Positions 1 to 64,000 of a stretch of 64,000 bases of DNA are shown one piece after another. Numbering within the stretch: position 1 is the stretch's first letter; every line of letters begins with the position of its first letter. The notes below the pieces were generated by a model. That model did not search any database and was not told the DNA's origin. It saw only the letters and a program-made list of their open reading frames with translations. The position numbers and the translations under genes are program-made. The stretch is taken from the sequence record GU911519.1; one strand, written 5' to 3'. Source of the stretch: Acinetobacter phage Acj61.

Positions 1-86
1 ATGCATTTTTGAATTTCGGGTAAGAAGCCGTAGATCGTAATCATGGTTGAAAATTTCCTTAGTTTGTTGATGTCATAATATCATAT

Positions 87-893
87 TTATGATTTAGCAT
101 CAAGGAGTGAACCACCCATTAATGCGAAAATTCGTTTGTTGAGTTCAGGCAACGGATGTACTCGATTTGTATCGACCGACTTAGGATTCACATTTAGCTG
201 TACACATGCTTCTTGGAATGATTCAAATCGATTGCCGTAATCTTCACGTAAGAAGTTTTCACGTTCTGTGTACTCATGCCAAGTCCCTGTGCAACGACCG
301 GTATCACCTTTGTGAGCTGTTGAACGATCGTACTTGTAATAGTGTTTAAATGGATACGCTTCGAAATCTGGCCCTAATGTGAAAACTGCTTCATAACCTT
401 TTGTGAATGTACGTCCAAGTACTTGACGATACTCTCCACCTTGAGTAAGGTACATCTCACCGATTTGATATGTGAAAGGTGAAACGTATAACTCTTTCGT
501 TAAATTGCCATTAGCGAATTGAATGATAATTTCTTCGATAAGTTTGTATGAACGCATCGTTAGTGCACCTTCACCGAATACTACATGATGTCCAGTGTTG
601 TAATTCTTAGCGAATTCTTGTGCAAGCTGAATGATGTCAGTATCATATGCACCTGTGTTGATCATACGCTGTAATTCGCTATAGATGTCTTCGATACATT
701 CATACGTGTAAAGAGGTTCTATGTCATGAGTTTCAAGAAGCTCTTGAGGGTTGTAGATTGGCTCGCCATAGTAATCATTTACTAAGCGTGCTTCATCTTC
801 AGATACCATGATGATATGCTTGGCAATTCGGATTCTACGTGAACCATCAAATTTAGGACGTAAAACATATTCGCGGTTGATTAAAAGTTCCAT
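87..893 (-). CDS. hypothetical protein (268 aa)
   Basis: Complete ORF in the minus-strand early block. No motif recognised. Confidence 0.55.
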   Translation of the reverse strand: MELLINREYVLRPKFDGSRRIRIAKHIIMVSEDEARLVNDYYGEPIYNPQELLETHDIEPLYTYECIEDIYSELQRMINTGAYDTDIIQLAQEFAKNYNTGHHVVFGEGALTMRSYKLIEEIIIQFANGNLTKELYVSPFTYQIGEMYLTQGGEYRQVLGRTFTKGYEAVFTLGPDFEAYPFKHYYKYDRSTAHKGDTGRCTGTWHEYTERENFLREDYGNRFESFQEACVQLNVNPKSVDTNRVHPLPELNKRIFALMGGSLLDAKS

Positions 894-1214
894 GTGAATT
901 TCCTCATTTCAAGTTAAGTTTAAGCATCTTTACGAGCAGTACCAGATTTACCAAAACGATCAACGTATGCATCAGTGATTACGTTAGCCCATTTAATTGC
1001 GGTTGATGTTGATTTGCAATCTTGGCACTAGCTACAGCGCAAGCAACTCGAGTCTAGACTTCACGTTCAGCCAACTCAAATTCAATGCTGACGTTGTGAT
1101 TAGTGGTTTTAGGTGAAACGTTATCAAAAATATTATCAGCGTTCATGTCATTTCCTTTTAAATGGATGTTTGATTTGATAGGACCATTATACCATGAATC
1201 CTATCAAAAGTAAA

Positions 1215-1454
1215 CTACTTTTTGCAATAATGATCAATTAATTCATTACAAAGTTCGTGGCTAATATCGATCTTGTAACACTCATAGATCGTTGAGGGCA
1301 GATAACTGTTATGTTCAGTGTAACCATGAGATACGATGAATCTCTTAATGTTATCCTTTAACTTTTTAGGTGCTCTACGAAAATATTCATCTATAGAGCA
1401 CTTGTACGTACGTTTCTCCCAGCGATTTCGGCATTGACGTTCTGAAAGGTTCAT
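1215..1454 (-). CDS. hypothetical small Cys-rich protein (79 aa)
   Basis: ORF whose start overlaps the stop of the 1451..2443 gene (ATGA coupling). Confidence 0.4.
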   Translation of the reverse strand: MNLSERQCRNRWEKRTYKCSIDEYFRRAPKKLKDNIKRFIVSHGYTEHNSYLPSTIYECYKIDISHELCNELIDHYCKK

Positions 1455-2443
1455 AGCATCATGATCTCCAATGCTTTGTTAAGAGTTTTGATGTCTGACT
1501 CAGTCCAAACGACTTGCTTGTCTAGTTCAGCCTGACGCTTTTTGATAGTTTCGAGTTCGGCATTCATAGCCTTAAGAGCATCATGACGAGATTCAAGTTT
1601 ATCTTTTATCGCATCAACAGCTACGTTAGCACCATGATTGAGCTCTAATGGACTCTTCATAAATTCACCTTTCTTTAAAACTACGACAAGGCAAGATGTG
1701 TCAACTTCAACACTTCGGACTATGTGCATCATTCGGAACATCTTGGCTAATGAATTGAGAATGCTTTTATACAATTCAGCTTCTTTAGGGCCAAGGCCTA
1801 CTGGTTGACCGGGCTTTTTCGTCAATTTGATACGAAGTACATCGCCGTGAGTACTTGCAGAATAATGTTCTGAATAGACAACAAAGCCCATGTATTCACA
1901 ACCGATATTTCCGCCACCTACATTGATTTTTTGTAGCTTTTGATTTGATCGATTATCTCGTTTAGCAAAACGTCCTTCGATGCCTAATAAATGAGGCCAT
2001 TGGCTACGTAATAATTTTAGTACTGCGTTTGAGCGATGCTGACTTGCATACACGAAATCAGTTGTAGCGCCTTTGATCAAAATCTGGTCGATGCCTTCTT
2101 TGTTTTTAAAGTGAGACATTGATCCGAACTGTTTGAGACGTTGACCAATCAGATATTGCTGCGCAACACGGGACTTCATAATTCGACGAGAAATTCGTTT
2201 GATATCGAATTCTTTAACTAGTGCAACGTCACCTCGAATCAAACTTTCTAAGTCAGCTTCATATTGATCAGAGAATCGATTTGAGATTCCAAATACAATA
2301 GAACGAATTAATGATTCACGATCAGGTATCACAGACAAATCATTTCGTGCAACGATATTTGCTACGCCTTGACGTTGACATTCACCTTCGAATGCTGTTT
2401 CGATAGTTCCAAGAACTAATTGTAAAAATTGAGTTTTATTCAT
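1451..2443 (-). CDS. hypothetical protein (330 aa)
   Basis: Long ORF, same strand as its neighbours. No motif recognised. Confidence 0.55.
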   Translation of the reverse strand: MNKTQFLQLVLGTIETAFEGECQRQGVANIVARNDLSVIPDRESLIRSIVFGISNRFSDQYEADLESLIRGDVALVKEFDIKRISRRIMKSRVAQQYLIGQRLKQFGSMSHFKNKEGIDQILIKGATTDFVYASQHRSNAVLKLLRSQWPHLLGIEGRFAKRDNRSNQKLQKINVGGGNIGCEYMGFVVYSEHYSASTHGDVLRIKLTKKPGQPVGLGPKEAELYKSILNSLAKMFRMMHIVRSVEVDTSCLVVVLKKGEFMKSPLELNHGANVAVDAIKDKLESRHDALKAMNAELETIKKRQAELDKQVVWTESDIKTLNKALEIMML

Positions 2444-2556
2444 CTCATGACTCCTCAGTCTATCTGTCCAGTAAATAATAAATTAGTAGTTGTATTGACC
2501 TGAAGGTATTGTATCATACATCCTCCAGGTAGCAATTAGTGGTTTAGATCAAATGA

Positions 2557-3471
2557 TCATTTTTTGTTCAAGCGAGCTTCCGAAACTACAAGAGCTTTAG
2601 CGAGAATATTGATGTCATTATTAAGCTCAAAGATTTCTCTTTCGAGAGCATCTTGTTTAGCCTTTAATGCTTTACGTTCTTCAGTCTTAGCCAATGACTC
2701 TTCACGAAGTTTATCAATAAGGTCTTGCAAAGGCAATTTAGGTGCTATAGGCCTGTTCATTTCACTATCAAGAATTTTATAATTGAATGAAATCCACGTT
2801 TCTCCGTGACCTTTTATTTGCATTGATTTAAATTTCAATTTTGTCATCTTGAGATAGGTTTTGATATCGTCAACTAATTCATTCGCTGGTACAGTTCGAT
2901 TGTGGCCTCGAATATTAACACCAATCTCTTTTGTGTTAGGCTGCAACACAAAGCTGAACTGTACACCTGAATTGCTAATATACTCATTTGGCTTGTACTG
3001 TTCTACACCATGATATGACTTATTACGACCTTTCAAACGGAGATATGCTTTAAAGCCTTGAGTAAATTCTCGTTTGAAAATTTCAAAGAATTGTGGGCTG
3101 ATGTAACCTTGCTCAAGGCGATACATTCCACGAAGTCCTTGGATGTAATAACGATCGCCATAACGATACATGTCAAACTGAGCATTGAGTGCTTTAGTAC
3201 TTGCGAGAACATTAGCAAACTTGTACTTTTTGATTTCTTGCATGATAGCAGGAACATCATAGTTGTACGGAGTCAAGTTAGGCACATATAATTTCTTGAC
3301 AACGTTATCTGCTAAGTGATGATTGAAGTCAAGAAGATTTGTACCATCAATAGCACGTTCAAGAATAAAGCGGATTTCTTGTTTGATGCCTTTGGTATCT
3401 CGACCAGCAAGATTGCCAATAAGACCTTCAAGTTCAGTTTTTACAAATTCGTTAATATCTTTTATAGTCAT
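2557..3471 (-). CDS. hypothetical protein with C-terminal coiled coil (304 aa)
   Basis: Long ORF. The C-terminus is heptad-like and K/E/A-rich. Confidence 0.55.
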   Translation of the reverse strand: MTIKDINEFVKTELEGLIGNLAGRDTKGIKQEIRFILERAIDGTNLLDFNHHLADNVVKKLYVPNLTPYNYDVPAIMQEIKKYKFANVLASTKALNAQFDMYRYGDRYYIQGLRGMYRLEQGYISPQFFEIFKREFTQGFKAYLRLKGRNKSYHGVEQYKPNEYISNSGVQFSFVLQPNTKEIGVNIRGHNRTVPANELVDDIKTYLKMTKLKFKSMQIKGHGETWISFNYKILDSEMNRPIAPKLPLQDLIDKLREESLAKTEERKALKAKQDALEREIFELNNDINILAKALVVSEARLNKK

Positions 3472-3545
3472 GATAATTTATCCATGTTAAGATGATAGTT
3501 CAATTATACACCAAAAAGGGAACCGTGTAAACAGTTCCCTTAAAA

Positions 3546-3986
3546 TTATTTACTCAATGTACGTTTGGCATTGATTTCGAATACTACTGCAGCAGGTGTG
3601 TAGTTAGGACCTGGGCCATCATATTCTTTTTCAAACGACATCTCCATTTGAGTCATGTCTTTGTGTTTGTACATAACTTCATAGAGTTTGCGAAGCTTGT
3701 TAACGTTGCCATTTGGAGCCTTGTAACGATAAGTCCAACAGTCGTCAAACGGGCGTTTATCGATTTGCTCAGCAATGTTCTTTTCTGCGAATTCGAAAAT
3801 CTTTTCAATTTCTTCAATACCAGATTCTTCGTTTTGGCGTCGTGTAATGAGTTCTTTAAAATTAAGCAAGAGAATGTACTCCTTTAGAGATTGCGTATGA
3901 GATTCGTGGCATCGCGAGTCCGGTGCCATAATTGAATGTGATGCCATCAACAGTTCGTTGTCCGTAAGACCCGATTTCGACACCAT
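3546..3986 (-). CDS. hypothetical protein (146 aa; true start probably an internal Met)
   Basis: The ORF overlaps the upstream gene by 124 nt, so the start is probably downstream. Confidence 0.4.
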   Translation of the reverse strand: MVSKSGLTDNELLMASHSIMAPDSRCHESHTQSLKEYILLLNFKELITRRQNEESGIEEIEKIFEFAEKNIAEQIDKRPFDDCWTYRYKAPNGNVNKLRKLYEVMYKHKDMTQMEMSFEKEYDGPGPNYTPAAVVFEINAKRTLSK

Positions 3987-4449
3987 TTAATTCAATGTCA
4001 ACTTCATGATCTTTTTCTTGAACAACTTCCAATTTGTCGCCAGATGGACGATATTTGTGAAAGAAGTCCCATGCGTCAAATTGAGGATTTCGATCAAAAC
4101 TAATCAATTCGAGCTTTAAGAAGATTTCAAAATGAGAATCATCAATGACTTCTTCATTGCGTTGGCAAGGAGTCAGAGCCATGAATGAACCATGTTGACT
4201 CATAGGACGTCCATTCTTTTCGTACTCTTTAATGAGTTGAATGAAACTTTGTTCAGCACTGCCTACATAGAACTTGCCTTTGCGATGATGCCTAGCGAAT
4301 CGATCTGTTGGCATCGTTACTTTGATTGCTTCCCAATCTACACACATTGGTACTGTGATCATTTTGTAACCACGAGATGCATAGAATTCTAGCGCATGGT
4401 ACAGCATAGGTAAATTGATTTCGAAACGTGAGTCCATATTATACTCCAA
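3862..4449 (-). CDS. class II aminoacyl-tRNA synthetase-like catalytic core, truncated (195 aa; AsnA/EpmA/AsxRS-like)
   Basis: Motif-2-like 'ALTPCQRNEEV..DSHFEIFLKLE' (FRNE-type) and motif-3-like 'GTGLAMPRISYA' (GLGIDR-type) in a 195-aa ORF. Confidence 0.5.
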   Translation of the reverse strand: MEYNMDSRFEINLPMLYHALEFYASRGYKMITVPMCVDWEAIKVTMPTDRFARHHRKGKFYVGSAEQSFIQLIKEYEKNGRPMSQHGSFMALTPCQRNEEVIDDSHFEIFLKLELISFDRNPQFDAWDFFHKYRPSGDKLEVVQEKDHEVDIELNGVEIGSYGQRTVDGITFNYGTGLAMPRISYAISKGVHSLA

Positions 4450-4576
4450 AACGGGTTTTGATAAATTCTTCTACAAGCTTGTAAGGTCTTAGAACTCCTG
4501 ATTTCTTAATTGCTGTTATGTGATAACCACTCATACTGATTTCCTCGTTGGGTTATTTGATAAGATCATTATACCA

Positions 4577-4607
4577 CAAAAGGCAGTTTGAAGTAAACTG
4601 CCTTTTT
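4577..4607 (-). terminator. intrinsic terminator followed by a TATAAT -10-like element
   Basis: Minus strand reads AGGCAGTTT-ACTTC-AAACTGCCT-TTTGTGGTATAATG. Confidence 0.55.
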
Positions 4608-4629
4608 AAATTATTTTCAATGTGTGACG

Positions 4630-5106
4630 TTATGATCCGAACAACACTGTACGTTCTGTTGCAGGGCAATACGATATACTAACAATCGAATGAATACCAA
4701 ACTCTCCGTATGGGAGAAATTCTTGTACGTATTCTCTGAGAATTTCGAATGCAGCCTCATAATACTCTTCAGGATTATCCGCATCTTCGTCTTCATCAAG
4801 TAGTGTGATGTCAATATTGTACAATTCTTGAGCAAGCATTCGAATCGTTTCGCGAACTGGCAGGTCAGTGCAATCATATTCAAATTGTGCCCAGTTGTGA
4901 CGAGTTTCACGAGGCATCTTCAACACTTTAGCAAGTGCTTCGATAAATTCGAGTTCTGTGTAGTCCTGAATGGTTTGATACACAGTGCCATTACTGGCAG
5001 TCAGTGCTGGCAATTCCATTGTGTCGACATCATTAATTGTATTTGTTGCTGTGATATAATCTGCATCATTTGTATCGCCAACGATAGTTAAGATGAATTG
5101 AGTCAT
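4630..5106 (-). CDS. hypothetical acidic protein (158 aa)
   Basis: ORF with a D/E-rich C-terminal half. Confidence 0.5.
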   Translation of the reverse strand: MTQFILTIVGDTNDADYITATNTINDVDTMELPALTASNGTVYQTIQDYTELEFIEALAKVLKMPRETRHNWAQFEYDCTDLPVRETIRMLAQELYNIDITLLDEDEDADNPEEYYEAAFEILREYVQEFLPYGEFGIHSIVSISYCPATERTVLFGS

Positions 5107-5115
5107 GATTAGCTC

Positions 5116-5340
5116 CTAAATTACTTTGTATTCGATTATGAATTTGAATCCAGAGATTGTTACTTTCATCTCTGCTACTTGTACATTATTAACCATCCAT
5201 TTGATAAGCATATTAGGATGGCACTCTTTTACAATGTCGTTTGGATAGCCATAAATTGACAACAAACGACGACAAATGTTATTCTCAGTTTCATAGAGCA
5301 GTTTGTGATACTCATCGAGAATTGAACCGACGTTAACCAT
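5116..5340 (-). CDS. hypothetical protein (74 aa)
   Basis: Small ORF tightly packed between neighbours. Confidence 0.35.
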   Translation of the reverse strand: MVNVGSILDEYHKLLYETENNICRRLLSIYGYPNDIVKECHPNMLIKWMVNNVQVAEMKVTISGFKFIIEYKVI

Positions 5341-5878
5341 GCCATTCTCCTAAATATTTTCGAGTTTCGGATTTTAGCCATACACAATTGTTGACTACGA
5401 CAAATTTTCGTAAACGCTTGTTGCTGTTCCACCACCAATAATCTGGATTCTGCAAATCTCGGATCATGTAACCAGCAGCGTTTCGATATGTTGCATAGTG
5501 CTTGTACTTTGGATTCGCTTTAATCTTTTTGATGATCTCATCTACCATTGCACATGGCTTGACCATCGATGCAACGATTCGATCAATGTTGTTCATTTCA
5601 ACTTTGAATCCATGCCAATGAGCAAATCGTCGACGTTCATAAGGACACATACCCCACTTCTGTTTTCGGTCATAGTGCATGTAAGTATTAGTACCTGTCA
5701 TAAACTTTTCGAGTTTACCAGATGGAATACCTGAAGTGTCAACATTAAAATCGCATCCCAGTTGCCAATCAAAGTGGTAGTCCCATGGCAAAGGCTCCGG
5801 TTCATATTCGAAATCCAATGTAAAGGGATCATAATCGTCGAATAGTGGATTTGGGAATTCATTAAACTTTCTTTGCAT
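5333..5878 (-). CDS. hypothetical protein (181 aa)
   Basis: ORF, W/Y-rich. Confidence 0.5.
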   Translation of the reverse strand: MQRKFNEFPNPLFDDYDPFTLDFEYEPEPLPWDYHFDWQLGCDFNVDTSGIPSGKLEKFMTGTNTYMHYDRKQKWGMCPYERRRFAHWHGFKVEMNNIDRIVASMVKPCAMVDEIIKKIKANPKYKHYATYRNAAGYMIRDLQNPDYWWWNSNKRLRKFVVVNNCVWLKSETRKYLGEWHG

Positions 5879-5892
5879 GTTGTGCTCCTGGA

Positions 5893-6153
5893 TTAAAGGA
5901 CCTTGTAGTTCTTTTTGATGATTGTGTTACCTTTAACGATTTTCTCAGGTCGATTCAGCCATTTGTAGATGTGAGGCTTAGTACCGAATGTGCCATTCAA
6001 AATATCAGTGATCATAATCGACTTGACGATGTTATGCAAACTTTCAACTTCAACGATATGTTTTGAAGTTCCATTTTCGATGAATTCCCAAGTTCTTGAG
6101 GATGTTCTAAAGTCTGGTGAATAAACTACTTTACTTACAATTGCGATTTTCAT
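5893..6153 (-). CDS. hypothetical protein (86 aa)
   Basis: ORF. Confidence 0.4.
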   Translation of the reverse strand: MKIAIVSKVVYSPDFRTSSRTWEFIENGTSKHIVEVESLHNIVKSIMITDILNGTFGTKPHIYKWLNRPEKIVKGNTIIKKNYKVL

Positions 6154-6163
6154 ATTTTTTCCT

Positions 6164-6189
6164 CAATGATATAAGGTTCTGATCGAATG
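6164..6189 (-). terminator. hairpin AGGTTCTG/CAGAACCT downstream of the AAA+ ATPase gene
   Basis: 8-bp stem, 10-nt loop, weak U-run. Confidence 0.35.
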
Positions 6190-6207
6190 ACCAGAACCTA
6201 GATTTAA

Positions 6208-7215
6208 TTAACGAAGTTGAGTAACTTCAGCGATTTCTTTCCAGTTTTGGCGATCAGTAATAACGAATGATGCAAGATATAATGCTGTACGAAGTGATAC
6301 ATTGCGAAGACGTTTAACATTATCTTTCATCCATTGCAAAACTTCTACTGTGTCTGCATCACTTAATCCAATACGTTGTAACATATCAGTTGTTGTAATA
6401 ACATCTTCAACTCGAACCATAATCTCTTCGTTTGTGTGAACTCCAAGATCAAGATAAACTGAACGAGATACTAAAGCCATAAGGTGAGGAGCAATTTTAG
6501 TACCACGTTGGATTTCATTATCTATATCGGTGTTTGTAATGAAAACGATTGTACCTTCAAATTCGAATTCATTTGGAATTTCTTTTTCTTCAAGGAAAGA
6601 TGAAGCAGTTGACCAACATACTTTGCGTTTCTCTCCAGAATCAAGTGCAGCTTTAAGAAGGTTTAGAACATCTTCAGAAGAGAAAACGTCTACGTCATCA
6701 AGAAGAAGTACTGAACCTTTCTCTTTAGCATCCCATAAGCGGCAGTATAAACCAATTCCAGAAATTTTACCATTTACTGATGCATAATCGATAATACCAT
6801 TATCATTTGCAGCTTGAAGATCACGATCAAGTGTATAAGTTTTCCCAATACCAGGTGCTCCAGAGATGATGAGAGAACGAATGCTTCCACCGATAATACC
6901 AGAAGTCATAAGATTCATTACGTTGAAGCGTTTGTTGATTCGTGCTTTCATTTCTTCAACTGATTCAACAACAATTGGAGCAGCTAAAGGAGCTTCAAGT
7001 TTAATTGATTGCGGAAGTTGACCTTCGATTTCGTAATCACCGTGGAATACCCAGATTCCGCGTTCTTTACCATTTAAGTTAATGATTACTTTACCATTAC
7101 CTTTATGAACTTCTGCAGGATGAAGTTCTTCAGGGAACCAAGTGTTTAGTAATTCAAATGTACCAGTAACTTCGTTTCCACGGAATGTACCTTTTTTGAT
7201 ATTTACTGTAGCCAT
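6208..7215 (-). CDS. AAA+ family ATPase (335 aa)
   Basis: Walker A 'GAPGIGKT', Walker B 'LLLDDVD', and an N-terminal domain of about 110 aa. Confidence 0.7.
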   Translation of the reverse strand: MATVNIKKGTFRGNEVTGTFELLNTWFPEELHPAEVHKGNGKVIINLNGKERGIWVFHGDYEIEGQLPQSIKLEAPLAAPIVVESVEEMKARINKRFNVMNLMTSGIIGGSIRSLIISGAPGIGKTYTLDRDLQAANDNGIIDYASVNGKISGIGLYCRLWDAKEKGSVLLLDDVDVFSSEDVLNLLKAALDSGEKRKVCWSTASSFLEEKEIPNEFEFEGTIVFITNTDIDNEIQRGTKIAPHLMALVSRSVYLDLGVHTNEEIMVRVEDVITTTDMLQRIGLSDADTVEVLQWMKDNVKRLRNVSLRTALYLASFVITDRQNWKEIAEVTQLR

Positions 7216-7317
7216 GATATTTTCCTCAATTTAAACTAAATGATATATTTGATTTGATAAGACTATTATACACTACTATGGAATCAAAGTAAACCATTTT
7301 GTGAAAATAAATTGAAA

Positions 7318-7479
7318 TTATTTCATAAAATGTCTACATACGACTTCTACTACCGAAGGATTAACTAAGCCATTTGTTGCTACCATAATTCGCTTTACCA
7401 AAGTCATTCGGTCACAGTCTGTCAAATTATTTTCTTCTAGATGAGCGATAAGTTGCTCTTTTGTCCACATGTTTCGCAT
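7318..7479 (-). CDS. small hypothetical protein (53 aa)
   Basis: Below the ORF-track threshold. Its ATG lies 2 nt after the TraR-like stop. Confidence 0.25.
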   Translation of the reverse strand: MRNMWTKEQLIAHLEENNLTDCDRMTLVKRIMVATNGLVNPSVVEVVCRHFMK

Positions 7480-7481
7480 AA

Positions 7482-7778
7482 CTACCTCAATTGGCTATCT
7501 TTTGAGCCGCGTCGATTGTAATAAGATTTGTGAACAGCGTCATGTTCACATTGATGTTTAATGCAGTACTGGACTCCTGGGACAGCCTTTCGTCTGCCTT
7601 CAGGAATAGGCTCATCACAATCAAGACAGAATTCTTCAGATTCACGCTTAGAAGCTAGTTCGAGTTCAAGTCTTGCCCAGTCAACAGCATCATCAATTGT
7701 TGCTTTGTTGGTTTCGAATACTGGATCGTTAGGTCCCCATCCGTTCATGATAATTTCCTCATTATTGCTTAAAGACAT
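7482..7778 (-). CDS. TraR/DksA-family C4 zinc-finger protein (98 aa)
   Basis: 'CLDCDEPIPEGRRKAVPGVQYCIKHQ', two CxxC pairs typical of zf-dksA/TraR. Confidence 0.65.
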   Translation of the reverse strand: MSLSNNEEIIMNGWGPNDPVFETNKATIDDAVDWARLELELASKRESEEFCLDCDEPIPEGRRKAVPGVQYCIKHQCEHDAVHKSYYNRRGSKDSQLR

Positions 7779-7785
7779 TATACTA

Positions 7786-7815
7786 CAAACGGAGAACTAA
7801 GTAAATAGTTCTCCG
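7786..7815 (-). terminator. intrinsic terminator followed by a TATAAT-like -10 element
   Basis: Minus strand reads CGGAGAACTA-TTTACT-TAGTTCTCCG-TTTGTAGTATAATG. Confidence 0.55.
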
Positions 7816-7822
7816 GAATTAA

Positions 7823-8104
7823 TTACATTGCAGAATATGCTAAAATCAAGATGAACAAGATCAGCATAGGAATAAACGACGATAGTTTCGTGATTTTTGA
7901 TTCAACATTCGAAACTCTGTTTGCGAAGTTTTGAGGAGACTTGATCACAAACTTGTTCTGCCATTCGAGCGAACTGATTGGAAATTCACAATCATTGTTC
8001 TTAACCCAAAGTGTGATCAAGTCACCAGACTTGCGAACTGATGAAATCTGGAAGATTTGCAGCATTGACCAAATGATGATGTATTGTCCTTCTTTGTACT
8101 TCAT
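7823..8104 (-). CDS. hypothetical protein (93 aa)
   Basis: ORF with a hydrophobic C-terminus. Confidence 0.4.
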   Translation of the reverse strand: MKYKEGQYIIIWSMLQIFQISSVRKSGDLITLWVKNNDCEFPISSLEWQNKFVIKSPQNFANRVSNVESKITKLSSFIPMLILFILILAYSAM

Positions 8105-8114
8105 GATGATCTCC

Positions 8115-9179
8115 TTAAACTCGATAGCCTAATGATTTCTCTACTTCGTAAAGATATGTGTTGTGAACAAAGTTTTCCCAGAATTGGCGATCAACTTTAG
8201 CTGGCATACCATTTTTGCCTGCTGTTACACATGCTTTATCAACATCGACGATCAGGTCTTCAAGACATTCTTGGAAGGCTTTGAAGTTGATTTCACCTGC
8301 TTTGATTTGCTTAACAAATTCAGCTTGTCCAAGTGGATACTTCAGATCGCCTGTTTGATAGATTTCAAGCAACTGGATTCCACCTCGATAAGCATGACTC
8401 AGAGCTTTCCAATCGATACCTTCATTTGACTCTGCTTGACGTGCTCGAGCTCCATATTCATCCCATACTCGAGCTAGTTTCTCTTTAAGCTCGGATACTC
8501 GAATTGTGAGTTGGTGTTTGCGTCCTAACACATTATAGAACTCATTACCTTTCTCATCGACTTCTAATGAAGCAAATTCATTAAGAGGCAGCTTATCTTT
8601 GAAGTCTTTCAACTTATTGATTCGAACTGTGCTGATGTGACCAAGCTCAGAGAAGTTTTGATGTTTCGTCATTGCTTCATCTAAAGCCTGTTTGGCAGAA
8701 ATGTGACGTTCATCAGGCAATGTTACTACAACTTCTAAGACTTGGCGAAGAGCTGCAAGACGAGTTCCTTTGATGCCATATTTTGCTGCTTGTTTCTTGA
8801 CATAGCCAAGATATGCTTTCATATCAGTTGTATAGAAACGATGACGATTCTTTTGAATGTAGTTCCAAGTTGCATTGTGTTCAGCGAAGTTTTGATGAAC
8901 AGGAGTGTGAAGCATATCAATTGCAATGGTTTCACCTTTGGAAGCTAATTCAATGAAGTACTTGAGAGAGTAGTATTCACGATCTACGTCTTCTGAAGTG
9001 TTCTTCGAATTCTTAGTGTTTGTATCACGATTAAAATGAGATGGACCATTGCCAAGGATGATTTCTCGTGCTGTTGGTAAGAAGATTGCTTTGAAATCTT
9101 GGTCGCTTGTTGGAGTGTTCGTGCCATAAAGAGTTGAACCAAAAACTCCGTCGAAAATGATTTTGTGATCGATATTCAT
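8115..9179 (-). CDS. Pol-beta superfamily nucleotidyltransferase (354 aa)
   Basis: N-terminal 'GSTLYGTNTPTSDQDF', the GS-x(9-13)-DxD hallmark. Confidence 0.6.
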   Translation of the reverse strand: MNIDHKIIFDGVFGSTLYGTNTPTSDQDFKAIFLPTAREIILGNGPSHFNRDTNTKNSKNTSEDVDREYYSLKYFIELASKGETIAIDMLHTPVHQNFAEHNATWNYIQKNRHRFYTTDMKAYLGYVKKQAAKYGIKGTRLAALRQVLEVVVTLPDERHISAKQALDEAMTKHQNFSELGHISTVRINKLKDFKDKLPLNEFASLEVDEKGNEFYNVLGRKHQLTIRVSELKEKLARVWDEYGARARQAESNEGIDWKALSHAYRGGIQLLEIYQTGDLKYPLGQAEFVKQIKAGEINFKAFQECLEDLIVDVDKACVTAGKNGMPAKVDRQFWENFVHNTYLYEVEKSLGYRV

Positions 9180-9235
9180 AATGATCTCCAGTTAATATAA
9201 GAGCAATTATACTACAATTTGTGTTGTGTGTAAAC

Positions 9236-9270
9236 TAAAAATGGGAATTATTTTGAAAATAATTCCCATT
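9236..9270 (-). terminator. 15-bp perfect palindrome terminator AATGGGAATTATTTT/AAAATAATTCCCATT
   Basis: Minus strand reads the palindrome followed by TTTTTAG, downstream of the 9276..9572 gene. Confidence 0.65.
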
Positions 9271-9275
9271 GGTTA

Positions 9276-9572
9276 TTAAGGACGAGGACGAAGTGGAGCG
9301 TACCAGGCACCGTTACTGTACTCAACATCGAATGGAGGCTTGATGTTATTCTTGTAAAGCAAGTTGCTTGTGAATGGCTCTACCGAGATTTCTTTAACTG
9401 AGCCATCAGGCCAGATAAATTTTGCTACGGGTACTTTGAAGAACGAGTTGTACCCAATTTCTGCTCGAAACTGAATGTGTACTTGAACCCCATTTTCTTC
9501 GATGATGTAGTATGCAGTGTGTCGAAGAAGTTGAGTTGCAATACGAGCTTGTGCTTCCATATTAATTTCCAT
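9276..9572 (-). CDS. hypothetical protein (98 aa)
   Basis: ORF that abuts the upstream gene (9572/9573). Confidence 0.45.
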   Translation of the reverse strand: MEINMEAQARIATQLLRHTAYYIIEENGVQVHIQFRAEIGYNSFFKVPVAKFIWPDGSVKEISVEPFTSNLLYKNNIKPPFDVEYSNGAWYAPLRPRP

Positions 9573-9962
9573 TTAATCTACGATTTCTATGATTGGACAT
9601 ACTTTAGCCTTTTTAGCTTTGAAGTATGCCATGATTACACCGTCTGGTGTAGTGTCATCAGAGATTTTGCTTTTCGTCATGTACACAATGTACCCGACTA
9701 ATGCACTGGCTCCGAGTCCAGTTATAAATGCTACAATGACTTCCAAAACTGGATGGATAATCTTGTAGTCAGATATCGAGAATGGATACCAAAGAATCAG
9801 GAATCCAATTAAAACAAAGAAGAATATTAATCCAGCTAACGCTGCTGCGACATGCAATACGCTGAATACGAGTTTCCAGAAATATCCACATAAAGACGTA
9901 GGAATTTCATTTTGCAAGAATTTGTGTAGACGATAGTGCCAAGATTGAGTACTTACTTTCAT
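9573..9962 (-). CDS. membrane protein, paralog A (129 aa)
   Basis: 'SWHYRLHK...SLCGYFW' N-terminus, 2-3 TM segments, C-terminal 'AYFKAKKAKVCP'. Paralogous to 9959..10453. Confidence 0.55.
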   Translation of the reverse strand: MKVSTQSWHYRLHKFLQNEIPTSLCGYFWKLVFSVLHVAAALAGLIFFFVLIGFLILWYPFSISDYKIIHPVLEVIVAFITGLGASALVGYIVYMTKSKISDDTTPDGVIMAYFKAKKAKVCPIIEIVD

Positions 9963-10453
9963 TTCTTCTCTCCATAAGTGAAGTTTAGCTTAGGGCAAAT
10001 TTTCTGGTGTTTCGAACGAATATATGCAACAACCAGATTGTCACTAGAGTTGATTCGTTCCGAGATGCCTTGGCCTTTGAATTTCTGTCCAAGCATACTT
10101 ATTCCAGCAGTGATTGCTATCATTAAGGCTAACAGCCCAAATGTTACTCCAACGGCTAAAGCAAACGTTATTGCACCTACTAAAATTACTACAGGGTACA
10201 TCCAAAATGAAAGTGAGTTAGCTGAAAGATTGGTACTGATCACATTCACAAGCCCAGCATCAGCTATTCCCATAAATGTTATGAATCCACAAATAAACAA
10301 TACTGCTCCGATAAAGGATACTATTGCAGTCAGAATTGCAGAGAACAATGCTGTTGTCCAGAAATATAGACATAAACTCGACGGGATTCTGTGATCGCTC
10401 TTGATAAACAGCTTATTGAGGCGGTAGTGCCAGGATTTCATGTCAATGTTCAT
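9959..10453 (-). CDS. membrane protein, paralog B (164 aa)
   Basis: 'SWHYRLNK...SLCLYFW', multiple TM segments, C-terminal 'AYIRSKHQKICP'. Overlaps paralog A by 4 nt (ATGA). Confidence 0.55.
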   Translation of the reverse strand: MNIDMKSWHYRLNKLFIKSDHRIPSSLCLYFWTTALFSAILTAIVSFIGAVLFICGFITFMGIADAGLVNVISTNLSANSLSFWMYPVVILVGAITFALAVGVTFGLLALMIAITAGISMLGQKFKGQGISERINSSDNLVVAYIRSKHQKICPKLNFTYGEKK

Positions 10454-10516
10454 AATTTACCTCATCATGATATAAAGTTTGTAAGACCATTATATCATGA
10501 TTCCTGATAAAGTAAA

Positions 10517-10804
10517 CTACTTTTTAGCTTTAATTTCGATATTTTTTCGTTCTGCATATTCTGAACCGGCCTTAAATCCTAATCGAGCACAATTGTCTGT
10601 GCATTGGGTATAAATCCATTTCGACTTGATGAATTTGTAGAACTCTTCTGATTCTTGCTTACTTGGTGTCTTGAATTGTGAATAGACAACCATGGCACCT
10701 TCGACATAATTATTAAAGTCTTCTGGTGGCTTTGGTGGATTAGTTGGTGATGCGTTCGCAGCTGAAATTGATAGGCTGCATAACAAAATGAGGACTGCTC
10801 TCAT
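10517..10804 (-). CDS. secreted small protein (95 aa)
   Basis: Signal peptide 'MRAVLILLCSLSISAANA'. Confidence 0.5.
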   Translation of the reverse strand: MRAVLILLCSLSISAANASPTNPPKPPEDFNNYVEGAMVVYSQFKTPSKQESEEFYKFIKSKWIYTQCTDNCARLGFKAGSEYAERKNIEIKAKK

Positions 10805-11106
10805 AATGACTCTCCATAGCGAGATTGCTCATGCTGTAGGCATTCTTTCGAAAATACGTCTTCGAAGTTTTTGTCAACCCATGAACGGTCGGTTACATTA
10901 GTTAGTGGAATGGTATGAATATATTCGTATTTCAGAAGGCTCAATTGCTTCTTATTAGGACACATCGGCTGGCGATATATCCCATAAGAAAATCCAAGAG
11001 CTTTGATTTCTGTTTCGAACTTATTGTCTTTAGGTTTCAATGGCAAGAAAAACCACGCTGCCATGATGAGCGTTACAATAAGTCCTAGAACTGAACTCTT
11101 GTACAT
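10801..11106 (-). CDS. membrane-anchored small protein (101 aa)
   Basis: N-terminal TM segment 'VLGLIVTLIMAAWFFL'. ATGA-coupled to its neighbour. Confidence 0.5.
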   Translation of the reverse strand: MYKSSVLGLIVTLIMAAWFFLPLKPKDNKFETEIKALGFSYGIYRQPMCPNKKQLSLLKYEYIHTIPLTNVTDRSWVDKNFEDVFSKECLQHEQSRYGESL

Positions 11107-11108
11107 GG

Positions 11109-11534
11109 TTATTCCTTGTCAATTGGACCTACATTCTCAAACTTGTAGAGAGTATAGTTATTTGAGGTGTCCCAAATTCCGAAGAACACGGGACGATTGC
11201 ACTCTGTAAAGATTTTGTCCATTTGATCTTCTGACGCTGGGTCACGAAGCATTGGTCCGGCAACAGCACCTACTGTGTCCATAGCGCATGTGCGTAGACG
11301 AAAGATGCCATATGGGACTGTTGATCGTTTTCCATCTGAACTCATAAACGAAACACCAAAGCTATCGTATTTTGAGTTGTACACGATTTCAGCATAAGGC
11401 TGAAGAACAGGTGCAGATTGAGAGATTCGAGTACCATAAATTGTGTACAAGTCTGGACCAACCCTTTCCCAAGCATTTGCAGCTAAGGGACTCATTAACG
11501 CGAGTAATGGTAGAACGAATTTGAGGAATTTCAT
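11109..11534 (-). CDS. secreted protein (141 aa)
   Basis: Signal peptide 'MKFLKFVLPLLALMSPLAANA'. Confidence 0.55.
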   Translation of the reverse strand: MKFLKFVLPLLALMSPLAANAWERVGPDLYTIYGTRISQSAPVLQPYAEIVYNSKYDSFGVSFMSSDGKRSTVPYGIFRLRTCAMDTVGAVAGPMLRDPASEDQMDKIFTECNRPVFFGIWDTSNNYTLYKFENVGPIDKE

Positions 11535-11863
11535 CGATTGAGAAGACCTGTCATGTACTTAAGCATTAGTTGGTTCTTGTATGATTCACAACCTGCTTTG
11601 TCCTTAGCGTGCGTACAATAGTCCTTAAGTGATCGATCTTTACGATTAATCAAAGTGCCTATTGTAAATTGCTTGGTTTCATTCAAGCCTTGATAGTACA
11701 TAGCATCAAGTTCCATCGCAACAACGTCAATGCATTCCTTGTCTGCTGAGCAGTACACGTTTGCAGTTTTGTTAGATTGATCGTACTCGACGTTTACGTT
11801 CGCTGATGCCACGCCAGACGCAAGAACTGCGCCTAACATGACAATGAAAGTTTTGAGTTTCAT
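11531..11863 (-). CDS. secreted Cys-containing protein (110 aa)
   Basis: Signal peptide 'MKLKTFIVMLGAVLASGVASA', four Cys, overlap coupling with its neighbour. Confidence 0.55.
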   Translation of the reverse strand: MKLKTFIVMLGAVLASGVASANVNVEYDQSNKTANVYCSADKECIDVVAMELDAMYYQGLNETKQFTIGTLINRKDRSLKDYCTHAKDKAGCESYKNQLMLKYMTGLLNR

Positions 11864-12384
11864 TATTTGACCTTTAAAACATTGTGGTCCCTTAAGTATG
11901 TGGCTTTGCGTATCACAGAAGACGAGTATCTGTAACCAGCTCCTACGTTATAGCCTGCATTGTATGATGCCAATGCTTTAGGCATATTGCCTTTGTGAGT
12001 CTTTAACCAAGAATCAATTTCCACGTTTGCCCAATGTGCGGATCGATTAAAGTTTGAGAGCTCGCGTGAGATTTCTGCATGGCTCTTTGTGATGCCTTGC
12101 TGTTTCAAACGACTCTTAACAGTTGGGATATAATTTTGAAAGGCTCCGACAGCATGCCCATTCTTAATATTTATTCCAGCTGAACTCTCTTGCCATAAAA
12201 TTGCAGCCATGATGTACCCAACATTCAAGTTGGTCCCGTGGTAGTTTTTCTTGCCTTGCGACTGTCCAAACTGATATGCTTTTTGCATATTTGCTATTTG
12301 TGCATCGCTAAAATTATAGTTGGCGAATGCAACGGGGCTAATTAAAAATATAAGTGCCAGGATGGCAACTTTTACGAACTTCAT
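11863..12384 (-). CDS. periplasmic lytic transglycosylase (SLT domain, 173 aa)
   Basis: Signal peptide, catalytic 'ILWQESSAG...AVGAFQ' (E-S...GxxQ) and 'ASYNAGYNVG' (AYNAG motif). Confidence 0.7.
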   Translation of the reverse strand: MKFVKVAILALIFLISPVAFANYNFSDAQIANMQKAYQFGQSQGKKNYHGTNLNVGYIMAAILWQESSAGINIKNGHAVGAFQNYIPTVKSRLKQQGITKSHAEISRELSNFNRSAHWANVEIDSWLKTHKGNMPKALASYNAGYNVGAGYRYSSSVIRKATYLRDHNVLKVK

Positions 12385-12466
12385 ATATTCTCCTAAAACT
12401 GGTGGCCAGCTCTGTGATGTAATACGCTATGCGCTTCCTTATACTAAATGACGATAATAGTATTTA

Positions 12467-12583
12467 TTAATTGTACCATTTATCGAGTTCTTCGTCAGCA
12501 CCCTTGCAGGTGAAGATGAATCCAAAGACAAATAATCCAATTCCTAAAATGATTGAGAGACAAACCCAAAATGCAATACTCAT
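12467..12583 (-). CDS. small membrane protein (38 aa)
   Basis: Sub-threshold ORF 'MSIAFWVCLSIILGIGLFVFGFIFTCKGADEELDKWYN'. Confidence 0.25.
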   Translation of the reverse strand: MSIAFWVCLSIILGIGLFVFGFIFTCKGADEELDKWYN

Positions 12584-12677
12584 AACATTCTCAACATGAT
12601 TAAAGGTTCATTATACTCTATTTGAGCAACAACGTAAACCATATAATGTATATATTATATACAACCTGTAGAGACGC

Positions 12678-12698
12678 AAAAAGGACAACTAGTGTCCT
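12678..12698 (-). terminator. intrinsic terminator after the GIY-YIG gene
   Basis: Minus strand reads AGGACA-CTAGT-TGTCCT-TTTTTG. The stop codon sits in the loop. Confidence 0.55.
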
Positions 12699-13123
12699 TG
12701 AGTTTGTGCACGAGACTTGCCTTTGCACATTTTTGAGTACCAATCTTCATAGAAAACTGGGTCTTTCAATTTTTCTTGAAACACTTTTGATGCACGTTCA
12801 GCTCGTTCTTGGCGATCTTCTTTGGTCATAGTAGCATTGATGTAATCAAAACCACCTGTGCCTCCGAGCTTGAGATTGTATGTGTCATCTCGATCAATGA
12901 ACTCTTGATCTACAAGTTGAGATTCATGCTCAAACATTTCTTCTTGAGATGAATGAAATTTGAGGATTTCTTTTTCAAATTTGTCAGCTCCATATTTAGC
13001 CATAGCACGTTTGAGAATTGTGCCTGAACCCATGTAGCCATCATTGAGACGTTTGGTTTTGTGGGCTCCTATGTAAATGTGTTTAGTGACTGAATTTGTG
13101 ATTTTGTATGTGTAAAAATACAT
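12689..13123 (-). CDS. GIY-YIG homing endonuclease (seg-like, short; 144 aa)
   Basis: '[26 protein letters not shown]' GIY-YIG motif. Own minus-strand late promoter at 13186..13193. Confidence 0.8.
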   Translation of the reverse strand: MYFYTYKITNSVTKHIYIGAHKTKRLNDGYMGSGTILKRAMAKYGADKFEKEILKFHSSQEEMFEHESQLVDQEFIDRDDTYNLKLGGTGGFDYINATMTKEDRQERAERASKVFQEKLKDPVFYEDWYSKMCKGKSRAQTQGH

Positions 13124-13194
13124 GACTCTTTACCGTTTGTTCAACGTTGGAGAATCTCATAGAGAATACCATCAAGTGGCATATGTATTTATAC

Positions 13195-13234
13195 AAAACC
13201 AGCCAATTTGAGCATTGTTAAGAGGCTTGGCTGG
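13195..13234 (-). terminator. intrinsic terminator, then the minus-strand late promoter TATAAATA (13186-13193) for the GIY-YIG gene
   Basis: Minus strand reads CCAGCCAA-(20 nt)-TTGGCTGG-TTTTG-TATAAATA. Confidence 0.55.
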
Positions 13235-13241
13235 TCAATTT

Positions 13242-13580
13242 TTATTTGATGAACTTTTTGGTCACGTTGCCTGTTCGGCTTCGGTAAAGTCCTTTGAGTT
13301 TATCGTTGATGTCCCAATCACATTGAGTGAATAGAATAGGGTCACCTTTTTCTTGTTCATGAAATTTGATTCCGTAACAGTAACGCAGACGATCTGGTCC
13401 GATGAGTGAAATCAAATTGTTGATGTCCATATTGGCACGAACAATGCCGTTTAGATCATATTGGCGTTGTTGATATTCTTTTATGAGACGAGAAAATGAA
13501 CAGTTTCGATTGAGATGGATGCAGCCTAAAATGACTAAAGCTGCTACGAATGTGATCAAATAGAATACAGGTAGTGTCAT
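13242..13580 (-). CDS. membrane protein (112 aa)
   Basis: N-terminal TM segment 'LPVFYLITFVAALVILGCI'. Confidence 0.5.
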   Translation of the reverse strand: MTLPVFYLITFVAALVILGCIHLNRNCSFSRLIKEYQQRQYDLNGIVRANMDINNLISLIGPDRLRYCYGIKFHEQEKGDPILFTQCDWDINDKLKGLYRSRTGNVTKKFIK

Positions 13581-13807
13581 TAGTCCTCCCAGTGAGATTC
13601 AATCTCGGCTTGCAATGCGGTCGACAGTTCTTTATTGAATTCCGGAATGTTTGATTCAACGTCGTGCCTATAAACATATTTGAGCTCGTCACCCATCCAT
13701 TTTTTGCATTCTTCAATAAAGTGTTCTACACTAATCACATGTAACAAGTGAAGATAATGATCAGAACTCTCGGTGGTCATGCTAACTGCTACTGGTACAG
13801 TTCCCAT
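13580..13807 (-). CDS. hypothetical protein (75 aa)
   Basis: ORF abutting its neighbour. Confidence 0.4.
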   Translation of the reverse strand: MGTVPVAVSMTTESSDHYLHLLHVISVEHFIEECKKWMGDELKYVYRHDVESNIPEFNKELSTALQAEIESHWED

Positions 13808-14032
13808 AATATTTCTCCTTTAAAAGGGCCATGGCTTTCGCCTTGTTTGCGCAATAACTTCGTTCAGAAGTCGATTCAGCGAATACTCCCGATGCAATGT
13901 GAATAACTCGTACATTGGTCGGGTTGATATTCAGTTGGTTGGTTTTTCGAAAAGTTTCAGTTCGAATTTCATGAGCTCCGAATTCCATGTCATCCTGCCT
14001 TGATGGGTCGAGTTAAATGTTTTTCGAGTTTT

Positions 14033-14290
14033 TTAGGTACTCATCTCTCTGTAGTATTTAAACGTGGCTGCAGCTCGTTTCGTAAGAAGTACGCTGTAGC
14101 CAGAACGCCATAGAGTCAAATCGTCATTGTATGCACGCCAGATTCGAGCTTGGTCATTTGTTTCAATGCATAAATCACGAAACTGTACTGTCATAGGCAG
14201 TTTGGCTACGTACAGTTGACGAATGACATCATTACAAATCTTGGTGAATTCTAAGAGGTCGGCTGCTTTGTAAAGTTTATATGGCTTCAT
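14033..14290 (-). CDS. hypothetical protein (85 aa)
   Basis: ORF, ATGA-coupled to the upstream gene. Confidence 0.45.
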   Translation of the reverse strand: MKPYKLYKAADLLEFTKICNDVIRQLYVAKLPMTVQFRDLCIETNDQARIWRAYNDDLTLWRSGYSVLLTKRAAATFKYYREMST

Positions 14291-14721
14291 GATAGTCTCG
14301 CATATCCAATAACTAAATTATCTTGTACATCAAACAAGAATGAACCGGCTAAACTACCTGTTTGCTTTGCATACATACGAAGGATTCCCATGTTTTCGGA
14401 CATGTCCCAATCGCGTACATACTTGACGAGATATTCACCGGGCTCCCATGTATCTTGGATATCGCCAACAGTGATAGGAGTTTCTAAAGCAGTCCAATCA
14501 CCAAGATCAAGATTGGCATCGAATTCATATGTGAGTTCAAGCTTTTTGATATTCCAGCTATAGATGTCTTCACCTGAATCAATGTGCCAGAATTTCTTTG
14601 ACAGCCAATCAGATGTGTCCATCACAATGTCGACCCATTCGTCACCGATAAGAGCTCGAGTACGAGTAATTCCTTTGTCGATTAATTTGTCACTAGGACA
14701 TACAATAACAACATGTTTCAT
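14287..14721 (-). CDS. hypothetical protein (144 aa)
   Basis: ORF. Confidence 0.5.
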   Translation of the reverse strand: MKHVVIVCPSDKLIDKGITRTRALIGDEWVDIVMDTSDWLSKKFWHIDSGEDIYSWNIKKLELTYEFDANLDLGDWTALETPITVGDIQDTWEPGEYLVKYVRDWDMSENMGILRMYAKQTGSLAGSFLFDVQDNLVIGYARLS

Positions 14722-14722
14722 T

Positions 14723-14890
14723 TCATTCTCCTACATAGAATTTGAGGATGCAAAAGATAATCATTAGACCGGCAACATGGATTTTAGGCCATGCATTCAT
14801 TTTGTCGATCTTGTCACCAACCATCAATGACAAGATGCCATCTAAAAGAATTATCAGCGAAATTACGAATATAACAGCAAATATGAACAT
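14723..14890 (-). CDS. small membrane protein (55 aa)
   Basis: Sub-threshold ORF 'MFIFAVIFVISLIILLDGILSLMVGDKID...'. Its stop lies 1 nt before the next ATG (TGAAATG). Confidence 0.3.
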   Translation of the reverse strand: MFIFAVIFVISLIILLDGILSLMVGDKIDKMNAWPKIHVAGLMIIFCILKFYVGE

Positions 14891-14957
14891 AATGGTTCTC
14901 AATATGTTTTGATAGATTGATTATATCATAAACATCTGAGAAAGTAAAACCTTTTGC

Positions 14958-14991
14958 AAAAAAAAAGGACTGACGAATTGCTCGACAGTCC
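14958..14991 (-). terminator. intrinsic terminator ending the tRNA transcription unit
   Basis: Minus strand reads GGACTG-(13 nt)-CAGTCC followed by T9 (plus-strand A9 at 14958-14966). Confidence 0.7.
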
Positions 14992-15023
14992 TAGATTTGT
15001 AATAATTTATTGTTGTAGTTATT

Positions 15024-15110
15024 TGGTAGTTGTGCTGGGTAACGCTCCCAGATCAAGCACTTATCTAGTGGAAAGGTGTATAAATCCTCTTGCTTTCTTT
15101 AAGCTACACA
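15024..15110 (-). ncRNA. tRNA-like element / candidate small stable RNA (possible T4 RNA C/D analogue)
   Basis: 7-bp acceptor-like helix plus CCA, D-arm-like GCTT/AAGC, T-arm-like CTGGG-AGCGTTA-CCCAG. No canonical anticodon arm or T-loop. Confidence 0.3.
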
Positions 15111-15122
15111 ACCATAATTTGG

Positions 15123-15194
15123 CAGAATCGCCTTCGATTCGAACGAAGATTAACGGGGTTGGAGCCCGTCGTGGTACCATTACACTAGCGACCT
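15123..15194 (-). tRNA. tRNA-Trp(CCA)-like, non-canonical acceptor end
   Basis: Anticodon arm ACGGG-CTCCAAC-CCCGT, T-arm CTTCG-TTCGAAT-CGAAG, D-arm GTGT/CCAC. The 1-72 pair is mismatched and the 3' end reads ..TGCCA. Confidence 0.4.
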
Positions 15195-15200
15195 ATAATT

Positions 15201-15276
15201 TGGTGCACGAGACATGATTCGAACATGTGACCTGCTGCTCTTCAGGCAGCCACTCTACCAACTGAGTTACTCGTGC
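15201..15276 (-). tRNA. tRNA-Phe(GAA)
   Basis: Clean cloverleaf by hand: loop CTGAAGA, T-loop GTTCGAATC, CCA encoded. Confidence 0.8.
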
Positions 15277-15282
15277 GTTATT

Positions 15283-15356
15283 TGGTAGCGATATCCAGAC
15301 TCGAACTGGAACCTTTGGGTTATGAGCCCTATGTGCAACCTTTACACCATATCGCG
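15283..15356 (-). tRNA. tRNA-Met or Ile2 (CAT)
   Basis: Anticodon loop CTCATAA, T-arm TCCAG-TTCGAGT-CTGGA, CCA encoded. The anticodon stem has one A.A mismatch and the 1-72 pair is C.T. Confidence 0.6.
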
Positions 15357-15362
15357 ATAATT

Positions 15363-15436
15363 TGGAAGTCGCAAAAGGGATCGAACCTTTACTAACAGAG
15401 TCAAATTCTGTGGTGCTACCATTACACCATGCGACA
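15363..15436 (-). tRNA. tRNA-Gln(TTG)
   Basis: Anticodon loop ATTTGAC in stem ACAGA/TCTGT, T-loop TTCGATC, CCA encoded. Confidence 0.75.
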
Positions 15437-15526
15437 ATTGATAGTTTTTGATCTGCTGAACTATAACAGCAGCTCGACAGTAAGTTCATCGAGTCTCAAG
15501 AAGTGTATTTCTACACTTAGACAAAT

Positions 15527-15602
15527 TGGTCTCCCTAGTTGGATTTGAACCAACGACATCTTCTTTCCAAAAGAAGTAGGCTACCAGACTGCCCTATAGA
15601 GA
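15527..15602 (-). tRNA. tRNA-Pro(TGG)
   Basis: Loop TTTGGAA in stem CTTCT/AGAAG, T-arm GTTGG-TTCAAAT-CCAAC, CCA encoded. Confidence 0.8.
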
Positions 15603-15659
15603 GATAACAAAAATAATGGATTAGTGAGCATTGTAAAGAGGCAAATCCATATCTGAAAT

Positions 15660-15735
15660 TGGTCGTCGAGACATGATTCGAACATGTGACCTGCGGATTA
15701 TCGGTCCGTTGCTCTACCAACTGAGCTACTCGACG
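15660..15735 (-). tRNA. tRNA-Ile(GAT), with C at position 33
   Basis: D-arm TAGCTCAGTTGGTAGAGC, loop CCGATAA. T-arm and variable loop are identical to tRNA-Phe. Perfect 7-bp acceptor, CCA encoded. Confidence 0.6.
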
Positions 15736-15830
15736 GGAGGTGAAACTGGGATTTGAACCCAGGGCCCCATATCACTATGAGACGGTAGTTTTCAAGACTA
15801 CTGCAATAAGCCAGACTCTGCCACTTCACC
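15736..15830 (-). tRNA. tRNA-Ser(TGA), type II
   Basis: Anticodon arm GTAGT-CTTGAAA-ACTAC, long variable arm, T-arm CTGGG-TTCAAAT-CCCAG. Its 3' ..TCC abuts the 5' end of tRNA-Ile with no spacer. Confidence 0.7.
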
Positions 15831-16034
15831 AAAATTCTGTGATAGTTTTGTTTATGTAACGACCAAGCTCTATCAACTTCGCCAATCATTCAAAAGAATG
15901 ACAACATTTTTCAATTCTCACTTGAGGTGGAGGAACACCTTGTTAGGACAGCTCCAAAACGTTCTAAAGTTTCGTAAGGTATCCCGAGCTAAATCAGTCA
16001 TTGCGCTTATGGCTATGATTCAACTACTAACATT

Positions 16035-16110
16035 TGGCTCCCCAGACACGGATCGAACGTGTGACCCACAGATTAACAGTCTGCTGCTCTACCAACTGAG
16101 CTACTGAGGA
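16035..16110 (-). tRNA. tRNA-Asn(GTT)
   Basis: Very similar to E. coli tRNA-Asn (TCCTCAG..CTGTTAA..), full cloverleaf, CCA encoded. Confidence 0.85.
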
Positions 16111-16143
16111 AGAAATTGTTTAATTTATTATAATTATTTATAT

Positions 16144-16218
16144 TGGTTGGACCACACAGATTCGAACTGAGACTAACGACATCACAAATCGCGGTGCTAA
16201 CCATTACACCATGGTCCA
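16144..16218 (-). tRNA. tRNA-His(GTG)
   Basis: Loop TTGTGAT, G at -1 encoded, perfect acceptor TGGACCA/TGGTCCA, CCA encoded. One T.T mismatch in the T-stem. Confidence 0.7.
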
Positions 16219-16226
16219 CATCAAAT

Positions 16227-16302
16227 TGGTACTCTTATCGGGACTTGAACCCGAGTTTTCAACGTGAAAGGCTGACGTCCTAACCGACTAGACGATAAGA
16301 GC
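16227..16302 (-). tRNA. tRNA-Glu(TTC)
   Basis: Loop CTTTCAC, T-arm TCGGG-TTCAAGT-CCCGA, CCA encoded. Confidence 0.75.
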
Positions 16303-16308
16303 AATGTT

Positions 16309-16394
16309 TGGTGGGGCCGGTGAGACTTGAACTCACAGATGCTTTTGGCGTCGGATTTACAGTCCGATGGGGTTACCAATTTTCCTACGTCCCC
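16309..16394 (-). tRNA. tRNA-Tyr(GTA), long variable arm
   Basis: Anticodon arm TCGGA-CTGTAAA-TCCGA, 14-nt variable arm, T-arm GTGAG-TTCAAGT-CTCAC, CCA encoded. One acceptor mismatch. Confidence 0.65.
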
Positions 16395-16410
16395 GTAGTA
16401 ATTCTTAAAG

Positions 16411-16481
16411 TTCTGGCACGAGTAATCGAAACTCGGTGACTGGAGTACAAAACCAGCATAATACCACTATATGATGCCAGA
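16411..16481 (-). tRNA. tRNA-Thr(TGT), CCA not encoded
   Basis: Acceptor TCTGGCA/TGCCAGA, loop TTTGTAC, T-arm CGAGT-TTCGATT-ACTCG. Lies inside a 15-bp extended helix. Confidence 0.6.
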
Positions 16482-16594
16482 ACTTTAAGAACTATGTTGT
16501 TTAGTTGATATAGACAGTATATCATACTTTTCCTAACAGCATATTGATTTGCTGTTGGGGCGTGTGTTTCTATAATTATATTTATACAACAATC

Positions 16595-16670
16595 TGGAGG
16601 CGTCAACAGGACTCGAACCTGCATCGACGCGGATTTGCAATCCGCCGTATAACCATTCTACCACAACGCC
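16595..16670 (-). tRNA. tRNA-Cys(GCA)
   Basis: Anticodon arm GCGGA-TTGCAAA-TCCGC, T-loop TTCGAGT, CCA encoded. Confidence 0.7.
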
Positions 16671-16678
16671 TTTAATTT

Positions 16679-16755
16679 TGGAGCCCCGCATGAGATTCGA
16701 ACTCATATAAGTCGCAATAGAACTACGATGCCTAATCCAACTCGGCCAGCGAGAC
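16679..16755 (-). tRNA. tRNA-Arg(TCT)
   Basis: Acceptor GTCTCGC/GCGGGGC (two G.U pairs), loop GTTCTAT, T-arm ATGAG-TTCGAAT-CTCAT, CCA encoded. Confidence 0.65.
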
Positions 16756-16760
16756 ATATT

Positions 16761-16847
16761 TGGCGGAAAGAGGAGTGCTCGAAACTCAACCGTTACCAGT
16801 CAACTCGCTTAGCAGGCGGTTCCCAATCCAAGATGGGTTCACTTTCC
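16761..16847 (-). tRNA. divergent type-II tRNA-like, possibly Ser(GCT) or a pseudo-tRNA
   Basis: Loop CTGCTAA, 3-bp CCC/GGG D-stem, non-canonical T-arm GAGT-TTCGAGC-ACTC, acceptor with one mismatch, CCA encoded. Confidence 0.3.
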
Positions 16848-16855
16848 AAATTAAA

Positions 16856-17038
16856 CTATTCAAATTTAGCTTTCAAGAATTCGTACAACGCTCGAGATTC
16901 TTTAGGGTCAAAAGTTGTATCAACTGACTCATATTGCTCATCGTCATACACTGACTTGACTACAAGAATATCGCCATCAAATTCAACGTCGAAACTGCAA
17001 TTTCCAGGTACGGATAAATCTCGTTCTAAGATAGCCAT
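16856..17038 (-). CDS. hypothetical small acidic protein (60 aa)
   Basis: ORF with an RBS AGGAG. Sits where T4 has its internal-protein genes. Confidence 0.4.
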   Translation of the reverse strand: MAILERDLSVPGNCSFDVEFDGDILVVKSVYDDEQYESVDTTFDPKESRALYEFLKAKFE

Positions 17039-17165
17039 TGCTAACTCCTTTAAGTAACTTTTTAAAACGTTCTATTCTTGCAACTAATCGGAATTCAACC
17101 GATAATCTTAGGGCTTATTGTCAGGCCTATATTCTAACTTTGAACTAGTCATCACTAAGAACGTT

Positions 17166-17194
17166 TTAAAAAGTTACCTCAATTAAGAGGTAAC
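17166..17194 (-). terminator. intrinsic terminator
   Basis: Minus strand reads GTTACCTC-TTAATT-GAGGTAAC followed by TTTTTAAAA. Confidence 0.6.
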
Positions 17195-17206
17195 TCCGAG
17201 GTAAAT

Positions 17207-17653
17207 TTAATCCAATTCAGGGTCAAATGGACCATCAATATACAATGAAGCGATTTCATCAAAATCTTCAGTTACGAATGCCAATGTCGGCACTGCATTT
17301 TCAGAAGTTTTGATTGTGAGTTGAGTACCAAGATGATTTTCAACTACTCCAACGAGTTTGCGTACATCGAGTACAAACTGTGCAATGAGTGATTGTTGCA
17401 CCTTATGATTGACCGTCACAACTGTTTTGTTCGGATTTTCGAGTTGCAATGTTTCAGCAAGTTCTTCGAAAGTTTCAGTAACGTATACTGATTTTGGCTG
17501 AGCAACTGCAGCTGGTTTGAATACTACGCCAGTGTTGCCGTGTACATCTTTGAATAAGCCAACGATGTTTTCTGTGTCAAGTACAAAGCGACGAGTATTA
17601 GTTGCTTGTGGAAGACGGGTGTCGACGGTTAAGATGATTTTAGCCATGTTCAA
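17207..17653 (-). CDS. hypothetical protein (148 aa)
   Basis: ORF between the tRNA cluster and the 57B homolog. Confidence 0.5.
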   Translation of the reverse strand: MNMAKIILTVDTRLPQATNTRRFVLDTENIVGLFKDVHGNTGVVFKPAAVAQPKSVYVTETFEELAETLQLENPNKTVVTVNHKVQQSLIAQFVLDVRKLVGVVENHLGTQLTIKTSENAVPTLAFVTEDFDEIASLYIDGPFDPELD

Positions 17654-17707
17654 TTTCCTTCGTGGATTGATTTCGATTCAAGTGATTTGATAAATTTATT
17701 TATACGA

Positions 17708-17956
17708 TTACTTGTTCATACTCATACCTCGCAATTTCAGGGTTAGTTCATCATAATACTGAGCAACGAAATGACGAATTACTTCGAAGATACATCCTAC
17801 TGCAGCCATTTTAAATGCTTGCATTGCAAGAGATTTCATTTCGGCGTTAGTCATCAAAACTCCTAGAGCTACTGTGCCGAGAATCGTAATTGCAGCCAAA
17901 GCTAAAAATACATTTCGAACAATAATTGAAGATTTGATAATAACTTGCTTGATCAT
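17708..17956 (-). CDS. small membrane protein (82 aa)
   Basis: Two hydrophobic segments. Confidence 0.45.
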   Translation of the reverse strand: MIKQVIIKSSIIVRNVFLALAAITILGTVALGVLMTNAEMKSLAMQAFKMAAVGCIFEVIRHFVAQYYDELTLKLRGMSMNK

Positions 17957-18046
17957 GATGTTTTACTCAATGTAATATTTGATAAGACTATAATAACACA
18001 TTTTTCAACAAAAGTAACCTGCTTTACGAAAATAATTTTTGATTGA

Positions 18047-18511
18047 TCAAATTTTATCCTTTGTCCAATCTAGGTCCAGATCTTCCACAACTTCGTGTGA
18101 AACAACGATAGGCATATTGACATCTGCGATCGTCAGATCAACAGCTTGAGCACCAAGATTATAAGACAACGTTATGTGAGGCTTGTAATCAGGATAATCG
18201 TATGTAGCACCTAAGATGCGAGAATATTTGTGGCGTTCTACCAAGTACTCAGATTCCAAACAAAGAATTAGAGCAGGTCCATTGTTGGTTTGCCATACTT
18301 CTAAATGATTTTTGTTTGAAACTTCGAGAGATGCATTCGATGCAGTGAATGGCACATTAACTCGTGAGAAGCAAATTGTAGTATGCAGATCAGCACGAGA
18401 AACAGGATTAAGAAGACCCAAATATTTCTGAATCTTCTCAATACGATCTAATGTGTCTTCAGTGAACTTGGCAGAAACGTAAGTTCCTTTGTCAACTTCA
18501 CTGAATTTCAT
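18047..18511 (-). CDS. acb1: 2H-phosphoesterase, T4 gp57B/Acb1-like (anti-CBASS cyclic-oligonucleotide phosphodiesterase; 154 aa)
   Basis: Two H-x-T motifs ('HTTI', 'HITL') about 80 aa apart. Size and position (57B-57A-1) match T4 gene 57B. Confidence 0.65.
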   Translation of the reverse strand: MKFSEVDKGTYVSAKFTEDTLDRIEKIQKYLGLLNPVSRADLHTTICFSRVNVPFTASNASLEVSNKNHLEVWQTNNGPALILCLESEYLVERHKYSRILGATYDYPDYKPHITLSYNLGAQAVDLTIADVNMPIVVSHEVVEDLDLDWTKDKI

Positions 18512-18771
18512 TATTCACCTTCGACAGTTGCAGCTTTAAGCGAATCGCGTTCTTCAACAATAGCTTCAACTGCTGATACGATATCAGCAAGCTGAACTTG
18601 GCCATTTTCTGAAGCTGGCAGTTCAATAGCTTGAACGATGCTAGTCAAAACATCAGCAAGTTCTTTTGTTTGAGCTTGCGCTTGAGTAAGAGCATCTTGG
18701 GTATCTAAGATACGTGATTTCAAGTTTTGAATTTGAAGCTCTTGGCGTTGTTCGTTTGTTAATTCAGACAT
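18511..18771 (-). CDS. 57A: gp57A tail-fibre assembly chaperone (86 aa)
   Basis: Coiled-coil protein. 'LKSRILDTQD' matches the recalled T4 gp57A sequence, and the synteny fits. Confidence 0.65.
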   Translation of the reverse strand: MSELTNEQRQELQIQNLKSRILDTQDALTQAQAQTKELADVLTSIVQAIELPASENGQVQLADIVSAVEAIVEERDSLKAATVEGE

Positions 18772-19512
18772 TTATATTACCTCTAACACTTTTGATTTAA
18801 GATCAGCAATTGACCCGTTGTTTTGAATGACAATATCAGTAGGAGCAGGTTTTAATCCAGCTTCTGTGATGTGGTCATCGATTCTGTTTTTATTTATACG
18901 ATCTTCACGTTCAACAAAAATAATTATTGCACCTAAATCACGCATTAATTGAATTTCATGTTCTTGACGAATGTCAGAAATGATGAAATATGGAGTGTCT
19001 TCTGAATCAGTGTTCAAAAACTCATTCAGCATGCAACGATTCCAGAATTGTGTATCAATCAAGTTGACAACAATATCTGTGCCTAAAACTTGCATGAAAC
19101 GACGTACACACCAGTAATCTGTTGAGTTCCAGAGCAATGATTCAATTTGAGAATTGATCGAATGTACTTGTACGGTCTTTTTCTGTTTGAGACCGAGCAA
19201 CTGTTCAAGATATTTAACCGAAGTTTGCATCAACTCAATCGCATCAGCATTTGAGATATTGATTGGACGTTCACGATCATAATCTTGACCTGTTAAAGGG
19301 TCGATACCATCAAAGTGTTCACGTGTTAAATCGACACCAGATTTGTTTTTAAGATTGATCATATTGTACGCATATGATAATGCTTCTTTGATTGGCTTTG
19401 CCAATGCATATTTTACAGCTAAGGGATTCTCAGCTATTATGATGTCGGCGACCGTGTCTTTACCAGATCGTTTTTTGCCGACTACACAGAGAAATTTCAT
19501 AACCACCTCCAA
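18772..19512 (-). CDS. 1: gp1 deoxynucleoside monophosphate kinase (246 aa)
   Basis: P-loop 'VGKKRSGKDT', and overall similarity to the recalled T4 gp1 sequence. Confidence 0.85.
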   Translation of the reverse strand: MEVVMKFLCVVGKKRSGKDTVADIIIAENPLAVKYALAKPIKEALSYAYNMINLKNKSGVDLTREHFDGIDPLTGQDYDRERPINISNADAIELMQTSVKYLEQLLGLKQKKTVQVHSINSQIESLLWNSTDYWCVRRFMQVLGTDIVVNLIDTQFWNRCMLNEFLNTDSEDTPYFIISDIRQEHEIQLMRDLGAIIIFVEREDRINKNRIDDHITEAGLKPAPTDIVIQNNGSIADLKSKVLEVI

Positions 19513-19544
19513 CGTAGATAAGATGATTATATACCAACTTTTTA

Positions 19545-20144
19545 TTAAGCACGTTGACTTGGGTGCCTCCCAATTTTAGGAGCTGATTCGCCAGTCGTTT
19601 GTCCACGCTCGGTGATTGATTCACGAGTCTCAATGATACGTCCATCTTTTTCGATGACATAGTACTTGTAATTAAATGTAGCTACGCATGAAACAGCTGG
19701 ATCAGAGTCTTCAACAAATGTGTACTCAATTTCGCCAAGGTCGGAACACCAAGCTCCATAGTAATGAATTGACATGACAATGTTCTCTTTTGTGTTATCG
19801 AGAATATGCAATGTGATAAATTTTGGAAGCGTGCCTTCATGCCAGCCCATGTTGTCATGAGTCAAGTAGTTATTGATTGAAAGCATCCATGTGTACAAGT
19901 CAACCCATGCATCAAGATTTTCATCGACAAGGAATCGAACTACTAATGGGTCAAACTCGACAGTCGAGCCAGGCAAGTTAGCACGTGCCAATCCCTTTGT
20001 GCCAGCTGGCGTGTTAGTTGGTGGAATCCGGATGCCAGGAATTAAAGCACTTTGGACGTTTAACTTGAATGCTCGTGTGATATTCGCGTCTGGAATATCT
20101 AAAGCAAAGTTGGTAATGTTGGTTTGATTGTATGCTACTGACAT
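19545..20144 (-). CDS. 3: gp3 tail completion / sheath stabiliser (199 aa, start at an internal Met with RBS GAGAG)
   Basis: Position between genes 1 and 2. The upstream in-frame extension back to 20201 is unlikely to be translated. Confidence 0.5.
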   Translation of the reverse strand: MSVAYNQTNITNFALDIPDANITRAFKLNVQSALIPGIRIPPTNTPAGTKGLARANLPGSTVEFDPLVVRFLVDENLDAWVDLYTWMLSINNYLTHDNMGWHEGTLPKFITLHILDNTKENIVMSIHYYGAWCSDLGEIEYTFVEDSDPAVSCVATFNYKYYVIEKDGRIIETRESITERGQTTGESAPKIGRHPSQRA

Positions 20145-20356
20145 AATTCTCTCTTTGTATAAAATTTGATCGCTTGATTCGAGACTAAATATGCTATCCA
20201 CGGAAATTGTTTATAATAGCTTCAGCTGCTTCCGCCGTTCAAAGTTATTCATTTGGTCGGAATAGATAGAGGGTCAGATGTTTCAGATTTCTCTGATCTA
20301 TAACGACGAAAATGAATGACTGTGGCTCTGCCACTTGTGCGTAGCACAAAGTCTGA

Positions 20357-21196
20357 TTATTTCCAGACCTTGTTAGCACTAAATTTCTTACCGTTAGATA
20401 AAAATTGCTGTAATGGCATCAACACGACATTTGCCCAATCAGAAGGTTTAATTTCGATAATTGGACCTTTGATGTGTGCGGGTAGATATGCTTTAATCAT
20501 CTGATCAGCGCCTTGAAATCCTTTGACCTTGGACCAGTCAATGTTTAACTTTGTGCTGTTAGTGATTGTCTTCGTGTTAGCATATTGCTTCAATAAGTCT
20601 TCAAGAAATTGCTGACGTGCTTTAGGTGGAATATAGTGCAAGTTCAAACCATGCATGAGCAGTGTGTTACTCTTTGATGACTTGTAGAATCCAAGAAAAA
20701 CGATAAGTGGATATTTGTCCCAGTATGGAAGTGTGTCTTTGTGTTTAGCATCATATTGATATGCATAGACTTTTCCAGGAGTAGGACGAGAAACTTTGTG
20801 TCCTTTGACACCCTTACGAAGAGTATCAGCAAACCATTTCGCAGATTTGTTGTTCTGCGCAGCACCTTTGTCGGCGACTCGAGCCCGCAAAGATTGTCTA
20901 AAGCTATTGATCATTATGACAGCACGATCTTCACGAGTCAACTTGTTGTCAGGCTTTTTAGCTAATGCTTCAGCTTTAACAGCAAGTGCGATCTTCAATT
21001 TGAAACGTGTCATTGATCGACTGAATGTGCTGTAGTTGAGTCCTTTCTCTTCTGCGAATGCTTTGCCAGAAACGCCTTTTGCTTTAGCTTTGTACCATTC
21101 GACACCAATATTGACCCATTGGAGCTCGTCCTTTGTCATCTTAGGCAGATTGCTCTTTTGAATCTGTGTTGATTCATCAATTTGGAAAATACTCAT
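20357..21196 (-). CDS. 2: gp2 DNA-end protector protein (279 aa)
   Basis: Size matches T4 gp2 (274 aa) and synteny 3-2-4 holds. The protein is basic. Confidence 0.6.
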
Positions 21197-21837
21197 ACTA
21201 TCTCCTTCATTCTACAATTGTCGCCATGCCATCGTTTGTATGGAGCTGGCTTGCAGCTCTTTTGACAATGTGGACATACTTTATCAGGGGTATTTATGAA
21301 TGCAGATCGCATAGAGGCTTTGGCTGATTCTGAACGAGGAATACCTCTGAGCAATTCTGCTCGTCGCTTGACATCTTCTTCAGGCATCTTAAATCCTTTT
21401 GTTGCTTTAGAAATCTTGAGCTTAGTAGCATTAGACAATTTCTTGCCTTTATGAGCTACTGACATTTTGGCCTTTGATTCTGCAGAATGAGTTTTACCGG
21501 TTGCAACAATTCTCATTGACTCGGCGATTTTCTTACGAACTTCTTCAGACCGAGCACCGCCACCTTTTCCGCCTAAGTCAATGTTATAGTTTGTATCCAA
21601 CTTAACAAATTCTTCCGTGACGAGTTCTGATTCAGCGTCGAACATTTCTTGTTCAGTTTCAAATACATGCAGAATTTCCTTTGAGAAATTTTCTGTACCA
21701 TGTTTAGCAATAGCCTTCAATATTAATCTTCCTGAGCCAAGATATGAGTCATTCACATCATGAGTTTTGTGAGCCCCGATATAGATTTTGCCGTTGATGC
21801 TATTTGTTACTTTATAGACTGTATAAAAAATGTTCAT
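21193..21837 (-). CDS. GIY-YIG homing endonuclease (seg-like, 214 aa)
   Basis: '[27 protein letters not shown]', plus a C-terminal Cys/His-rich DNA-binding tail. Inserted between genes 2 and 4. Confidence 0.85.
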
Positions 21838-21844
21838 ATATTCC

Positions 21845-22306
21845 TCAACATACGTACCCTAATTTTCTAAGACCTTCTTCGGTCAAAATTCGAAAATTGA
21901 TTTTGTTTTTGTCTGCTACTGCTTTTGCTGCTTTCCACTTGTCAATGTTCACACTATATGTGTAGATTTCATTCATAAATCTACGTTTAGCACCAGCAGT
22001 TAATTGTGTAGGCTTGATAGGTGGCAGAGTTTCTTTCTTAGGCTTGACTTCAATCAAAAATTCTTGTCCTGTATCATACTTGACCCAGAAATCCATGAAG
22101 TATCGACGACGTTTGCCATCAGCCTGAGAGAAGTAAGGGATAACAACTTCTTCTGAACTCCACTTGACGATTGCGTCATTTTTGTCACAATAATTCATGA
22201 AAAACTTTTCCCAGTTAGAACGATAATGAATTTTTGTGATCTCGCCTTTGTATTTTTCACGATTTTTAGGCATGAAACTGCCGCTGTAGGCCATAAAATC
22301 CTCCAT
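21845..22306 (-). CDS. 4: gp4 head completion protein (153 aa)
   Basis: Size and synteny (T4 gp4 is 150 aa). Confidence 0.6.
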   Translation of the reverse strand: MEDFMAYSGSFMPKNREKYKGEITKIHYRSNWEKFFMNYCDKNDAIVKWSSEEVVIPYFSQADGKRRRYFMDFWVKYDTGQEFLIEVKPKKETLPPIKPTQLTAGAKRRFMNEIYTYSVNIDKWKAAKAVADKNKINFRILTEEGLRKLGYVC

Positions 22307-22310
22307 AAAG

Positions 22311-22318
22311 TATAAATA
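22311..22318 (+). promoter_or_regulatory. T4-type late promoter TATAAATA for gene 53
   Basis: Exact TATAAATA about 20 nt upstream of the gene 53 start. Confidence 0.6.
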
Positions 22319-22338
22319 CGACTAGTTAATATTTATAA

Positions 22339-22926
22339 TTGGAGACAACTGTGCTATTATCATTTTATAATCCAATTTACTACTCAGCTAAAACAGTTTC
22401 GAAGAATGCACCTACGATTTTGATGACTGACACATTTCGTAATTACAAACGATACTTTGACAATGTCGCATCAAATTATAACTTAGTGACATACTATATT
22501 CAAGGTGCTCCTCGTCCAGAAGTTTTAGCGTACAGTATGTATGGGAATACACAACTCTACTGGGCATTGCTCATGGCAAATAATGTCTATGACCCGTATC
22601 ACGACTGGATTAAATCTCAAGAAGCGTGTTATGAATCTGTTGCTCAAGAGTATACAAATCCAGAAGCAGTGATTATGTACCATGTTGACATTCGTGGTGA
22701 AAAGTATTACAATCTCGTCGAAGACAAGACGAATCCAGGTTGGTGGTACGATAAAGGCGACGTCGAACAGCTACATGTTCAATTTAGAGGTTCATTAGCT
22801 GCAGTCAATGCATATGAAGCTGCACTACATGACAATGAATACAAACGTAAGATTCGAGTTATTTCGCCATCAGATATTGATAACTTTGTGGCTGACATGA
22901 TTCGTGAAATGGAGCGAAATGCATAA
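22339..22926 (+). CDS. 53: gp53 baseplate wedge protein (195 aa; apparent TTG start)
   Basis: Size (T4 gp53 is 196 aa) and position immediately before gene 5. Confidence 0.6.
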   Translation: METTVLLSFYNPIYYSAKTVSKNAPTILMTDTFRNYKRYFDNVASNYNLVTYYIQGAPRPEVLAYSMYGNTQLYWALLMANNVYDPYHDWIKSQEACYESVAQEYTNPEAVIMYHVDIRGEKYYNLVEDKTNPGWWYDKGDVEQLHVQFRGSLAAVNAYEAALHDNEYKRKIRVISPSDIDNFVADMIREMERNA

Positions 22927-24701
22927 TGAGAATGCAATCAGATGACGTCAACTGGTTCGTTGGCGTTGTAGAAGATCGATTAGACCCGATGCAACAAGGA
23001 CGTGTACGCGTACGAGTAGTAGGCGTACATCCATTCAGTCGAATTCAAGGTGACGTCGCTGGTATTCCTGTTGAAGAATTGCCTTGGATGTCAGTTGGTT
23101 TGCCAGTCACATCGGCATCAGTTTCTGGCATCTCAGGTGCTGTTACAGGTCTTGTGAATGGCTCATCAGTTTTTGGTATCTGGCTTGACAAGTACAAGAC
23201 AAATGGACTCGTACTCTGCTCATACTCGGGTAACCAAGTCAATATTCCTAACAGCGAAGAAGGATTCTCTGACCCGTTTGGACAATATCCAAACAATGCT
23301 GGACCTGACATAAGTGGTCTAAATGCTGGTGGAGCTTATGGCGATGCATCAGGTGCGAATGGAATTCAAAATGGTAACTCGTCAACCGGTATTCTGCCAG
23401 GTGGTAAAGACGTTGCTGGCGAAGACAATAATCCTGCATTGACAATCGAAACAATGCTTCGAGGTGACGAAGGTGTCAAGAATCAAGTGTATTGGGACTC
23501 ATTAGGGTACCCGACAGTTGGTATTGGACACTTGATTGTGTACAAGAAAACTCGAGACATGAATCAAATTCTTCCAATTTTGAGTCGTCAACTTGGCAAG
23601 TCAGTTGGTTCATCAATCAACTCTGCTGATATTTCTACTTTGTTTAAGATGGACCTTCAAAAGGTTCAGTCAGAAATTCGAAAGAACGGAGTTATTGCAC
23701 CAGTCTATGCTAAGATGAATCGATCACGTCAAATGGCATTAGAGAACATGGCCTTTCAAATGGGTACTGGTGGTCTCGCTAAATTCAGACGTGTTTTAGG
23801 GTTCATGGGTGCAGGACAATATGCCGAGGCAGCAGCTGCAGCAAAACAATCTAAATGGGCTCGTCAGACACCTGGACGTGCTAACCGAATTTCACTCATC
23901 ATCAAAAATGGTAATGTTGCCTCGTATGGCGTGTTGCCTCCAAAACCAGCTGGCAAAATGATGCTTCGTTCGAATTTTAGTGAAATGCCTTTCATGGATG
24001 GATTTGACCCATATGATCCGAATGACCAAGAAGTTGTACCTGACTACACAAAGATTCCAATTCTCGACGGTATGCCTGAAGATTTAAGTGAGCCATTTGT
24101 TGAAGAAGAAACCGCTGTGCTGTTCTCAGAACCAAAGAGTTCATATCGTGGTGAGTATCCATACGTTAAAGCAACTCGATCTGAAGGTGGTCACGTAGTT
24201 GAATATGATGACACGCCTGGTCAAGAACGTCATCGTCAAATGCATCCAAGTGGTTCATACACAGAAGATGCTGCAGATGGACGAAAAACCGATAAAGCAA
24301 CAGGCGATCGATATTTCTTGACTGGTGGCTCACGACATGATTTGTGTGAAGGCGAGTACAAAGTCAACGTAGGTGGTGTAGAGACATACATCAATTTCTC
24401 TGATGCTATACAGCAAGTAGAAGGTAATCGTACTTCAAAAATTGCTGGTAATGAGACTATCGAAATTGCTGGCAATGAAATCAAAAAGATCACTGGTGAT
24501 GGCACAATCGAAGTTTCGGGCAATATTAAAATTGTTGTAGCTGGTAATGCATCTATTGACGTTTCTGGTAACACAGAATTAAAAGTTGGTGGTTCTATGA
24601 ATGCTAATGTTTCTGGTAGCTATACTATGAATGTTGGTGGAACGTACAGCGTAACATCTGGTGCTGTTACTTGGAATACTCCTCGATTTGATGTGGTGTA
24701 A
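22926..24701 (+). CDS. 5: gp5 baseplate hub and tail lysozyme (591 aa)
   Basis: T4-lysozyme-like 'DEGVKNQVYWDSLGYPTVGIGHLI', N-terminal OB region, C-terminal beta-helix repeats 'VGGSMNANVSG'. Confidence 0.9.
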   Translation: MRMQSDDVNWFVGVVEDRLDPMQQGRVRVRVVGVHPFSRIQGDVAGIPVEELPWMSVGLPVTSASVSGISGAVTGLVNGSSVFGIWLDKYKTNGLVLCSYSGNQVNIPNSEEGFSDPFGQYPNNAGPDISGLNAGGAYGDASGANGIQNGNSSTGILPGGKDVAGEDNNPALTIETMLRGDEGVKNQVYWDSLGYPTVGIGHLIVYKKTRDMNQILPILSRQLGKSVGSSINSADISTLFKMDLQKVQSEIRKNGVIAPVYAKMNRSRQMALENMAFQMGTGGLAKFRRVLGFMGAGQYAEAAAAAKQSKWARQTPGRANRISLIIKNGNVASYGVLPPKPAGKMMLRSNFSEMPFMDGFDPYDPNDQEVVPDYTKIPILDGMPEDLSEPFVEEETAVLFSEPKSSYRGEYPYVKATRSEGGHVVEYDDTPGQERHRQMHPSGSYTEDAADGRKTDKATGDRYFLTGGSRHDLCEGEYKVNVGGVETYINFSDAIQQVEGNRTSKIAGNETIEIAGNEIKKITGDGTIEVSGNIKIVVAGNASIDVSGNTELKVGGSMNANVSGSYTMNVGGTYSVTSGAVTWNTPRFDVV

Positions 24702-24703
24702 TT

Positions 24704-25165
24704 ATGGCTACTATTTTACCAGAAGAATCGTTGCTTCCGGTCATTATGGAAGGTTCGAATTTCTCATTCACATTTACGAATACTCTTGAGGCAGATGAAG
24801 TTTTAGTTGATTTCAAAATCACTGAGACTGATATGCCTCAAGCTATCGCAATCAATGGACCAACGTTCAGTGGTAATTTCTCTGGACTATTTCAATTGCC
24901 TCCTGGCTCTCTCAAGTATAGATTAGGGAATGATCTACTTGAAGCTAGTTCATTTAATGATCTACCTCCAAAGGGAACTGCAGACTTGTACTCATACTCT
25001 GCTCCACGTCAAATGCTTAAGAATTTCAATATCAAAGTTGAATTGACTTACAGCAAAGGAGAGCCCGGTGCAGAGCAAGTCTTAAATATAACTAAACAGT
25101 ATACTCAACCTGTACAAGGCAATTGGGATACTTTCACAAATATGTTTTTAGCTTATGTGAGGTAG
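24704..25165 (+). CDS. gp5.1-like hypothetical protein (153 aa)
   Basis: ORF between gene 5 and the PAAR gene. Confidence 0.5.
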   Translation: MATILPEESLLPVIMEGSNFSFTFTNTLEADEVLVDFKITETDMPQAIAINGPTFSGNFSGLFQLPPGSLKYRLGNDLLEASSFNDLPPKGTADLYSYSAPRQMLKNFNIKVELTYSKGEPGAEQVLNITKQYTQPVQGNWDTFTNMFLAYVR

Positions 25166-25167
25166 AA

Positions 25168-25443
25168 ATGGCAGCAGTAGCATATGACATGTGCATGACT
25201 ACAGGACATAGTCCTTATCCACCTACACCAATTAAAGCGACTCAAAGCAAATTCTTTGTAGGTGGCATACCAGTCATCGTTAATGGCGATGAAGCACAAT
25301 ATCATGGACACAGTCCTGTTGGAAAATGTATAGCATCTTCAACTAAGGTATTCGTGTCTGGCAAAGCAATTGTTCAGATCGGTGATTCACTGACTGATGG
25401 CGATCATGTTGCTCAAGGCAGCCCAAAACTATTCATATCTTAA
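25168..25443 (+). CDS. 5.4: PAAR-repeat spike-tip protein, gp5.4-like (91 aa; start at internal Met with RBS GAGG)
   Basis: 'PVIVNGDEAQYHGH..GSPKLFI' PAAR-like repeats. Position after gene 5. Confidence 0.7.
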   Translation: MAAVAYDMCMTTGHSPYPPTPIKATQSKFFVGGIPVIVNGDEAQYHGHSPVGKCIASSTKVFVSGKAIVQIGDSLTDGDHVAQGSPKLFIS

Positions 25444-25452
25444 GAGGTCAAT

Positions 25453-27402
25453 ATGGCAACTGAACCACAAAAATGGACTAACGGACAATTACAACGTACC
25501 GTAAATGCTATTCCCGAAGTGTTCATCGGAGCAACATTCGAAGAAATCAAATTAGCACTGACAAACTGGCTGAGTGGCCAAGAAGAATTCAAAGACTATG
25601 ATTTCGCTGGCTCTCGAATCAACGTGTTACTTGATCTATTAGCATACAACACATTGTACATCCAACAATTCTCAAACACTGCAGTTTATGAATCATTCTT
25701 GCGTACAGCAAACATGCGTTCGTCAGTTATTCAGGCTGCACAAGACAATTCATACTTACCATCTGGCTTGACAGGTGCTAAGACAAGTCTTCAACTTCGT
25801 GTATCGAACTCGTTGAATCCAAACAACATTCGAATTCCACGTGGTACAAAATTCTTGGCGTATGCTCGAGAAACTAGTGCCGATCCATATCCATTTGTTG
25901 TAACTGAAGAAGTAACAGCAGTAAAAGATTTAGCAAATGAATATTGGCCAATCGTTCGTCTTGCTCAAGGACGTATCGTTCGTACTGAATCATTATTCAA
26001 ACGCAAAGACCCAATCATCATTCGTGATGAGAATATTGACCGAAATCAAGTTCGAGTTTTTGTTGATGGTAAAGAATGGGCTAACTGGACTCACAAGTCA
26101 ATGGTCAATGCTGGTTCAACTTCAACAATTTACTACATTCGTGAAACAGTCGATGGCTTTACAGAAATCTACTTTGGTGAAGGTGAAGCATCTATCGCTG
26201 CTGCAGGCGGTGTGTTACAAGCCAATTACATTGGTGGTTTGAAGCCAATCGAAAATAGTTCAATCGTTGTTGAATATCTACGTACTGATGGCGCTAAAGC
26301 AAATGGTGCTACAGATTTCACTTATGCTGATACTTTGCAGTACATCACAGTGAATGAAGTACTTGAGAACTATAACAATGACAAAGATTATGTTGGTGCT
26401 GATGGCGGTGGTGACCCAGAAGATATCGAACGTATTCGTGAAATGGCAGCAATCAAACGTGAAGCTCAAATGCGATGTGTAACAGCATCTGATTATGATG
26501 CATTCGTTTCTGAACGATTCGGTTCAATTGTGCAAGCAATTCAAACCTTCACAGACAATGACAAGCCTGGTTATGCATTCATTGCTATCAAACCGAAGTC
26601 TGGATTGTACTTGACTGCTGTACAACGTGAAGACATGCAAAACTACTTGAAAGAGTACAATTTAGCACCAATCACGCCTTCAGTTATTTCACCAAACTAC
26701 TTGTTCATCAAGCATGAAATTGACGTGACCTATGCGATCAATAAATTGCAAGAATCAGAACAGTGGCTCAACTCAAAAATTATCGATCAGATCGATCGCT
26801 ATTACATTGATGATGTTGAGATGTTCAACAAATCGTTTGCTAAATCGAAAATGTTGACATACGTCGATAATGCTGACCATTCGATCATTGGTTCATCAGC
26901 ACGCATCAGTTTGGTTCGTGAAATCTCTAACTTCTTTGTGACACCAGAATCAGGGATTAAATACTATAATCGAGTTAAGTCTCGTTCAATCACATCAAAC
27001 GAATTCCCATTTAGTCCTGGACTCGACAATGACTATTACAACGTCAAAATCGTTTCAACTGATGCTAACAACGAAGGCAAAGGTAAAATTCTAATTGGTC
27101 CATTCATCCCAGGTGACATCAAAGTTAAAGCGCCTTATCAGGGAAATGACTTTAATCGTGAACCATTAAATGCACAACGTGATTACTTCGAAATCGGTGA
27201 AGTGGATTATGTACGTGACTACATTTATTGGAACATTGCTGCTATTGATATGACATCTGATCGTTTCGAAGTACAGCAAATTGAATTGTCAAGTACACCT
27301 GACGATGACAACATCTTTACTCGAGATGGTTCTTTGATCGTGTTTGAGAACGACTTACGTCCACAATACACAACAATTAATTTAGAGGCAGTAACACAAT
27401 GA
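25453..27402 (+). CDS. 6: gp6 baseplate wedge protein (649 aa)
   Basis: Size (T4 660 aa) and synteny. Confidence 0.8.
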   Translation: MATEPQKWTNGQLQRTVNAIPEVFIGATFEEIKLALTNWLSGQEEFKDYDFAGSRINVLLDLLAYNTLYIQQFSNTAVYESFLRTANMRSSVIQAAQDNSYLPSGLTGAKTSLQLRVSNSLNPNNIRIPRGTKFLAYARETSADPYPFVVTEEVTAVKDLANEYWPIVRLAQGRIVRTESLFKRKDPIIIRDENIDRNQVRVFVDGKEWANWTHKSMVNAGSTSTIYYIRETVDGFTEIYFGEGEASIAAAGGVLQANYIGGLKPIENSSIVVEYLRTDGAKANGATDFTYADTLQYITVNEVLENYNNDKDYVGADGGGDPEDIERIREMAAIKREAQMRCVTASDYDAFVSERFGSIVQAIQTFTDNDKPGYAFIAIKPKSGLYLTAVQREDMQNYLKEYNLAPITPSVISPNYLFIKHEIDVTYAINKLQESEQWLNSKIIDQIDRYYIDDVEMFNKSFAKSKMLTYVDNADHSIIGSSARISLVREISNFFVTPESGIKYYNRVKSRSITSNEFPFSPGLDNDYYNVKIVSTDANNEGKGKILIGPFIPGDIKVKAPYQGNDFNREPLNAQRDYFEIGEVDYVRDYIYWNIAAIDMTSDRFEVQQIELSSTPDDDNIFTRDGSLIVFENDLRPQYTTINLEAVTQ

Positions 27403-30400
27403 CAGTAAAAGCACCGAGCATCACAAGTCTCACTATCGCAAAACTATCTGCCACAAGCGTTAGTTTGAAGTGGGACGAGGTCGGTGAAAACTTTTATTAC
27501 TTTGTTGAAGTAGCTAAGACACGTGAGCCAGGAAATATTTCTTGGCAATCACTTGGCTATACAAGTGATAACTTTTGGTTTTCATCAGATTTAGCCAAAT
27601 TGACATACTACAAATTCCGAATTGCGGTAGGTGCTGAAGGGTTTGAACAGAGTGATTGGGTAGAGACAGAAGAACTCCAAACTTTTGAGCAAAATGCTTA
27701 CACATTCGAATTGATGAACGAGTTGACTCTCAATAAGACATTCATCAATGAAAAATTCTTGAAAGGCAACAATTCATACGTTGACTTTAATCGTGACGTT
27801 ATCTGGGCTGCATTGACGAACGAACAGTTCACATACTCAGACGGATACTCACATATTTCTCAAATGTCCAACTTCATCATTAAAGAGAACGAGTACCACG
27901 AAATTCAAGGTTCGATTCAAAAAGTCTGTAAGGACTTAGAACGCATGTACTTGATGGAAGATGATGGCGTTCTCTACTTGTTTGAACGTTGGCAAGGTCT
28001 TGTTAAAGTATCAAACGACAAAGGACAGAACTGGCAAGCAGTTAAATTGCTTAATGATCGAGTTGGCTGGCCATTGTCACAAACTGTGTTCTATCAAACA
28101 TCAAGCACAAACTATGTACTTGGCTGGGATCGAATTTTCTATGGTCGAAAATCAACTGACACTCGTTGGTCATCTGATGAAGTTCGATTCAGCGCTGAGG
28201 ACATCACATTTGCTAAGAAAGGCGATACGCTAAAACTTGGTTTTGATGTGAATATTTTTGGTACATATGCACGCTTGCCGGGTGATGTGTCACAAATCGC
28301 TGAAGCTATTACAGCAAACGATGATTACATTTATGTTGTAGCACGTGACAAAGTACGTTTTGCAAAAGCTAAAAATGCTCCAATCGACACTGATCCGTTG
28401 AGTTCTACTTTTGGTGAAAAATTATTCGAAGATGAATCTCATACAATCACCGGCAACCCTAAAGTTGTCACATGGAAAATGGACTCTGTTGAAGGACGTG
28501 TGTTTGCACTCGTTATTGGCGAAATGGAACAAGCTGGTCAAGACCCTCGTAAGTTTCCAATTCTCGATTCTCTTGACAAAGGCGTCTACATCTTAGAAGA
28601 TCATGATACCGGCAAATGGACCCGTGTGTTTGGTAACACAGAAGAAGAGCGTCGTCGTATTGAGCTTGGCTATACAAACATGTCTTGCGACAACAAAGAA
28701 ATCTTCATTTCTTCAAGCAACTACAAAATTCTTGACAAAGATTTAGTACCTGACACTGAATTGCCTGCGAAATATCCTGGCGTTGTTTCAAGTGCTGTTA
28801 AGCCTTTAATCGAACAGCAATTCTTACATGACAAACATTATTTGATGATGTCATTCCGAGCTAATGGATTTGATGGCTGGGATAAATGGAAGCCTGGACG
28901 CATGCGTTATTATGCTGAACCATTTTTCTCTAAGTGCACAAACTCTGGTACTCGTTGTTGGGTAAACAATGATTGGCGAGTTGTTATGGTCTATTCAGAC
29001 GTAGAACACTCATATGCTATTGACCCAGCATCAATCAGTTCACCTGATCGTGTCATGAAAGAAGTTTGGAAAGCAGGTGACTGTACTGTCATTTCACCTA
29101 ACGTCGAATTCAAGAACTTCACTCAATACGCAAGTGGTGTAATGTTCTATCGATATTCTGGTGAGCTCATTGGTTACTACGAATTCAATTATCGAGTAAA
29201 AGATAACGTTCGTATTGTTTGGAAGCCTTCTAACGTCATGTTACGTGCTTACTTGCAAAATCAAGAGTGGCCTACTGAATGGAAGCCAGATGACGAAGGT
29301 GGATACAACAATCCTGACTTACGTCCATTCTTGACTAAAATGATTCCAGATAGCTACTTGCTTGAAGATTCAAATTTCGAGAAATTCTGTCAATATTACC
29401 TTCAATACTTGTCAGATGGCTATGGCACATCATACAATAACTTGGTGAATTTGATTCGTGACAAGTATCCTAAAGAGAAGCACTCTTGGGAGTACATGTG
29501 GTCAGAAATTTATAAGCGTAACATCTATTTGAACAAAGACAAACGTGACCTCGTATCTCGATTCTTTGAGACTCGTAAAAACGATTTCTATTCAACTAAA
29601 GGTGTTGAAGCATCATATAAATTCTTGTTTAAAGCATTGTACAACGAAGATGTTGAAATCGATATTGAGTCTAACAACGGGCTTGAATACGACATCATCG
29701 TGCAGTCTGACAACATCACAGAAGATTTAGCAGGTCGAACTATCTACACACCTACTGGTCGTTCAAACGTTACATACATCGAGCGTCACTATGCCAAAGG
29801 TAAGCTTCAATGGCGATTAACGATTCACAACTTGATGGGACGCTTCTTAGCTGGTCAAGAAATCAAGTCAGAACGAACTAATTTTGAAGGAATGATTGTT
29901 CAAGGTGTACGTGGTAAAGACATGTCATCTAACACAATCGAGTACATCAACCGTAGTCGTGCTTACTATGTGATGAAAATCAAATCTCAATTACCAACTT
30001 CGCGTTATCGTGATGACGTACTTCGATTCGTTCATCCAGTTGGATTCGGCTTCATTGGTATCACATTATTGACTATGTTCATTAATGCTGGTCTGAGCCT
30101 TAAACATGTTGAGACGATCATCAACACATACAAAAACTATCGTTGGGATTCTGGGTTGCCATCTCATTATCCAGATCGAGTTGCTGTTATTGGTCCAAAT
30201 GGCAAGATCGAACATGACATCACAACAGGTGAGCCGATTTATTCTCCTACAGGTCGTGAAGATGAAGAATTCCCACTTCGTCCTGACTACATGAGCATAA
30301 ATAATACTACATACTATGGGCTAGATGCTGATCAACGACGTAGACCTATGAGTCCACTATTTGATCAAAGTGCTGTTACTTTCTCTAAGTTCAGAGCTTT

Positions 30401-30479
30401 GGTTGATTTACGACTTAAGTCAAACATCGGAAATCCACGTGACCCAGAACATCCAACACAGGTAAAAGTAGATGAATGA
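27399..30479 (+). CDS. 7: gp7 baseplate wedge protein (1026 aa)
   Basis: Size (T4 1032 aa) and synteny. Confidence 0.8.
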   Translation: MTVKAPSITSLTIAKLSATSVSLKWDEVGENFYYFVEVAKTREPGNISWQSLGYTSDNFWFSSDLAKLTYYKFRIAVGAEGFEQSDWVETEELQTFEQNAYTFELMNELTLNKTFINEKFLKGNNSYVDFNRDVIWAALTNEQFTYSDGYSHISQMSNFIIKENEYHEIQGSIQKVCKDLERMYLMEDDGVLYLFERWQGLVKVSNDKGQNWQAVKLLNDRVGWPLSQTVFYQTSSTNYVLGWDRIFYGRKSTDTRWSSDEVRFSAEDITFAKKGDTLKLGFDVNIFGTYARLPGDVSQIAEAITANDDYIYVVARDKVRFAKAKNAPIDTDPLSSTFGEKLFEDESHTITGNPKVVTWKMDSVEGRVFALVIGEMEQAGQDPRKFPILDSLDKGVYILEDHDTGKWTRVFGNTEEERRRIELGYTNMSCDNKEIFISSSNYKILDKDLVPDTELPAKYPGVVSSAVKPLIEQQFLHDKHYLMMSFRANGFDGWDKWKPGRMRYYAEPFFSKCTNSGTRCWVNNDWRVVMVYSDVEHSYAIDPASISSPDRVMKEVWKAGDCTVISPNVEFKNFTQYASGVMFYRYSGELIGYYEFNYRVKDNVRIVWKPSNVMLRAYLQNQEWPTEWKPDDEGGYNNPDLRPFLTKMIPDSYLLEDSNFEKFCQYYLQYLSDGYGTSYNNLVNLIRDKYPKEKHSWEYMWSEIYKRNIYLNKDKRDLVSRFFETRKNDFYSTKGVEASYKFLFKALYNEDVEIDIESNNGLEYDIIVQSDNITEDLAGRTIYTPTGRSNVTYIERHYAKGKLQWRLTIHNLMGRFLAGQEIKSERTNFEGMIVQGVRGKDMSSNTIEYINRSRAYYVMKIKSQLPTSRYRDDVLRFVHPVGFGFIGITLLTMFINAGLSLKHVETIINTYKNYRWDSGLPSHYPDRVAVIGPNGKIEHDITTGEPIYSPTGREDEEFPLRPDYMSINNTTYYGLDADQRRRPMSPLFDQSAVTFSKFRALVDLRLKSNIGNPRDPEHPTQVKVDE

Positions 30480-31476
30480 TTCAAGCGTAGTTTATCGTGC
30501 CATTATCACCTCAAAATTTCGTACTGAAAAGATGCTAAATTTTTATCAGACGATCGGTAATGGTGCTGACAAAAATTCAATTTACTTGTCATTTGGACGA
30601 GATACACCTTGGGCCTCAAACGAGAACGATCCTGGATTTGCACCGCCTTATCCAGTCGATAATACTCGAGGCGTTGAAGATGTATGGACTAATATGCTTG
30701 GAGCAGTGAAAGTTAATCAATCACTGCTCGATGCAGTTATTCCTCGTAAAGATTGGGGTGACGTTCGTTACTCCAATTCTCGTACATTCCAAATCGGCGA
30801 GATTATTGTCACAAACACTGCACCGTACAACCGAGTTACAGGTGCTGAAGGATGGCTCGTGTATCGGGTTGTCGATGTTCCAAGTCTCGGTGTATGTTCG
30901 ATTGGTTCAATTACCGACAAAGGTGAATGTATCAAGCTCGGTGGAAAATGGACTACTTCCGTTGAGTCTCGTTTTGCTCCAAGTGGACGTGGTGACACAG
31001 AAGGAATGGTAGACACTGGTGATGGCTATCTATGGGAATACTTGTATGAGATTCCACCTGACGTTTCAATCAACCGCTGTACAAATGAACACATCGTTGT
31101 GCCATGGCCTGATGAACTCGGTAGTGACCCTGCTCGTTGGGGTTATCAGCACAATTTATCATGGCAACAAAATGATTTTGGATTGATTTTCCGAATCAAA
31201 GCAGTTTCAATGCGATTTAAAGCATTCTTTGACTCAGTACATTTCCCTAACGCATCTGTGCTTGGTAACAAAGGCTTCCGTCAATTATCTATGATTGTCA
31301 ATCCATTTGAAGCAAAAGCAAAACCTACTGACCCTAACGTGAAAGCAGAAAAAGAAAATTATTCTGCAAATCAATTGTTCCGTCATTCAGGTGAAATGGT
31401 CTACATTGAGAATCGACAACCAATCGTTCGCTCTATGGACCAGACAGAAGAAATAAACATTATTTTTGAATTCTAA
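30472..31476 (+). CDS. 8: gp8 baseplate wedge protein (334 aa)
   Basis: Size identical to T4 gp8, synteny, 8-nt overlap with gene 7. Confidence 0.75.
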   Translation: MNDSSVVYRAIITSKFRTEKMLNFYQTIGNGADKNSIYLSFGRDTPWASNENDPGFAPPYPVDNTRGVEDVWTNMLGAVKVNQSLLDAVIPRKDWGDVRYSNSRTFQIGEIIVTNTAPYNRVTGAEGWLVYRVVDVPSLGVCSIGSITDKGECIKLGGKWTTSVESRFAPSGRGDTEGMVDTGDGYLWEYLYEIPPDVSINRCTNEHIVVPWPDELGSDPARWGYQHNLSWQQNDFGLIFRIKAVSMRFKAFFDSVHFPNASVLGNKGFRQLSMIVNPFEAKAKPTDPNVKAEKENYSANQLFRHSGEMVYIENRQPIVRSMDQTEEINIIFEF

Positions 31477-31506
31477 GTTATTGATTTATAAAGGATTTTT
31501 ATTAGA

Positions 31507-31650
31507 ATGTATAATTTTACTTACTTAACTACTAATTTGATTAATGGCAAGATGTATTATGGCGTGCATTCTACTAAAAACATTAATGACGGGTATATAG
31601 GGTCTGGAAAGGCCCTTAAACTAGCAATACAAATCATGCAAAGGTTTTGA
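31507..31650 (+). pseudogene. GIY-YIG homing endonuclease N-terminal remnant (47 codons)
   Basis: Translates to 'MYNFTYLTTNLINGKMYYGVHSTKNINDGYIGSGKALKLAIQIMQRF*', matching the N-termini of the two full seg-like genes. Confidence 0.6.
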
Positions 31651-31670
31651 ATGGCATTACATATAAAGGA

Positions 31671-31699
31671 AAAGGAGCCCAGTGCTCCTTTTCGTTTTT
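31671..31699 (+). terminator. intrinsic terminator after gene 8 and the endonuclease remnant
   Basis: AAGGAGC-CCAGT-GCTCCTT followed by TTCGTTTTT. Confidence 0.6.
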
Positions 31700-31707
31700 G
31701 TATAAAT
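31700..31707 (+). promoter_or_regulatory. late promoter TATAAATA for gene 9
   Basis: Exact TATAAATA 22 nt upstream of the ATG. Confidence 0.6.
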
Positions 31708-31729
31708 AATAAAATTAAGAGGATTTCCT

Positions 31730-32608
31730 ATGATCAATCAAGAAGTAAAGCAATACATTGACGTTGGTGAAATCGGTAACGCATCTACTGGCGACATCTT
31801 ATATGATGGTGGTGTCAAAATCAACCACAACTTCGACAGTGTCTACAATGCTTTCGGTGATCAACGCTTAGGTTCTGTAGGACACGGCGAAGGACATCAA
31901 ACCATCCATGCTACCGGCTACTACCAAAAAGTTACTCAACATGATTTTCGTACTCCAATTGGCTTAGGTACAATGTGGGATGTCGATACGACAACTGGCG
32001 CTGCAAGCCCAATGATCGTTGAAGGAAAACCAGGTGAATGCGTAGTGTTTGTGAACACAAATGGCTCATTCTCTGTCAATAGTCCACTTTCAATTGGCGT
32101 TGCTTCTGGTTCATTTGTTGGAGTTCAAGGCGCATTAAATATTACTGTACCATTTGCACGAGTCGAATGCTGGTGTATCAAGAAAGAGAATGGCGTTGCT
32201 GTTTGGGATTATTCTGTTTCGTCATTATTTGGTGACAAACAAACTCCAATCAACAAAACTGTTGCTGTTACAGGTGCCGAATCCAAAGTTCGAATTGCAC
32301 ACGTGGATGAGTACAACACAATCAAATTGATGCTAACAGCTATGAACACAAATAGTTCAAAAATGCGTCAATCCGAAATTAACTTACTGATCGAAAACAC
32401 ACCAGGTATTGAGCACACAAAGAAAAAGGTTCATGCAACTGAGTTCGCAGTTTTCCGAGTTGGAAACATCAATGAAGATGATGAGATCATCAAAATTGGA
32501 TTCGATATCGATGCGAATGGATTCGTCAATGCTGTAGTGTCATCATCAGTAGCAGGTATTAAACTTGCAATCAAGAGTATTGCAACACAGAGAGTTGGAG
32601 CTGCATAA
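31730..32608 (+). CDS. 9: gp9 baseplate wedge / long-tail-fibre socket protein (292 aa)
   Basis: Size (T4 288 aa) and synteny. Confidence 0.7.
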   Translation: MINQEVKQYIDVGEIGNASTGDILYDGGVKINHNFDSVYNAFGDQRLGSVGHGEGHQTIHATGYYQKVTQHDFRTPIGLGTMWDVDTTTGAASPMIVEGKPGECVVFVNTNGSFSVNSPLSIGVASGSFVGVQGALNITVPFARVECWCIKKENGVAVWDYSVSSLFGDKQTPINKTVAVTGAESKVRIAHVDEYNTIKLMLTAMNTNSSKMRQSEINLLIENTPGIEHTKKKVHATEFAVFRVGNINEDDEIIKIGFDIDANGFVNAVVSSSVAGIKLAIKSIATQRVGAA

Positions 32609-34410
32609 TGAAGCAAAATTTAAACGTCGGTAACATGGTCGATGATGGTACAGGTGACTACCTACGTGAAGGTGGTTTGAAGCTCAATAACAACTTCGAT
32701 GACTTGTATTTTGAACTCGGTGATGGGACTAATCCACATCCAGCTGGTGCTTGGAAAACTACAAAATCAAATGTGGTAACTGCTGCATTTGGTAAGTCAT
32801 ATGCTCTTGATACATCATCAAATGCTATCCAAGTCAAGCTTCCTAAAGGCACAACAGCTGATTACAACAAAGTAATTCGTATTCGTGACGTGTTCGGTAC
32901 ATGGCAGACTAATGCTGTTACATTGACTCCTGGTTCTGGCGATACACTCAAAGGTGATGCTGGTTCTAAAGTGTTCCAAGTCAATCTTACAGACTTAGAA
33001 CTTGTCTATTGTGCTCCTGGTCGCTGGGAATACATTGCAAACAAGCAATTGAACAAAATTTCAAATGGCGACGTAGCAACAGTTATTCGTAAAGAGTACA
33101 TCGCAACAGCAGGTCAAACTGACTTTTTAGACATCTTTGGCGGTAACATGTTCAATACATCGAACACTCAAGTTTATCGTCGTGGTAACTTGTTGTTCTA
33201 TGGTGACACGTTCACTGACAATTCTGACTATGGTTCTGTAGGACCTGGTGCAACGATCACTGAACTTGATGGCGTGAATATTCGTTTGCGTACACCTTGT
33301 GAAGAAGGCGATGCATTGATTGTAATTACATACTTAGATGGAATTGCACAATGGCGTTCAACGTACAATCGTTTGTCTGCTACTCTTTTAGACATCAAAC
33401 AAACCAATGGCGTTACGAATCCTGGCTCACAAATCGTTGCTGATCTTTCAACATTGAAAGAAATCAAAGTTGCTGATCTTGGTTACGCGTTGACATCAAA
33501 CACTGGTTTGATTAACCCTAACACATTCGAAGTCTATGTCAACGGTGTTATTTTGAATGAAGCAGGTCGAGCTGGCTTACCAGTTTTCCGCTGTGAAGGT
33601 GCATCAGCACTAAACAAAGATGACTGTGAACTTCAAAATAGTGTATGGGTAGAATCTCACACAGACTATACGTTTGAACAAGATGATGCTGGTGGTATTG
33701 AAACAATCAAATTTGACCGTACTTTCGAGCATGGCGATGTATTGATGATCAAATGGTACAATAATGACATTGGTACCACAATGACTATTGATGAAATTCT
33801 TGATGTTACAGACCCTCGATACATCAACCGTGGTCCACAGATTGAATTGACAGGCACAGTACGTGTAACTGACTACAACAAACCTCAATGGCCAAACGTT
33901 GAAGCAAATGGTAACACAGTAGTTGATGTCTCATCACCATCAAATATTTTCGATTTGATTTATCCAGTCGGAACTATCTACGAAAATGCTATCAACCCAA
34001 ATAACCCTGTTACGTACATGGGCTTTGGTTCATGGAAGCTTTGGGGAGAGAAACAAGTCACTGTCGGTTGGACTCAAGATACGCAAGACACGCTCTTTGG
34101 TTTAAATAATAATGACATTGATTCAAATGGCAACCCTAGCCATACAGCTGGTGGTACTGGTGGAAATCGAAACGTCACATTGACAAACGATAACTTGCCA
34201 CGAACTCAGACTGATGAGAAAGTACTTGTCGTTGATGCAAATGGTCCTATCATTGTAGGTGGATGTCAATTCGATCCTGGTGAAAGTGGTCCTGCATACG
34301 ATAAATATCGTGAAGCAAATGCAGTTACAAATGCTACACATACTCCTCCAACTGAGATCAGTGTAGTTCAGCCATACATCACAGTTTATCGTTGGATGAG
34401 GATTTCTTAA
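32608..34410 (+). CDS. 10: gp10 baseplate wedge / short-tail-fibre attachment protein (600 aa)
   Basis: Size (T4 602 aa) and synteny. Confidence 0.75.
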   Translation: MKQNLNVGNMVDDGTGDYLREGGLKLNNNFDDLYFELGDGTNPHPAGAWKTTKSNVVTAAFGKSYALDTSSNAIQVKLPKGTTADYNKVIRIRDVFGTWQTNAVTLTPGSGDTLKGDAGSKVFQVNLTDLELVYCAPGRWEYIANKQLNKISNGDVATVIRKEYIATAGQTDFLDIFGGNMFNTSNTQVYRRGNLLFYGDTFTDNSDYGSVGPGATITELDGVNIRLRTPCEEGDALIVITYLDGIAQWRSTYNRLSATLLDIKQTNGVTNPGSQIVADLSTLKEIKVADLGYALTSNTGLINPNTFEVYVNGVILNEAGRAGLPVFRCEGASALNKDDCELQNSVWVESHTDYTFEQDDAGGIETIKFDRTFEHGDVLMIKWYNNDIGTTMTIDEILDVTDPRYINRGPQIELTGTVRVTDYNKPQWPNVEANGNTVVDVSSPSNIFDLIYPVGTIYENAINPNNPVTYMGFGSWKLWGEKQVTVGWTQDTQDTLFGLNNNDIDSNGNPSHTAGGTGGNRNVTLTNDNLPRTQTDEKVLVVDANGPIIVGGCQFDPGESGPAYDKYREANAVTNATHTPPTEISVVQPYITVYRWMRIS

Positions 34411-35066
34411 TGAGCAAAAATCAAACATTATCTCAAAACTCTACTCGTGATGCAAATCATCACGAGTTTACTGTCGATCAGAATAGCATCATCGTTGCTA
34501 ACACGCAGCCATATGGTGCTGTTGCAATCGAACAAGTTGCAAAAGGTGTCAATTATCCAAACGTTCAATCAGCCATCGATGACATGGCTGCTCTGTTCAT
34601 TTTGCCGGTAAACACAATTCTTACTACTTCAGATGGTATCAGCCCTGCAGGTGTATCACAAATTGATCAGTTCAAATTCACTGGAACTGTTCGTGCTGAT
34701 GGCAAAACCACAGGTCAAAAGACAATCATTAACTTCTATGGATTCTACACAGAAGTTACAATTGGCGATACCGCTGAAGAAGCTGCATCGAAGATCAAGT
34801 TCACACTTGAACAGGCTGCTCAAAAGGGAATTGCTATTGCCGAAGTTACGACTGGTGCGACACTCGACATTCTCCAATTACGTTACTCAGATTTCAAAAC
34901 TCACAATTTGAAACCTTACTCAGATCAAGGCATCACAATCACTCCAACGACCGCTACACCTGCTAAAGCTGGTTATGGTATGTGGACAAAGATTGGTACT
35001 GAAACTCGTACACTCGATGCTGCGACAGGTCCTGTAACATTCTACTACTTCCGAAGAGATAACTAA
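34410..35066 (+). CDS. 11: gp11 baseplate wedge protein (218 aa; start at the Met overlapping the gp10 stop)
   Basis: Size (T4 219 aa) and synteny. Confidence 0.7.
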   Translation: MSKNQTLSQNSTRDANHHEFTVDQNSIIVANTQPYGAVAIEQVAKGVNYPNVQSAIDDMAALFILPVNTILTTSDGISPAGVSQIDQFKFTGTVRADGKTTGQKTIINFYGFYTEVTIGDTAEEAASKIKFTLEQAAQKGIAIAEVTTGATLDILQLRYSDFKTHNLKPYSDQGITITPTTATPAKAGYGMWTKIGTETRTLDAATGPVTFYYFRRDN

Positions 35067-36571
35067 TGGCTCAAAATAATACTTTTAAGCATATTTCTGA
35101 CGAGTCAAAGTATTCGATTTTTAACCCAGCAGGGACTCAGTTCCCTGCTTCTGTTAAGAACGTTCAAGAAGCTTTGGCTCTCACATCACCTACCAGCCCA
35201 GCTACAGAGCAGGCGTATGGCGTTATCAAACTATCTACTCTTCAACAAGTTATGGATGGTACTGATGACACGACTGCTGTTACACCACTCAAGTTGAATC
35301 AACGTTTGCAATATCCTGATGCTACCACTGCTCAGAAAGGTATCATTCAAGTTGCAACAAATGATGAAGCTCTTGCTGGTACTTCAACAAATAAAGCTAT
35401 TGTTGCATCATCACTCAAATATGTTAATGATTGGAATTTCGCTAATCGTACATCAACTGAAAATGCAAATGGCGTTCTAAAACTTTCAACAGAAGCTGCT
35501 GCAAAGGCTGGTACCGACCATACAACAGCAATGACTCCATTACGAGTTCATCAAGCTATTGCCGAAGCAACTAAACTTATCCCGTCATATACGACAGCAA
35601 CTGAAACTGTCGCAGGTCTTGTTCAGTTGGCAACAGCAGGTCAAGTCCAACAAGGTACTTTACGAGCAGGCGTAGCTGTTTCTCCATACTCATTAGCTCA
35701 ATTGACCGGTAATGATACACGTCGTGGTATTGTTCAGGCTGCAACTTTGGCTCAAGCTAATGCTGGTACTGATCACGGAGTATACATCTCTGCTGCTGGA
35801 TTCCGAAATTTCAATGCCACAATCAACACATTTGGTACAGTCAAATTAACTGACGTTCCGGGTCAAGGTGGAGCTGGTACTGCATTGAGTTCAAATGCAC
35901 AAGTACTTCGATTGGCTGAAGGTTCTCAAACTGTTACAGGTAATGTAAACATCAATGGTGCTCTGTCTGAAAATGGCAAACGTTTGGTAAATGAAGACAT
36001 CTTAGATGATCATATGCCTATCGGTGCTGTTATGATGTGGACTGCTGATACATTGCCAAGTTCAAAATGGGCTATTTGTGATGGCGGTTCAGAGAACAAA
36101 GATACCCGAGCTATTTTGTTCCAGCGTATTGGATACAAGTATGGCGGTGGTGGCAACTTGTTCAAACGCCCTGACTTGCGTGGTCTTTTTGTACGTGGTG
36201 CTGGCACGGGCCAAGACATCTTGGATGCACGCGGATATGACAATAAAAATAAACCTCTTTTAGGTAATGGTTGTGATGGCGGTTACCTAGGACAAGTTCA
36301 AAAGCAACAGATTGCTGAACACAAACACGCAACCGGTTGGGGAGAACGATACACCGGTAATGAAGCACGATATGGACGATCTGCTGGTACAGGCTACTAT
36401 GGTTCTGCGAAATCCGACTGGGACAACTTCATGTACTTCACAAACGACGGATACGAAATCGACGCTGACTGGCAACGAAGCGAAGTAAGTACATTAAACC
36501 GTAAAGATTTGATTGGTACTGAAGTTCGTCCATGGAATATGTCTCTTTATTACATTATCAAGGTAGCTTAA
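35066..36571 (+). CDS. 12: gp12 short tail fibre (501 aa)
   Basis: Size and synteny. Ala/Thr/Gly-rich repeats and a C-terminal His-containing head. Confidence 0.8.
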   Translation: MAQNNTFKHISDESKYSIFNPAGTQFPASVKNVQEALALTSPTSPATEQAYGVIKLSTLQQVMDGTDDTTAVTPLKLNQRLQYPDATTAQKGIIQVATNDEALAGTSTNKAIVASSLKYVNDWNFANRTSTENANGVLKLSTEAAAKAGTDHTTAMTPLRVHQAIAEATKLIPSYTTATETVAGLVQLATAGQVQQGTLRAGVAVSPYSLAQLTGNDTRRGIVQAATLAQANAGTDHGVYISAAGFRNFNATINTFGTVKLTDVPGQGGAGTALSSNAQVLRLAEGSQTVTGNVNINGALSENGKRLVNEDILDDHMPIGAVMMWTADTLPSSKWAICDGGSENKDTRAILFQRIGYKYGGGGNLFKRPDLRGLFVRGAGTGQDILDARGYDNKNKPLLGNGCDGGYLGQVQKQQIAEHKHATGWGERYTGNEARYGRSAGTGYYGSAKSDWDNFMYFTNDGYEIDADWQRSEVSTLNRKDLIGTEVRPWNMSLYYIIKVA

Positions 36572-37822
36572 ATGATTGCATTACACAAAATCCCATTCGT
36601 AACTGGTCTTCCAGACGATGGTCAAAAAAGTATCACTTGGGTTCGCAATGGCGAACTCTTGGAAGGTGCTTCAACTAAAAAAGGACATGATGGAGTATTG
36701 AATGCTGCAGGTGTCCAAATTCAAGAAAACGTCGTTGTATTGGACGAGAATCTTCGTCTAATCTCTGGCACACTGGATGTGTCAAACGAAAAAATCGAAA
36801 AGATTGAAGAAATTCTTGCTGTCACAGGTAACCTTGATTTGGTCGAACAAGTTAAGAAAAATACCGAGTCAATTGAAGGAATCAATTTCCATTTAGAACA
36901 AACCAATGAGCGTGTCGATCGTATCAGTGCTGATAGTTCACAATTGGTTCTTGATGTTGGTACACGAACAATCAGTTCAGGTACTCGTACCATTTTTGAT
37001 GACTTAGTTTTTGTCAAGTCTACTATTGGACAGAACACAGGCGAAGACATCAATGGTAACACAGTTCCAGGTAATGAAGCAACAGGTCTGACACGTAAAG
37101 TACTCGATGTTACAAAACAGTCACTGAAAAACAAAGATGACGTAGCAATCGTTTCTGCTATTGTTGAATCAGCTGACTTGCCTCAATTGATTGCTAATGA
37201 TGCTCAAATTCGTGCTGAACTTGGTACAAAACCTGTCGATCCAAATGTTCCACCAATCTATTTCCGAATCAACACATTGGAAAATTCTCATATTGAGAAT
37301 AAAGACAAGATTGCTGAAATCTCAACAGAAATTGGACTCGGTGCACGTCATATTGGTACTGAAGTGACATCAAACACAACTCGAATTTTGGCTCTTGAGG
37401 GTACAATCAACACTCCTTCAACAGGTTTGAAACCTCGTGTTGAAGTTCTTGAAGCTACTATTGCTACACCTGGTACAGGCCTCTCAGATCGAGTTGCTAA
37501 GAACACACTTGATATCTCAACAATAAATACAAAAATCGATACCGAACTTACAACAAACATTAAAAACGTTTCAGATTTCGTAGGTTATGGCACTGTTCCT
37601 GCTCCAAAAACATCACTTGCTGGCAAATTGGACACATTGACTGCTCTTCATAACGATACGGCAGCATCAGTACAAGATTTGCAAGTTGAGATTGGAAACA
37701 ACTCAAGTGGTATGAAGGCGGACATCAAGAAACTTCAAGATTCTGTAGCTGCACAAGCTCTAGAAATTAAAGCAATTGATGCTCGATTAAAACTTGTAGA
37801 AGATAAAGTCGCAAATCTTTAA
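36572..37822 (+). CDS. wac: fibritin (wac) neck whisker, coiled coil (416 aa)
   Basis: Long heptad-repeat sequence. Position between gene 12 and gene 13. Confidence 0.7.
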   Translation: MIALHKIPFVTGLPDDGQKSITWVRNGELLEGASTKKGHDGVLNAAGVQIQENVVVLDENLRLISGTLDVSNEKIEKIEEILAVTGNLDLVEQVKKNTESIEGINFHLEQTNERVDRISADSSQLVLDVGTRTISSGTRTIFDDLVFVKSTIGQNTGEDINGNTVPGNEATGLTRKVLDVTKQSLKNKDDVAIVSAIVESADLPQLIANDAQIRAELGTKPVDPNVPPIYFRINTLENSHIENKDKIAEISTEIGLGARHIGTEVTSNTTRILALEGTINTPSTGLKPRVEVLEATIATPGTGLSDRVAKNTLDISTINTKIDTELTTNIKNVSDFVGYGTVPAPKTSLAGKLDTLTALHNDTAASVQDLQVEIGNNSSGMKADIKKLQDSVAAQALEIKAIDARLKLVEDKVANL

Positions 37823-37829
37823 GGCGATA

Positions 37830-37843
37830 GGGCCTTCGGGCCC
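37830..37843 (+). promoter_or_regulatory. stable UUCG-tetraloop hairpin GGGCCTTCGGGCCC (RNA stabiliser or weak terminator)
   Basis: Perfect 5-bp GC stem with a TTCG loop immediately after wac. Confidence 0.5.
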
Positions 37844-37854
37844 ATTGAGGTATT

Positions 37855-38784
37855 ATGTTTACAGAACCAAAAAATCCACAACAGCTAAAGGACTATATCC
37901 TTGAACGACTTGGTGCTCCGATTATCAATATCGAAGTCACAGAATCTCAAGTATATCAATGCATACAACGTTCTCTAGAGCTGTTTGGTGAATATCACTA
38001 TAATGGACTCAACCGAACTTTCAAAGTAATCTACATTGGCGAAGATGAAAAATGGAAAGACGGCGTGTTCGACCTTCAAGACGACAATATTTTTGCTGTT
38101 ACAAAGATTCTTCGTTCAAACACGTCTATGACAAGTTTAATGACAATGGATGGTTCAGCAACTTATCCATGGGCTCAAGACTTTATTTTAGGCATGACTG
38201 GATTCAATGGCGGTAACTCATGTTCTCGTACATTTGGTCCTAACATGTTTGGTGGCGAGCTTGGTTATTTCACAATGATCATGCAGTACTGGAATTTGAT
38301 GCAGAAGATGTTCAATCCAGAGCCTGACTATTGGTACAATGACACAACAGGTCAATTGAAAATCATTGGCAATTTCAAGAAAAATGATTTCTTAGTTCTT
38401 GAAGTATGGACTAAAGCATTTGTTGATACCGAACGTTCAGTTGGAGCTTATGCTGGCTATGGCTATGCTGGCTCACAACAAACGAATAATTGGGGAGTTT
38501 CAGACATTTATGATAATGCTGATCGTCAACAAACCGGTTATTACGCAGGTGAGGAATCAAGTTTGAAACATGGAGCGTTCAATAATCGCTGGGTTAAAGA
38601 CTATGCAACATGTCTAGTTAAGTACACGAATGGCCAAATTCTTGCCAAGCATCAAGGCATGGCATTACCAGGCGGTACAACAGTCGATGGAGTTCGATTG
38701 ATTGATGAGGCTGAACGAGAAATGCTTCGATTACGAGAAGAGCTCGATTCATTGTCACCAGGCTGCCCAATCTTAATAGGATAA
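37855..38784 (+). CDS. 13: gp13 neck protein (309 aa)
   Basis: Size identical to T4 gp13, synteny. Confidence 0.7.
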   Translation: MFTEPKNPQQLKDYILERLGAPIINIEVTESQVYQCIQRSLELFGEYHYNGLNRTFKVIYIGEDEKWKDGVFDLQDDNIFAVTKILRSNTSMTSLMTMDGSATYPWAQDFILGMTGFNGGNSCSRTFGPNMFGGELGYFTMIMQYWNLMQKMFNPEPDYWYNDTTGQLKIIGNFKKNDFLVLEVWTKAFVDTERSVGAYAGYGYAGSQQTNNWGVSDIYDNADRQQTGYYAGEESSLKHGAFNNRWVKDYATCLVKYTNGQILAKHQGMALPGGTTVDGVRLIDEAEREMLRLREELDSLSPGCPILIG

Positions 38785-38787
38785 ATT

Positions 38788-39555
38788 ATGAACACATACG
38801 ATAGTTCACTGTTTGCTAAACTCGGAAACGACACAGGCTACAATCAAACTAATGTTCACAACATCCTCAATCCATACGTAAACTTCCATAAATTTGAAAA
38901 CACTCAAACTCTTCAAGACGCATTGGTTGCAGAATCAGTGCAGATGAGAGGAGTTGAGTGTTACTATTTGCCTCGTGAATTTGCTAATCTTGATTTGCTG
39001 TTCGGTGAAGACCCACAATCAAAATTCAACAAAGCATGGAAATTTGCAGCATATCTACAGTCATTCGAAAATTATAGTGGCTCAAATACTTTCTTTGGAA
39101 AGTTTGGTATGCAGGTCAATGATGAAGTAACATTAGCTATCAATCCAAACTTGTTCAAACACCAATGTAATGGCAAAGAGCCTATCGAAGGTGATTTGAT
39201 CTATTTCGCAATGGACAATTCATTGTTTGAAATCACTTGGGTTGAGCCTTACGATCCATTCTACCAAGTCGGTAAGAACGCAATTCGACGTATAACAGCA
39301 CAAAAATTCATCTACTCAGGTGAAGAGATCAAACCAGAGCTGCAACGAAATGAAGGAATCCACATCCCGGAATTTGATGAGCTTGAACTCAATCCAATCC
39401 ATAATCTCAATGGACGCGCTGACATTTACGAAGACGAGTTCCAAGAATCAAAATTGCTTCAAAAAGAATCGAGTGAATTTGTTCAGCCACATGTTGTCAT
39501 CAACAACAGAGGAACTGAAGCAACTCCATTTGACGATGACTTTATGAGCATGTAA
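38788..39555 (+). CDS. 14: gp14 neck protein (255 aa)
   Basis: Size (T4 256 aa) and synteny. Confidence 0.7.
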
Positions 39556-39562
39556 CAGCATT

Positions 39563-39570
39563 TATAAATA
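39563..39570 (+). promoter_or_regulatory. late promoter TATAAATA for gene 15
   Basis: TATAAATA followed by the 9-bp hairpin ACCTATTAC/GTAATAGGT (39570-39593) before the RBS. Confidence 0.55.
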
Positions 39571-39605
39571 CCTATTACAGAGACGTAATAGGTATAGGAG
39601 GCGCC

Positions 39606-40429
39606 ATGTTTGGCTATTGGTACAATTCTGCGATGAGACGTTACATCGTCATGATGGGAGATTTGTTTTCACATGTCCAAGTCATGCGTCGCCGAGATGA
39701 TAAGATTGAACTTCAACGAGTTCCTATCACTTATGCATCAAAAGAACGATTCGTAGAAAAATTAAGAGCGATCACATCAGTCAATTCTGAGATGCCGATT
39801 GCTAAAGTAGAAACTATTCTGCCGCGCATGTCACTTCACTTAGTTGACATCGTATACAATGCACCGTATAAGACGAACATTCAAAATCGCTTGGTGCGAA
39901 ATAAGCCAGGTTCTATTGAGACGATTTCTCAGTACAACCCAACGCCAGTCAAAATGATTTTCGAACTCGGTATTTTTACTCGTCATCAAGACGACATGTT
40001 CCAAATCATTGAACAAATTTTTCCATACTTCCAACCACACTTTAATGTTAAGATGACTGAATTGCATCAGAATGACATTAAAATCGATCGTGATATTCGA
40101 GTTGTGTTGCAATCAACAGCAATTGATGAAATGATCGAAACCGACAATTTAACACGTCGTCGATTGGAATGGACACTAATTTTCGAAGTCAATGGATGGA
40201 TTTATCCACCAGTTGCAGACATCGAAGGTGAAATTCGTACGATTTATCTCGATTTCTTTTCAAACGAAAAAGAACTCTCGCCAGAAGGCAGTTTTGAATC
40301 AGTTGACTTCCAAGTCGACCCAGTAGATTCATCACGTGAGGAGTGGGAGAAAAATCGTAAAGTTATAACCTCTCAGAGCGCTGGAAAACCAATTCCACAA
40401 GACCCTGAGCCACCACATGTGAGAGAGCC

Positions 40430-40433
<4 letters not shown>
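39606..40433 (+). CDS. 15: gp15 tail sheath stabiliser / connector (275 aa)
   Basis: Size (T4 272 aa) and synteny. Confidence 0.7.
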
Positions 40434-42750
<2,317 letters not shown>

Positions 42751-42782
42751 TTGAAAAAGCACTCAAATTAAGAGGATTAATA

Positions 42783-44765
42783 ATGCCTTTATTATCTCCG
42801 GGCGTTGAGCTCAAAGAAAATACCACACAAAGCACAGTGGTTCAAAACGCTACTGGTCGTGCAGCTATGGCCGGTAAGTTCCAATGGGGTCCAGCATTCC
42901 AAGTCATCCAAGTTACAAACGAAGTTGAACTTGTTGAAATGTTCGGTCAACCAGACACTCATACTTCTGACTATTTCTTGTCAGCATCAAACTTCTTAGC
43001 GTATGGTAATGACCTTCGTATCGTTCGTGTCGTTAACGTCGAAACAGCTAAGAACGCATCGCCTTTAACCGGTAACCTTAATTGGACAATCACTGCTGGA
43101 GGTTCGAACTATGCTGTTGGTGATACAGTTCGTGTAAAATATCTCACAACTGTTGTTGAACCTGCTGGTAAAGTTACAAAAGTCGACCGTGATGGTAAAA
43201 TTTTGTCTGTGTTCATCCCAAGTGCAAAAATTTCGCAATATGCTAAATCGATTAGCCAATTCCCAGCCCTTAGTGATTCTTGGACAGTTGAGATCGTTTC
43301 AACAGGTTCTGGTATCTCAGGCGCAATCACTGTAGGTGAAGTTGTTACTGATTCTGGAATTATTTTGACAGACCCAGACACATCACTTGAAACCGTGAAC
43401 AGCACTAAGTTCCAAACCGCTATCAAAAAATACGAAATGCCTTCAATCGTTGCATTGTATCCAGGTGAGACTGGTGATCAACTTGAAGTAGAAGTAATTT
43501 CTAAAGATGGTTATGAAGCCGGCGCTGGTAAAGAACTCAACATCTATCCAGATGGCGGTACTCGTACTTCAACAGCAAAAGCAGTATTTGGTTATGGTCC
43601 ACAAACTGAAAACCAATATGCGTTGATCGTTCGTCGTAATGATGCAATCGTTGAGTCAGTTGTTCTTTCAACAGTACGCGGTGAAAAAGACGTGTATGGC
43701 AACAACATCTTCATGGATGACTACTTTGCTAAAGGTTCATCAAACTTCATTTTCGCATCATCAATGAACTGGCCTAAAGGCTTCTCAGGTATTGTGAAAT
43801 TACGTGGTGGTGTATCTGCAAATGATAAAGTTACTGCAGGCGATTTGATGCTTGGTTGGGACAAATTCGTTGATCGCGAAGCATTGTTCGTAAACTTGCT
43901 TATCGCTGGTTCATGCGCTGGTGAATCTGATGAAGTTGCTTCAACAGTTCAGAAACACGTAGTTGCTATTGCTGATGAACGTCAAGATGTATTGGCTCTT
44001 GTATCACCTCCATGTGGCACAATTGTTAATGTACCTCTTATTCGTGCTGTTGATAACCTTATCGATTGGCGTACAGGTCAAGGTACTTATGATACAGCAA
44101 ACATGAACATTGGTTCAACTTACGTTGAAATTGATGGTAACTACAAGTACCAATACGACAAATATAATGACGTGAACCGTTGGGTTCCATTGGCAGCTGA
44201 TATTGCTGGTTTATGTGCTCGTACAGACAACGTATCACAGCCTTGGATGTCACCAGCTGGTTATAACCGTGGTCAAATCTTGAACTGCATCAAATTGGCT
44301 ATCGAACCTCGTCAAGCACAACGTGATCGTTTGTATCAAGAAGGAATCAACCCAGTGACTGGCTTCTCTGGTGGTGATGGCTTCATTCTATTTGGTGATA
44401 AGACAGCTACAAAAGCTCCTACACCATTCGATCGTATCAACGTTCGTCGTTTGTTCAACATGCTCAAGAAAAACATTGGCGATGCTTCAAAATATCGTTT
44501 GTTTGAGATGAATGACGCGTTCACTCGTAGTTCATTCCGTATGGAGACATCTCAATACTTAAGTGGTATTAAAGCATTGGGTGGTATCTATGACTTCCGA
44601 GTTGTATGTGATACTACTAACAACACGCCTGCAGTTATTGATCGTAATGAATTTGTTGCTACGTTTTATATCAAACCGGCGCGGTCGATTAATTACATCA
44701 CTCTTAACTTTGTTGCAACTGCAACAAGTGCAGACTTTGACGAGTTGATTGGCACAAATAATTAA
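42783..44765 (+). CDS. 18: gp18 tail sheath protein (660 aa)
   Basis: Size (T4 659 aa), synteny, and an RBS AAGAGG. Confidence 0.9.
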   Translation: MPLLSPGVELKENTTQSTVVQNATGRAAMAGKFQWGPAFQVIQVTNEVELVEMFGQPDTHTSDYFLSASNFLAYGNDLRIVRVVNVETAKNASPLTGNLNWTITAGGSNYAVGDTVRVKYLTTVVEPAGKVTKVDRDGKILSVFIPSAKISQYAKSISQFPALSDSWTVEIVSTGSGISGAITVGEVVTDSGIILTDPDTSLETVNSTKFQTAIKKYEMPSIVALYPGETGDQLEVEVISKDGYEAGAGKELNIYPDGGTRTSTAKAVFGYGPQTENQYALIVRRNDAIVESVVLSTVRGEKDVYGNNIFMDDYFAKGSSNFIFASSMNWPKGFSGIVKLRGGVSANDKVTAGDLMLGWDKFVDREALFVNLLIAGSCAGESDEVASTVQKHVVAIADERQDVLALVSPPCGTIVNVPLIRAVDNLIDWRTGQGTYDTANMNIGSTYVEIDGNYKYQYDKYNDVNRWVPLAADIAGLCARTDNVSQPWMSPAGYNRGQILNCIKLAIEPRQAQRDRLYQEGINPVTGFSGGDGFILFGDKTATKAPTPFDRINVRRLFNMLKKNIGDASKYRLFEMNDAFTRSSFRMETSQYLSGIKALGGIYDFRVVCDTTNNTPAVIDRNEFVATFYIKPARSINYITLNFVATATSADFDELIGTNN

Positions 44766-44772
44766 TCTTGAT

Positions 44773-44803
44773 GGCTCTCTATAAATAATCAATATAGAGA
44801 GCC
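44773..44803 (+). promoter_or_regulatory. 11-bp hairpin GGCTCTCTATA/TATAGAGAGCC enclosing the late promoter TATAAATA (44780-44787)
   Basis: A perfect inverted repeat after the gene 18 stop, with TATAAATA spanning stem and loop, upstream of the HNH gene. Confidence 0.55.
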
Positions 44804-44816
44804 TATTGAGATAGAG

Positions 44817-45443
44817 ATGATTATTGATCAAACTGTTAAAGTTAAAATTGTCGCAAGTAACTTCAAATATTTTTCTGAACTTGGATATGAGTTGAAGAAG
44901 CTCGAACGTCGTGGTGCTAACCCTCAAATTCTTGATGTCAAAATTGAGCATTTGAAACCAGGATCAAATATGCAAGTTTCATGTCAATGTGATAGATGTT
45001 CAGAAGTGTACACGCAGAGATTCTGTCGAGACACTGACACCTGTTATGCATGTAGAAAACATTTAAGTCTTTTAGGTAACAAGCATGGTGCAGGTGGTGG
45101 ATATACTATCCCTTCTATGCAAGGCGAAAATCACCCTCGTTGGAACCCTAATAAATCTGAAAAACGAAAGTACACAAATGCGTGCAATAAAGTAACAGCA
45201 CAATTTGATTTAAGCGTACTTGAAAATTCTGATAAGCCTAGAGGTTTATGTGGTGTTGAAGGCGCATATCAACTTGATCATATCATTCCTATCCAATACG
45301 GATTTGAAAATAGTATCCCGCCAGAAATTATTGGACATATCGATAATCTCCAATTTATTCCATGGGAAGAAAATAATGCTAAACGAGACAAATTACTAAA
45401 GGAGATTCCTAATGGAATTGACCGATTTAACACGCGCGTTTGA
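44817..45443 (+). CDS. HNH homing endonuclease (208 aa), inserted between genes 18 and 19
   Basis: Cys-rich N-terminus, 'ENHPRWN', 'YQLDHIIP...N' HNH motif. Its 3' end overlaps the gene 19 start by 32 nt. Confidence 0.8.
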   Translation: MIIDQTVKVKIVASNFKYFSELGYELKKLERRGANPQILDVKIEHLKPGSNMQVSCQCDRCSEVYTQRFCRDTDTCYACRKHLSLLGNKHGAGGGYTIPSMQGENHPRWNPNKSEKRKYTNACNKVTAQFDLSVLENSDKPRGLCGVEGAYQLDHIIPIQYGFENSIPPEIIGHIDNLQFIPWEENNAKRDKLLKEIPNGIDRFNTRV

Positions 45444-45903
45444 GTCTGGCGACTTTGCACGTCCGAACTTGTTTGAAGTAGAAATCCCTTATCTTGGTAA
45501 GAATTTTAGCTTCAAATGTAAAGCTGCTGCGATGCCAGCTGCTAATGTAGACAAAATTGCTGTTGGCTACATGAACCGAAAATTAAACGTTGCTGGTGAC
45601 CGAACATTTGATGATTGGAACTGCACAATTTATTCTGATGACAAGCATGAAACACGTCAAGCGATTCTCGATTGGCAAAACATGGCACATGGTCAGGGTA
45701 ACGAAATCACTGGTGCTACACCGGCTGAGTACAAGAAACAAGCTATTGTTCGTCAATTTGCTCGTGATGGTAAGACAATTACAAAAGAGTACACCATCTA
45801 CGGTCTGTGGCCTACAGTTGTTGGTGAAGTACAACTTGACTGGGATACCAACTCAGAAGTTGAAACGTTCGAATCAACATTCGCATTAGACTGGTGGTTG
45901 TAA
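45412..45903 (+). CDS. 19: gp19 tail tube protein (163 aa)
   Basis: Size identical to T4 gp19, synteny. Confidence 0.85.
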   Translation: MELTDLTRAFESGDFARPNLFEVEIPYLGKNFSFKCKAAAMPAANVDKIAVGYMNRKLNVAGDRTFDDWNCTIYSDDKHETRQAILDWQNMAHGQGNEITGATPAEYKKQAIVRQFARDGKTITKEYTIYGLWPTVVGEVQLDWDTNSEVETFESTFALDWWL

Positions 45904-45910
45904 TCTGATG

Positions 45911-45950
45911 TGCACCTGATTGGTATAAATAATCTTATCAATCGGGTGCA
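45911..45950 (+). promoter_or_regulatory. 12-bp hairpin with the late promoter TATAAATA (45924-45931) in its loop, upstream of gene 20
   Basis: TGCACCTGATTG ... CAATCGGGTGCA with one G.T wobble. TATAAATA sits in the loop. Confidence 0.55.
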
Positions 45951-45966
45951 ATCTGTAGGAGGATAT

Positions 45967-47532
45967 ATGCTAGGAGATCAAAACGTTTTAAAAATGTTTA
46001 GTTTTTGGCAGAAAGTAGACACCACAGAATACGACAACCTTATCAATAACAACTCAGAATCAATCACCGCTCCAAAATTTGATGACGGAGCTCAAGAAAT
46101 TGAGTCAGGCTCAGTTGAAGCAGCTTACACAGGTGTAATGCAGCAACTATATGGTGGTACTGATTCAAATGCGAAATCGACTCGTGAGTTAATTGACGTT
46201 TATCGTAGTTTGATGAATAACTACGAAGTTGATAATGCTGTTCAGGAAATCGTTTCCGATGCAGTTGTGTATGAAGAAGGGCATAATCCTGTCTCAATTG
46301 GTTTAGATCAAACTGGATTCAGTGCTAACATTAAAGACAAAATTTTAGAAGAGTTCAATGTCATTTTGAATTCGTTGAATTTCCAACGAAAGGGTGCTGA
46401 TCATTTCAGACGTTGGTATGTCGATTCTCGTGTGTTCTTCCACAAAATTATCGACCCTAAACGCCCTAAGGATGGTATTCTCGAACTTCGACGTCTCGAT
46501 CCGCGAAATGTTCAATTCATTCGTGAAATCGTAACTGAGAATGAGGCAGGTGTCAAAGTTGTTAAAGGCTATAAAGAGTACTTTATTTACGACACAGCCA
46601 ATGAATCGTATGCGTGTGGAGCTCAAATCTTTGCACCTGGTACCAAAATCAAGATTCCTTACTCGGCAATGGTCTATGCTCATTCTGGCTTAGTTGATTG
46701 TTGTGGTAAAAATATTATTGGCTACTTGCATCGTGCAATTAAGCCAGCGAACCAATTAAAAATGCTTGAAGATGCGATGGTAATTTATCGTATCACACGT
46801 GCACCTGATCGTCGAATTTTCTACATCGATACAGGGAACATGCCTTCTAAAAAGGCTGCTCAGCACATGCAGCACATTATGAATTCGATGCGAAATCGTG
46901 TAGTTTATGATGCTGCTACAGGTAAAATCAAAAATAATCAGAACAACATGGCGTTGACTGAAGATTATTGGTTGCAACGACGTGATGGTAAGGCTGTTAC
47001 TGAAGTTGATACATTGCCTGGTATGACGGGAATGAATGAGATGGATGACATCTTATACTTCCGTAAAGCTCTTTATATGGCTCTTCGTGTGCCTTTATCT
47101 CGTATCCCAGACGAACAGACTCAATCAATGTTCGATGCAGGTACAACGATTTCACGTGATGAGTTGCAATTTGACAAATTTATTGCTTCGCTTCAACATA
47201 AGTTTGAAGAGATTTTTCTCAATCCTCTTAAGTCGAACCTATTGCTTAAACGCATTATCACAGACGATGAGTGGAAAGACGAAATAAATAATATAAAGAT
47301 TGTGTTCCACAAAGATTCGTATTTCGCTGAATTGAAAGACGTTGAACTTGACGAACGCAGAATCAACATTCTATCTTTAGCAGAACCGTATGTTGGTAAG
47401 TACATTTCTCACCAAACAGCGATGCGTAAGTACTTACGTATGTCTGACGAAGACATTGAGACCGAGCAAAAGCTAATTAAAGAAGAATTGTCGAACAAAA
47501 TTTTTAATCCACCAGACGAAGAGGAAATCTAA
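45967..47532 (+). CDS. 20: gp20 portal vertex protein (521 aa; start at the Met after RBS GGAGGA)
   Basis: Size (T4 524 aa), synteny, N-terminal 'NVLKMFSFW'. The upstream in-frame extension from 45910 is probably untranslated. Confidence 0.85.
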
Positions 47533-47756
47533 TGGATGATCTAATTCAAGCCATTGCTTCCAGCGATTTTGTTAAAGTAAAGCAATGTTTTAATGAAGCG
47601 ATGGAACAGCGTAAAGAGTCAGTTATTGCTGAACAACGCAAACTCATTGCATCAAGCGTTATGATCGAAGGCGAAGTAGTTGTTGAAGCCGAAGACGACG
47701 TTGATGACGATGGCAAAACTAAAGACGAAGATGACGAAGATGACGAGGACGAGTAA
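47532..47756 (+). CDS. 67: gp67 prohead core protein (74 aa, acidic C-terminus)
   Basis: Size, synteny, D/E-rich tail. Confidence 0.6.
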
Positions 47757-48175
47757 TGATTATTGTCGAAAACCAAGTTGTTTTTGATGACGTTAATGCC
47801 TTGCTACCTGAAGCCCAGTCTCGTTTTGATAGCCTTTCAAAGGTGTTTAGCCAAGACGAGATTCGTTCTTTGACTGAAAATTTGGTAAAATCAGAACCAT
47901 TAGTTGCTATTGCGCTCGGTTCGATTAACGAAAATATTCAGTTGAATGAGTTCATTGTTAAACATGTATCCGCTAAGGGTGAAGTTACAAAAACTCAAGA
48001 CCGAAAAACTCGTGAACGTAAAGCGTTCCAAACAACTGGCCTTTCAAAATCAGCACGTCGTCAAATTGCTCGCAAGGCTGCCAAGACAAAAAAGGCTAAT
48101 CCATCTGAAAAAGTTCGCACTGTCAAAAAACACAAAAAGGCGATGGATAAGCGTAAACGATTAGGACTTGACTAA
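47756..48175 (+). CDS. 68: gp68 prohead core protein (139 aa)
   Basis: Size (T4 141 aa), synteny, basic C-terminus. Confidence 0.6.
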
Positions 48176-48819
48176 TGACACAAGAACTCCAATTGCTCGT
48201 TGAGCATTGGGGTCAGCCTTACGATGTATCAGAAATCAAAGCTACTCAGTTAGATGAATCTTCATCAACTGGACTGCGACCTGGGCTGTACATTGAAGGA
48301 ATTTTCTTGCAAGCCAACGTTGTGAATCGAAACAAGCGAATGTACCCGAAGTCAATTTTGGAACAAGCGATTGATCGTTATATGACTGAGCAAGTGAAGA
48401 CCTGTCAAGCTTTAGGTGAATTAAATCATCCACCTCGAGCTATGGTTGACCCAATGCAAGCTGCCATTATTATCGAAGATATGTGGTGGGAAGGCGATAA
48501 TGTTTATGGTCGGGCTCGAGTCGTCGAAGGCGATAACGGAGCTGGAGATAAATTAGCCGCATTGATTCGTGCTGGGTGGAAACCTGGTGTATCGAGTCGT
48601 GGACTCGGACAAGTCAAATCTTCAGGACGAGGTTATAATATCGTTCAGGAAGGATTCCGTCTCACCGTAGGTGTGGACGTAGTTTGGGGACCTAGTGCTC
48701 CAGATGCATGGGTAACTCCTAAAGAGATTACCGAAAGCGTTGTGGAAGACACAGTGGTTACAAAACCAAGCGCTGATTCTGCATTTAATTCTCTCATTGA
48801 GAACATGAATGCGTTATAA
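48175..48819 (+). CDS. 21: gp21 prohead core scaffold / protease (214 aa)
   Basis: Size (T4 212 aa) and synteny. Confidence 0.8.
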   Translation: MTQELQLLVEHWGQPYDVSEIKATQLDESSSTGLRPGLYIEGIFLQANVVNRNKRMYPKSILEQAIDRYMTEQVKTCQALGELNHPPRAMVDPMQAAIIIEDMWWEGDNVYGRARVVEGDNGAGDKLAALIRAGWKPGVSSRGLGQVKSSGRGYNIVQEGFRLTVGVDVVWGPSAPDAWVTPKEITESVVEDTVVTKPSADSAFNSLIENMNAL

Positions 48820-48823
48820 ATAA
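48816..48823 (+). promoter_or_regulatory. late promoter TATAAATA for gene 22
   Basis: Exact motif overlapping the gene 21 stop codon. Confidence 0.55.
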
Positions 48824-48850
48824 AATTATACAAAATCACAGGAACTTGAA

Positions 48851-49675
48851 ATGCTGAAAGATCAATTACTTAAAGAAGCTCAAGAAATTGAAGCTTCTGT
48901 AGAATTAGACAGTATTTTTGAATCAGTAGAACTTTCTGAAGATGTTAAAAGCAAATTCAGCACTGTATTCGAATCTACCGTCAAAAAACACGCTATTGCG
49001 TTAGCGGAAAGCCACATCATTGCAATCGCTGAAAAAGCTGATGCTCTAGTCGAATCACAAGTTGAAGCTAAGGCAACTGAAGCTGAGCAAAAATTTGTTG
49101 AAAAAGCCGACAAATTTTTCGAGCACATCGCAAAAGAATGGCTTACTGAAAACCAAGTCGAAATCCATAAAGGCATCAAAGCTGACTTATTTGAGTCAAT
49201 GTTCAGTGGTCTTAAGACTTTAGTCGTTGAACATAATGTTGTACTTCCTGAAGAATCTGTTGACATCGTTGCAGAAATGGAAGACGAACTTACTGAATCT
49301 AAGCAAGAAGCAACAAACTTGTTTGAACAAACAGTTGCACTTCGTAAAGAAGTTGATACACTTAAACGTGATCAAGCTATTGTTGAAGCAACCCGCGAAT
49401 TGACTGAAAGCCAAAAAGAAAAGGTAGAAGGTTTGATCGAAGGACTTGCGTATAGCGATTCATTTGAGACCAAATTGACTGCTATCGTCGAAATGGCTAC
49501 TGCCGCTAAGACTGCAGAAAAACCACTCGTTGAAAGCGAAATAAATAAAAATGTAACTGCTGACACGCCAGATGGCCTTGATTATGTTGTTGAAGCTGTT
49601 GAACCAGCATCAGACACTAAGGCAACTACTTCACCACGTATGTCATCATATGTGAACTCAGCAACTCGTATCTAA
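48851..49675 (+). CDS. 22: gp22 prohead core scaffold protein (274 aa)
   Basis: Acidic coiled-coil protein. Size (T4 269 aa) and synteny. Confidence 0.75.
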   Translation: MLKDQLLKEAQEIEASVELDSIFESVELSEDVKSKFSTVFESTVKKHAIALAESHIIAIAEKADALVESQVEAKATEAEQKFVEKADKFFEHIAKEWLTENQVEIHKGIKADLFESMFSGLKTLVVEHNVVLPEESVDIVAEMEDELTESKQEATNLFEQTVALRKEVDTLKRDQAIVEATRELTESQKEKVEGLIEGLAYSDSFETKLTAIVEMATAAKTAEKPLVESEINKNVTADTPDGLDYVVEAVEPASDTKATTSPRMSSYVNSATRI

Positions 49676-49700
49676 TTTTCTACCACAGGTAATTTAACAC

Positions 49701-51275
49701 ATGTCTACTCAAATCAAAACTAAAGCACAACTTGTTGCAGATTGGAAACCTCTTTTAGAAGCTGAAGGCGCTCCAGAGATTGCACAAGGCAAACATGCGA
49801 TCATCGCAAAAATGTTCGAAAACCAAGAAGCCGATATCAAATCTGATGCTGCTTATCGTGATGAAAAACTTGCTGAAGCATTCGGTGGTTTTTTAACTGA
49901 AGCGGAAATTGGCGGAGACCATGGTTACGATCCTCAAAATATCGCAGCTGGTCAAACTTCTGGTGCTGTAACCCAGATCGGGCCTGCAGTCATGGGTATG
50001 GTACGTCGTGCAATTCCTAACTTAATTGCATTCGATATCTGTGGTGTACAACCTATGCAAGGTCCGACTGGTCAAGTATTTGCTCTTCGCGCTGTATATG
50101 GCAAAGACCCAATCGCTGCTGGTGCTAAAGAAGCATTCCACCCAATGTATGCACCAGATGCAATGTTCTCTGGTCGTGGTTCGCACGAAGTATTTGCACC
50201 ACTTGCATCAGGCACTGTAGTTGCTCAAGGTACTATCTACAAACACGAATTTGTAGCAACTGGTACTGCATTCCTTCAAGCAACTGGCGCTGTAACATTG
50301 GCTACAACTGCTGATGCTGCTGAACTTGATGCTGAAGTTATTAAGCAAATGGATGCTGGTATTCTCGTTGAAATTGCTGAAGGTATGGCTACTTCAATCG
50401 CGGAATTGCAAGAAGGCTTCAATGGCTCAAATAACAACCCATGGAATGAAATGGGCTTCCGTATCGATAAGCAAGTTATCGAAGCTAAATCTCGTCAATT
50501 GAAAGCTCAATACTCAATTGAACTTGCTCAAGACTTACGCGCTGTACATGGTATGGATGCCGATGCTGAGCTTGCAAACATTCTTGCTACTGAGATCATG
50601 TTGGAAATCAACCGTGAAGTTATCGATTGGATTAACTACTCAGCACAAGTTGGTAAAACTGGTCAAACATTGACAGTTGGTTCTAAAGCCGGTGTATTCG
50701 ACTTCCAAGACCCTATCGATGTACGTGGTGCTCGTTGGGCTGGTGAATCATTCAAAGCGTTACTGTTCCAAATCGACAAAGAATCTGCAGAGATTGCTCG
50801 TCAAACTGGACGTGGTGCTGGTAACTTCATCATCGCTTCTCGTAACGTAGTTAACGTATTAGCTTCAGTTGATACAAGCGTTACTCCAGCTGCACAAGGT
50901 CTTGCACGTGGTCTTAACACAGACACTACCAAAGCGGTATTTGCCGGTATTCTTGGTGGTCGTTATAAAGTGTACATTGACCAATATGCACGTCAAGATT
51001 ACTTCACAATTGGCTACAAAGGTGATAACGAAATGGATGCTGGTATCTACTACGCTCCGTACGTTGCCTTGACACCTTTACGTGGTGCTGATCCGAAGAA
51101 CTTCCAACCAGTATTGGGCTTCAAAACTCGTTACGGTATTGGTATCAACCCATTAGCTGATACAGCTGCTCAGCAACCTGCTGGTAATGCACGTATCGCA
51201 AACGGTATGCCATCAATTGCTAACTCTGTTGGTAAAAATGGTTACTTCCGTCGTGTACTTGTTAAAGGCATCTAA
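49701..51275 (+). CDS. 23: gp23 major capsid protein (524 aa)
   Basis: Size (T4 521 aa) and synteny. Followed by a strong terminator. Confidence 0.9.
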   Translation: MSTQIKTKAQLVADWKPLLEAEGAPEIAQGKHAIIAKMFENQEADIKSDAAYRDEKLAEAFGGFLTEAEIGGDHGYDPQNIAAGQTSGAVTQIGPAVMGMVRRAIPNLIAFDICGVQPMQGPTGQVFALRAVYGKDPIAAGAKEAFHPMYAPDAMFSGRGSHEVFAPLASGTVVAQGTIYKHEFVATGTAFLQATGAVTLATTADAAELDAEVIKQMDAGILVEIAEGMATSIAELQEGFNGSNNNPWNEMGFRIDKQVIEAKSRQLKAQYSIELAQDLRAVHGMDADAELANILATEIMLEINREVIDWINYSAQVGKTGQTLTVGSKAGVFDFQDPIDVRGARWAGESFKALLFQIDKESAEIARQTGRGAGNFIIASRNVVNVLASVDTSVTPAAQGLARGLNTDTTKAVFAGILGGRYKVYIDQYARQDYFTIGYKGDNEMDAGIYYAPYVALTPLRGADPKNFQPVLGFKTRYGIGINPLADTAAQQPAGNARIANGMPSIANSVGKNGYFRRVLVKGI

Positions 51276-51290
51276 TAGCTTTAACTGATG

Positions 51291-51318
51291 AACAGGAGCC
51301 TTATGGCTCCTGTTTTGC
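51291..51318 (+). terminator. intrinsic terminator after gene 23
   Basis: AACAGGAGCC-TTAT-GGCTCCTGTT followed by TTTGC. Confidence 0.75.
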
Positions 51319-51358
51319 ATTCCGGGTAATAAATACTCCTATATAACGAGAGATCACT

Positions 51359-52651
51359 ATGTCAATTTCAAACCTATTAAGTGAGTCAAACACAACTATT
51401 TCTAATGCACAAGGACGCCCTGCATTACTAGCGTTGACTCGAGCTACAACAAAATTGATTTATCAAGATTTAGTAGCAACACAATATACAAATCAGCCAA
51501 CAGCTGCGTTGTACGGCGTCAAATATTTAAACCCTAACAAAGAACTGTCATTCGTCACTGGTGCCACTTATTCAGGCCAATATGGTTCTAAAGACCGTGA
51601 AACCCTTGAAGAAATCACAACTGCAAACAAAGATTCGTTTACAAAAGGTAAACTATTCTTGTTCCAAGATGTTGTGTTCAAAAGTCTTTCTGATACTCCT
51701 TTCGCAGGCAGCACAGAAACAGAGATTTTCGATATCATCTCTGAAGCTAATGCAGCATCAACTATTCGTATGGCCCCTGAAGCAGCAGACACGTCCAAAT
51801 TTGAAACTCCAACCGGTGATGTCTCTGCAGCAGGATTTGTTGTCAATAAATGGCAAGCACCTGTCAAATCTCGTAAGTTTAAAACCGAGTTGACTGTTGA
51901 ATTAGCACAAGACATGGAAGCTGCTGGTTTTGATGCACCTACTATGCTAGAAGATATTCTTGCTACGCAAATGGCAGAAGAAGTAAACAAAGATGTTTTG
52001 CAATCACTTGTGACTGTTTCTAGTCGATTCAAAGTGAATGGTGTTTCTGACAAAGGCGTACTTGATCTTTCAACACTCGGTAGTTCAGTTGACCAGGCTC
52101 GTAACTTGTATCGATTCATTTGTGAAATGAATGCATCAATTCAACGTGCTACATCATACTCTGCTACATACGTAGTTGCCTCATCACGCGTTGCAGCTTT
52201 ACTAGCTTCTTCTGGCTGGTTACAACAAAAAGAAGGACAACCTGAAACATGTTATGGTGTTCTAAATAATAGTTTAGTTGTGTACTGCGATAACAACAGC
52301 CCAGTCGAATATGTCATCGTTGGTGTTAAAGATTCATACGGTCCTGAAGAAATGATTGGTTCGTTATTCTATGCACCGTATGCTGAAGGATTATCTAAAG
52401 ATGCTGACCCAACTGATCATATTGGAGCATACAAAGTCATCAATGATCCTGATAGTTTACAACCAAAATTAATGCTCTTGATTCGTTATGCACTTTGTGT
52501 TAATCCATACACAATGGGTCTAACTGATGAAGAAGCTCGAATTATCGATGCATCAGATATCGATAATTTCGCTGGTCGCAGCCAGATGTCAGTTTTCCTT
52601 GGTGTCAAATTACCAAAACTTAAAGGTGACGAATTACCAAAACAGGACTGA
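51359..52651 (+). CDS. 24: gp24 capsid vertex protein (430 aa)
   Basis: Size (T4 427 aa) and synteny. Expected gp23 paralog. Confidence 0.85.
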   Translation: MSISNLLSESNTTISNAQGRPALLALTRATTKLIYQDLVATQYTNQPTAALYGVKYLNPNKELSFVTGATYSGQYGSKDRETLEEITTANKDSFTKGKLFLFQDVVFKSLSDTPFAGSTETEIFDIISEANAASTIRMAPEAADTSKFETPTGDVSAAGFVVNKWQAPVKSRKFKTELTVELAQDMEAAGFDAPTMLEDILATQMAEEVNKDVLQSLVTVSSRFKVNGVSDKGVLDLSTLGSSVDQARNLYRFICEMNASIQRATSYSATYVVASSRVAALLASSGWLQQKEGQPETCYGVLNNSLVVYCDNNSPVEYVIVGVKDSYGPEEMIGSLFYAPYAEGLSKDADPTDHIGAYKVINDPDSLQPKLMLLIRYALCVNPYTMGLTDEEARIIDASDIDNFAGRSQMSVFLGVKLPKLKGDELPKQD

Positions 52652-52659
52652 ATAATACA

Positions 52660-52695
52660 TACCGCAATGGGACTCATATGAGTCCCATTGCGGTA
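52660..52695. terminator. bidirectional terminator: 14-bp perfect palindrome CCGCAATGGGACTCATATGAGTCCCATTGCGG
   Basis: A perfect palindrome between convergent gene 24 (+) and the 52674..52994 ORF (-). Confidence 0.65.
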
Positions 52696-52994
52696 TTAGT
52701 CACCCCATAAATGATGCCATGTTCAAGTGCAGATCGATGTACAATCCGTCCATGACGAGATTCTTGTACATCAACTTCTGGATAGTCAGTAATCATTTTT
52801 GCAAGTGCTGCAAGATGTGGTTTGTATTTGCTATCCTCAGGAGGATCCTTCCAATCTTTGCCTTCACTTGTGAGTTTTTCAATTTCATCCATAACCCACC
52901 AACCTACCCAGATGTATGCTGAATTACGGCAAGGCAAAGGATGAATTACAGGTGGTTTGTCTTTTTCTACCATTGAGTTGTTCGGTGTAGCCAT
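52674..52994 (-). CDS. hypothetical protein (106 aa)
   Basis: ORF whose 3' end lies inside the palindromic terminator. Confidence 0.4.
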   Translation of the reverse strand: MATPNNSMVEKDKPPVIHPLPCRNSAYIWVGWWVMDEIEKLTSEGKDWKDPPEDSKYKPHLAALAKMITDYPEVDVQESRHGRIVHRSALEHGIIYGVTNTAMGLI

Positions 52995-53003
52995 ATTATC
53001 TCC

Positions 53004-53021
53004 AAAAGGGCCCGAAGGCCC
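53004..53021 (-). terminator. UUCG-tetraloop hairpin GGGCC-TTCG-GGCCC + U-run (minus strand)
   Basis: On the minus strand this is the identical 14-mer seen at 37830-37843, followed by TTTTGG. Confidence 0.55.
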
Positions 53022-53025
53022 GTGG

Positions 53026-53685
53026 TTATTCTAGTACAACAAAGCTTGAATTTCGAGTTTCTCGAATTCGTACAAATCCATCACGTTGGATGTAATAGAT
53101 TAAGCTTAAAAGTGTTTTCACTCCATGAAAATCATGGAATGAATTTGGATCGGTTTTCCATTGTGGATTTTTAGTGATCCAATCATAAATCCACCAAGGC
53201 AGTGTCACATACGCTGTGTGAGCACGTCCTAGCATTTGAATAGTCGGAGAAAAATTTGGTGGCAATTGGAATGCTGGCTGTTCAACAACTTCTTGAACTT
53301 CAGGTTCGTCTTGCTTAATTTCTTCCTTTTGTTCGACAACTTCAACTTGTTCCGTTGGAGCTGTCTCTACAGGTTTTTCTTCAACAATTTCACCACGAAG
53401 AGCAGCAAGTGCTGATTCTTTGGCTTCACCTTCAAAAACTGATTTGCCTGAAATTTCATCACTTGCTTGAATTAAGTCAGTGATTGTTAAACCTTCAGAA
53501 GGCTGTTCTGGCATTGGTTCATTAGCAAGCTTGGCCAATTCATCTTTGATGTCAGCAACCATGTTGTCGAATGAACGAGTTTTCTTTACGGAAATGTTGA
53601 ACTGAGCTGCATACTCAGCGAGTTTCTCTTTAGATTCTTTAACACCTAAAGTTTTGATTTCATCAATGTACGCTTTATCTAACAT
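53026..53685 (-). CDS. hypothetical acidic protein (219 aa)
   Basis: ORF with a Glu/Gln/Val-rich central repeat. Has its own minus-strand TATAAATA at 53713-53720. Confidence 0.5.
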   Translation of the reverse strand: MLDKAYIDEIKTLGVKESKEKLAEYAAQFNISVKKTRSFDNMVADIKDELAKLANEPMPEQPSEGLTITDLIQASDEISGKSVFEGEAKESALAALRGEIVEEKPVETAPTEQVEVVEQKEEIKQDEPEVQEVVEQPAFQLPPNFSPTIQMLGRAHTAYVTLPWWIYDWITKNPQWKTDPNSFHDFHGVKTLLSLIYYIQRDGFVRIRETRNSSFVVLE

Positions 53686-53731
53686 AAGAAATTTTCCATG
53701 TGTAATATGATTTATTTATACTATTGATGTT

Positions 53732-53739
53732 TATAAATA
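53732..53739 (+). promoter_or_regulatory. late promoter TATAAATA for uvsW (a divergent minus-strand TATAAATA lies at 53713-53720)
   Basis: Exact motifs on both strands in the 80-bp divergent intergenic region. Confidence 0.5.
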
Positions 53740-53764
53740 CTTTTATCATTTCCACTAGTATGGA

Positions 53765-55288
53765 TTGCAAATTAGGAAACTTATCATGGCAGACATCAAC
53801 TTAGAATTTTATGACTACAGTTTTGTCTACATTGATGCACCTGACGGATTGTTCAGAGAAATTCGAGATTATTTTTCATTCTTCGCAGACGGGTATCAAT
53901 TTAGCAACAAATTCAAATATGGCACTTGGGATGGCAAAATTCGATTAGTTGAAAACGATCGATTGCTTCCTATTGGACTCGTAACTCAACTATGCAAATT
54001 CGCATCAAACAACGATCTATCAATTGCTGTACATCATGACGTCAAACATAAAAATAGTTTGAGTCGTGATCAATTCGATACATGGGTCAATTCAATGACA
54101 TACTGGTCTGGCAATCGTGAAATTATGCCTTATTGGTATCAAATGAATGCGGTCTATGAAGCTCTTGTTCACAAACGTCGAATTTTGAACTTGCCAACTT
54201 CTGCTGGTAAATCTTTGATTCAAGCTCTTTTGTCTAAAAAGACAATCGAAGAATCAGATCGTTCAGTACTCATTTTGGTTCCGACCACTGCTCTCGTTAC
54301 TCAAATGAAAGATGATTTTGTTGATTATCGATTGTTCAAAGCTGATGAGATTGCTGAAGTTCGTTCTGGATGCAAACAAACGAATGAACGCGTCGTAGTT
54401 GCAACATGGCAATCAGCTATCAAGAAACCTCAATCATGGTTCAATCAATTTGGTATGCTGTTATGTGATGAGATGCATCTTGCTATTGGTAAGTCGATTT
54501 CAACAATCATCAAAAAGTTAGCATATTGCGAATACAAGATCGGTTTGTCTGGTTCACTTCGTGATGGCAAAGCTAACTTGATGCAGTACGTCGGATTATT
54601 CGGTGAGATTTATAATCCTGTTTCAACAGCTGATTTGATGGCTGCAGGTCAAGTAACTCAGCTCAGAATCAATGCTTTGTTTTTGAAGTATCCTGAACAT
54701 GTTTCATCAACAATGAAATCTCTTGACTATGCTGCTGAAATCAAATTCATCACATCGCTCAACAAACGAACTCAATGGGTATCACGTCTTGCTGTTAAAC
54801 TAGCAAATCGTAATGAAAATGCATTTGTTATGTTTAAACATATTGAGCATGGTAAATCGATTTATGATGCAATTAAGAGTGCTGGACACGAGAAAGTGTA
54901 CTATGTATCGGGTGAAATTGATACTGATACACGAACAAAATTGAAGAAGATTGCAGAAGAACAAACAGGTGTCATTATTATTGCATCATATGGAGTGTTC
55001 TCAACTGGTATTTCTGTAAAGAATCTTCATCATGTCATTTTGGCTCATCCGGTTCGCTCAAAAGTTATTGTGCTTCAAACAATTGGCCGTGTGTTACGTA
55101 TTCACGGTTCAAAGAAATTAGCACAGATCTGGGATTTGATTGATGATATGTCACTCACTAAAGACAAACACGGAATCAAAACTCGAGTCAATGTCAACTA
55201 CGCTCTAAAGCACGGTGTTGAACGTATCGAAAGATATGGCCTTGAAAAATTTGACTACGTCATGAAAACTATCGAATTTTTGAAATAG
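53765..55288 (+). CDS. uvsW: UvsW-like SF2 DNA helicase (507 aa)
   Basis: Walker A 'PTSAGKSL', DEAH-type 'CDEMH'. Position after gene 24, as in T4. Confidence 0.8.
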   Translation: MQIRKLIMADINLEFYDYSFVYIDAPDGLFREIRDYFSFFADGYQFSNKFKYGTWDGKIRLVENDRLLPIGLVTQLCKFASNNDLSIAVHHDVKHKNSLSRDQFDTWVNSMTYWSGNREIMPYWYQMNAVYEALVHKRRILNLPTSAGKSLIQALLSKKTIEESDRSVLILVPTTALVTQMKDDFVDYRLFKADEIAEVRSGCKQTNERVVVATWQSAIKKPQSWFNQFGMLLCDEMHLAIGKSISTIIKKLAYCEYKIGLSGSLRDGKANLMQYVGLFGEIYNPVSTADLMAAGQVTQLRINALFLKYPEHVSSTMKSLDYAAEIKFITSLNKRTQWVSRLAVKLANRNENAFVMFKHIEHGKSIYDAIKSAGHEKVYYVSGEIDTDTRTKLKKIAEEQTGVIIIASYGVFSTGISVKNLHHVILAHPVRSKVIVLQTIGRVLRIHGSKKLAQIWDLIDDMSLTKDKHGIKTRVNVNYALKHGVERIERYGLEKFDYVMKTIEFLK

Positions 55289-55289
55289 C

Positions 55290-55315
55290 AATGGGACCTT
55301 TCGGTCCCATTTTTG
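55290..55315 (+). terminator. intrinsic terminator after uvsW
   Basis: AATGGGACC-TTTC-GGTCCCATT followed by TTTTGTTG. Confidence 0.7.
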
Positions 55316-55318
55316 TTG

Positions 55319-55606
55319 CTAAGAAATAAGTTCGTCACATTCTTCACAAACAGTCATTGCAGCAATCTCATTGTGAACTCGAACATACGGGTCATGCCAG
55401 ATGTCACAGTTCTCACATAAGAATGTGTATTGTTCTAATGCATCGGTGAATATTTGACTGTGAACAACTTCAAAGTCGATTCCCAAATCTTCGAGAACTG
55501 AACGTATAGCACCAGTTTTGCCATGGGCTCCACCTGTCTCTTGACAGCCTTGAAGTTCATTTGCTATTTCGCGATATTGATCGTCGGTTGGATAAACTAA
55601 ACTCAT
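55319..55606 (-). CDS. hypothetical Cys-rich protein (95 aa)
   Basis: 'CENCD...CEEC' zinc-binding-like pairs. Sits in the uvsY.-2 position. Confidence 0.45.
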   Translation of the reverse strand: MSLVYPTDDQYREIANELQGCQETGGAHGKTGAIRSVLEDLGIDFEVVHSQIFTDALEQYTFLCENCDIWHDPYVRVHNEIAAMTVCEECDELIS

Positions 55607-55920
55607 TTGTACACCTTTTCGTCTACATAAAATTCTAACTCTTTAGTGACGCCATCAACAATGACTACACCACGTTCAAAATCAAACTCTTTAACAAGCA
55701 AACGAGTTTGCCATGGGTCGATGCCCCATCCCCAATCAAATTTACGATATGGGCAAACGTAATGAACGTTGGTGAGATTTTTACACCCGTCCATAGTAGC
55801 AAAATTCAATCCAGGTGCTCCAACGAATTGTACTACCCAGCGTTCTGACAAGTTGCGTACAGTCGGTTCGTCGCAAGTCAATTTAACTTGTTCTGCACGA
55901 AAAGATGATACCTTACCCAT
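55603..55920 (-). CDS. hypothetical protein (105 aa)
   Basis: ORF, ATGA-coupled. Does not resemble the recalled T4 UvsY sequence. Confidence 0.45.
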   Translation of the reverse strand: MGKVSSFRAEQVKLTCDEPTVRNLSERWVVQFVGAPGLNFATMDGCKNLTNVHYVCPYRKFDWGWGIDPWQTRLLVKEFDFERGVVIVDGVTKELEFYVDEKVYK

Positions 55921-55983
55921 AATGTTTTACTCATTAATTGTTGATAGGACTATTATAACACAGTCCTATCTCGATGTAAACTG

Positions 55984-56151
55984 CTATAGCAACAATTCTG
56001 TTTCTAGAAGCACATCGCTATCGCTTTCAAAAACTGGCATCTGTTCTACATGCTGTAAGCATACACCAGGATGCACAGGACCATTTGCAGTTTCAACTAC
56101 TAACAAGTCATCAATAGGCTGCTTACACACAGCACAAATTTGCTTTTCCAT
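55984..56151 (-). CDS. small zinc-ribbon-like protein (55 aa)
   Basis: Sub-threshold ORF 'MEKQICAVCKQPIDD..HPGVCLQHVEQ..'. Confidence 0.3.
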   Translation of the reverse strand: MEKQICAVCKQPIDDLLVVETANGPVHPGVCLQHVEQMPVFESDSDVLLETELLL

Positions 56152-56316
56152 GATAATTCCTCTAAATTAATTTAACCAAGTCCATAACCATCTAATATCA
56201 TCTGAACACCTATCTATTCCGACCAAATAATAATGGGTGGATCTTAGCATTGATAGCATTGTATCATACAAATAAATACAGCATAGGCTCGCGAAAACCA
56301 AGTGTCTATTTTTTGA

Positions 56317-56715
56317 TCAAGCTAAGCCATTGCTAAGCTGTAACTTCAATGCTTCTAACGTGTCCGGGTTATCCAAAATGCTAAACCGTACGTCGACGAT
56401 AATTGTGTTAAGGTCATATTGTGGAATGACATTGACACCTAATCGCACGATTCGAGGCTCGTATGTTCTAACTGCAGCAGTGATACTCTTTTCAAGCGTG
56501 TTTGCTGTTAGAGGAGACAAGTTCTCAAATAATTGATCTGACATATCACAACCAAATTCTGGGTCAAAAGGTTTTGAACCTTTTCGTGTTGTGATAATCC
56601 CTAAAAGAGAGTTCTTGACAGCACGTGTGCCAACACTCTTTGCGACATCTCGGTTCCATGCCATTGACATTTCAGGCGAGATGTCTGTGTACATCTGATT
56701 GATTGATACGCTCAT
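56317..56715 (-). CDS. 25: gp25 baseplate wedge protein (132 aa)
   Basis: Size identical to T4 gp25. gpW/gp25 family features and synteny with gene 26. Confidence 0.8.
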   Translation of the reverse strand: MSVSINQMYTDISPEMSMAWNRDVAKSVGTRAVKNSLLGIITTRKGSKPFDPEFGCDMSDQLFENLSPLTANTLEKSITAAVRTYEPRIVRLGVNVIPQYDLNTIIVDVRFSILDNPDTLEALKLQLSNGLA

Positions 56716-57371
56716 TATAAAATCCGAATGAATTCGCTAAAACCTTCAATGACGTGTACATGCTTCTTGCCGCATTTAGGACAAGTAATTGGCACCGCCA
56801 ACTGCACCTTTGGTGCTAATAAGAATTTTTTGATAGAATTAATATCATCAGGCGTAATAGCTTTGTGAATGTCATCGAGCTCGGATTCAGTCAATTCATC
56901 AACTGGAATTCGATCGTCGCCTACGTACGCAGCTTCAATTGCTTTAACGAGCATAAGAGGCACGTTGTCATCATCAAACAGTTCTGGCCAGTTGAATGAC
57001 AATTTAAAGTTCGGGAACGCATATAAATTTTCTGTGCTCTCGCCTTTGAAGTCAATACCTGCATGTGATAGATCGAGTTTGACTTGGAACTCGTGCTTAC
57101 ATTCACAGACATAATCCTGAAGAATTTCGTCTTGGTTGATGCTTCGTCCAATAAGATTAACGAGCAATAATTCTGCATCGTGTTTGGAAAGCTTAGAAGC
57201 ATTTGTGTATTTCTCGATAACTTCTCGAGACCATTTTTTGATCAAGTCTGAATTATCAGAGCCTCGTGACAGCAGCAATTTCACATAGTCTTCTAACGTG
57301 ATTGTTGTACACTCGACAGTTTGATCACTAAGTTTAACGCTAAATTTTGTTTCGTACATAATAGTCACCAC
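56715..57371 (-). CDS. 26: gp26 baseplate hub protein (218 aa)
   Basis: Size (T4 208 aa), synteny, divergent from gene 51. Confidence 0.65.
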   Translation of the reverse strand: MVTIMYETKFSVKLSDQTVECTTITLEDYVKLLLSRGSDNSDLIKKWSREVIEKYTNASKLSKHDAELLLVNLIGRSINQDEILQDYVCECKHEFQVKLDLSHAGIDFKGESTENLYAFPNFKLSFNWPELFDDDNVPLMLVKAIEAAYVGDDRIPVDELTESELDDIHKAITPDDINSIKKFLLAPKVQLAVPITCPKCGKKHVHVIEGFSEFIRIL

Positions 57372-57382
57372 TTTATTGAGTA

Positions 57383-57394
57383 TTTATAAATATT
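57383..57394. promoter_or_regulatory. bidirectional late promoter TATTTATAAATA
   Basis: The dodecamer contains TATAAATA on both strands, between divergent genes 26 (-) and 51 (+). Confidence 0.55.
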
Positions 57395-57412
57395 TTAAAC
57401 ACGGAGGCTTGT

Positions 57413-58171
57413 ATGGCTAATATTATTCGATGCAAACTACCTGATGGCATTCATCGTTTCAAACCATTCACAGTGGCTGATTATCGAGATTTCTTGTTAG
57501 TGCGCAACGACATGCTTTCTAAAGAGATCAAAGAGCAAAAAGAACTTGTCAATGAACTGGCTGCTGATTATTTCAGTGAGTACCCAGAAACTTGGCAGCA
57601 ATACATTTTCTTGAATGTGTTCACAGGCTCGATCGGCAAAACGAAAATTCCAATTGTGTATGATTGTCCTAAATGTGGCAAAACACATAAGAGAATCTTC
57701 AATCTCGAGCAAGAACCACTAAGTGACCCAATACTTGAAATCAATGAAAGCACATCAGTACATTTCAAATTCCCTGAAGTCAATTCTGAAAACTTGCAAG
57801 AGTTAGTACTTCAAAATATCAAAGGCGTTACTCATGACGAAAAATTCTATGAGTGGTCTTCTCTTGATGAGCAAACAAAAGAGAATATTATTGATAGCAT
57901 TGATTTTGAATCGTTCGAGAAATTGATCAAGAATTTGAAGCCTATTCACTTTCAACTTAAATTGAAATGCTGTGGTAATGAGTCAAAAATTGTGTATGAT
58001 GACTTGCATTCAGTTTTCAATTTGCTAATTAATCCAGATGAAGTCTTTTCATTCTACGAGATCAATCACATTCTGATCAAGAACAAGTATGATCAACAAG
58101 CAGTGATGAACATGATTCCGATTGAACGAAGTATGGCTCTATCACTTATTGAAAGGGACAATAAAAAATGA
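57413..58171 (+). CDS. 51: gp51 baseplate hub assembly catalyst (252 aa)
   Basis: Size (T4 249 aa), synteny, CxxC pair. Confidence 0.65.
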   Translation: MANIIRCKLPDGIHRFKPFTVADYRDFLLVRNDMLSKEIKEQKELVNELAADYFSEYPETWQQYIFLNVFTGSIGKTKIPIVYDCPKCGKTHKRIFNLEQEPLSDPILEINESTSVHFKFPEVNSENLQELVLQNIKGVTHDEKFYEWSSLDEQTKENIIDSIDFESFEKLIKNLKPIHFQLKLKCCGNESKIVYDDLHSVFNLLINPDEVFSFYEINHILIKNKYDQQAVMNMIPIERSMALSLIERDNKK

Positions 58172-59754
58172 CAACTATGCAGAAGCCTGGGTATCCTAAC
58201 GTCAGTATCAAATTATACGAAAGTTACGATGCTTGGAAAGAAAATCGATTTGTTGAACTTGGCGCTACGTTCACAACACTCACTATTCGTGATGGGCTGT
58301 TCGGGCGAAATGAAGGCATGTTGCAATTCTATGACAATAAGAACATTCATACAAAAATGGATGGCGAACAGATTATTCAAATCTCATTGTCAAATGCTAA
58401 CACAAATGATGTCTTCAACCGAATTTATGGCATCAAACACTTTGCGACATCAGTCGATGAAAAAGGTGACAACATTATCGGTGTCGACTTAGCTCCATTG
58501 CACATTGTTGAACACTTGAAATTTTCTCGTGCGTTCTTTGCCAACGCTACTGAATCGATTCAAGAAATGATTCGAGTCATCTACGCTAAACGAGCCGAGA
58601 TTGCTCCTAAAGTTGAAGGAATCAACGTCTACGTACCTAAAGTTGCTTGGGTCAATGATATCGAAATGTACATGGACTATGTACGTGAGATCGGCATGGC
58701 TGTTGAATCAGAGACATTCGTATTCGCATGGGAAGACATGATCGGAATTCACTTACAGGACTACAAACAAATCAGCGAACAAGAAGCTCGTAAAATGGTT
58801 GTAGGTGACATCAATCAAATTGGTACATTCGTCCAGTCAATGGATATTGGACTTGCATACGAGTTTGTATGGCTTTCAAAAGCTAATAGATACGATCGTA
58901 ATCCAATGGAGAACGTGACGATTTATTCTCACTCATTCAATGACAAAGAAATCCAACGTGTGACACAAGACGAAGGTGCTAACTCGATTTATGTAACTCG
59001 TTCTGGCGGATATTCTGACATGACATATCGTAATGGATATGAAGAAGCTATTCGATTGCTTACAATGGCTCAATATGATGGTTATGCTCAGTGCAAAACT
59101 GTCGGTGATTTCACAATTCGTCCTGGCATGAAAATCAATTTTGGTGATCAGAAAAATCAGTTCAAGACTGATTTCTACGTCGATGAAGTCATTCATGAAA
59201 TTTCTAACAACTCATCTGTAACGAACATGTATATGTTCACTAACGGTAAGGCATTAAAACCTGTGGAAATCGAAAAAATCAAAAATGAAATTCCTACTTT
59301 GGAAACACCGAGCGAATCTGTTCAGCCTGAACCATCTGGCGACATTAAAGGTTCTGACTGGGACCTTGATAAAATGGCAACAGTTGTTACAAAGAATGCT
59401 CAAGGACGTAGTTCGACTGGTGATTGTGCATTATATGTTCGTAAAGCATTACAAGCATCTCAAATCAAACAGTTCTTTGCTGGTGGACTTGGACACGCTA
59501 ACCAAATGCCAACTCAACTTATTCGAATGAACTGGGTTGCGGTAGGCCAAAATGTAACCTCATGGAAGAAAGGCGACATCGTTGTTTTCCAACGAACAAA
59601 TACACGACTTGGACAAAAATATGGTCATGTTGCTATTTTCAACGGCTCACAGTGGGTATCAGATTTCATTCAACCAAGCGTCCAACCAAATCTAAAAGAT
59701 AATTTAACGTACACGCTGTACAGAGCTCGTTACGGCTACACTAAAGGTGCATAA
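58168..59754 (+). CDS. 27: gp27 baseplate hub protein with extra C-terminal CHAP/NlpC-P60-like cysteine peptidase domain (528 aa)
   Basis: N-terminal ~390 aa at the gp27 position. C-terminal ~130 aa has 'GDCALYVRKAL' and 'GHVAIF', a Cys/His pair about 65 aa apart. Confidence 0.7.
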   Translation: MTTMQKPGYPNVSIKLYESYDAWKENRFVELGATFTTLTIRDGLFGRNEGMLQFYDNKNIHTKMDGEQIIQISLSNANTNDVFNRIYGIKHFATSVDEKGDNIIGVDLAPLHIVEHLKFSRAFFANATESIQEMIRVIYAKRAEIAPKVEGINVYVPKVAWVNDIEMYMDYVREIGMAVESETFVFAWEDMIGIHLQDYKQISEQEARKMVVGDINQIGTFVQSMDIGLAYEFVWLSKANRYDRNPMENVTIYSHSFNDKEIQRVTQDEGANSIYVTRSGGYSDMTYRNGYEEAIRLLTMAQYDGYAQCKTVGDFTIRPGMKINFGDQKNQFKTDFYVDEVIHEISNNSSVTNMYMFTNGKALKPVEIEKIKNEIPTLETPSESVQPEPSGDIKGSDWDLDKMATVVTKNAQGRSSTGDCALYVRKALQASQIKQFFAGGLGHANQMPTQLIRMNWVAVGQNVTSWKKGDIVVFQRTNTRLGQKYGHVAIFNGSQWVSDFIQPSVQPNLKDNLTYTLYRARYGYTKGA

Positions 59755-60312
59755 ATGAACAAAATCAATTTAGACATTCGTCCAGTATTTCGTATGCTTT
59801 CAATTAATGGCAAAGACATCAAGATTCCTCGTCTCGGTTTAAAGCACCACGCAATTTTAAAGGACCCTAATGATCACGAGGACGCTATGAAAAAATTGAT
59901 GGCGTCTATCCATCCTAATTTATCTGCTGCAGAACGTGATTTGGTATCACTTCATTTGTTGGCATATAATGAACGTCTGAAACACTCAGTGGTCATTGAT
60001 GGCAATACATATACGGTGGATGATGTAATTATCAATCAAAAACTCAGATTCAATATAGGTGAAACTGAGTTCAAGTTCAAAACACCGAAACTTGAGAACT
60101 TGAATGCTACAATCCCGGAATTGTTACGTTCAAGTTGTGTGAGTGTTAAAGATGGTAATGGAAATCCACAGGAAATTCCAGACTTCTTACAAATGCCTGC
60201 ATATACATACAAATGGGCTGATGACATCTGTTCAACTATTGAACTTCGTACTTCTACAGGTAGTGTCAAAGGTCTTTATAAATTAATGGAGCTATTCGAT
60301 GGCGCAGCCTAA
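59755..60312 (+). CDS. 28: gp28 baseplate distal hub protein (185 aa)
   Basis: Size (T4 177 aa) and synteny. Confidence 0.65.
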   Translation: MNKINLDIRPVFRMLSINGKDIKIPRLGLKHHAILKDPNDHEDAMKKLMASIHPNLSAAERDLVSLHLLAYNERLKHSVVIDGNTYTVDDVIINQKLRFNIGETEFKFKTPKLENLNATIPELLRSSCVSVKDGNGNPQEIPDFLQMPAYTYKWADDICSTIELRTSTGSVKGLYKLMELFDGAA

Positions 60313-62092
60313 TCCACCAAAATCAGAACTTTTAGGAGTCAGTGGAGCAAATGATGAAGCAGTTACACGTAACGTACCAGCGCCTTTGAAGCGTCCGGCT
60401 GCTCAAACATCGTTTCGAAAAACACCAGCTCCTGATATGAAGGCAGCAAATGATGCATTAGATGATATTCGTGATCAAGTCTCTGATAAAGCTGACGATC
60501 CAATCGATACTCTTGATGCATCAAAACAGTCATTGGCATCTATTGACAATAAGATGTCACAACAAATCTCTGATAATTTAGCAAGTTCGATTGTTCAACG
60601 CCGATATGAAGGTACAATGATTGGCGAGACACAGAATATTTCTGCTAAGTTATCTTTGCTGTTAGGTAAATTGACCGAGATGCATGTTGATGCACAAGTC
60701 GAAGCAGCACAAAAGGATAACATCAAGTCTGAGCCAACTACATCTGAAGTGATTGGAGACTTGATCAAAAAGGAACAGCCAGAGCAAAAACCTGAAATTG
60801 CTGAAAAAATTCTCCCAACAGAAGAAAAGCCATCAACTAAATTACTTGATGAAAATGCTGGTAAGTCCGGCAAAGAGTTAGTTGGTAAAGCAAATCCAAT
60901 TGTGATGGGACTTGATAAAGTTGGTGGTCTATTAAAGACTGGCTTCAAATCAAGTATCGGAGTCATGGACAAAATTTCTGGTATGTTGTTCAAGTTCACA
61001 GCTACCCAAGCAATCAATGCAGCTAAAGTCGCAGCAGCGATCTTTGCAATTATTCTTGCTATCGATTTGATCAAAATTTACTGGTCAGTCTGGGGCGAGA
61101 AAATTATGGCTAAGTTGTCTGAATGGGCTGAAATTTTCAAAGGTTGGTGGGATACATTTACCGACTGGGGCTCTCAATTTTCTGACTTCAAGACAGCATT
61201 TGAAGGTATGGGTGCTAATTTGATGGAAATCAAAAATGCTTGGGTATCAGGAGATTTTCCTGCTCTGGCTAAAGCACTTGGTAATGCAATCATTGATATG
61301 GGCAAGACAATTTCGGGTATCATTGGCCGAACTCTGGCATCGCTTTTTGGTCCTCTGTTGCGAAAATTAGGCTTTGGAGAAACTGCTGATAATCTCGAAG
61401 CTGCTGGTCTGCGTCATTATCAAAATATGACTGACAACCGATTGAGTCCAGAGAACCAACGAAAACTTGCTGAAAATCAGGTCAAGCAAGAAGCTAAAGA
61501 TGGCAAAACAGCTACTGAACGTGGAATGACTGATTTCTTGCCTAACACATGGCGTAACAAACTTGGATTTATTTCCGATAACGAATTGAGTCAAATCAAT
61601 GCAGAGAAGAAAGATCAAAGTGCTCGTTCGAATTTATCACAAGAGCAAAAAGTTGATTCTGTTGCAGCTACAAATGAAGCTCGAGAAGCAATTGCCCGAT
61701 ATAAGAAATTTGCAGATGCAGCTAACCCTGATAATGCCGGAGATATGGCCAAAGTTGATAAATACAAGAAAGAAGCCGCACAATACTTGAGCAATAAAGC
61801 TCTGGATTTGACACCTTCAATCAAGTCTGAACTTCAAACGCAATACAACGCGATTAAAGTCAAGTCTAAAAAGGACGATGTCAAACCAGAAACTTCAGCA
61901 GCGAGTAAAGACACTCAAACCGTCAACTCGATCAAAACTGCCGAAGCAGCTAAAGCTAATCAGCAAACACAACAAACTAACGTCGCAAACGTTCAGAATA
62001 ATGTTGTCAAGAATAGCAAAACTGTTCATGTTCAGGCTCCAACAACTAGTACACGAGCTCCAGGTGTCCATAAGGCTACCGGAGTCAACTAA
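60299..62092 (+). CDS. 29: gp29 baseplate hub / tail length tape-measure protein (597 aa)
   Basis: Size (T4 590 aa), synteny, Ala/Lys-rich low-complexity regions. Confidence 0.75.
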   Translation: MAQPNPPKSELLGVSGANDEAVTRNVPAPLKRPAAQTSFRKTPAPDMKAANDALDDIRDQVSDKADDPIDTLDASKQSLASIDNKMSQQISDNLASSIVQRRYEGTMIGETQNISAKLSLLLGKLTEMHVDAQVEAAQKDNIKSEPTTSEVIGDLIKKEQPEQKPEIAEKILPTEEKPSTKLLDENAGKSGKELVGKANPIVMGLDKVGGLLKTGFKSSIGVMDKISGMLFKFTATQAINAAKVAAAIFAIILAIDLIKIYWSVWGEKIMAKLSEWAEIFKGWWDTFTDWGSQFSDFKTAFEGMGANLMEIKNAWVSGDFPALAKALGNAIIDMGKTISGIIGRTLASLFGPLLRKLGFGETADNLEAAGLRHYQNMTDNRLSPENQRKLAENQVKQEAKDGKTATERGMTDFLPNTWRNKLGFISDNELSQINAEKKDQSARSNLSQEQKVDSVAATNEAREAIARYKKFADAANPDNAGDMAKVDKYKKEAAQYLSNKALDLTPSIKSELQTQYNAIKVKSKKDDVKPETSAASKDTQTVNSIKTAEAAKANQQTQQTNVANVQNNVVKNSKTVHVQAPTTSTRAPGVHKATGVN

Positions 62093-62101
62093 GGAATAAG
62101 T

Positions 62102-63196
62102 ATGTTAGTAAAAGAAATCGTAGATTCCGAAACTAACCTCATCGAGCGAATCGGTAGCTTTGTTGCTGCCGGTCGCAGCTCAAAAGAGGAAGAATCAAAG
62201 ACAAAAATCTTTGAAGCACAATATCCCGATGGACGTGCAGCAGCGACAGATTCTGTTGACGATGCACGAATCCAAGACCTTTATGCAAATGGTTTGCTGT
62301 TCACTGCTGTCGAGTACAAAGGACGTACAACTCCTGAAATGACCGACATGCGTGGACAAGTAATGAAGAATATGGTCGATGCTATTGATCAAGCCAAAGG
62401 TGTCTTCAATCAACTTCGTGGTAAGAGCGGTGGCAATAAGAAAATTTCAAGTGCCATCAAAAATCCAGTTTGTCAAATTTTGTTGCCTCGTTCAAAGACA
62501 GACACTGACACAATTTCTCACAAGTTCAATGATGTTAATGAATCTCTTATCACACGTGGTAACGGTACAGCAACAGGCATCTTGTCGAACTTAGCATCAA
62601 CAGCAGTTTTTGGTGCAGTTGAGTCAATTTCACAAGGCGTTATGGCTGACCATGGTGAGCAAATTTATAACACATCACGTGCAATGTATGGCGGTGCTGA
62701 AAATCGTACAAAGACATACACATGGGAATTGACACCTCGAACTGAAGGTGACTTAGTACAAATCATTCGAATTTATGAGTTGTTCTCTTTCTTTTCATAT
62801 GGCGTGACAGGTAACTCTGCCTATGCTAAAGAAATCAAAGGACAAATTGATGATTGGTACAAAAAGACATTCATCAATAATTTGACACCAGAAGGTGCAG
62901 ATCGATCTGGGACAATGATGGAATCTGTTACTTCATTCTTGTCGAACGTGATTGTTGTCTCTAATCCGACAGTTTGGTTCATTCAAAACTTCGGTACAAT
63001 GACTACATACGATAAGCATGCTGACGTGTTTGGCCCAGCTCAAATTTCAAACATTCGTTTTGATAAAGCACCTGATGGAAATTTCAGTGGTCTTGCTATT
63101 GCACCTAACATGCCATCAACATTCGTATTAGAAATCACATTCCGAGAAATTCTTACACTTAACCGTGGCTCATTATATGGACGAGACGTACTATGA
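62102..63196 (+). CDS. 48: gp48 baseplate-tube junction protein (364 aa)
   Basis: Size identical to T4 gp48, synteny. Confidence 0.75.
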   Translation: MLVKEIVDSETNLIERIGSFVAAGRSSKEEESKTKIFEAQYPDGRAAATDSVDDARIQDLYANGLLFTAVEYKGRTTPEMTDMRGQVMKNMVDAIDQAKGVFNQLRGKSGGNKKISSAIKNPVCQILLPRSKTDTDTISHKFNDVNESLITRGNGTATGILSNLASTAVFGAVESISQGVMADHGEQIYNTSRAMYGGAENRTKTYTWELTPRTEGDLVQIIRIYELFSFFSYGVTGNSAYAKEIKGQIDDWYKKTFINNLTPEGADRSGTMMESVTSFLSNVIVVSNPTVWFIQNFGTMTTYDKHADVFGPAQISNIRFDKAPDGNFSGLAIAPNMPSTFVLEITFREILTLNRGSLYGRDVL

Positions 63197-64000
63197 ATGG
63201 TATTGCATTTACATTAGATGAATTCAATAGCCAGGTTATCAATGCAGACTTTCAGAGAACAAATATGTTCTCTATGGTCTTCGCAACAAAACCTAATGGC
63301 AAGACACAAGAGTTACTCAACAACGTCGGTAACTCAGTAGCTGAAATGATTCCAGAAACGTTAGATGCGTTAGGAGTTACACAAGGTGTCTTGACACAGG
63401 CTATCACAACAGTCATTACAATGGGCAGTCGTAAGATTGTCCGTAAAGCAGGTGTTAGTAAGGTTCTAATTGGCGCTATGACTAACCGAGTATTTCAGTC
63501 ACTTCTCGGTGAATTGAAAGTTGGTACATACTTACTCGATTACTTCAACATGGTCTTTCCAACGTCAGGTTTAATGGTCCAAGCGGTTAAAATCCCAGAC
63601 AATAAGTTAAACCATGAAATGGATCGTTTGCATAACTCTCCTAATATCAAAATTACCGGCCGAGATTTCGAACCACTTGTAATTACGTTCCGAATGGACT
63701 CGGCTGCTGTCAACTATCGTTCGATGAATGATTGGGTCAACTCGGTTGAAGACCCAGTTACAGGTTTACGAGCTCTACCAAGTTCAGTAGAAGCTGACTT
63801 GCAAATCAATTTGCACGCGCGTAATGGGCTCCCACACTCGGTTGTGCTGTTCACAGGTTGTGTACCAGTTGGAGTCACGTCGCCTCAATTGTCATATGAA
63901 GACAATAACCAAATCACTACATTTGATGTCATCTTTGCATACCGAACCATGTCGATGGGACCTGTTGAATTGCAAGCTGCCAAAGAATGGATGGAAGATA
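63193..64000 (+). CDS. 54: gp54 baseplate-tube initiator, 3'-truncated by the window end
   Basis: ATG overlaps the gene 48 stop (ATGA). Synteny. Confidence 0.7.
   Translation, partial: MNGIAFTLDEFNSQVINADFQRTNMFSMVFATKPNGKTQELLNNVGNSVAEMIPETLDALGVTQGVLTQAITTVITMGSRKIVRKAGVSKVLIGAMTNRVFQSLLGELKVGTYLLDYFNMVFPTSGLMVQAVKIPDNKLNHEMDRLHNSPNIKITGRDFEPLVITFRMDSAAVNYRSMNDWVNSVEDPVTGLRALPSSVEADLQINLHARNGLPHSVVLFTGCVPVGVTSPQLSYEDNNQITTFDVIFAYRTMSMGPVELQAAKEWMED

Follow-up and report, generated by a model that had tools for sequence, protein, structure and literature searches.

Gene content and layout of the locus

The window, a 64,000-nt stretch of the Acinetobacter phage Acj61 sequence record GU911519.1, carries eight consecutive minus-strand genes (w1 to w8) between positions 12384 and 9276. 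All eight open reading frames, which had been proposed in a sequence-only reading of this DNA, were confirmed. The features of the locus are as follows.

12610-12638, minus strand: TTTACG-17-TATAAT, a promoter-like site of early type that precedes the block (consensus scan, 10/12 matches)
12467-12583, minus strand: hydrophobic mini-ORF of 38 aa between the promoter-like site and vs.1 (ORF list and hydropathy); gene status uncertain
11863-12384, minus strand: w1 (173 aa), ortholog of T4 Vs.1; predicted signal peptide and SLT/GH23-like lytic-transglycosylase fold
11531-11863, minus strand: w2 (110 aa), ortholog of T4 Vs; predicted signal peptide; 4 invariant Cys
11109-11534, minus strand: w3 (141 aa), predicted to be exported and beta-rich; 2 invariant Cys; found after vs in several genera
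10801-11106, minus strand: w4 (101 aa), predicted N-terminal membrane anchor and ~75-aa domain; phrog_6298, E 1e-36
10517-10804, minus strand: w5 (95 aa), RI antiholin; PF24205
10489-10516, minus strand: promoter-like site inside the block, between rI and w6: TTTACT-16-TATAAT with a TG extension (consensus scan, 10/12 matches)
10452-10520, minus strand: predicted RNA hairpin around the internal promoter-like site, with the ribosome-binding site and start codon of w6 in its paired part
9959-10453, minus strand: w6 (164 aa), predicted membrane protein, ~4 TM; phrog_944, E 3e-35
9573-9962, minus strand: w7 (129 aa), shorter paralog of w6, 2-3 TM; phrog_944, E 2e-31
9276-9572, minus strand: w8 (98 aa), no predicted signal peptide or TM segment; phrog_6285, E 1e-25
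9240-9270, minus strand: strong intrinsic terminator at the block end (14-bp stem, loop of 3, then a T-run)

Gene calls for metagenome copies of this locus do not include the mini-ORF. Megablast found no match to the locus in 50,697 phage records, and its relatives were seen only by blastn, at ~64-70% identity. Searches of all eight proteins against NCBIfam and with PADLOC gave nothing beyond one meaningless match (E 0.09). In Rfam, the region 9000-13300 showed an abiF RNA match at 13198-13234 and otherwise only an insignificant snoRNA match (E 0.73).

From w1 to w8, the gene junctions measure -1 nt (TAATG), -4 (ATGA), +2, -4 (ATGA), +63, -4 (ATGA) and 0, with tight packing within w1-w5 and within w6-w8 and a 63-nt gap between w5 and w6. 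The sequence-only reading had described one translationally coupled operon with ATGA overlaps. The tight packing stands, but ATGA occurs at only 3/7 junctions, and the TG-extended TTTACT-16-TATAAT site in the w5-w6 gap, together with the hairpin over the w6 ribosome-binding site, does not fit a single coupled operon. Because this gap contains a promoter-like site, the eight genes probably do not form one simple operon. Promoter-like sites found by the consensus scan are no commoner in the region than in shuffled sequence, so that both the upstream site and the internal promoter with its hairpin logic are candidates only. The hairpin has a minimum free energy (MFE) of -20.6 kcal/mol (z = -3.2), and 1 of 200 shuffles folds equally well. 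We infer a regulatory role on w6, in which the hairpin on read-through transcripts would mask the ribosome-binding site. The terminator that had been noted at the block end was recovered as a 14-pair stem with a T-run (MFE -14.4 kcal/mol, z = -4.4), and the T4-type late promoter motif TATAAATA was not found within 9200-12700.

Clustering of export signals in w1-w5

Export signals were called by a simple home-made hydropathy and AXA rule rather than by SignalP or another trained predictor. By this rule, w1 (AFA|N), w2 (ASA|N), w3 (ANA|W) and w5 (ANA|S) carry a hydrophobic core followed by an AXA-type cleavage site, residues 2-25 of w4 form a hydrophobic segment that is not cleaved, w6 and w7 have two long hydrophobic regions apiece, and w8 has none. 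The claim of five N-terminal signal peptides or anchors is thus borne out as four cleavable-type signals and one anchor. Among the window's 81 rough gene calls, only 7 have an N-terminal hydrophobic segment; five of these 7 are the consecutive genes w1-w5, and the probability of a run of at least five such genes was 6.7e-5 in simulation. The clustering of these signals is not due to chance. In addition, conserved Cys pairs in w2, w3, w4 and w5 are consistent with periplasmic disulfides.

Vs.1 is a predicted lytic-transglycosylase-like protein

The SLT-like motifs reported earlier for the first gene are present in w1 as QESS, GAFQ and SYNAG and are kept across the family, in which E66, S68, G80, Q83, Y141, N142 and G144 are invariant (n = 48 sequences); E66 is taken as the putative catalytic residue from its motif position, not from superposition. 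Against Pfam SLT (PF01464), w1 scored 18.3 bits (E 0.0017), below the gathering cut-off of 21.3. Of the 48 family members, 43 match Pfam SLT at E ≤ 0.01 (best 1.4e-6), and Vs.1 of phage CF1, with 23.7 bits, exceeds the cut-off. The second PHROG match of w1, a marginal one (E 0.007), is to a family annotated as 'internal virion protein with endolysin domain'. Sequence searches of the PDB with Vs.1 alone or a 6-sequence profile gave no match, and a 48-sequence profile found only goose-type lysozyme (E 0.084). Fold comparison was therefore needed. The AF2 model of Vs.1 (pLDDT 89) shows the lysozyme-like alpha-helical fold of the SLT catalytic domain, and the top 13 Foldseek matches are all lytic transglycosylases, supporting at the fold level the prediction that w1 is an SLT-type enzyme.

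Vs and the 141-aa protein

w2 matches phrog_1256 (E 1.1e-32) and T4 Vs (32% identity, E 6e-8, BLASTP). Records of metagenome copies of this locus list PF26829 for the product called at the w2 position, which is likewise 110 aa long; our local Pfam copy gave no PF26829 match for w2. The Pfam matches of w2 to Leg1 and YqgQ fall short of the cut-off and were discounted as noise from hydrophobicity or composition. In the family alignment, which includes T4 Vs, the export signal is conserved and four Cys are invariant, and because of these features the label 'valyl-tRNA synthetase modifier' fits the Vs family poorly. The family is predicted to be periplasmic, a location that is hard to square with binding of the cytoplasmic valyl-tRNA synthetase, and we flag this conflict with the annotated role. 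What Vs really does is a timely question, as a 2025 preprint found no T4 gene more needed in minimal medium than vs (10.1101/2025.11.20.689424).

An exhaustive profile search with w3 gave ~20 small cluster representatives (71-145 aa, mostly 120-145 aa) and also long repetitive proteins of 536-1496 aa, of which seven were scanned against Pfam and at least four have type-IX secretion sorting-domain matches. The likeness of w3 to these long proteins is one ~31-residue repeat unit, W-E-D…I-Y-G-x-R-V-x-Q-S-G-x-V-L-D-P (hhalign, probability 64%); it was treated as a shared beta-hairpin motif and given no weight as a clue to the function of w3.

A muralytic fold behind a signal sequence in w1 and an N-terminal anchor in w4, as in typical i-spanins, could also point to a lysis cassette in which w1 is a secreted muralytic endolysin and w4 and w3 form an inner-/outer-membrane spanin pair. 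The signal peptide of w3, which ends …LAANA|W, has no lipobox Cys, so that w3 cannot be an o-spanin lipoprotein, and no lipobox was found in any other candidate of the block. None of the eight proteins has a PHROG best match to an endolysin or spanin family, the promoter-like sites are early-type, and the late-promoter motif is absent inside the block. It also counts against a lysis cassette that T4 carries vs.1 orthologs alongside the dedicated endolysin e and the spanins pseT.3/pseT.2. We regard this as the least probable of the explanations considered, with hardly any weight.

RI and the anchored protein upstream of rI

By sequence, w5 can be assigned as the RI antiholin. It matches PF24205 with 105.7 bits (E 1.1e-30; cut-off 27) and the PHROG family phrog_1246 'lysis inhibition' (E 8.5e-28), and its residues 30-95 match the solved structures 6PSH and 6PSK of the T4 antiholin (E 4e-4). 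The hydrophobic core and the cleavage site at residue 18 (ANA|S) precede a ~70-aa domain, and C68 and C72 are invariant (n = 9 sequences). The t gene of T4 lies ~100 kb from rI; here, tblastn detected no holin T homolog within the window (E > 4), and such homologs occur in 67 Acinetobacter phage records. RI is the only member of the block with an experimentally established mechanism, worked out for the T4 protein, to which w5 is 22-27% identical. Experiments have shown that the signal peptide of the exported T4 RI is cleavable (PMC8385771), and the protein inhibits T as a T/RI dimer (PMC8385771, PMC11413866).

The ~75-aa domain of w4 contains two invariant Cys in the motif CPNK…W..NF..F…C (alignment). 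Homologs of w4 lie upstream of rI, with no more than one gene in between, in ZZ1, Acj9, Minot, SP18, MN04, Cronus and two metagenome relatives (L005 and L013). Because this holds in nine of the nine genomes or contigs inspected, a sample and not a census, w4 is a candidate lysis-inhibition accessory.

The membrane proteins and w8

The proposed relationship of the two membrane proteins was upheld: w6 and w7 share 25% identity (BLASTP, E 5e-12) and are diverged paralogs. With w6 as query, tblastn found matches in 503 phage records of many genera; the family is widespread among T4-like phages. Pfam matches of w6 and w7 to CclA_1, SUR7 and Kinocilin were below the cut-off and were likewise set aside as noise of hydrophobicity or composition. 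Among phage records, w8 was found only in Acinetobacter T4-like phages and one Tegunavirus record, and its homolog lies directly 3' of rI in L005 and L013.

The sequence-only reading had suggested superinfection exclusion, lysis inhibition or envelope remodelling. For one gene, w5, the second of these suggestions is right. T4 Imm is a 2-TM protein and T4 Sp a periplasmic lysozyme inhibitor, and superinfection exclusion of this type would have the membrane proteins stop DNA entry while a periplasmic protein inhibits the incoming tail lysozyme. The block resembles such a system in its general protein types (small exported and small multi-TM proteins, early), and w3 is small, exported and beta-rich like some lysozyme inhibitors. 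Against this, none of the eight proteins is similar to T4 Sp or Imm (BLASTP and phmmer against a 10-protein database, all E ≥ 0.1, best 0.12), PHROG gave no superinfection-exclusion or immunity family, and PADLOC was empty, making exclusion very improbable.

Gene order across relatives

BLASTP and gene order identify vs.1, vs and rI as T4 genes whose order is kept in the window, so the earlier view of a module outside the T4 core is wrong. The window, ZZ1, Acj9 and Minot have in common the order GIY-YIG endonuclease, vs.1, vs, ~141-aa protein, ~100-aa protein, rI, membrane protein, ~80-aa protein, terminator and nrdC.11 nucleotidyltransferase, and the five-gene order w1-w5 is also kept in L005 and L013. 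Elsewhere the parts are separated. Moonvirus CF1 has vs.1–vs–w3-like followed by the tk cluster, and Gaprivervirus SP18 and Dhakavirus MN04 have tk and then w4-like–rI. Roskildevirus Cronus has the order tk, gp099, w4-like gene, rI.1, rI. A w6-like gene adjoins nrdC.11 in Mosigvirus HX01 and is at a different location in Aeromonas phage AS-gz, and the gene content after rI differs among close relatives. The block is thus made of joined sub-blocks, [vs.1–vs–141-aa], [101-aa anchored–rI] and a widespread membrane protein, duplicated here, with its own candidate promoter, that are separated by the tk cluster or other genes in other genera. In the annotation of the homologs, Vs has a named function, and the six besides RI and Vs are hypothetical or 'membrane protein'.

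The sequence-only reading had named, as grounds for giving up a new module, homologs of all eight genes in the same arrangement with a known function. The order does recur in ZZ1, Acj9 and Minot, while function is known only in part; because just RI has an experimentally established function, these grounds apply largely and not in full.

Interpretation

Taken together, the region is very likely the local version of the vs.1–vs…rI stretch of T4 early genes, arranged as is typical of Acinetobacter T4-like phages (Twarogvirinae), a concatenation of conserved sub-blocks and not one dedicated machine. The block is largely ordinary, with a few putative accessory genes, and is not a new envelope module. 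In the first sub-block (w1-w3), Vs.1 would be Sec-exported with a lytic-transglycosylase fold and an intact Glu-Ser catalytic motif, and Vs and the 141-aa protein, small predicted exported proteins with conserved Cys, may have Vs.1 as their partner or target at the cell wall. In the second (w4-w5), RI would be exported to the periplasm, bind the periplasmic domain of holin T and stop hole formation upon superinfection, resulting in lysis inhibition; T4 RI is known to work in this way, and the mechanism is carried over to w5 by homology, and the anchored w4 may be accessory to the RI-T step. The third (w6-w8) would comprise two diverged membrane-protein copies and a small cytoplasmic protein, probably with its own promoter.

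A contrasting explanation is that all eight genes, or at least w1-w5, form one periplasmic system, for example a superinfection-sensing or lysis-inhibition apparatus in which the transglycosylase and the small exported and anchored proteins feed RI and holin T. The genes w1-w5 are translationally coupled (-1, -4, +2, -4) and all predicted to be exported or anchored, a run improbable by chance; their order is retained in ZZ1, Acj9, Minot, L005 and L013, and the w4-rI and vs-w3 adjacencies survive in distant genera. Coupling and conservation across Twarogvirinae could mirror a shared function. However, the tk cluster of cytoplasmic genes splits vs.1-vs from rI in T4, SP18, MN04, CF1 and Cronus, and T4 lysis inhibition works without w3 or w4 homologs in the compared rI–vs.8 region. 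Moreover, w6-family genes are unlinked to rI in HX01 and AS-gz, a candidate internal promoter precedes w6, and gene content past rI is variable among close relatives. A single system is therefore unlikely, and the arrangement of joined sub-blocks is preferred.

Within the joined sub-blocks, we tentatively propose, as a possibility that we ourselves hold doubtful, that w4 is an unrecognised T4-type lysis-inhibition accessory acting in the periplasm with RI and/or the C-terminal domain of holin T, in the T4 rI.1 slot, and that Vs.1, Vs and w3 are together an exported trio acting on the cell wall. Such a trio would place Vs in the periplasm, and its valyl-tRNA synthetase modifier label would then be incomplete or on the wrong ORF.

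As it stands, the result is a routine annotation of a divergent T4-like phage with the expected vs.1–vs–rI block. It also provides leads for the more than 70-year-old question of lysis inhibition, namely which participants exist besides RI, RIII and T, as the uncharacterised anchored protein w4 tracks rI across genera.

Comparison with known systems

Compared with family-1 lytic transglycosylases (SLT domain, GH23), such as Slt70, MltC and MltE of E. coli and Slt and MltF of P. aeruginosa, Vs.1 would be a stand-alone 150-aa catalytic domain lacking accessory domains. Its sequence identity to solved members is 13-17%, and, unlike these enzymes, w1 scores under the Pfam gathering cut-off.

Among Twarogvirinae, ZZ1, Acj9 and Minot share 25-57% protein identity with the window and have no megablast-level DNA match to it. 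They carry one copy of the membrane protein, whereas the window has two, and ZZ1 and Minot have a DksA-like zinc-finger gene after rI that the window lacks.

Relative to T4, the tk cluster that lies between vs and rI is absent here, none of the eight window proteins is homologous to the products of the rI-flanking T4 genes rI.1 and rI.-1, and the slot upstream of rI is held by w4, which is unrelated to the T4 occupant. T4 Vs (PF26829, phrog_1256) and w2 are homologous, are similar in size and both lie immediately downstream of vs.1. Likewise, T4 RI and w5 share the Pfam family PF24205, a like size, a predicted N-terminal signal peptide and a Cys pair, and w5 occupies the same genomic region as T4 rI, downstream of vs.1 and vs.

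Organization and predicted export of the gene block

The eight consecutive minus-strand genes described in the sequence-only reading (w1 to w8, 12384 down to 9276) were confirmed exactly by the ORF list.

Genes of the block as given by the ORF list
12384-11863, minus strand: w1, Vs.1, 173 aa
11863-11531, minus strand: w2, Vs, 110 aa
11534-11109, minus strand: w3, predicted exported protein, 141 aa
11106-10801, minus strand: w4, predicted membrane-anchored protein, 101 aa
10804-10517, minus strand: w5, antiholin RI, 95 aa
10453-9959, minus strand: w6, membrane protein, 164 aa
9962-9573, minus strand: w7, membrane protein, 129 aa
9572-9276, minus strand: w8, 98 aa

The seven junctions measure, in order, -1, -4, +2, -4, +63, -4 and 0 nt, and include three ATGA overlaps and one TAATG. 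The proposed packing by overlapping stop and start codons therefore holds inside w1-w5 and inside w6-w8, failing across w5/w6 because of the 63-nt gap there. The terminator said to close the block was located at 9270-9240, and w6 and w7 are paralogs as claimed (25% identity, E 5e-12).

Five N-terminal signal peptides or anchors had also been proposed, and all five were recovered with a simple rule based on hydropathy and AXA sites. Signal peptides of the cleavable type were assigned to w1 (AFA/N), w2 (ASA/N), w3 (ANA/W) and w5 (ANA/S), and w4 was assigned an uncleaved hydrophobic anchor at its N-terminus. By the same rule, w6 and w7 contain two long hydrophobic regions each, and neither a signal peptide nor a hydrophobic region was found in w8. 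A hydrophobic segment at the N-terminus is present in only 7 of the window's 81 rough gene calls, five of these seven being the consecutive w1-w5. The simulated chance of such a run is 6.7e-5, indicating that this clustering is unlikely to be due to chance. Moreover, four cysteines are conserved in w2 and two each in w3, w4 and w5, and judging from the alignments these pairs would be compatible with periplasmic disulfides.

Identity of Vs.1, Vs and RI

Searches against Pfam and PHROGs identified w5 as a T4-like antiholin RI (PF24205, E 1.1e-30; phrog_1246, "lysis inhibition"), w2 as a member of the Vs "valyl-tRNA synthetase modifier" family (phrog_1256, E 1e-32) and w1 as phrog_600 with an additional SLT match under threshold. 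BLASTP against T4 proteins paired w1 with Vs.1 (44% identity, E 1e-50), w2 with Vs (32%, E 6e-8) and w5 with RI (27%, E 8e-7).

The likeness of Vs.1 to SLT has long been known and was termed "marginal" (PMC1524935). The reading of w1 as an SLT lytic transglycosylase stood up to fold and motif tests and fell short on the Pfam SLT score (18.3 bits, cut-off 21.3), with an SLT match at E <= 0.01 in 43 of 48 family members. Sequence searches of the PDB with Vs.1 were uninformative. The AlphaFold2 model of Vs.1, built on the 48-sequence alignment, is confident (pLDDT 89.2), and its best 13 Foldseek PDB matches are all lytic transglycosylases, but with E values of merely 0.02-0.1. None of the 48 sequences deviates at E66, S68, Q83 or Y141-N142-x-G144. 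Both the modelled fold and the aligned motifs of Vs.1 agree with SLT enzymes, and its enzymatic activity is putative. As suggested by conserved adjacency and predicted location, Vs.1 would have peptidoglycan as its target, and Vs and w3 would be its partners or regulators.

Every aligned Vs protein, including that of T4 (4887-5234 in the T4 vs region, entry L003; 11531-11863, minus strand, in the window), combines a signal peptide of the Sec type with four invariant cysteines, so that a periplasmic location is predicted. Such a location would be at odds with the label "valyl-tRNA synthetase modifier", a cytoplasmic activity. [quoted passage not shown] In a recent preprint, vs was the T4 gene with the strongest depletion in minimal medium (10.1101/2025.11.20.689424).

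In w3 (11109-11534, minus strand), residues 20-50, the N-terminal part of the mature protein (AWERVGPDLYTIYGTRISQSAPVLQP), resemble one unit of a ~55-aa repeat with the consensus …VVWED.R.G..DIYGARV.QSG.VLDP… (P0066 and P0073, entries carrying the repeat), at an hhalign probability of just 64%. The repeat occurs in 4-8 copies in long proteins; seven of these were scanned, and at least four have type-IX secretion sorting-domain matches.

Modular composition of the block

Each unknown protein was searched against phage genomes with tblastn, and the gene contexts of the matches were inspected. Homologs of w3 were found in 101 phage records; the one in Citrobacter phage CF1 (Moonvirus), which is 25% identical and has a signal peptide, immediately follows vs.1-vs and precedes the tk cluster. 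The w6 family is present in 503 records of T4-like phages from many genera, adjoining nrdC.11 several genes from rI in Mosigvirus HX01 and lying near the RNA ligase gene in Aeromonas phage AS-gz. Among close relatives, its copy number is zero in metagenome relative L005, one in Acinetobacter phages ZZ1, Acj9 and Minot, and two in metagenome relative L013; in both L005 and L013, w8 is directly 3' of rI. On these contexts, the "eight-gene operon" is composed of three sub-blocks, vs.1–vs–w3, w4–rI, and the membrane protein(s) with w8, which are contiguous in the window because the tk cluster is missing from that position. The alternative that all eight proteins form a single system is weakened by the separability of these sub-blocks in other genera and by T4, which inhibits lysis with no homolog of w3 or w4 in the compared region.

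In the alignment of the w6/w7 family, conserved soluble-end motifs (N-terminal SWHYxL and P..LC.Y; C-terminal Y..AK..K(I/V)CP) flank a variable core of 2-4 TM segments, and two cysteines are invariant.

A putative lysis-inhibition unit

Homologs of w4 were detected by tblastn in 131 phage records, 50 of them from Escherichia phages. Its orthologs include ZZ1p0138, SP18gp108 and JS98 gp099. In Shigella phage SP18 and Escherichia phage MN04, the homolog lies between tk and rI, the downstream gene matching PF24205 in SP18 (E 2e-30) and aligning with the RI family in MN04; in Erwinia phage Cronus a single gene, an rI.1 homolog, separates it from the downstream rI. The family shares the N-terminal anchor, the motifs CPN(K/R) and W..NF..F…C, and two invariant cysteines.

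T4 RI is exported by a cleavable signal peptide (PMC8385771). It forms a T/RI dimer by binding to holin T at the holin's periplasmic C-terminal domain, blocking the oligomerisation required for hole formation and delaying lysis upon sensed superinfection (PMC11413866). By homology, w5 would likewise be exported, bind holin T and delay lysis. No holin T homolog was found within the window; 67 records of Acinetobacter phages contain holin T. Given its conserved adjacency and predicted location, w4 may assist the RI/T step from the inner membrane and is a candidate lysis-inhibition accessory. T4 rI.1 and rI.-1 are reported modulators of lysis inhibition (PMC2962797), and no homolog of either was found among w1-w8.

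Two other functions were considered for the block. Superinfection exclusion of the Imm/Sp type is countered by the eight proteins showing no similarity to Imm/Sp, and a combination of endolysin and spanins by w3, which has no lipobox. In addition, PADLOC returned no defence or anti-defence assignment for the block proteins.

Expression signals

In T4, early promoters carry a GTTTAC-like -35 element; three early-type promoter-like sites were located in and around the block.

Early-type promoter-like sites
12638-12610, minus strand: upstream of the block
10516-10489, minus strand: within the rI-w6 gap
9234-9206, minus strand: beyond the terminator

Relative to shuffles, the block region shows no enrichment of promoter-like sites, and each site is therefore only a candidate. 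The site in the rI-w6 gap is enclosed by a hairpin (10452-10520, minus strand; -20.6 kcal/mol, z = -3.2), the 3' arm of which is predicted to pair with the ribosome-binding site and start codon of w6. The hairpin would block w6 translation on rI read-through transcripts and not on those from the internal promoter. Because a transcript starting there (~10481) would be without the 5' arm at 10520-10490, this arrangement suggests that w6-w8 are translated solely from their own transcript. T4 genes e, soc and I-TevI have a similar arrangement. The late-promoter motif TATAAATA does not occur within the block; the whole window contains 18 copies, with 2.9 expected.

Flanking elements

A near-perfect, full-length match to the abiF RNA motif (RF03085; 58 bits, gathering score 37) lies at 13198-13234 (minus strand), just upstream of a late-promoter motif of the T4 type (TATAAATA, 13193-13186) and a GIY-YIG homing-endonuclease gene (13123-12689). 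A metagenome copy of the locus (L010) also has the abiF motif, which is lacking upstream of the endonuclease homologs of ZZ1, Acj9 and Minot. A very hydrophobic mini-ORF of 38 aa (MSIAFWVCLSIILGIGLFVFGFIFTCKGADEELDKWYN; 12467-12583, minus strand), located after the upstream promoter-like site and before vs.1, has no gene call in the metagenome copies. Small ORFs at 13242-13580 and 7823-8104 (both minus strand) flank the block and carry hydrophobic segments, N-terminal in the 112-aa and C-terminal in the 93-aa ORF. Thirteen tRNA genes are clustered at 15124-16670 on the minus strand.

Comparison with known phages

Since megablast of the locus DNA against the phage collection gave no match, the window appears to be a divergent, so far undescribed member of the Acinetobacter T4-like lineage. 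A Vs.1 protein identical to that of the window occurs in 46 blocks of the contig collection, one of them a 163,409-bp scaffold. ZZ1, Acj9 and Minot have the gene order of the window at 25-57% protein identity: GIY-YIG endonuclease, vs.1, vs, ~141 aa, ~100 aa, rI, membrane protein, ~80 aa, terminator and nrdC.11 nucleotidyltransferase, an order also found in L005 and L013. The view of the block as a module outside T4 is wrong, as the T4 order vs.1, vs, tk.4-tk, rI.1, rI, rI.-1 matches w1, w2 and w5. The block is a new, divergent representative of an already known gene block.

Follow-up and report, generated by a model that had tools for sequence, protein, structure and literature searches.

The window analysed here is a stretch of 64,000 nucleotides from the genome of Acinetobacter phage Acj61 (GU911519.1), and the locus of interest is a 253-nt spacer flanked by two ORFs that we judged, on the basis of Pfam matches of identical or homologous products and of the annotation of related phages, to be the T4-type baseplate genes 8 and 9. 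The features at this locus, including those of a homing endonuclease gene (HEG), are as follows:

30472..31476, plus strand: 334-aa ORF of gene 8 (baseplate wedge subunit), host gene upstream of the insertion
31477..31506, plus strand: 5' untranslated leader of the HEG, with a ribosome-binding site (RBS) AAAGGA at 31490-31495
31507..31650, plus strand: 47-codon ORF, equal to YP_004009782.1, 'putative truncated Seg-like homing endonuclease'
31669..31693, plus strand: intrinsic terminator hairpin of the gene 8 transcript (dG -18.9 kcal/mol, z = -6)
31701..31708, plus strand: T4-type late promoter consensus of gene 9, TATAAATA, read from the sequence
31730..32608, plus strand: 292-aa ORF of gene 9 (baseplate wedge / tail-fibre socket), host gene downstream of the insertion

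The Phage-Gp8 family of Pfam is matched by products of metagenome contigs that are identical to the product of gene 8, and the counterpart of this gene is annotated as gp8 in phages Apostate, Minot and Ac42; homologous gene 9 products match the Pfam family T4_gp9_10. The spacer contains the 47-codon ORF, which is translated as MYNFTYLTTNLINGKMYYGVHSTKNINDGYIGSGKALKLAIQIMQRF and terminates at a TGA codon. A previous interpretation of this DNA, made from the letters without database searches (hereafter the sequence-only reading), had placed an ORF at 31507-31650 and had noted a terminator and the gene 9 late promoter downstream of it. The ORF is present with exactly the translation that was quoted, and the hairpin and the promoter consensus both follow it. 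We take TATAAATA to be a late promoter because it agrees with the consensus established for T4, and it is kept in Apostate, Minot, DLP1 and every metagenome allele. Gene 9 starts at the ATG at 31730, preceded by the RBS AAGAGGA at 31717..31723.

The leader of the HEG reads GTTATTGATTTATAAAGGATTTTTATT in the window and runs collinear with that of the intact gene in Apostate, the pattern shared by the two being GTTATTGATTT.TA..GG.TTTTTATT. This leader is missing in alleles of the locus that lack an insertion (empty alleles). The terminator hairpin, on the other hand, is resident phage sequence and constitutes the right border of the insertion; in the empty alleles, it is located 1 nt after the gp8 stop codon. 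Two further candidates in the spacer were rejected. A sigma-70-like sequence, TTGATT-16-TAGAAT (31481-31508), considered as a promoter of the ORF, does not rise above the expectation from shuffled sequence, and its -10 element overlaps the ATG. An ORF at 31651..31761 (36 aa) is unsupported and overlaps both the terminator and the start of gene 9. When the spacer was scanned against Rfam, sub-threshold chance matches were all that was obtained.

Relationship of the 47-codon ORF to Seg-like endonucleases

To which family does the product of this ORF belong? A family HMM was constructed from two paralogs in the window, two intact orthologs and seven metagenomic relatives, with the remnant itself excluded. 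This HMM scored the remnant with E=9.7e-22 over HMM positions 2-45, and in all six frames of the 64-kb window it detected exactly three GIY-YIG signals, those of the remnant and of two genes:

12689..13123, minus strand: Seg-like GIY-YIG gene of 144 aa, catalytic domain only, a paralog (Pfam GIY-YIG 4.6e-6)
21193..21837, minus strand: Seg-like gene of 214 aa with GIY-YIG and NUMOD3 (Pfam), a paralog

The gene at 12689..13123 occurs at full length and with ~68% identity in many Acinetobacter phages. In a tblastn search with the 47-aa peptide, 850 phage records matched residues 1-42, and these residues are ~67% identical to segE of RB3, RB5, Kha5h and PST. The peptide alone reaches 12.6 bits on Pfam SegE_GIY-YIG (cutoff 25) and has no PF01541 match in Pfam; in the orthologs and in L017, a metagenome contig with a longer allele that is described below, the PF01541 match needs residues 3-73. 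By its N-terminal GIY-YIG homology, the remnant qualifies as a Seg-like sequence. A complete catalytic domain (~75-95 aa, extending to the conserved Glu/Asn region) is absent, 42 homologous residues being kept, and of the C-terminal DNA-binding part (NUMOD3 repeats and a terminal NUMOD1/HTH-like helix) there remain only the last 10 codons, out of frame. A product that is devoid of the catalytic Glu/Asn region, of every NUMOD3 repeat and of the DNA-binding helix at the C-terminus cannot act as a nuclease.

The sequence-only reading had described the ORF as a close match to the N-termini of the two intact GIY-YIG genes and had counted three seg-like paralogs in the window. The coordinates that it gave for the two genes are correct, and both genes lie on the minus strand, which had been left unstated. 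Its count agrees with the three GIY-YIG signals, and the similarity of the N-termini is far above chance, but the closeness was overstated: the remnant shares 21/41 and 19/36 aa with the two genes (51-53%), and the DNA-level alignment of the three copies, which had been suggested as a check, places the remnant at just 56-61% identity to these two genes. The homing endonucleases (HEs) encoded at the same locus in other phages share more with the remnant (61-67%; 28/42 aa in Apostate and 25/41 aa in Ac42). Because the remnant is nearer to its positional orthologs than to the paralogs of its own genome, it does not represent a recent intragenomic copy; it is no close paralog of either of them and belongs to a distinct lineage specific to the gp8-gp9 site.

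The interpretation of the ORF as a remnant is already known. Its product is identical at 47/47 aa to ADG36130.1 / YP_004009782.1 of Acj61 (GU911519 / NC_014661), so that the GenBank annotation concerns the same sequence and offers the same truncated-Seg interpretation. In addition, Table 5 of Petrov et al. 2010 (PMC2993671) counts three seg-like GIY-YIG HEGs and no other HEG in Acj61, all of which are located inside the 64-kb window. For the specialist nothing changes, since both the annotation and the HEG count were on record before. The annotation is limited to a name for the ORF; what is added here is the anatomy of the deletion, the series of alleles at the locus, the recoding of the gp8 tail and the passage of the cassette from one phage background to another.

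Same-site genes and the internal deletion

The sequence-only reading had proposed that the gp8-gp9 region of related phages be compared, and this comparison revealed a full-length seg gene at the site in four cultured phages. Apostate encodes an HE of 247 aa there (HYQ21_gp224, YP_009886436.1) and Ac42 an HE of 251 aa (Ac42p166, YP_004009528.1); DLP3 and AC4 also possess a full-length HEG. In Pfam, the Apostate and Ac42 enzymes combine a GIY-YIG domain with three to four NUMOD3 motifs, and the NUMOD1 match of the Ac42 enzyme is borderline (22.6 bits vs a cutoff of 22.8). In Minot, DLP1 and most other Acinetobacter T4-like phages, the site is empty and the spacer measures ~59 nt. The HEG is thus an intergenic, free-standing gene that is present or absent among close relatives, the occupied sites being those of Apostate, DLP3, AC4, Ac42 and the metagenome contigs L009-L024. 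The genes of the four cultured phages resemble the remnant in locus, orientation, homologous leader and C-terminal W-x-Y-x-stop, and their gp8 tails, like that of the window, are recoded relative to empty alleles of the same genus. They differ from it in being full length, whereas the window retains 42 + 10 codons only. A megablast search with the locus and with a 24.6-kb stretch found no close relative in the phage collection, where the best matches were Acinetobacter and Enterobacter phages with 72-74% identity.

In the window, the HEG is represented by two retained parts:

31507..31633, plus strand: 5' part of the HEG, codons 1-42, with the first two GIY-YIG elements (FTY ... YYG)
31634..31666, plus strand: HEG 3' end, made up of the final 10 codons (SCKGFEWHYI) and TAA, in a frame shifted by +1

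Because the 3' end is in the +1 frame relative to the 5' part, the two are not translated together, and the last five residues of the ORF (IMQRF) are the former C-terminus read out of frame. Immediately before the stop codon, the window has SCKGFEWHYI where Apostate has TCLGYTWEYT and Ac42 has ...NHTWRYI. The BLOSUM62 score of the window sequence against the Apostate C-terminus is 33, a value equalled in 0/20,000 shuffles and unique among the 75,930 stop-free 10-mers in the six frames of the window. At the DNA level, the 3' remnant is identical to the Apostate gene at 20/30 positions, which is the same level as that of the 5' part, and the HEG stop codon is located 2 nt upstream of the terminator hairpin, as it is in Apostate. 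The surviving HEG sequence amounts to 127 nt of the 5' part and 33 nt of the 3' end, or 160 nt.

The remnant was produced by one clean deletion inside the gene, about 585-595 nt long, in which both ends of the gene were retained; this size assumes a parent gene of 744-756 nt (~250 codons). The statement in the sequence-only reading that the ORF is decayed and ends prematurely has to be replaced by this one internal deletion, with its sharp junction between 31633 and 31634 and both gene ends kept. Over the 5' part, the window and the long allele of L017 agree at 127/128 nt, and, because L017 diverges exactly after 31633, the left breakpoint is fixed between 31633 and 31634. Judging from this near-identity to the long allele, the deletion is young. 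The proposal that a Seg-type endonuclease once occupied the gp8-gp9 site is therefore borne out by the orthologs and L017, and it is the word 'fossil', with the age that it implies, that does not hold.

How might the deletion have arisen? One possibility is slippage involving the short repeat TACAAA. In L017, the left flank of the deletion reads GCAATACAAA followed by AATATGG; the right side would correspond to TACAAATCATGC in the window and TATCAAACATGC in Apostate, and the 3' end of the parent gene would be expected to read TCATGCAAAGGTTTTGAATGGCATTACATATAA. The right breakpoint and the TACAAA microhomology were deduced from orthologs that are 67% identical, because the true 3' end of the parent was not recovered.

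Alleles of the locus in metagenomes

Exact look-ups of the window gp8 protein and of the 47-aa product led to 21 metagenome contigs, derived mainly from wastewater. Empty alleles were found in four of these contigs (L004, L006, L007 and L008), which are 98-99% identical to the window at the nucleotide level and encode the same gp8 protein; their spacer of 60-61 nt is made up of the stop codon, one base, the terminator and the late promoter. L005 carries the allele of the window and ends inside the remnant, and L009-L016 have the 47-codon remnant at the same place. The 47-codon form is common in wastewater metagenomes. In L018-L024, a 40-codon form was found, from which the 42 nt corresponding to window positions 31611-31652 are missing; the junction, GGAAAGGCATTACATATAAAATAAAGGAGC, is identical in 7/7 contigs. 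A 38-aa variant is also present, and one frameshifted form exists.

The long allele is that of L017 (contig k127_15816651, ENA sample ERZ22666056). From the gp8 tail through 31633 it is base-identical to the window except for one missing A, and beyond 31633 it continues with at least 180 nt more of the GIY-YIG domain (...AIQKYGISNFKREVLEYFDTRELASNAEAELITADIVNSDIWYNLNPGGDNC...), running on to the end of the contig (...AIQKYGISNFKREVLEYFDTRELASNAEAELITADIVNSDIWYNLNPGGDNCSSGHSETTKLKISK) with ~70% nucleotide identity to the Apostate gene. Its product passes the Pfam threshold for SegE_GIY-YIG. A longer, near-identical allele at the same site, as expected for an HEG relic, is thus provided by L017, and this contig represents the pre-deletion allele. 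The contig ends 314 nt into the HEG, and it has a 1-nt deletion (TATATAGGG to TATATGGG) that may be genuine or may stem from the assembly. In the Acj61-like group, we recovered no copy of the HEG that is demonstrably full length and intact, and a protein search for the full-length parent with the repaired N-terminus of L017 gave a best match of just 58% identity. A scan of IMG/VR with gp9 peptides revealed no relatives, and the exact look-up of the window gp9 protein returned no record. Exact patterns taken from the 3' remnant and from the junctions (the 5' one and that of the pre-deletion allele) gave 0 matches in viral_contigs and metagenome_contigs; as one of these patterns was expected in the JGI contig L013, the two collections evidently lack the samples concerned.

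At one and the same site, the Acj61-like wastewater phages show the stages of the HEG life cycle: an empty allele, a long allele, two successive deletion relics and a frameshifted form. This is the textbook cycle of invasion, decay and loss of a homing endonuclease, and it will not surprise the specialist.

The recoded gene 8 tail and the spread of the cassette

The insertion is accompanied by a change in the neighbouring host gene:

31434..31476, plus strand: recoded gene 8 tail (~13 terminal codons and TAA), the left arm of the cassette

A comparison of the window with the four empty-site contigs revealed 8-9 synonymous differences, at third codon positions, in the last 39 nt of gene 8 (P<=4e-10), against a background divergence of 0.4-1.1%. 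The stop codon of gp8 is TAA in the window and TGA in the empty alleles, the protein tail (…SMDQTEEINIIFEF) is unchanged, and the first mismatch downstream of the insertion is 120-500 nt away. Phages with a gp8 gene that is ~15% diverged show 0-1/43 differences from the window across 31434..31476. In L017 and L020-L024, the divergence from the window is 14-24% in gp7, gp8, gp9 and gp10; nevertheless, only 2-3/177 nt differ in the cassette at 31434-31610 despite the 15-17% divergence of gp8 (P<=1.5e-9). The cassette as a whole (~31434-31668) is at least 98% identical across backgrounds in which the flanking genes are 15-24% diverged, with a sharp left border at ~31432-31435 and a right border at the start of the terminator. 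Because the cassette is nearly identical in diverged phages, it must have moved between these phages more recently than the phages split from each other.

A similar pattern was observed in two cultured phages of one genus, Apostate (occupied) and DLP1 (empty), which are 97-98.5% identical overall: there are 9 mismatches at positions -67 to -20 before the gp8 stop codon, and 0 over the 90 nt past the HEG. In both pairs of occupied and empty sites, the (I/V)(N/S) codons that follow GAAGAA are altered, from ATC AAT to ATA AAC and from GTC AGC to GTT TCC. The HEG is thus linked to a polymorphism in the flanking target gene of the kind produced by co-conversion. We infer that the recoded gene 8 tail is probably both a co-conversion tract and a version of the target that is immune to cleavage. 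Because the recoded stretch of this essential baseplate gene is sharply bounded, it points to the last ~45 nt of gene 8 as the probable site of the cut. The enzymes of Apostate, DLP3 and AC4 are directly testable by means of this predicted target site.

In T4, the enzymes SegF and SegG cut a neighbouring gene in phages that lack the HEG and spread with co-conversion of the flanking markers, which is the mechanism that we propose for the present locus. The T4 genes segA to segG are likewise free-standing GIY-YIG HEGs located between conserved phage genes, and the best matches of the remnant are of the SegE type. The situation in Acj61 differs in that T4 is not known to carry an HEG in the interval from gene 8 to gene 9, the host genus is another one, and the gene of Acj61 is dead.

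It is very likely that a Seg-type HEG of ~250 codons was inserted here as a cassette and that one internal deletion then reduced it to the nuclease-dead 47-codon ORF. In this sequence of events, the free-standing HEG would have entered between the gene 8 stop codon and the gene 8 terminator, and the arriving cassette would have exchanged the last ~13 codons of gene 8 for a synonymously recoded copy. The target of the intact enzyme would have been the final ~45 nt of gene 8 in empty-site genomes; when the double-strand break was repaired from a co-infecting HEG-bearing genome, not only the HEG but also the DNA separating its insertion site from the cut would have been transferred. Synonymous recoding may protect the carriers from cleavage while leaving the baseplate protein unaltered. 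Placed before the terminator, the HEG could ride on the late transcript of gene 8 and leave the late promoter of gene 9 undisturbed. Through the deletion, codon 42 then became fused, out of frame, to the 10 terminal codons. The remnant would now be neutral DNA within the 3' UTR of the late transcript of gene 8.

We considered several other explanations for the remnant. One is that the 47-codon ORF is a complete and functional small gene under selection, with a product that acts perhaps as an anti-homing factor or as a GIY-YIG hairpin peptide of a regulatory or dominant-negative kind, and the sequence-only reading had named a complete, conserved small gene in related genomes as the finding that would speak against a truncation. 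The ORF does possess an ATG, the upstream AAAGGA and an open frame, so that translation into a peptide is possible, and the same protein occurs in at least eight independent metagenome contigs in addition to the isolate; because these contigs are ~98-99% identical overall, however, the shared protein carries little information. What related genomes contain is a set of 47-, 40- and 38-codon variants, and the ORF is absent from near-identical phages. Point variants of the residual ORF (G14V, G19D, D28G, G29R, A36V and K38E) include changes of motif residues (G19D, D28G and G29R). The N:S count of substitutions is 6:1 in the residual ORF as against 48:198 in gp8 and 76:189 in gp9 (Fisher 4e-4 for the ORF vs gp8; P=0.44 for neutrality), values that are based on 7 substitutions only. 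The change S33P in L005 was left out of this count, as it adjoins a fold-back assembly artefact at the contig end. Such a ratio is compatible with neutral decay or relaxed selection, and the final five codons, IMQRF, are the old C-terminus out of frame; a functional small gene is consequently very improbable. A second explanation is duplication within the genome, in which part of one of the other two seg-like genes would have been copied into a gp8-gp9 site that never contained an HEG. This would account for the Seg-type N-terminal motif pattern that is common to all three. It is at odds with the lower identity of the paralogs (51-53% aa, 56-61% nt) relative to the same-locus HEs of Apostate and Ac42 (61-67% aa), with the leader and the C-terminal codons, which also match the same-locus orthologs, and with the longer gene that L017 has at the gp8-gp9 site itself. 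We regard it as effectively refuted and give it next to no credence.

Another possibility is that the HEG was inactivated by a point nonsense mutation or a frameshift and that the remainder was gradually eroded. The TGA at which the ORF ends does resemble a premature stop, and the 1-nt frameshift of L017 means that inactivation may have preceded the deletion. The 160 nt of HEG sequence are, however, well preserved (127/128 relative to L017 and 20/30 relative to the ortholog), the switch between 31633 and 31634 is sharp, and the two clean gene ends argue against gradual erosion, which is accordingly quite improbable. Finally, this group of phages might have possessed the cassette from the outset, with the empty alleles being due to secondary loss. 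Remnant alleles do occur in at least three backgrounds and in many samples, and loss is part of the HEG life cycle. Precise excision, on the other hand, would not bring with it 10 synonymous changes in gene 8 and a different stop codon, and the cassette, being ~99% identical across backgrounds that are 15-18% diverged, is younger than their split. We therefore consider ancestral presence unlikely as a general explanation; for individual lineages, loss via recombination with an empty-site phage is possible.

The insertion of the cassette followed by one internal deletion thus being the preferred explanation, how did cassettes without a nuclease come to be distributed? The 40-codon form is shared by L018/19 and L020-24, the backgrounds of which are 81.8% identical to each other, and the long allele L017 and the 40-codon allele L020 are 97.6% identical. 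An identical 40-codon form in backgrounds of 81.8% identity, together with the 97.6% identity of L017 and L020, indicates that nuclease-dead cassettes have moved between lineages. We speculate that the nuclease-dead cassette, which retains the recoded and presumably cleavage-immune gene 8 tail, might act as a non-autonomous mobile or 'immunity' allele that is spread in trans by the intact nuclease of a relative, a proposal that we advance tentatively and hold to be rather unlikely. In such trans-homing, empty sites would be cut by the enzyme of the relative and repaired from either the remnant allele or the intact allele, and the remnant would stand to the intact gene as a MITE does to a transposon. 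The same cassette could also have spread without any nuclease, via ordinary homologous recombination between co-infecting T4-like phages. The Acj61-like alleles offer a system in which to ask whether dead HEG cassettes spread as immune alleles.

Deletion-inactivated relics at a homing site are also represented by the truncated HEG of the T4 nrdB intron and by the relic in the gene 43 intron of JSE, and truncated HEGs of T4-type phages were noted by Petrov et al. 2010 (PMC2993671). The nrdB and gene 43 relics are intron-encoded, whereas the Acj61 remnant is free-standing. Among the full-length HEGs at the gp8-gp9 site, that of Ac42 has its insertion point inside the gene 8 tail, and a vestigial TTTTCGAATTCTAA is located after the HEG.

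Insertion point of the cassette in phage Ac42

The cassette consists of a homing-endonuclease gene (HEG), or its remnant, together with a recoded gene 8 tail. In phage Ac42, which carries an intact HEG between gene 8 and gene 9, the sequence TTTTCGAATTCTAA lies immediately 3′ of the HEG stop codon (locus L003, NC_014660, 2377-2394). Sequence comparison revealed that TTTTCGAATTCTAA is identical to the 3′ end of gene 8 in Apostate, another phage with an intact HEG at this site, and in DLP1, a phage in which the site is empty. The functional gene 8 of Ac42 has a different ending, ..TTT TCA TTT TAG. The cassette seems to have been inserted within the gene 8 tail of Ac42 and to have supplied a replacement for it, the original tail surviving as a vestige. 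The segment of the window at 31460-31476 shows a one-base mismatch with the Ac42 sequence.

Variation among related contigs

When 24.6 kb of structural genes was searched at the nucleotide level against the annotated phage collection, which evidently does not include Acj61 itself, the best matches were only 72-74% identical; close relatives were found only among wastewater metagenome contigs. The exact gp8 protein of the window is present in five contigs of the contig collection, and no record of its exact gp9 protein (gene 9, 31730-32608) was found in that collection. Among the related contigs, gp9 and gp10 vary more than gp8, with nonsynonymous:synonymous counts of 76:189 for gp9 versus 48:198 for gp8.

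The terminator hairpin (window 31669-31693) has counterparts in the empty-site contig L004 and in L009-L024, the contigs bearing the 47-codon remnant, the long allele or the 40-codon form. Its stem is kept, and several variants of the loop and upper stem occur (GCCCAGTGC, GCCTTGTGC and GCACTAGTGC, plus an A..AG form) in contigs that are otherwise nearly identical. In this set, including the window, the terminator variants follow the phage background, not the HEG allele.

At the end of L005 (Logan ERR13714751_1981), positions 4128-4153 fold back as the reverse complement of the 26 nt just before them, corresponding to window 31591-31616. This fold-back is an assembly artefact, to which the apparent S33P change in L005 probably belongs, and a long HEG therefore cannot be told from a truncated one in this contig. 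L015 (ENA ERZ28614756 scaffold_159217) runs from the gp8 tail through the 47-codon remnant to the terminator; past the terminator (from about locus position 310 onwards) the sequence diverges completely, and a 252-aa minus-strand gene stands in place of gene 9. Either the assembly is chimeric here or the genome has been rearranged.

A conserved 144-aa Seg-like gene

The 144-aa Seg-like product of 12689-13123 (minus strand) has a GIY-YIG domain, and no DNA-binding module was recognisable in it. Many T4-like phages of Acinetobacter that belong to other genera have a full-length match (100% coverage, approximately 68% identity) at a similar map position. A selfish HEG is not usually conserved at full length in this way, which suggests that this is a fixed, possibly domesticated, gene.

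Follow-up and report, generated by a model that had tools for sequence, protein, structure and literature searches.

Baseplate hub protein gp27 of Acinetobacter phage Acj61 carries a predicted Tae3-like cysteine peptidase domain at its C-terminus

The window analysed here is a stretch of 64,000 nucleotides from Acinetobacter phage Acj61 (GU911519.1). Around gene 27 it retains the T4 gene order 25-26-51-27-28-29-48, as judged from Pfam matches and the open reading frame list of the window (Table 1). The start codon of gene 27 and the stop codon of gene 51 share a 4-base overlap (ATGA), and the TAA stop of gene 27 abuts the ATG of gene 28. Pfam assigns Phage-tail_1, Phage-tail_2 and CHAP domains to gp27. 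Hub domain 1 spans residues 5-199 and hub domain 2 residues 204-374, and both exceed their cut-offs, PF09097 with 279 bits (cut-off 27) and PF09096 with 240 bits (cut-off 25). PHROG 1135, a baseplate hub family, matches the protein with an E value of 3e-187.

Table 1. Coordinates in the window of gene 27, its parts, its neighbours and the gene for the partner spike protein
Feature	Coordinates	Strand	Basis or remark
Gene 5, central spike: OB fold, T4-type lysozyme, beta-helix	22926..24701	+	591 aa, Pfam
Gene 51 (immediately upstream of gene 27), catalyst of hub assembly	57413..58171	+	Pfam T4_baseplate
Gene 27, baseplate hub protein with predicted C-terminal peptidase	58168..59754	+	Single 528-aa ORF, ATG start
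gp27 hub core, residues 5-374	58180..59289	+	T4 gp27 1k28_D, E 2e-157; AF2 model
Flexible linker, residues 375-397, Pro/Glu/Ser/Thr-rich	59290..59358	+	pLDDT, identity, length variation
Tae3-like papain-fold cysteine peptidase domain (predicted), residues 398-528	59359..59751	+	Tae3 4hz9_A, Foldseek, CHAP, AF2
Predicted nucleophile Cys420 codon	59425..59427	+	Aligned to Tae3 Cys23
Predicted general base His487 codon	59626..59628	+	Aligned to Tae3 His81
Ser498-Asp499 codons	59659..59664	+	Aligned to Tae3 Ser92-Asp93
Gene 28 (immediately downstream of gene 27), distal subunit of the hub	59755..60312	+	Pfam Phage_hub_GP28
Gene 29, tape measure/hub protein	60299..62092	+	Pfam T4_Tape_measure
Gene 48, tail tube cap	62102..63196	+	Pfam T4_tail_cap

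The gene 27 frame is uninterrupted, and its product is considerably longer than the 391-aa gp27 of T4, as a sequence-only reading of this DNA had stated. Since T4 gp27 aligns only to residues 1-384 (E 2e-157), about 145 residues are additional. The AF2 model of the hub superimposes on T4 gp27 (9mkb_iC) with a TM score of 0.96 and an rmsd of 1.4 Å over 375 columns. The linker that follows the hub, IPTLETPSESVQPEPSGDIKGSD, varies in length among 35 homologues, and its residues 375-385 have pLDDT values below 50 in the full-length AF2 model and are predicted to be disordered. Sequence and model together describe gp27 as a complete T4 gp27-type hub, followed by a variable linker and a papain-like cysteine peptidase domain.

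Among characterised proteins, the extension is closest to Tae3 of Ralstonia pickettii, an amidase effector of type VI secretion. Tae3 (4HZ9 chain A) was the sole solved structure matched by sequence (phmmer, E 3e-7), and the two share 28% identity. For a structural comparison by Foldseek, the domain was modelled by AF2 from a 70-sequence alignment (pLDDT 80); Tae3 was the top match (E 1.3e-8, TM 0.85, rmsd 2.0 Å). The pLDDT of the domain was 80-92 across the AF2 models of the isolated domain and the full protein. Well after Tae3 came CHAP endolysins, Tae4 (TM about 0.45-0.5) and the 'cleaver' CHAP domain from the hub protein of phage 812. The extension had previously been read as CHAP/NlpC-P60-like. 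The Cys/His papain-like peptidase assignment was upheld, and Pfam CHAP (PF05257) matched marginally at residues 415-491, with 26.9 bits for the whole protein against a cut-off of 26 and 29.6 bits (E 1e-6) for the isolated domain. However, NlpC/P60 (PF00877) scored 14.7 bits (E 0.03) and did not reach its Pfam cut-off of 23 bits; by sequence, the domain is related to that family at superfamily level only. Tae4 (PF14113) likewise stayed below its Pfam cut-off of 27 bits, at 18.3-21 bits, and an NCBIfam search returned nothing relevant. More than one method gave a significant result for the extension, the matches by Pfam CHAP, PDB sequence, HMMER and Foldseek all being far beyond chance. Judged by sequence and model, the extension is Tae3-like, and not a classical CHAP or NlpC/P60 enzyme.

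A word-indexed protein search with the domain alone returned 4 matches, and an exhaustive HMMER search and a profile search were used instead; the HMMER search gave 744 cluster representatives at E<=1e-3. In the profile search, many members of the Tae3-like family were stand-alone proteins 120-180 aa long. PAAR or peptidoglycan-binding domains were present in some members, and the source of one gave it the name VgrG. These features are consistent with a family of T6SS effectors. The domain of Acj61 lacks the traits of a free effector. Because it is fused to gp27 and its neighbours are genes 51 and 28, not a Tai3 immunity gene, it may be Tae3-like in its working but is no T6SS effector.

The GDCALYVRKAL and GHVAIFNG motifs, which had been singled out for a Cys and a His spaced as in CHAP/NlpC-P60 domains, lie at residues 418-428 and 486-493 and contain Cys420 and His487. 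The catalytic residues of Tae3 are Cys23 and His81 (PMC11796386), and its unusual Cys-His-Ser triad is completed by Ser92 (PMC10318531). C420, H487 and S498 of gp27 align with these three residues, and D499 aligns with D93. We predict Cys420 to be the nucleophile and His487 the base, with Ser498/Asp499 in an orienting role. Of the Cys-His-(Asp/Asn) triad named earlier, gp27 has the Cys and the His; in CHAP enzymes the third residue is acidic or an amide (Glu, Asn or Asp). The third position of gp27 in the sequence alignment is not an Asp or Asn alone, but the Ser shared with Tae3, alongside an invariant Asp.

Enzymes of the Tae2 and Tae3 families are reported to cleave the mDAP-D-Ala cross-link, a D,D-endopeptidase activity in the case of Tae3 (PMC3852654). 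In A. baumannii Tae17, a Tae3-like domain breaks down peptidoglycan but no longer does so once its Cys is replaced by Ala (PMC11796386). By analogy with Tae3, the bond most likely to be cut by the gp27 domain would be the D,D mDAP-D-Ala cross-link, and the domain is probably a virion-borne peptidoglycan endopeptidase that cuts cross-links. The bond specificity is extrapolated from a protein of 28% identity, which leaves room for a different bond or a different timing. The domain could be an active cysteine peptidase or amidase that serves as an N-acetylmuramoyl-L-alanine amidase, as a D,L-endopeptidase or in cleaving tethers between protein and peptidoglycan; it could also work in lysis-from-without, in superinfection, or as a free enzyme after cleavage of the linker, which is exposed and protease-accessible in the AF2 model. 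Tae families of the same fold do cut different bonds (PMC3852654), and the CHAP family includes amidases (PMC11796386). However, nothing found points to another substrate, the closest characterised structure is that of a cross-link endopeptidase, and the simplest reason for placing the domain at the injection tip would be that it serves in entry. We therefore regard a different target or timing as unlikely, while granting it a real chance.

The conservation of the predicted site bears on whether the domain is an enzyme at all. Across the copies of the domain, Gly486-His487, Asp499 and Gln502 are each present in 162/162, Ser498 and Gly469-Asp470 in 161/162, Arg519 in 159/159 and Cys420 in 152/161. 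A search with the full-length protein found 34 further clusters of fused gp27, of 518-534 aa and 53-99% identical, and all seven signature residues, including Cys, His, Ser, Asp and Gln, are kept in 35/35 fused clusters. Among these 35 proteins, the peptidase has a mean pairwise identity of 0.674 and the hub core one of 0.649, so that the two are conserved alike, against 0.342 in the linker; the divergence of the hub core is correlated with that of the peptidase (r = 0.79). The retention of the residues, the pattern of identity and the correlated divergence therefore indicate a single old fusion event, inherited vertically and maintained by purifying selection on the catalytic residues. A papain-fold module that merely binds peptidoglycan or stabilises the baseplate would have precedents, as inactive CHAP-fold domains occur in baseplates, for instance as the 'clip' in the weld protein of phage 812 (PMC13433997), and DUF1175 has been named as another inactive example. 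Within the family, Ala replaces Cys420 in 7/161 copies, and the metagenomic protein P0381 consists of gp27, a Tae3-like domain without Cys and His, and then a true CHAP domain. Yet that CHAP domain has its own Cys/His motifs, so the lineage that lost the residues gained a replacement; a decayed peptidase replaced by a fresh CHAP domain argues that catalysis is the selected function. With the catalytic residues conserved in every fused cluster, we consider a non-catalytic domain improbable. On the sequence and model evidence, the gp27 peptidase domain is apparently active.

By tblastn, the extension is present in about 70 deposited T4-like Acinetobacter phages, among them ZZ1, Acj9, Ac42, 133, Lazarus and KARL-1. 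It had been called unusual for T4-like baseplates. This holds for the group as a whole, in which the extension is covered in just 68 of the 1379 phage records that match gp27 and the gp27 proteins of phages from other hosts have 368-406 aa; it does not hold within the T4-like Acinetobacter phages, where the fusion is the rule. In these phages the fused gp27 is always encoded by a single gene, annotated only as 'baseplate hub', and a check for a split gene in related phages, as had been suggested, found neither a split version nor a split-gene ancestor in about 70 genomes and 35 clusters. An artefactual joining of gp27 to a separate downstream lysin gene, through loss of a stop codon, frameshifting or misassembly, is practically excluded, because, although the window matches a metagenome scaffold, the same single ORF occurs in about 70 independently sequenced isolates and gene 28 begins directly past the gene 27 stop.

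The sequence of gp27 is not new. BFVD holds an entry for Acj61 gp27 (UniProt E5E4H6) that is 99% identical over the peptidase domain, the identical protein is also encoded on a 163-kb metagenome scaffold, and the GenBank record of phage 133 bears the remark 'fused to Acinetobacter hypothetical protein'. Megablast of gene 27 against the phage collection gave short 76% matches only. The fusion is already in public phage genomes since 2010. In the literature outside subscription journals, we found no paper on an enzymatic role for the extension. It is not mentioned in the ZZ1 genome paper, the 2010 review of T4-related genomes, the comparative papers on Acinetobacter phages or the tail-fibre domain paper.

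The spike protein gp5 still carries a T4-type lysozyme, as had been noted from the sequence. Its Pfam domains are Gp5_OB, Phage_lysozyme and Gp5_C, and it matches T4 gp5 (1k28_A) with an E value of 9e-152 and T4 lysozyme with about 1e-25. The lysozyme domain lies at residues about 174-336. Its stretch MLRGDEGVKNQVYWDSLGYPTVGIGH presumably retains the catalytic Glu, Asp and Thr of T4 lysozyme. Together with the predicted peptidase, this makes it probable that the tail tip bears wall-cutting enzymes of two kinds, the gp5 muramidase and the gp27 peptidase.

We favour, with fair confidence, a reading of gp27 as a bifunctional structural enzyme, that is, a hub with a tethered Tae3-type peptidase that would cut alongside the gp5 muramidase during tail penetration. 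From the three-part architecture, the homology, the fold and the residue conservation we infer the activity, the bond, the position by gp5 and the role in entry. Full-length gp27 is assumed to be present in virions. A flexible linker of ~23 residues would tether the cysteine peptidase to the hub, so as to place three copies per virion beside the three gp5 lysozyme domains, outside the hub ring. Upon sheath contraction, the spike would pass through the outer membrane into the periplasm, where glycan strands would be cut by the gp5 muramidase and peptide stems or cross-links by the gp27 peptidase; their combined action would make a gap through which the tube can fit. In T4, the gp27 ring remains at the tube tip and the gp5 lysozyme acts in the periplasm (PMC11054660). 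A C-terminal TEV plus 11xHis tag is tolerated by T4 gp27, with the titre slightly lowered, and the C-terminal region of T4 gp27 contacts the gp5 N-domain (PMC11054660). Because of this contact and the lowered titre, an added domain of 14 kDa could collide with adjacent parts or have to sit elsewhere; the AF2 model of gp27 is that of a monomer and does not give the position within the trimer. We also considered a peptidase facing the lumen, which appears unlikely, as the reported 30 Å channel would be filled by the three gp5 N-terminal domains.

Tae3-like domains, alone or with other peptidases, occur in further phage proteins. In the metagenomic T4-like proteins P0371 and P0380, gp27 is followed by a Tae3-like domain, in which Cys and His are kept and Ser is changed to Ala, and then by a VanY peptidase; the gp5 of this phage has an SLT transglycosylase in place of the T4 lysozyme. 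The combinations of modules at the gp27 C-terminus are thus Tae3-like, Tae3-like plus VanY, and decayed Tae3-like plus CHAP. The nearest relatives of the domain outside gp27 are 45-54% identical and reside in proteins of 1000-2900 aa with a VgrG3-like_C lysozyme domain, the middle of which (e.g., P0012) resembles tape-measure/tail proteins of Burkholderia phages. Campylobacter phage CP220 has a Tae3-like domain in a 1159-aa protein encoded immediately upstream of a gp48-like gene, and BFVD shows one in a metagenomic 'tail tape measure'. The presence of the domain in both hub and tape-measure-like proteins therefore marks it as a recurrent virion-associated module for wall hydrolysis.

A more general reading can be offered tentatively and is rather doubtful as a whole. 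The gp27 C-terminus of T4-like phages may be an exchangeable docking site for peptidoglycan-peptidase modules, the Tae3 family being shared by tail proteins and T6SS effectors, and a second enzyme may be required as the envelope resists the gp5 muramidase alone. Such resistance would apply to Acinetobacter envelopes and to those of the bacteria that the related phages infect. O-acetylation of peptidoglycan or unusual cross-linking is a possible reason for an Acinetobacter wall to resist a muramidase. By analogy, exchangeable modules on gp27 would mirror the evolved VgrG spikes.

Should the domain prove active, T4-like Acinetobacter phages would get through the wall with two enzymes on one tip, a muramidase and a cross-link peptidase, in a testable departure from the textbook model of T4. 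Through the fusion, a family of type VI secretion effectors is tied directly to the phage tail. A naturally virion-exposed peptidase of ~14 kDa that evolved against Acinetobacter peptidoglycan would also be a candidate building block for engineered lysins against A. baumannii. In addition, the annotation of about 70 therapeutic-phage genomes, in which the protein appears only as a hub, is corrected.

Tail-tip hub proteins with lytic domains are already known, and gp27 with a Tae3-like domain is an added variety found in long-public sequences. The nearest device is the gp27-gp5 complex of T4 (PDB 1K28, 5IV5, 9MKB). The gp27 cores are about 59% identical and have the same fold, the gene order is the same, and gp5 has OB, lysozyme and beta-helix domains in both. 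Whereas T4 gp27 ends at residue 391 without an enzyme, Acj61 gp27 adds the linker and a predicted 130-aa cysteine peptidase, so that the T4 hub carries one enzyme type and the Acj61 hub would carry two. Tae3 (PDB 4HZ9) is the top match in both sequence and structure, with the Cys, His and Ser positions conserved. It is, however, a stand-alone protein (about 120-150 aa) that the T6SS delivers and that is paired with a Tai3 immunity gene, in contrast to the Acj61 domain, which is fused to the hub, flanked by genes 51 and 28 and without an immunity gene.

The hub of Staphylococcus phage 812/K (PDB 9EUF, 9EUM) is also gp27-like and has a C-terminal Cys/His peptidase; in phage 812 this is a lytic CHAP 'cleaver' domain, as proven by zymogram (PMC13433997). 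Both parts of this hub were recovered by our fold search at ranks 7 and 19 with the domain and at rank 15 with full gp27. It differs in its Gram-positive host, in its classical CHAP Cys-His-Glu triad and in having no detectable sequence homology to gp27; moreover, its spike is without a separate lysozyme, and a weld protein, which has no equivalent in T4, shields the active site of the hub. Tape-measure and tail hydrolase proteins have the same Tae3-like family embedded in them, but tape-measure hydrolases are ejected through the tube, whereas the gp27 domain would be tethered outside the hub. Evolved VgrG spikes, such as VgrG3 of V. cholerae, belong to a contractile injection device as well and join a gp27-like module covalently to a wall-degrading effector. 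The VgrG3-like_C domain, as a separate observation, co-occurs with the nearest non-gp27 relatives of the Acj61 domain. VgrG proteins have their effector after the gp5-like beta-helix, at the extreme tip, whereas in Acj61 gp5 is a protein of its own and the predicted peptidase comes after the gp27 module.

Megablast with the window gp27 gene (58168-59754, + strand) against the 'phages' collection found no close relative. At the protein level, the BFVD entry for gp27 of Acinetobacter phage Acj61 is 99% identical to window gp27 over the Tae3-like peptidase domain, and ERZ28616041 (MUNK22-1 scaffold_7), a 163,409-bp scaffold in ENA, encodes an identical protein. The window thus belongs to Acj61 or to a phage almost identical to it, which the 'phages' collection lacks. 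One member of the P0288 cluster, which includes AbTZA1-type gp27, is named 'LysM domain protein [Acinetobacter baumannii]' at NCBI. This is a phage hub protein, misleadingly named and deposited under a bacterial assembly.

The architecture of the hub varies in two metagenomic loci, L003 and L005. The gp27 of L003, a T4-like phage, has 744 residues: the hub comes first, then the Tae3-like domain, then a VanY peptidase. The gp5 of this phage is divided into a 506-aa protein with the OB fold and an SLT (lytic transglycosylase) domain and a separate 237-aa beta-helix protein, which is followed by a PAAR protein. Taking gp27 and the SLT domain of gp5 together, up to three different predicted wall-degrading activities would be combined in one hub. 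In the gp27 of L005, both catalytic residues of the Tae3-like domain are lost (Cys to Ser, His to Tyr), and a genuine CHAP domain lies C-terminal to the decayed domain. An additional 188-aa ORF, for which a Pfam search returned zero matches, is located between genes 27 and 28 of this locus.

Coordinates of the features discussed
Feature	Source	Position	Strand	Description
gp27	Logan SRR26448212_630	L005 1154-3813		region containing the 698-aa gp27
gp27 and divided gp5	ENA ERZ27239165 contig k141_232034, metagenomic T4-like phage	L003 4407-10235		
ORF	Window	24704-25165	+	153 aa, directly 3' of gp5 gene
CPT_0185	Campylobacter phage CP220	L002 1742-5221		1159 aa, annotated 'hypothetical phage membrane protein'

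The ORF next to window gp5 was without a Pfam match at E≤0.01. The gene at the equivalent position in L003 matches PF26906 (Phage_T4_Y07E), and a PAAR (gp5.4-like) gene comes next.

Several family members (P0027, P0029-P0033, P0038, and P0086) contain two Tae3-like domains in tandem. The nucleophile Cys is replaced by Ala in 7 of 161 domain copies, a substitution suggesting that active and inactive copies are paired.

The domain also occurs outside gp27. CPT_0185 carries an internal copy (37-38% identity over 93 aa) and is immediately followed by a gp48-like tail tube cap gene; it is therefore probably the tape measure. The homologue in phage CP21 is annotated 'endolysin'. The nearest non-gp27 relatives of the window domain (45-54% identity) are metagenomic proteins of 1000-2900 aa (P0006-P0026), in which a T6SS_VgrG3-like_C lysozyme domain is paired with the Tae3-like domain. 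These may be jumbo-phage tail proteins. Some are carried on contigs of 281-300 kb. The Burkholderia phages Magia and BcepSaruman have tape-measure or tail proteins to which the middle part of P0012 is similar.
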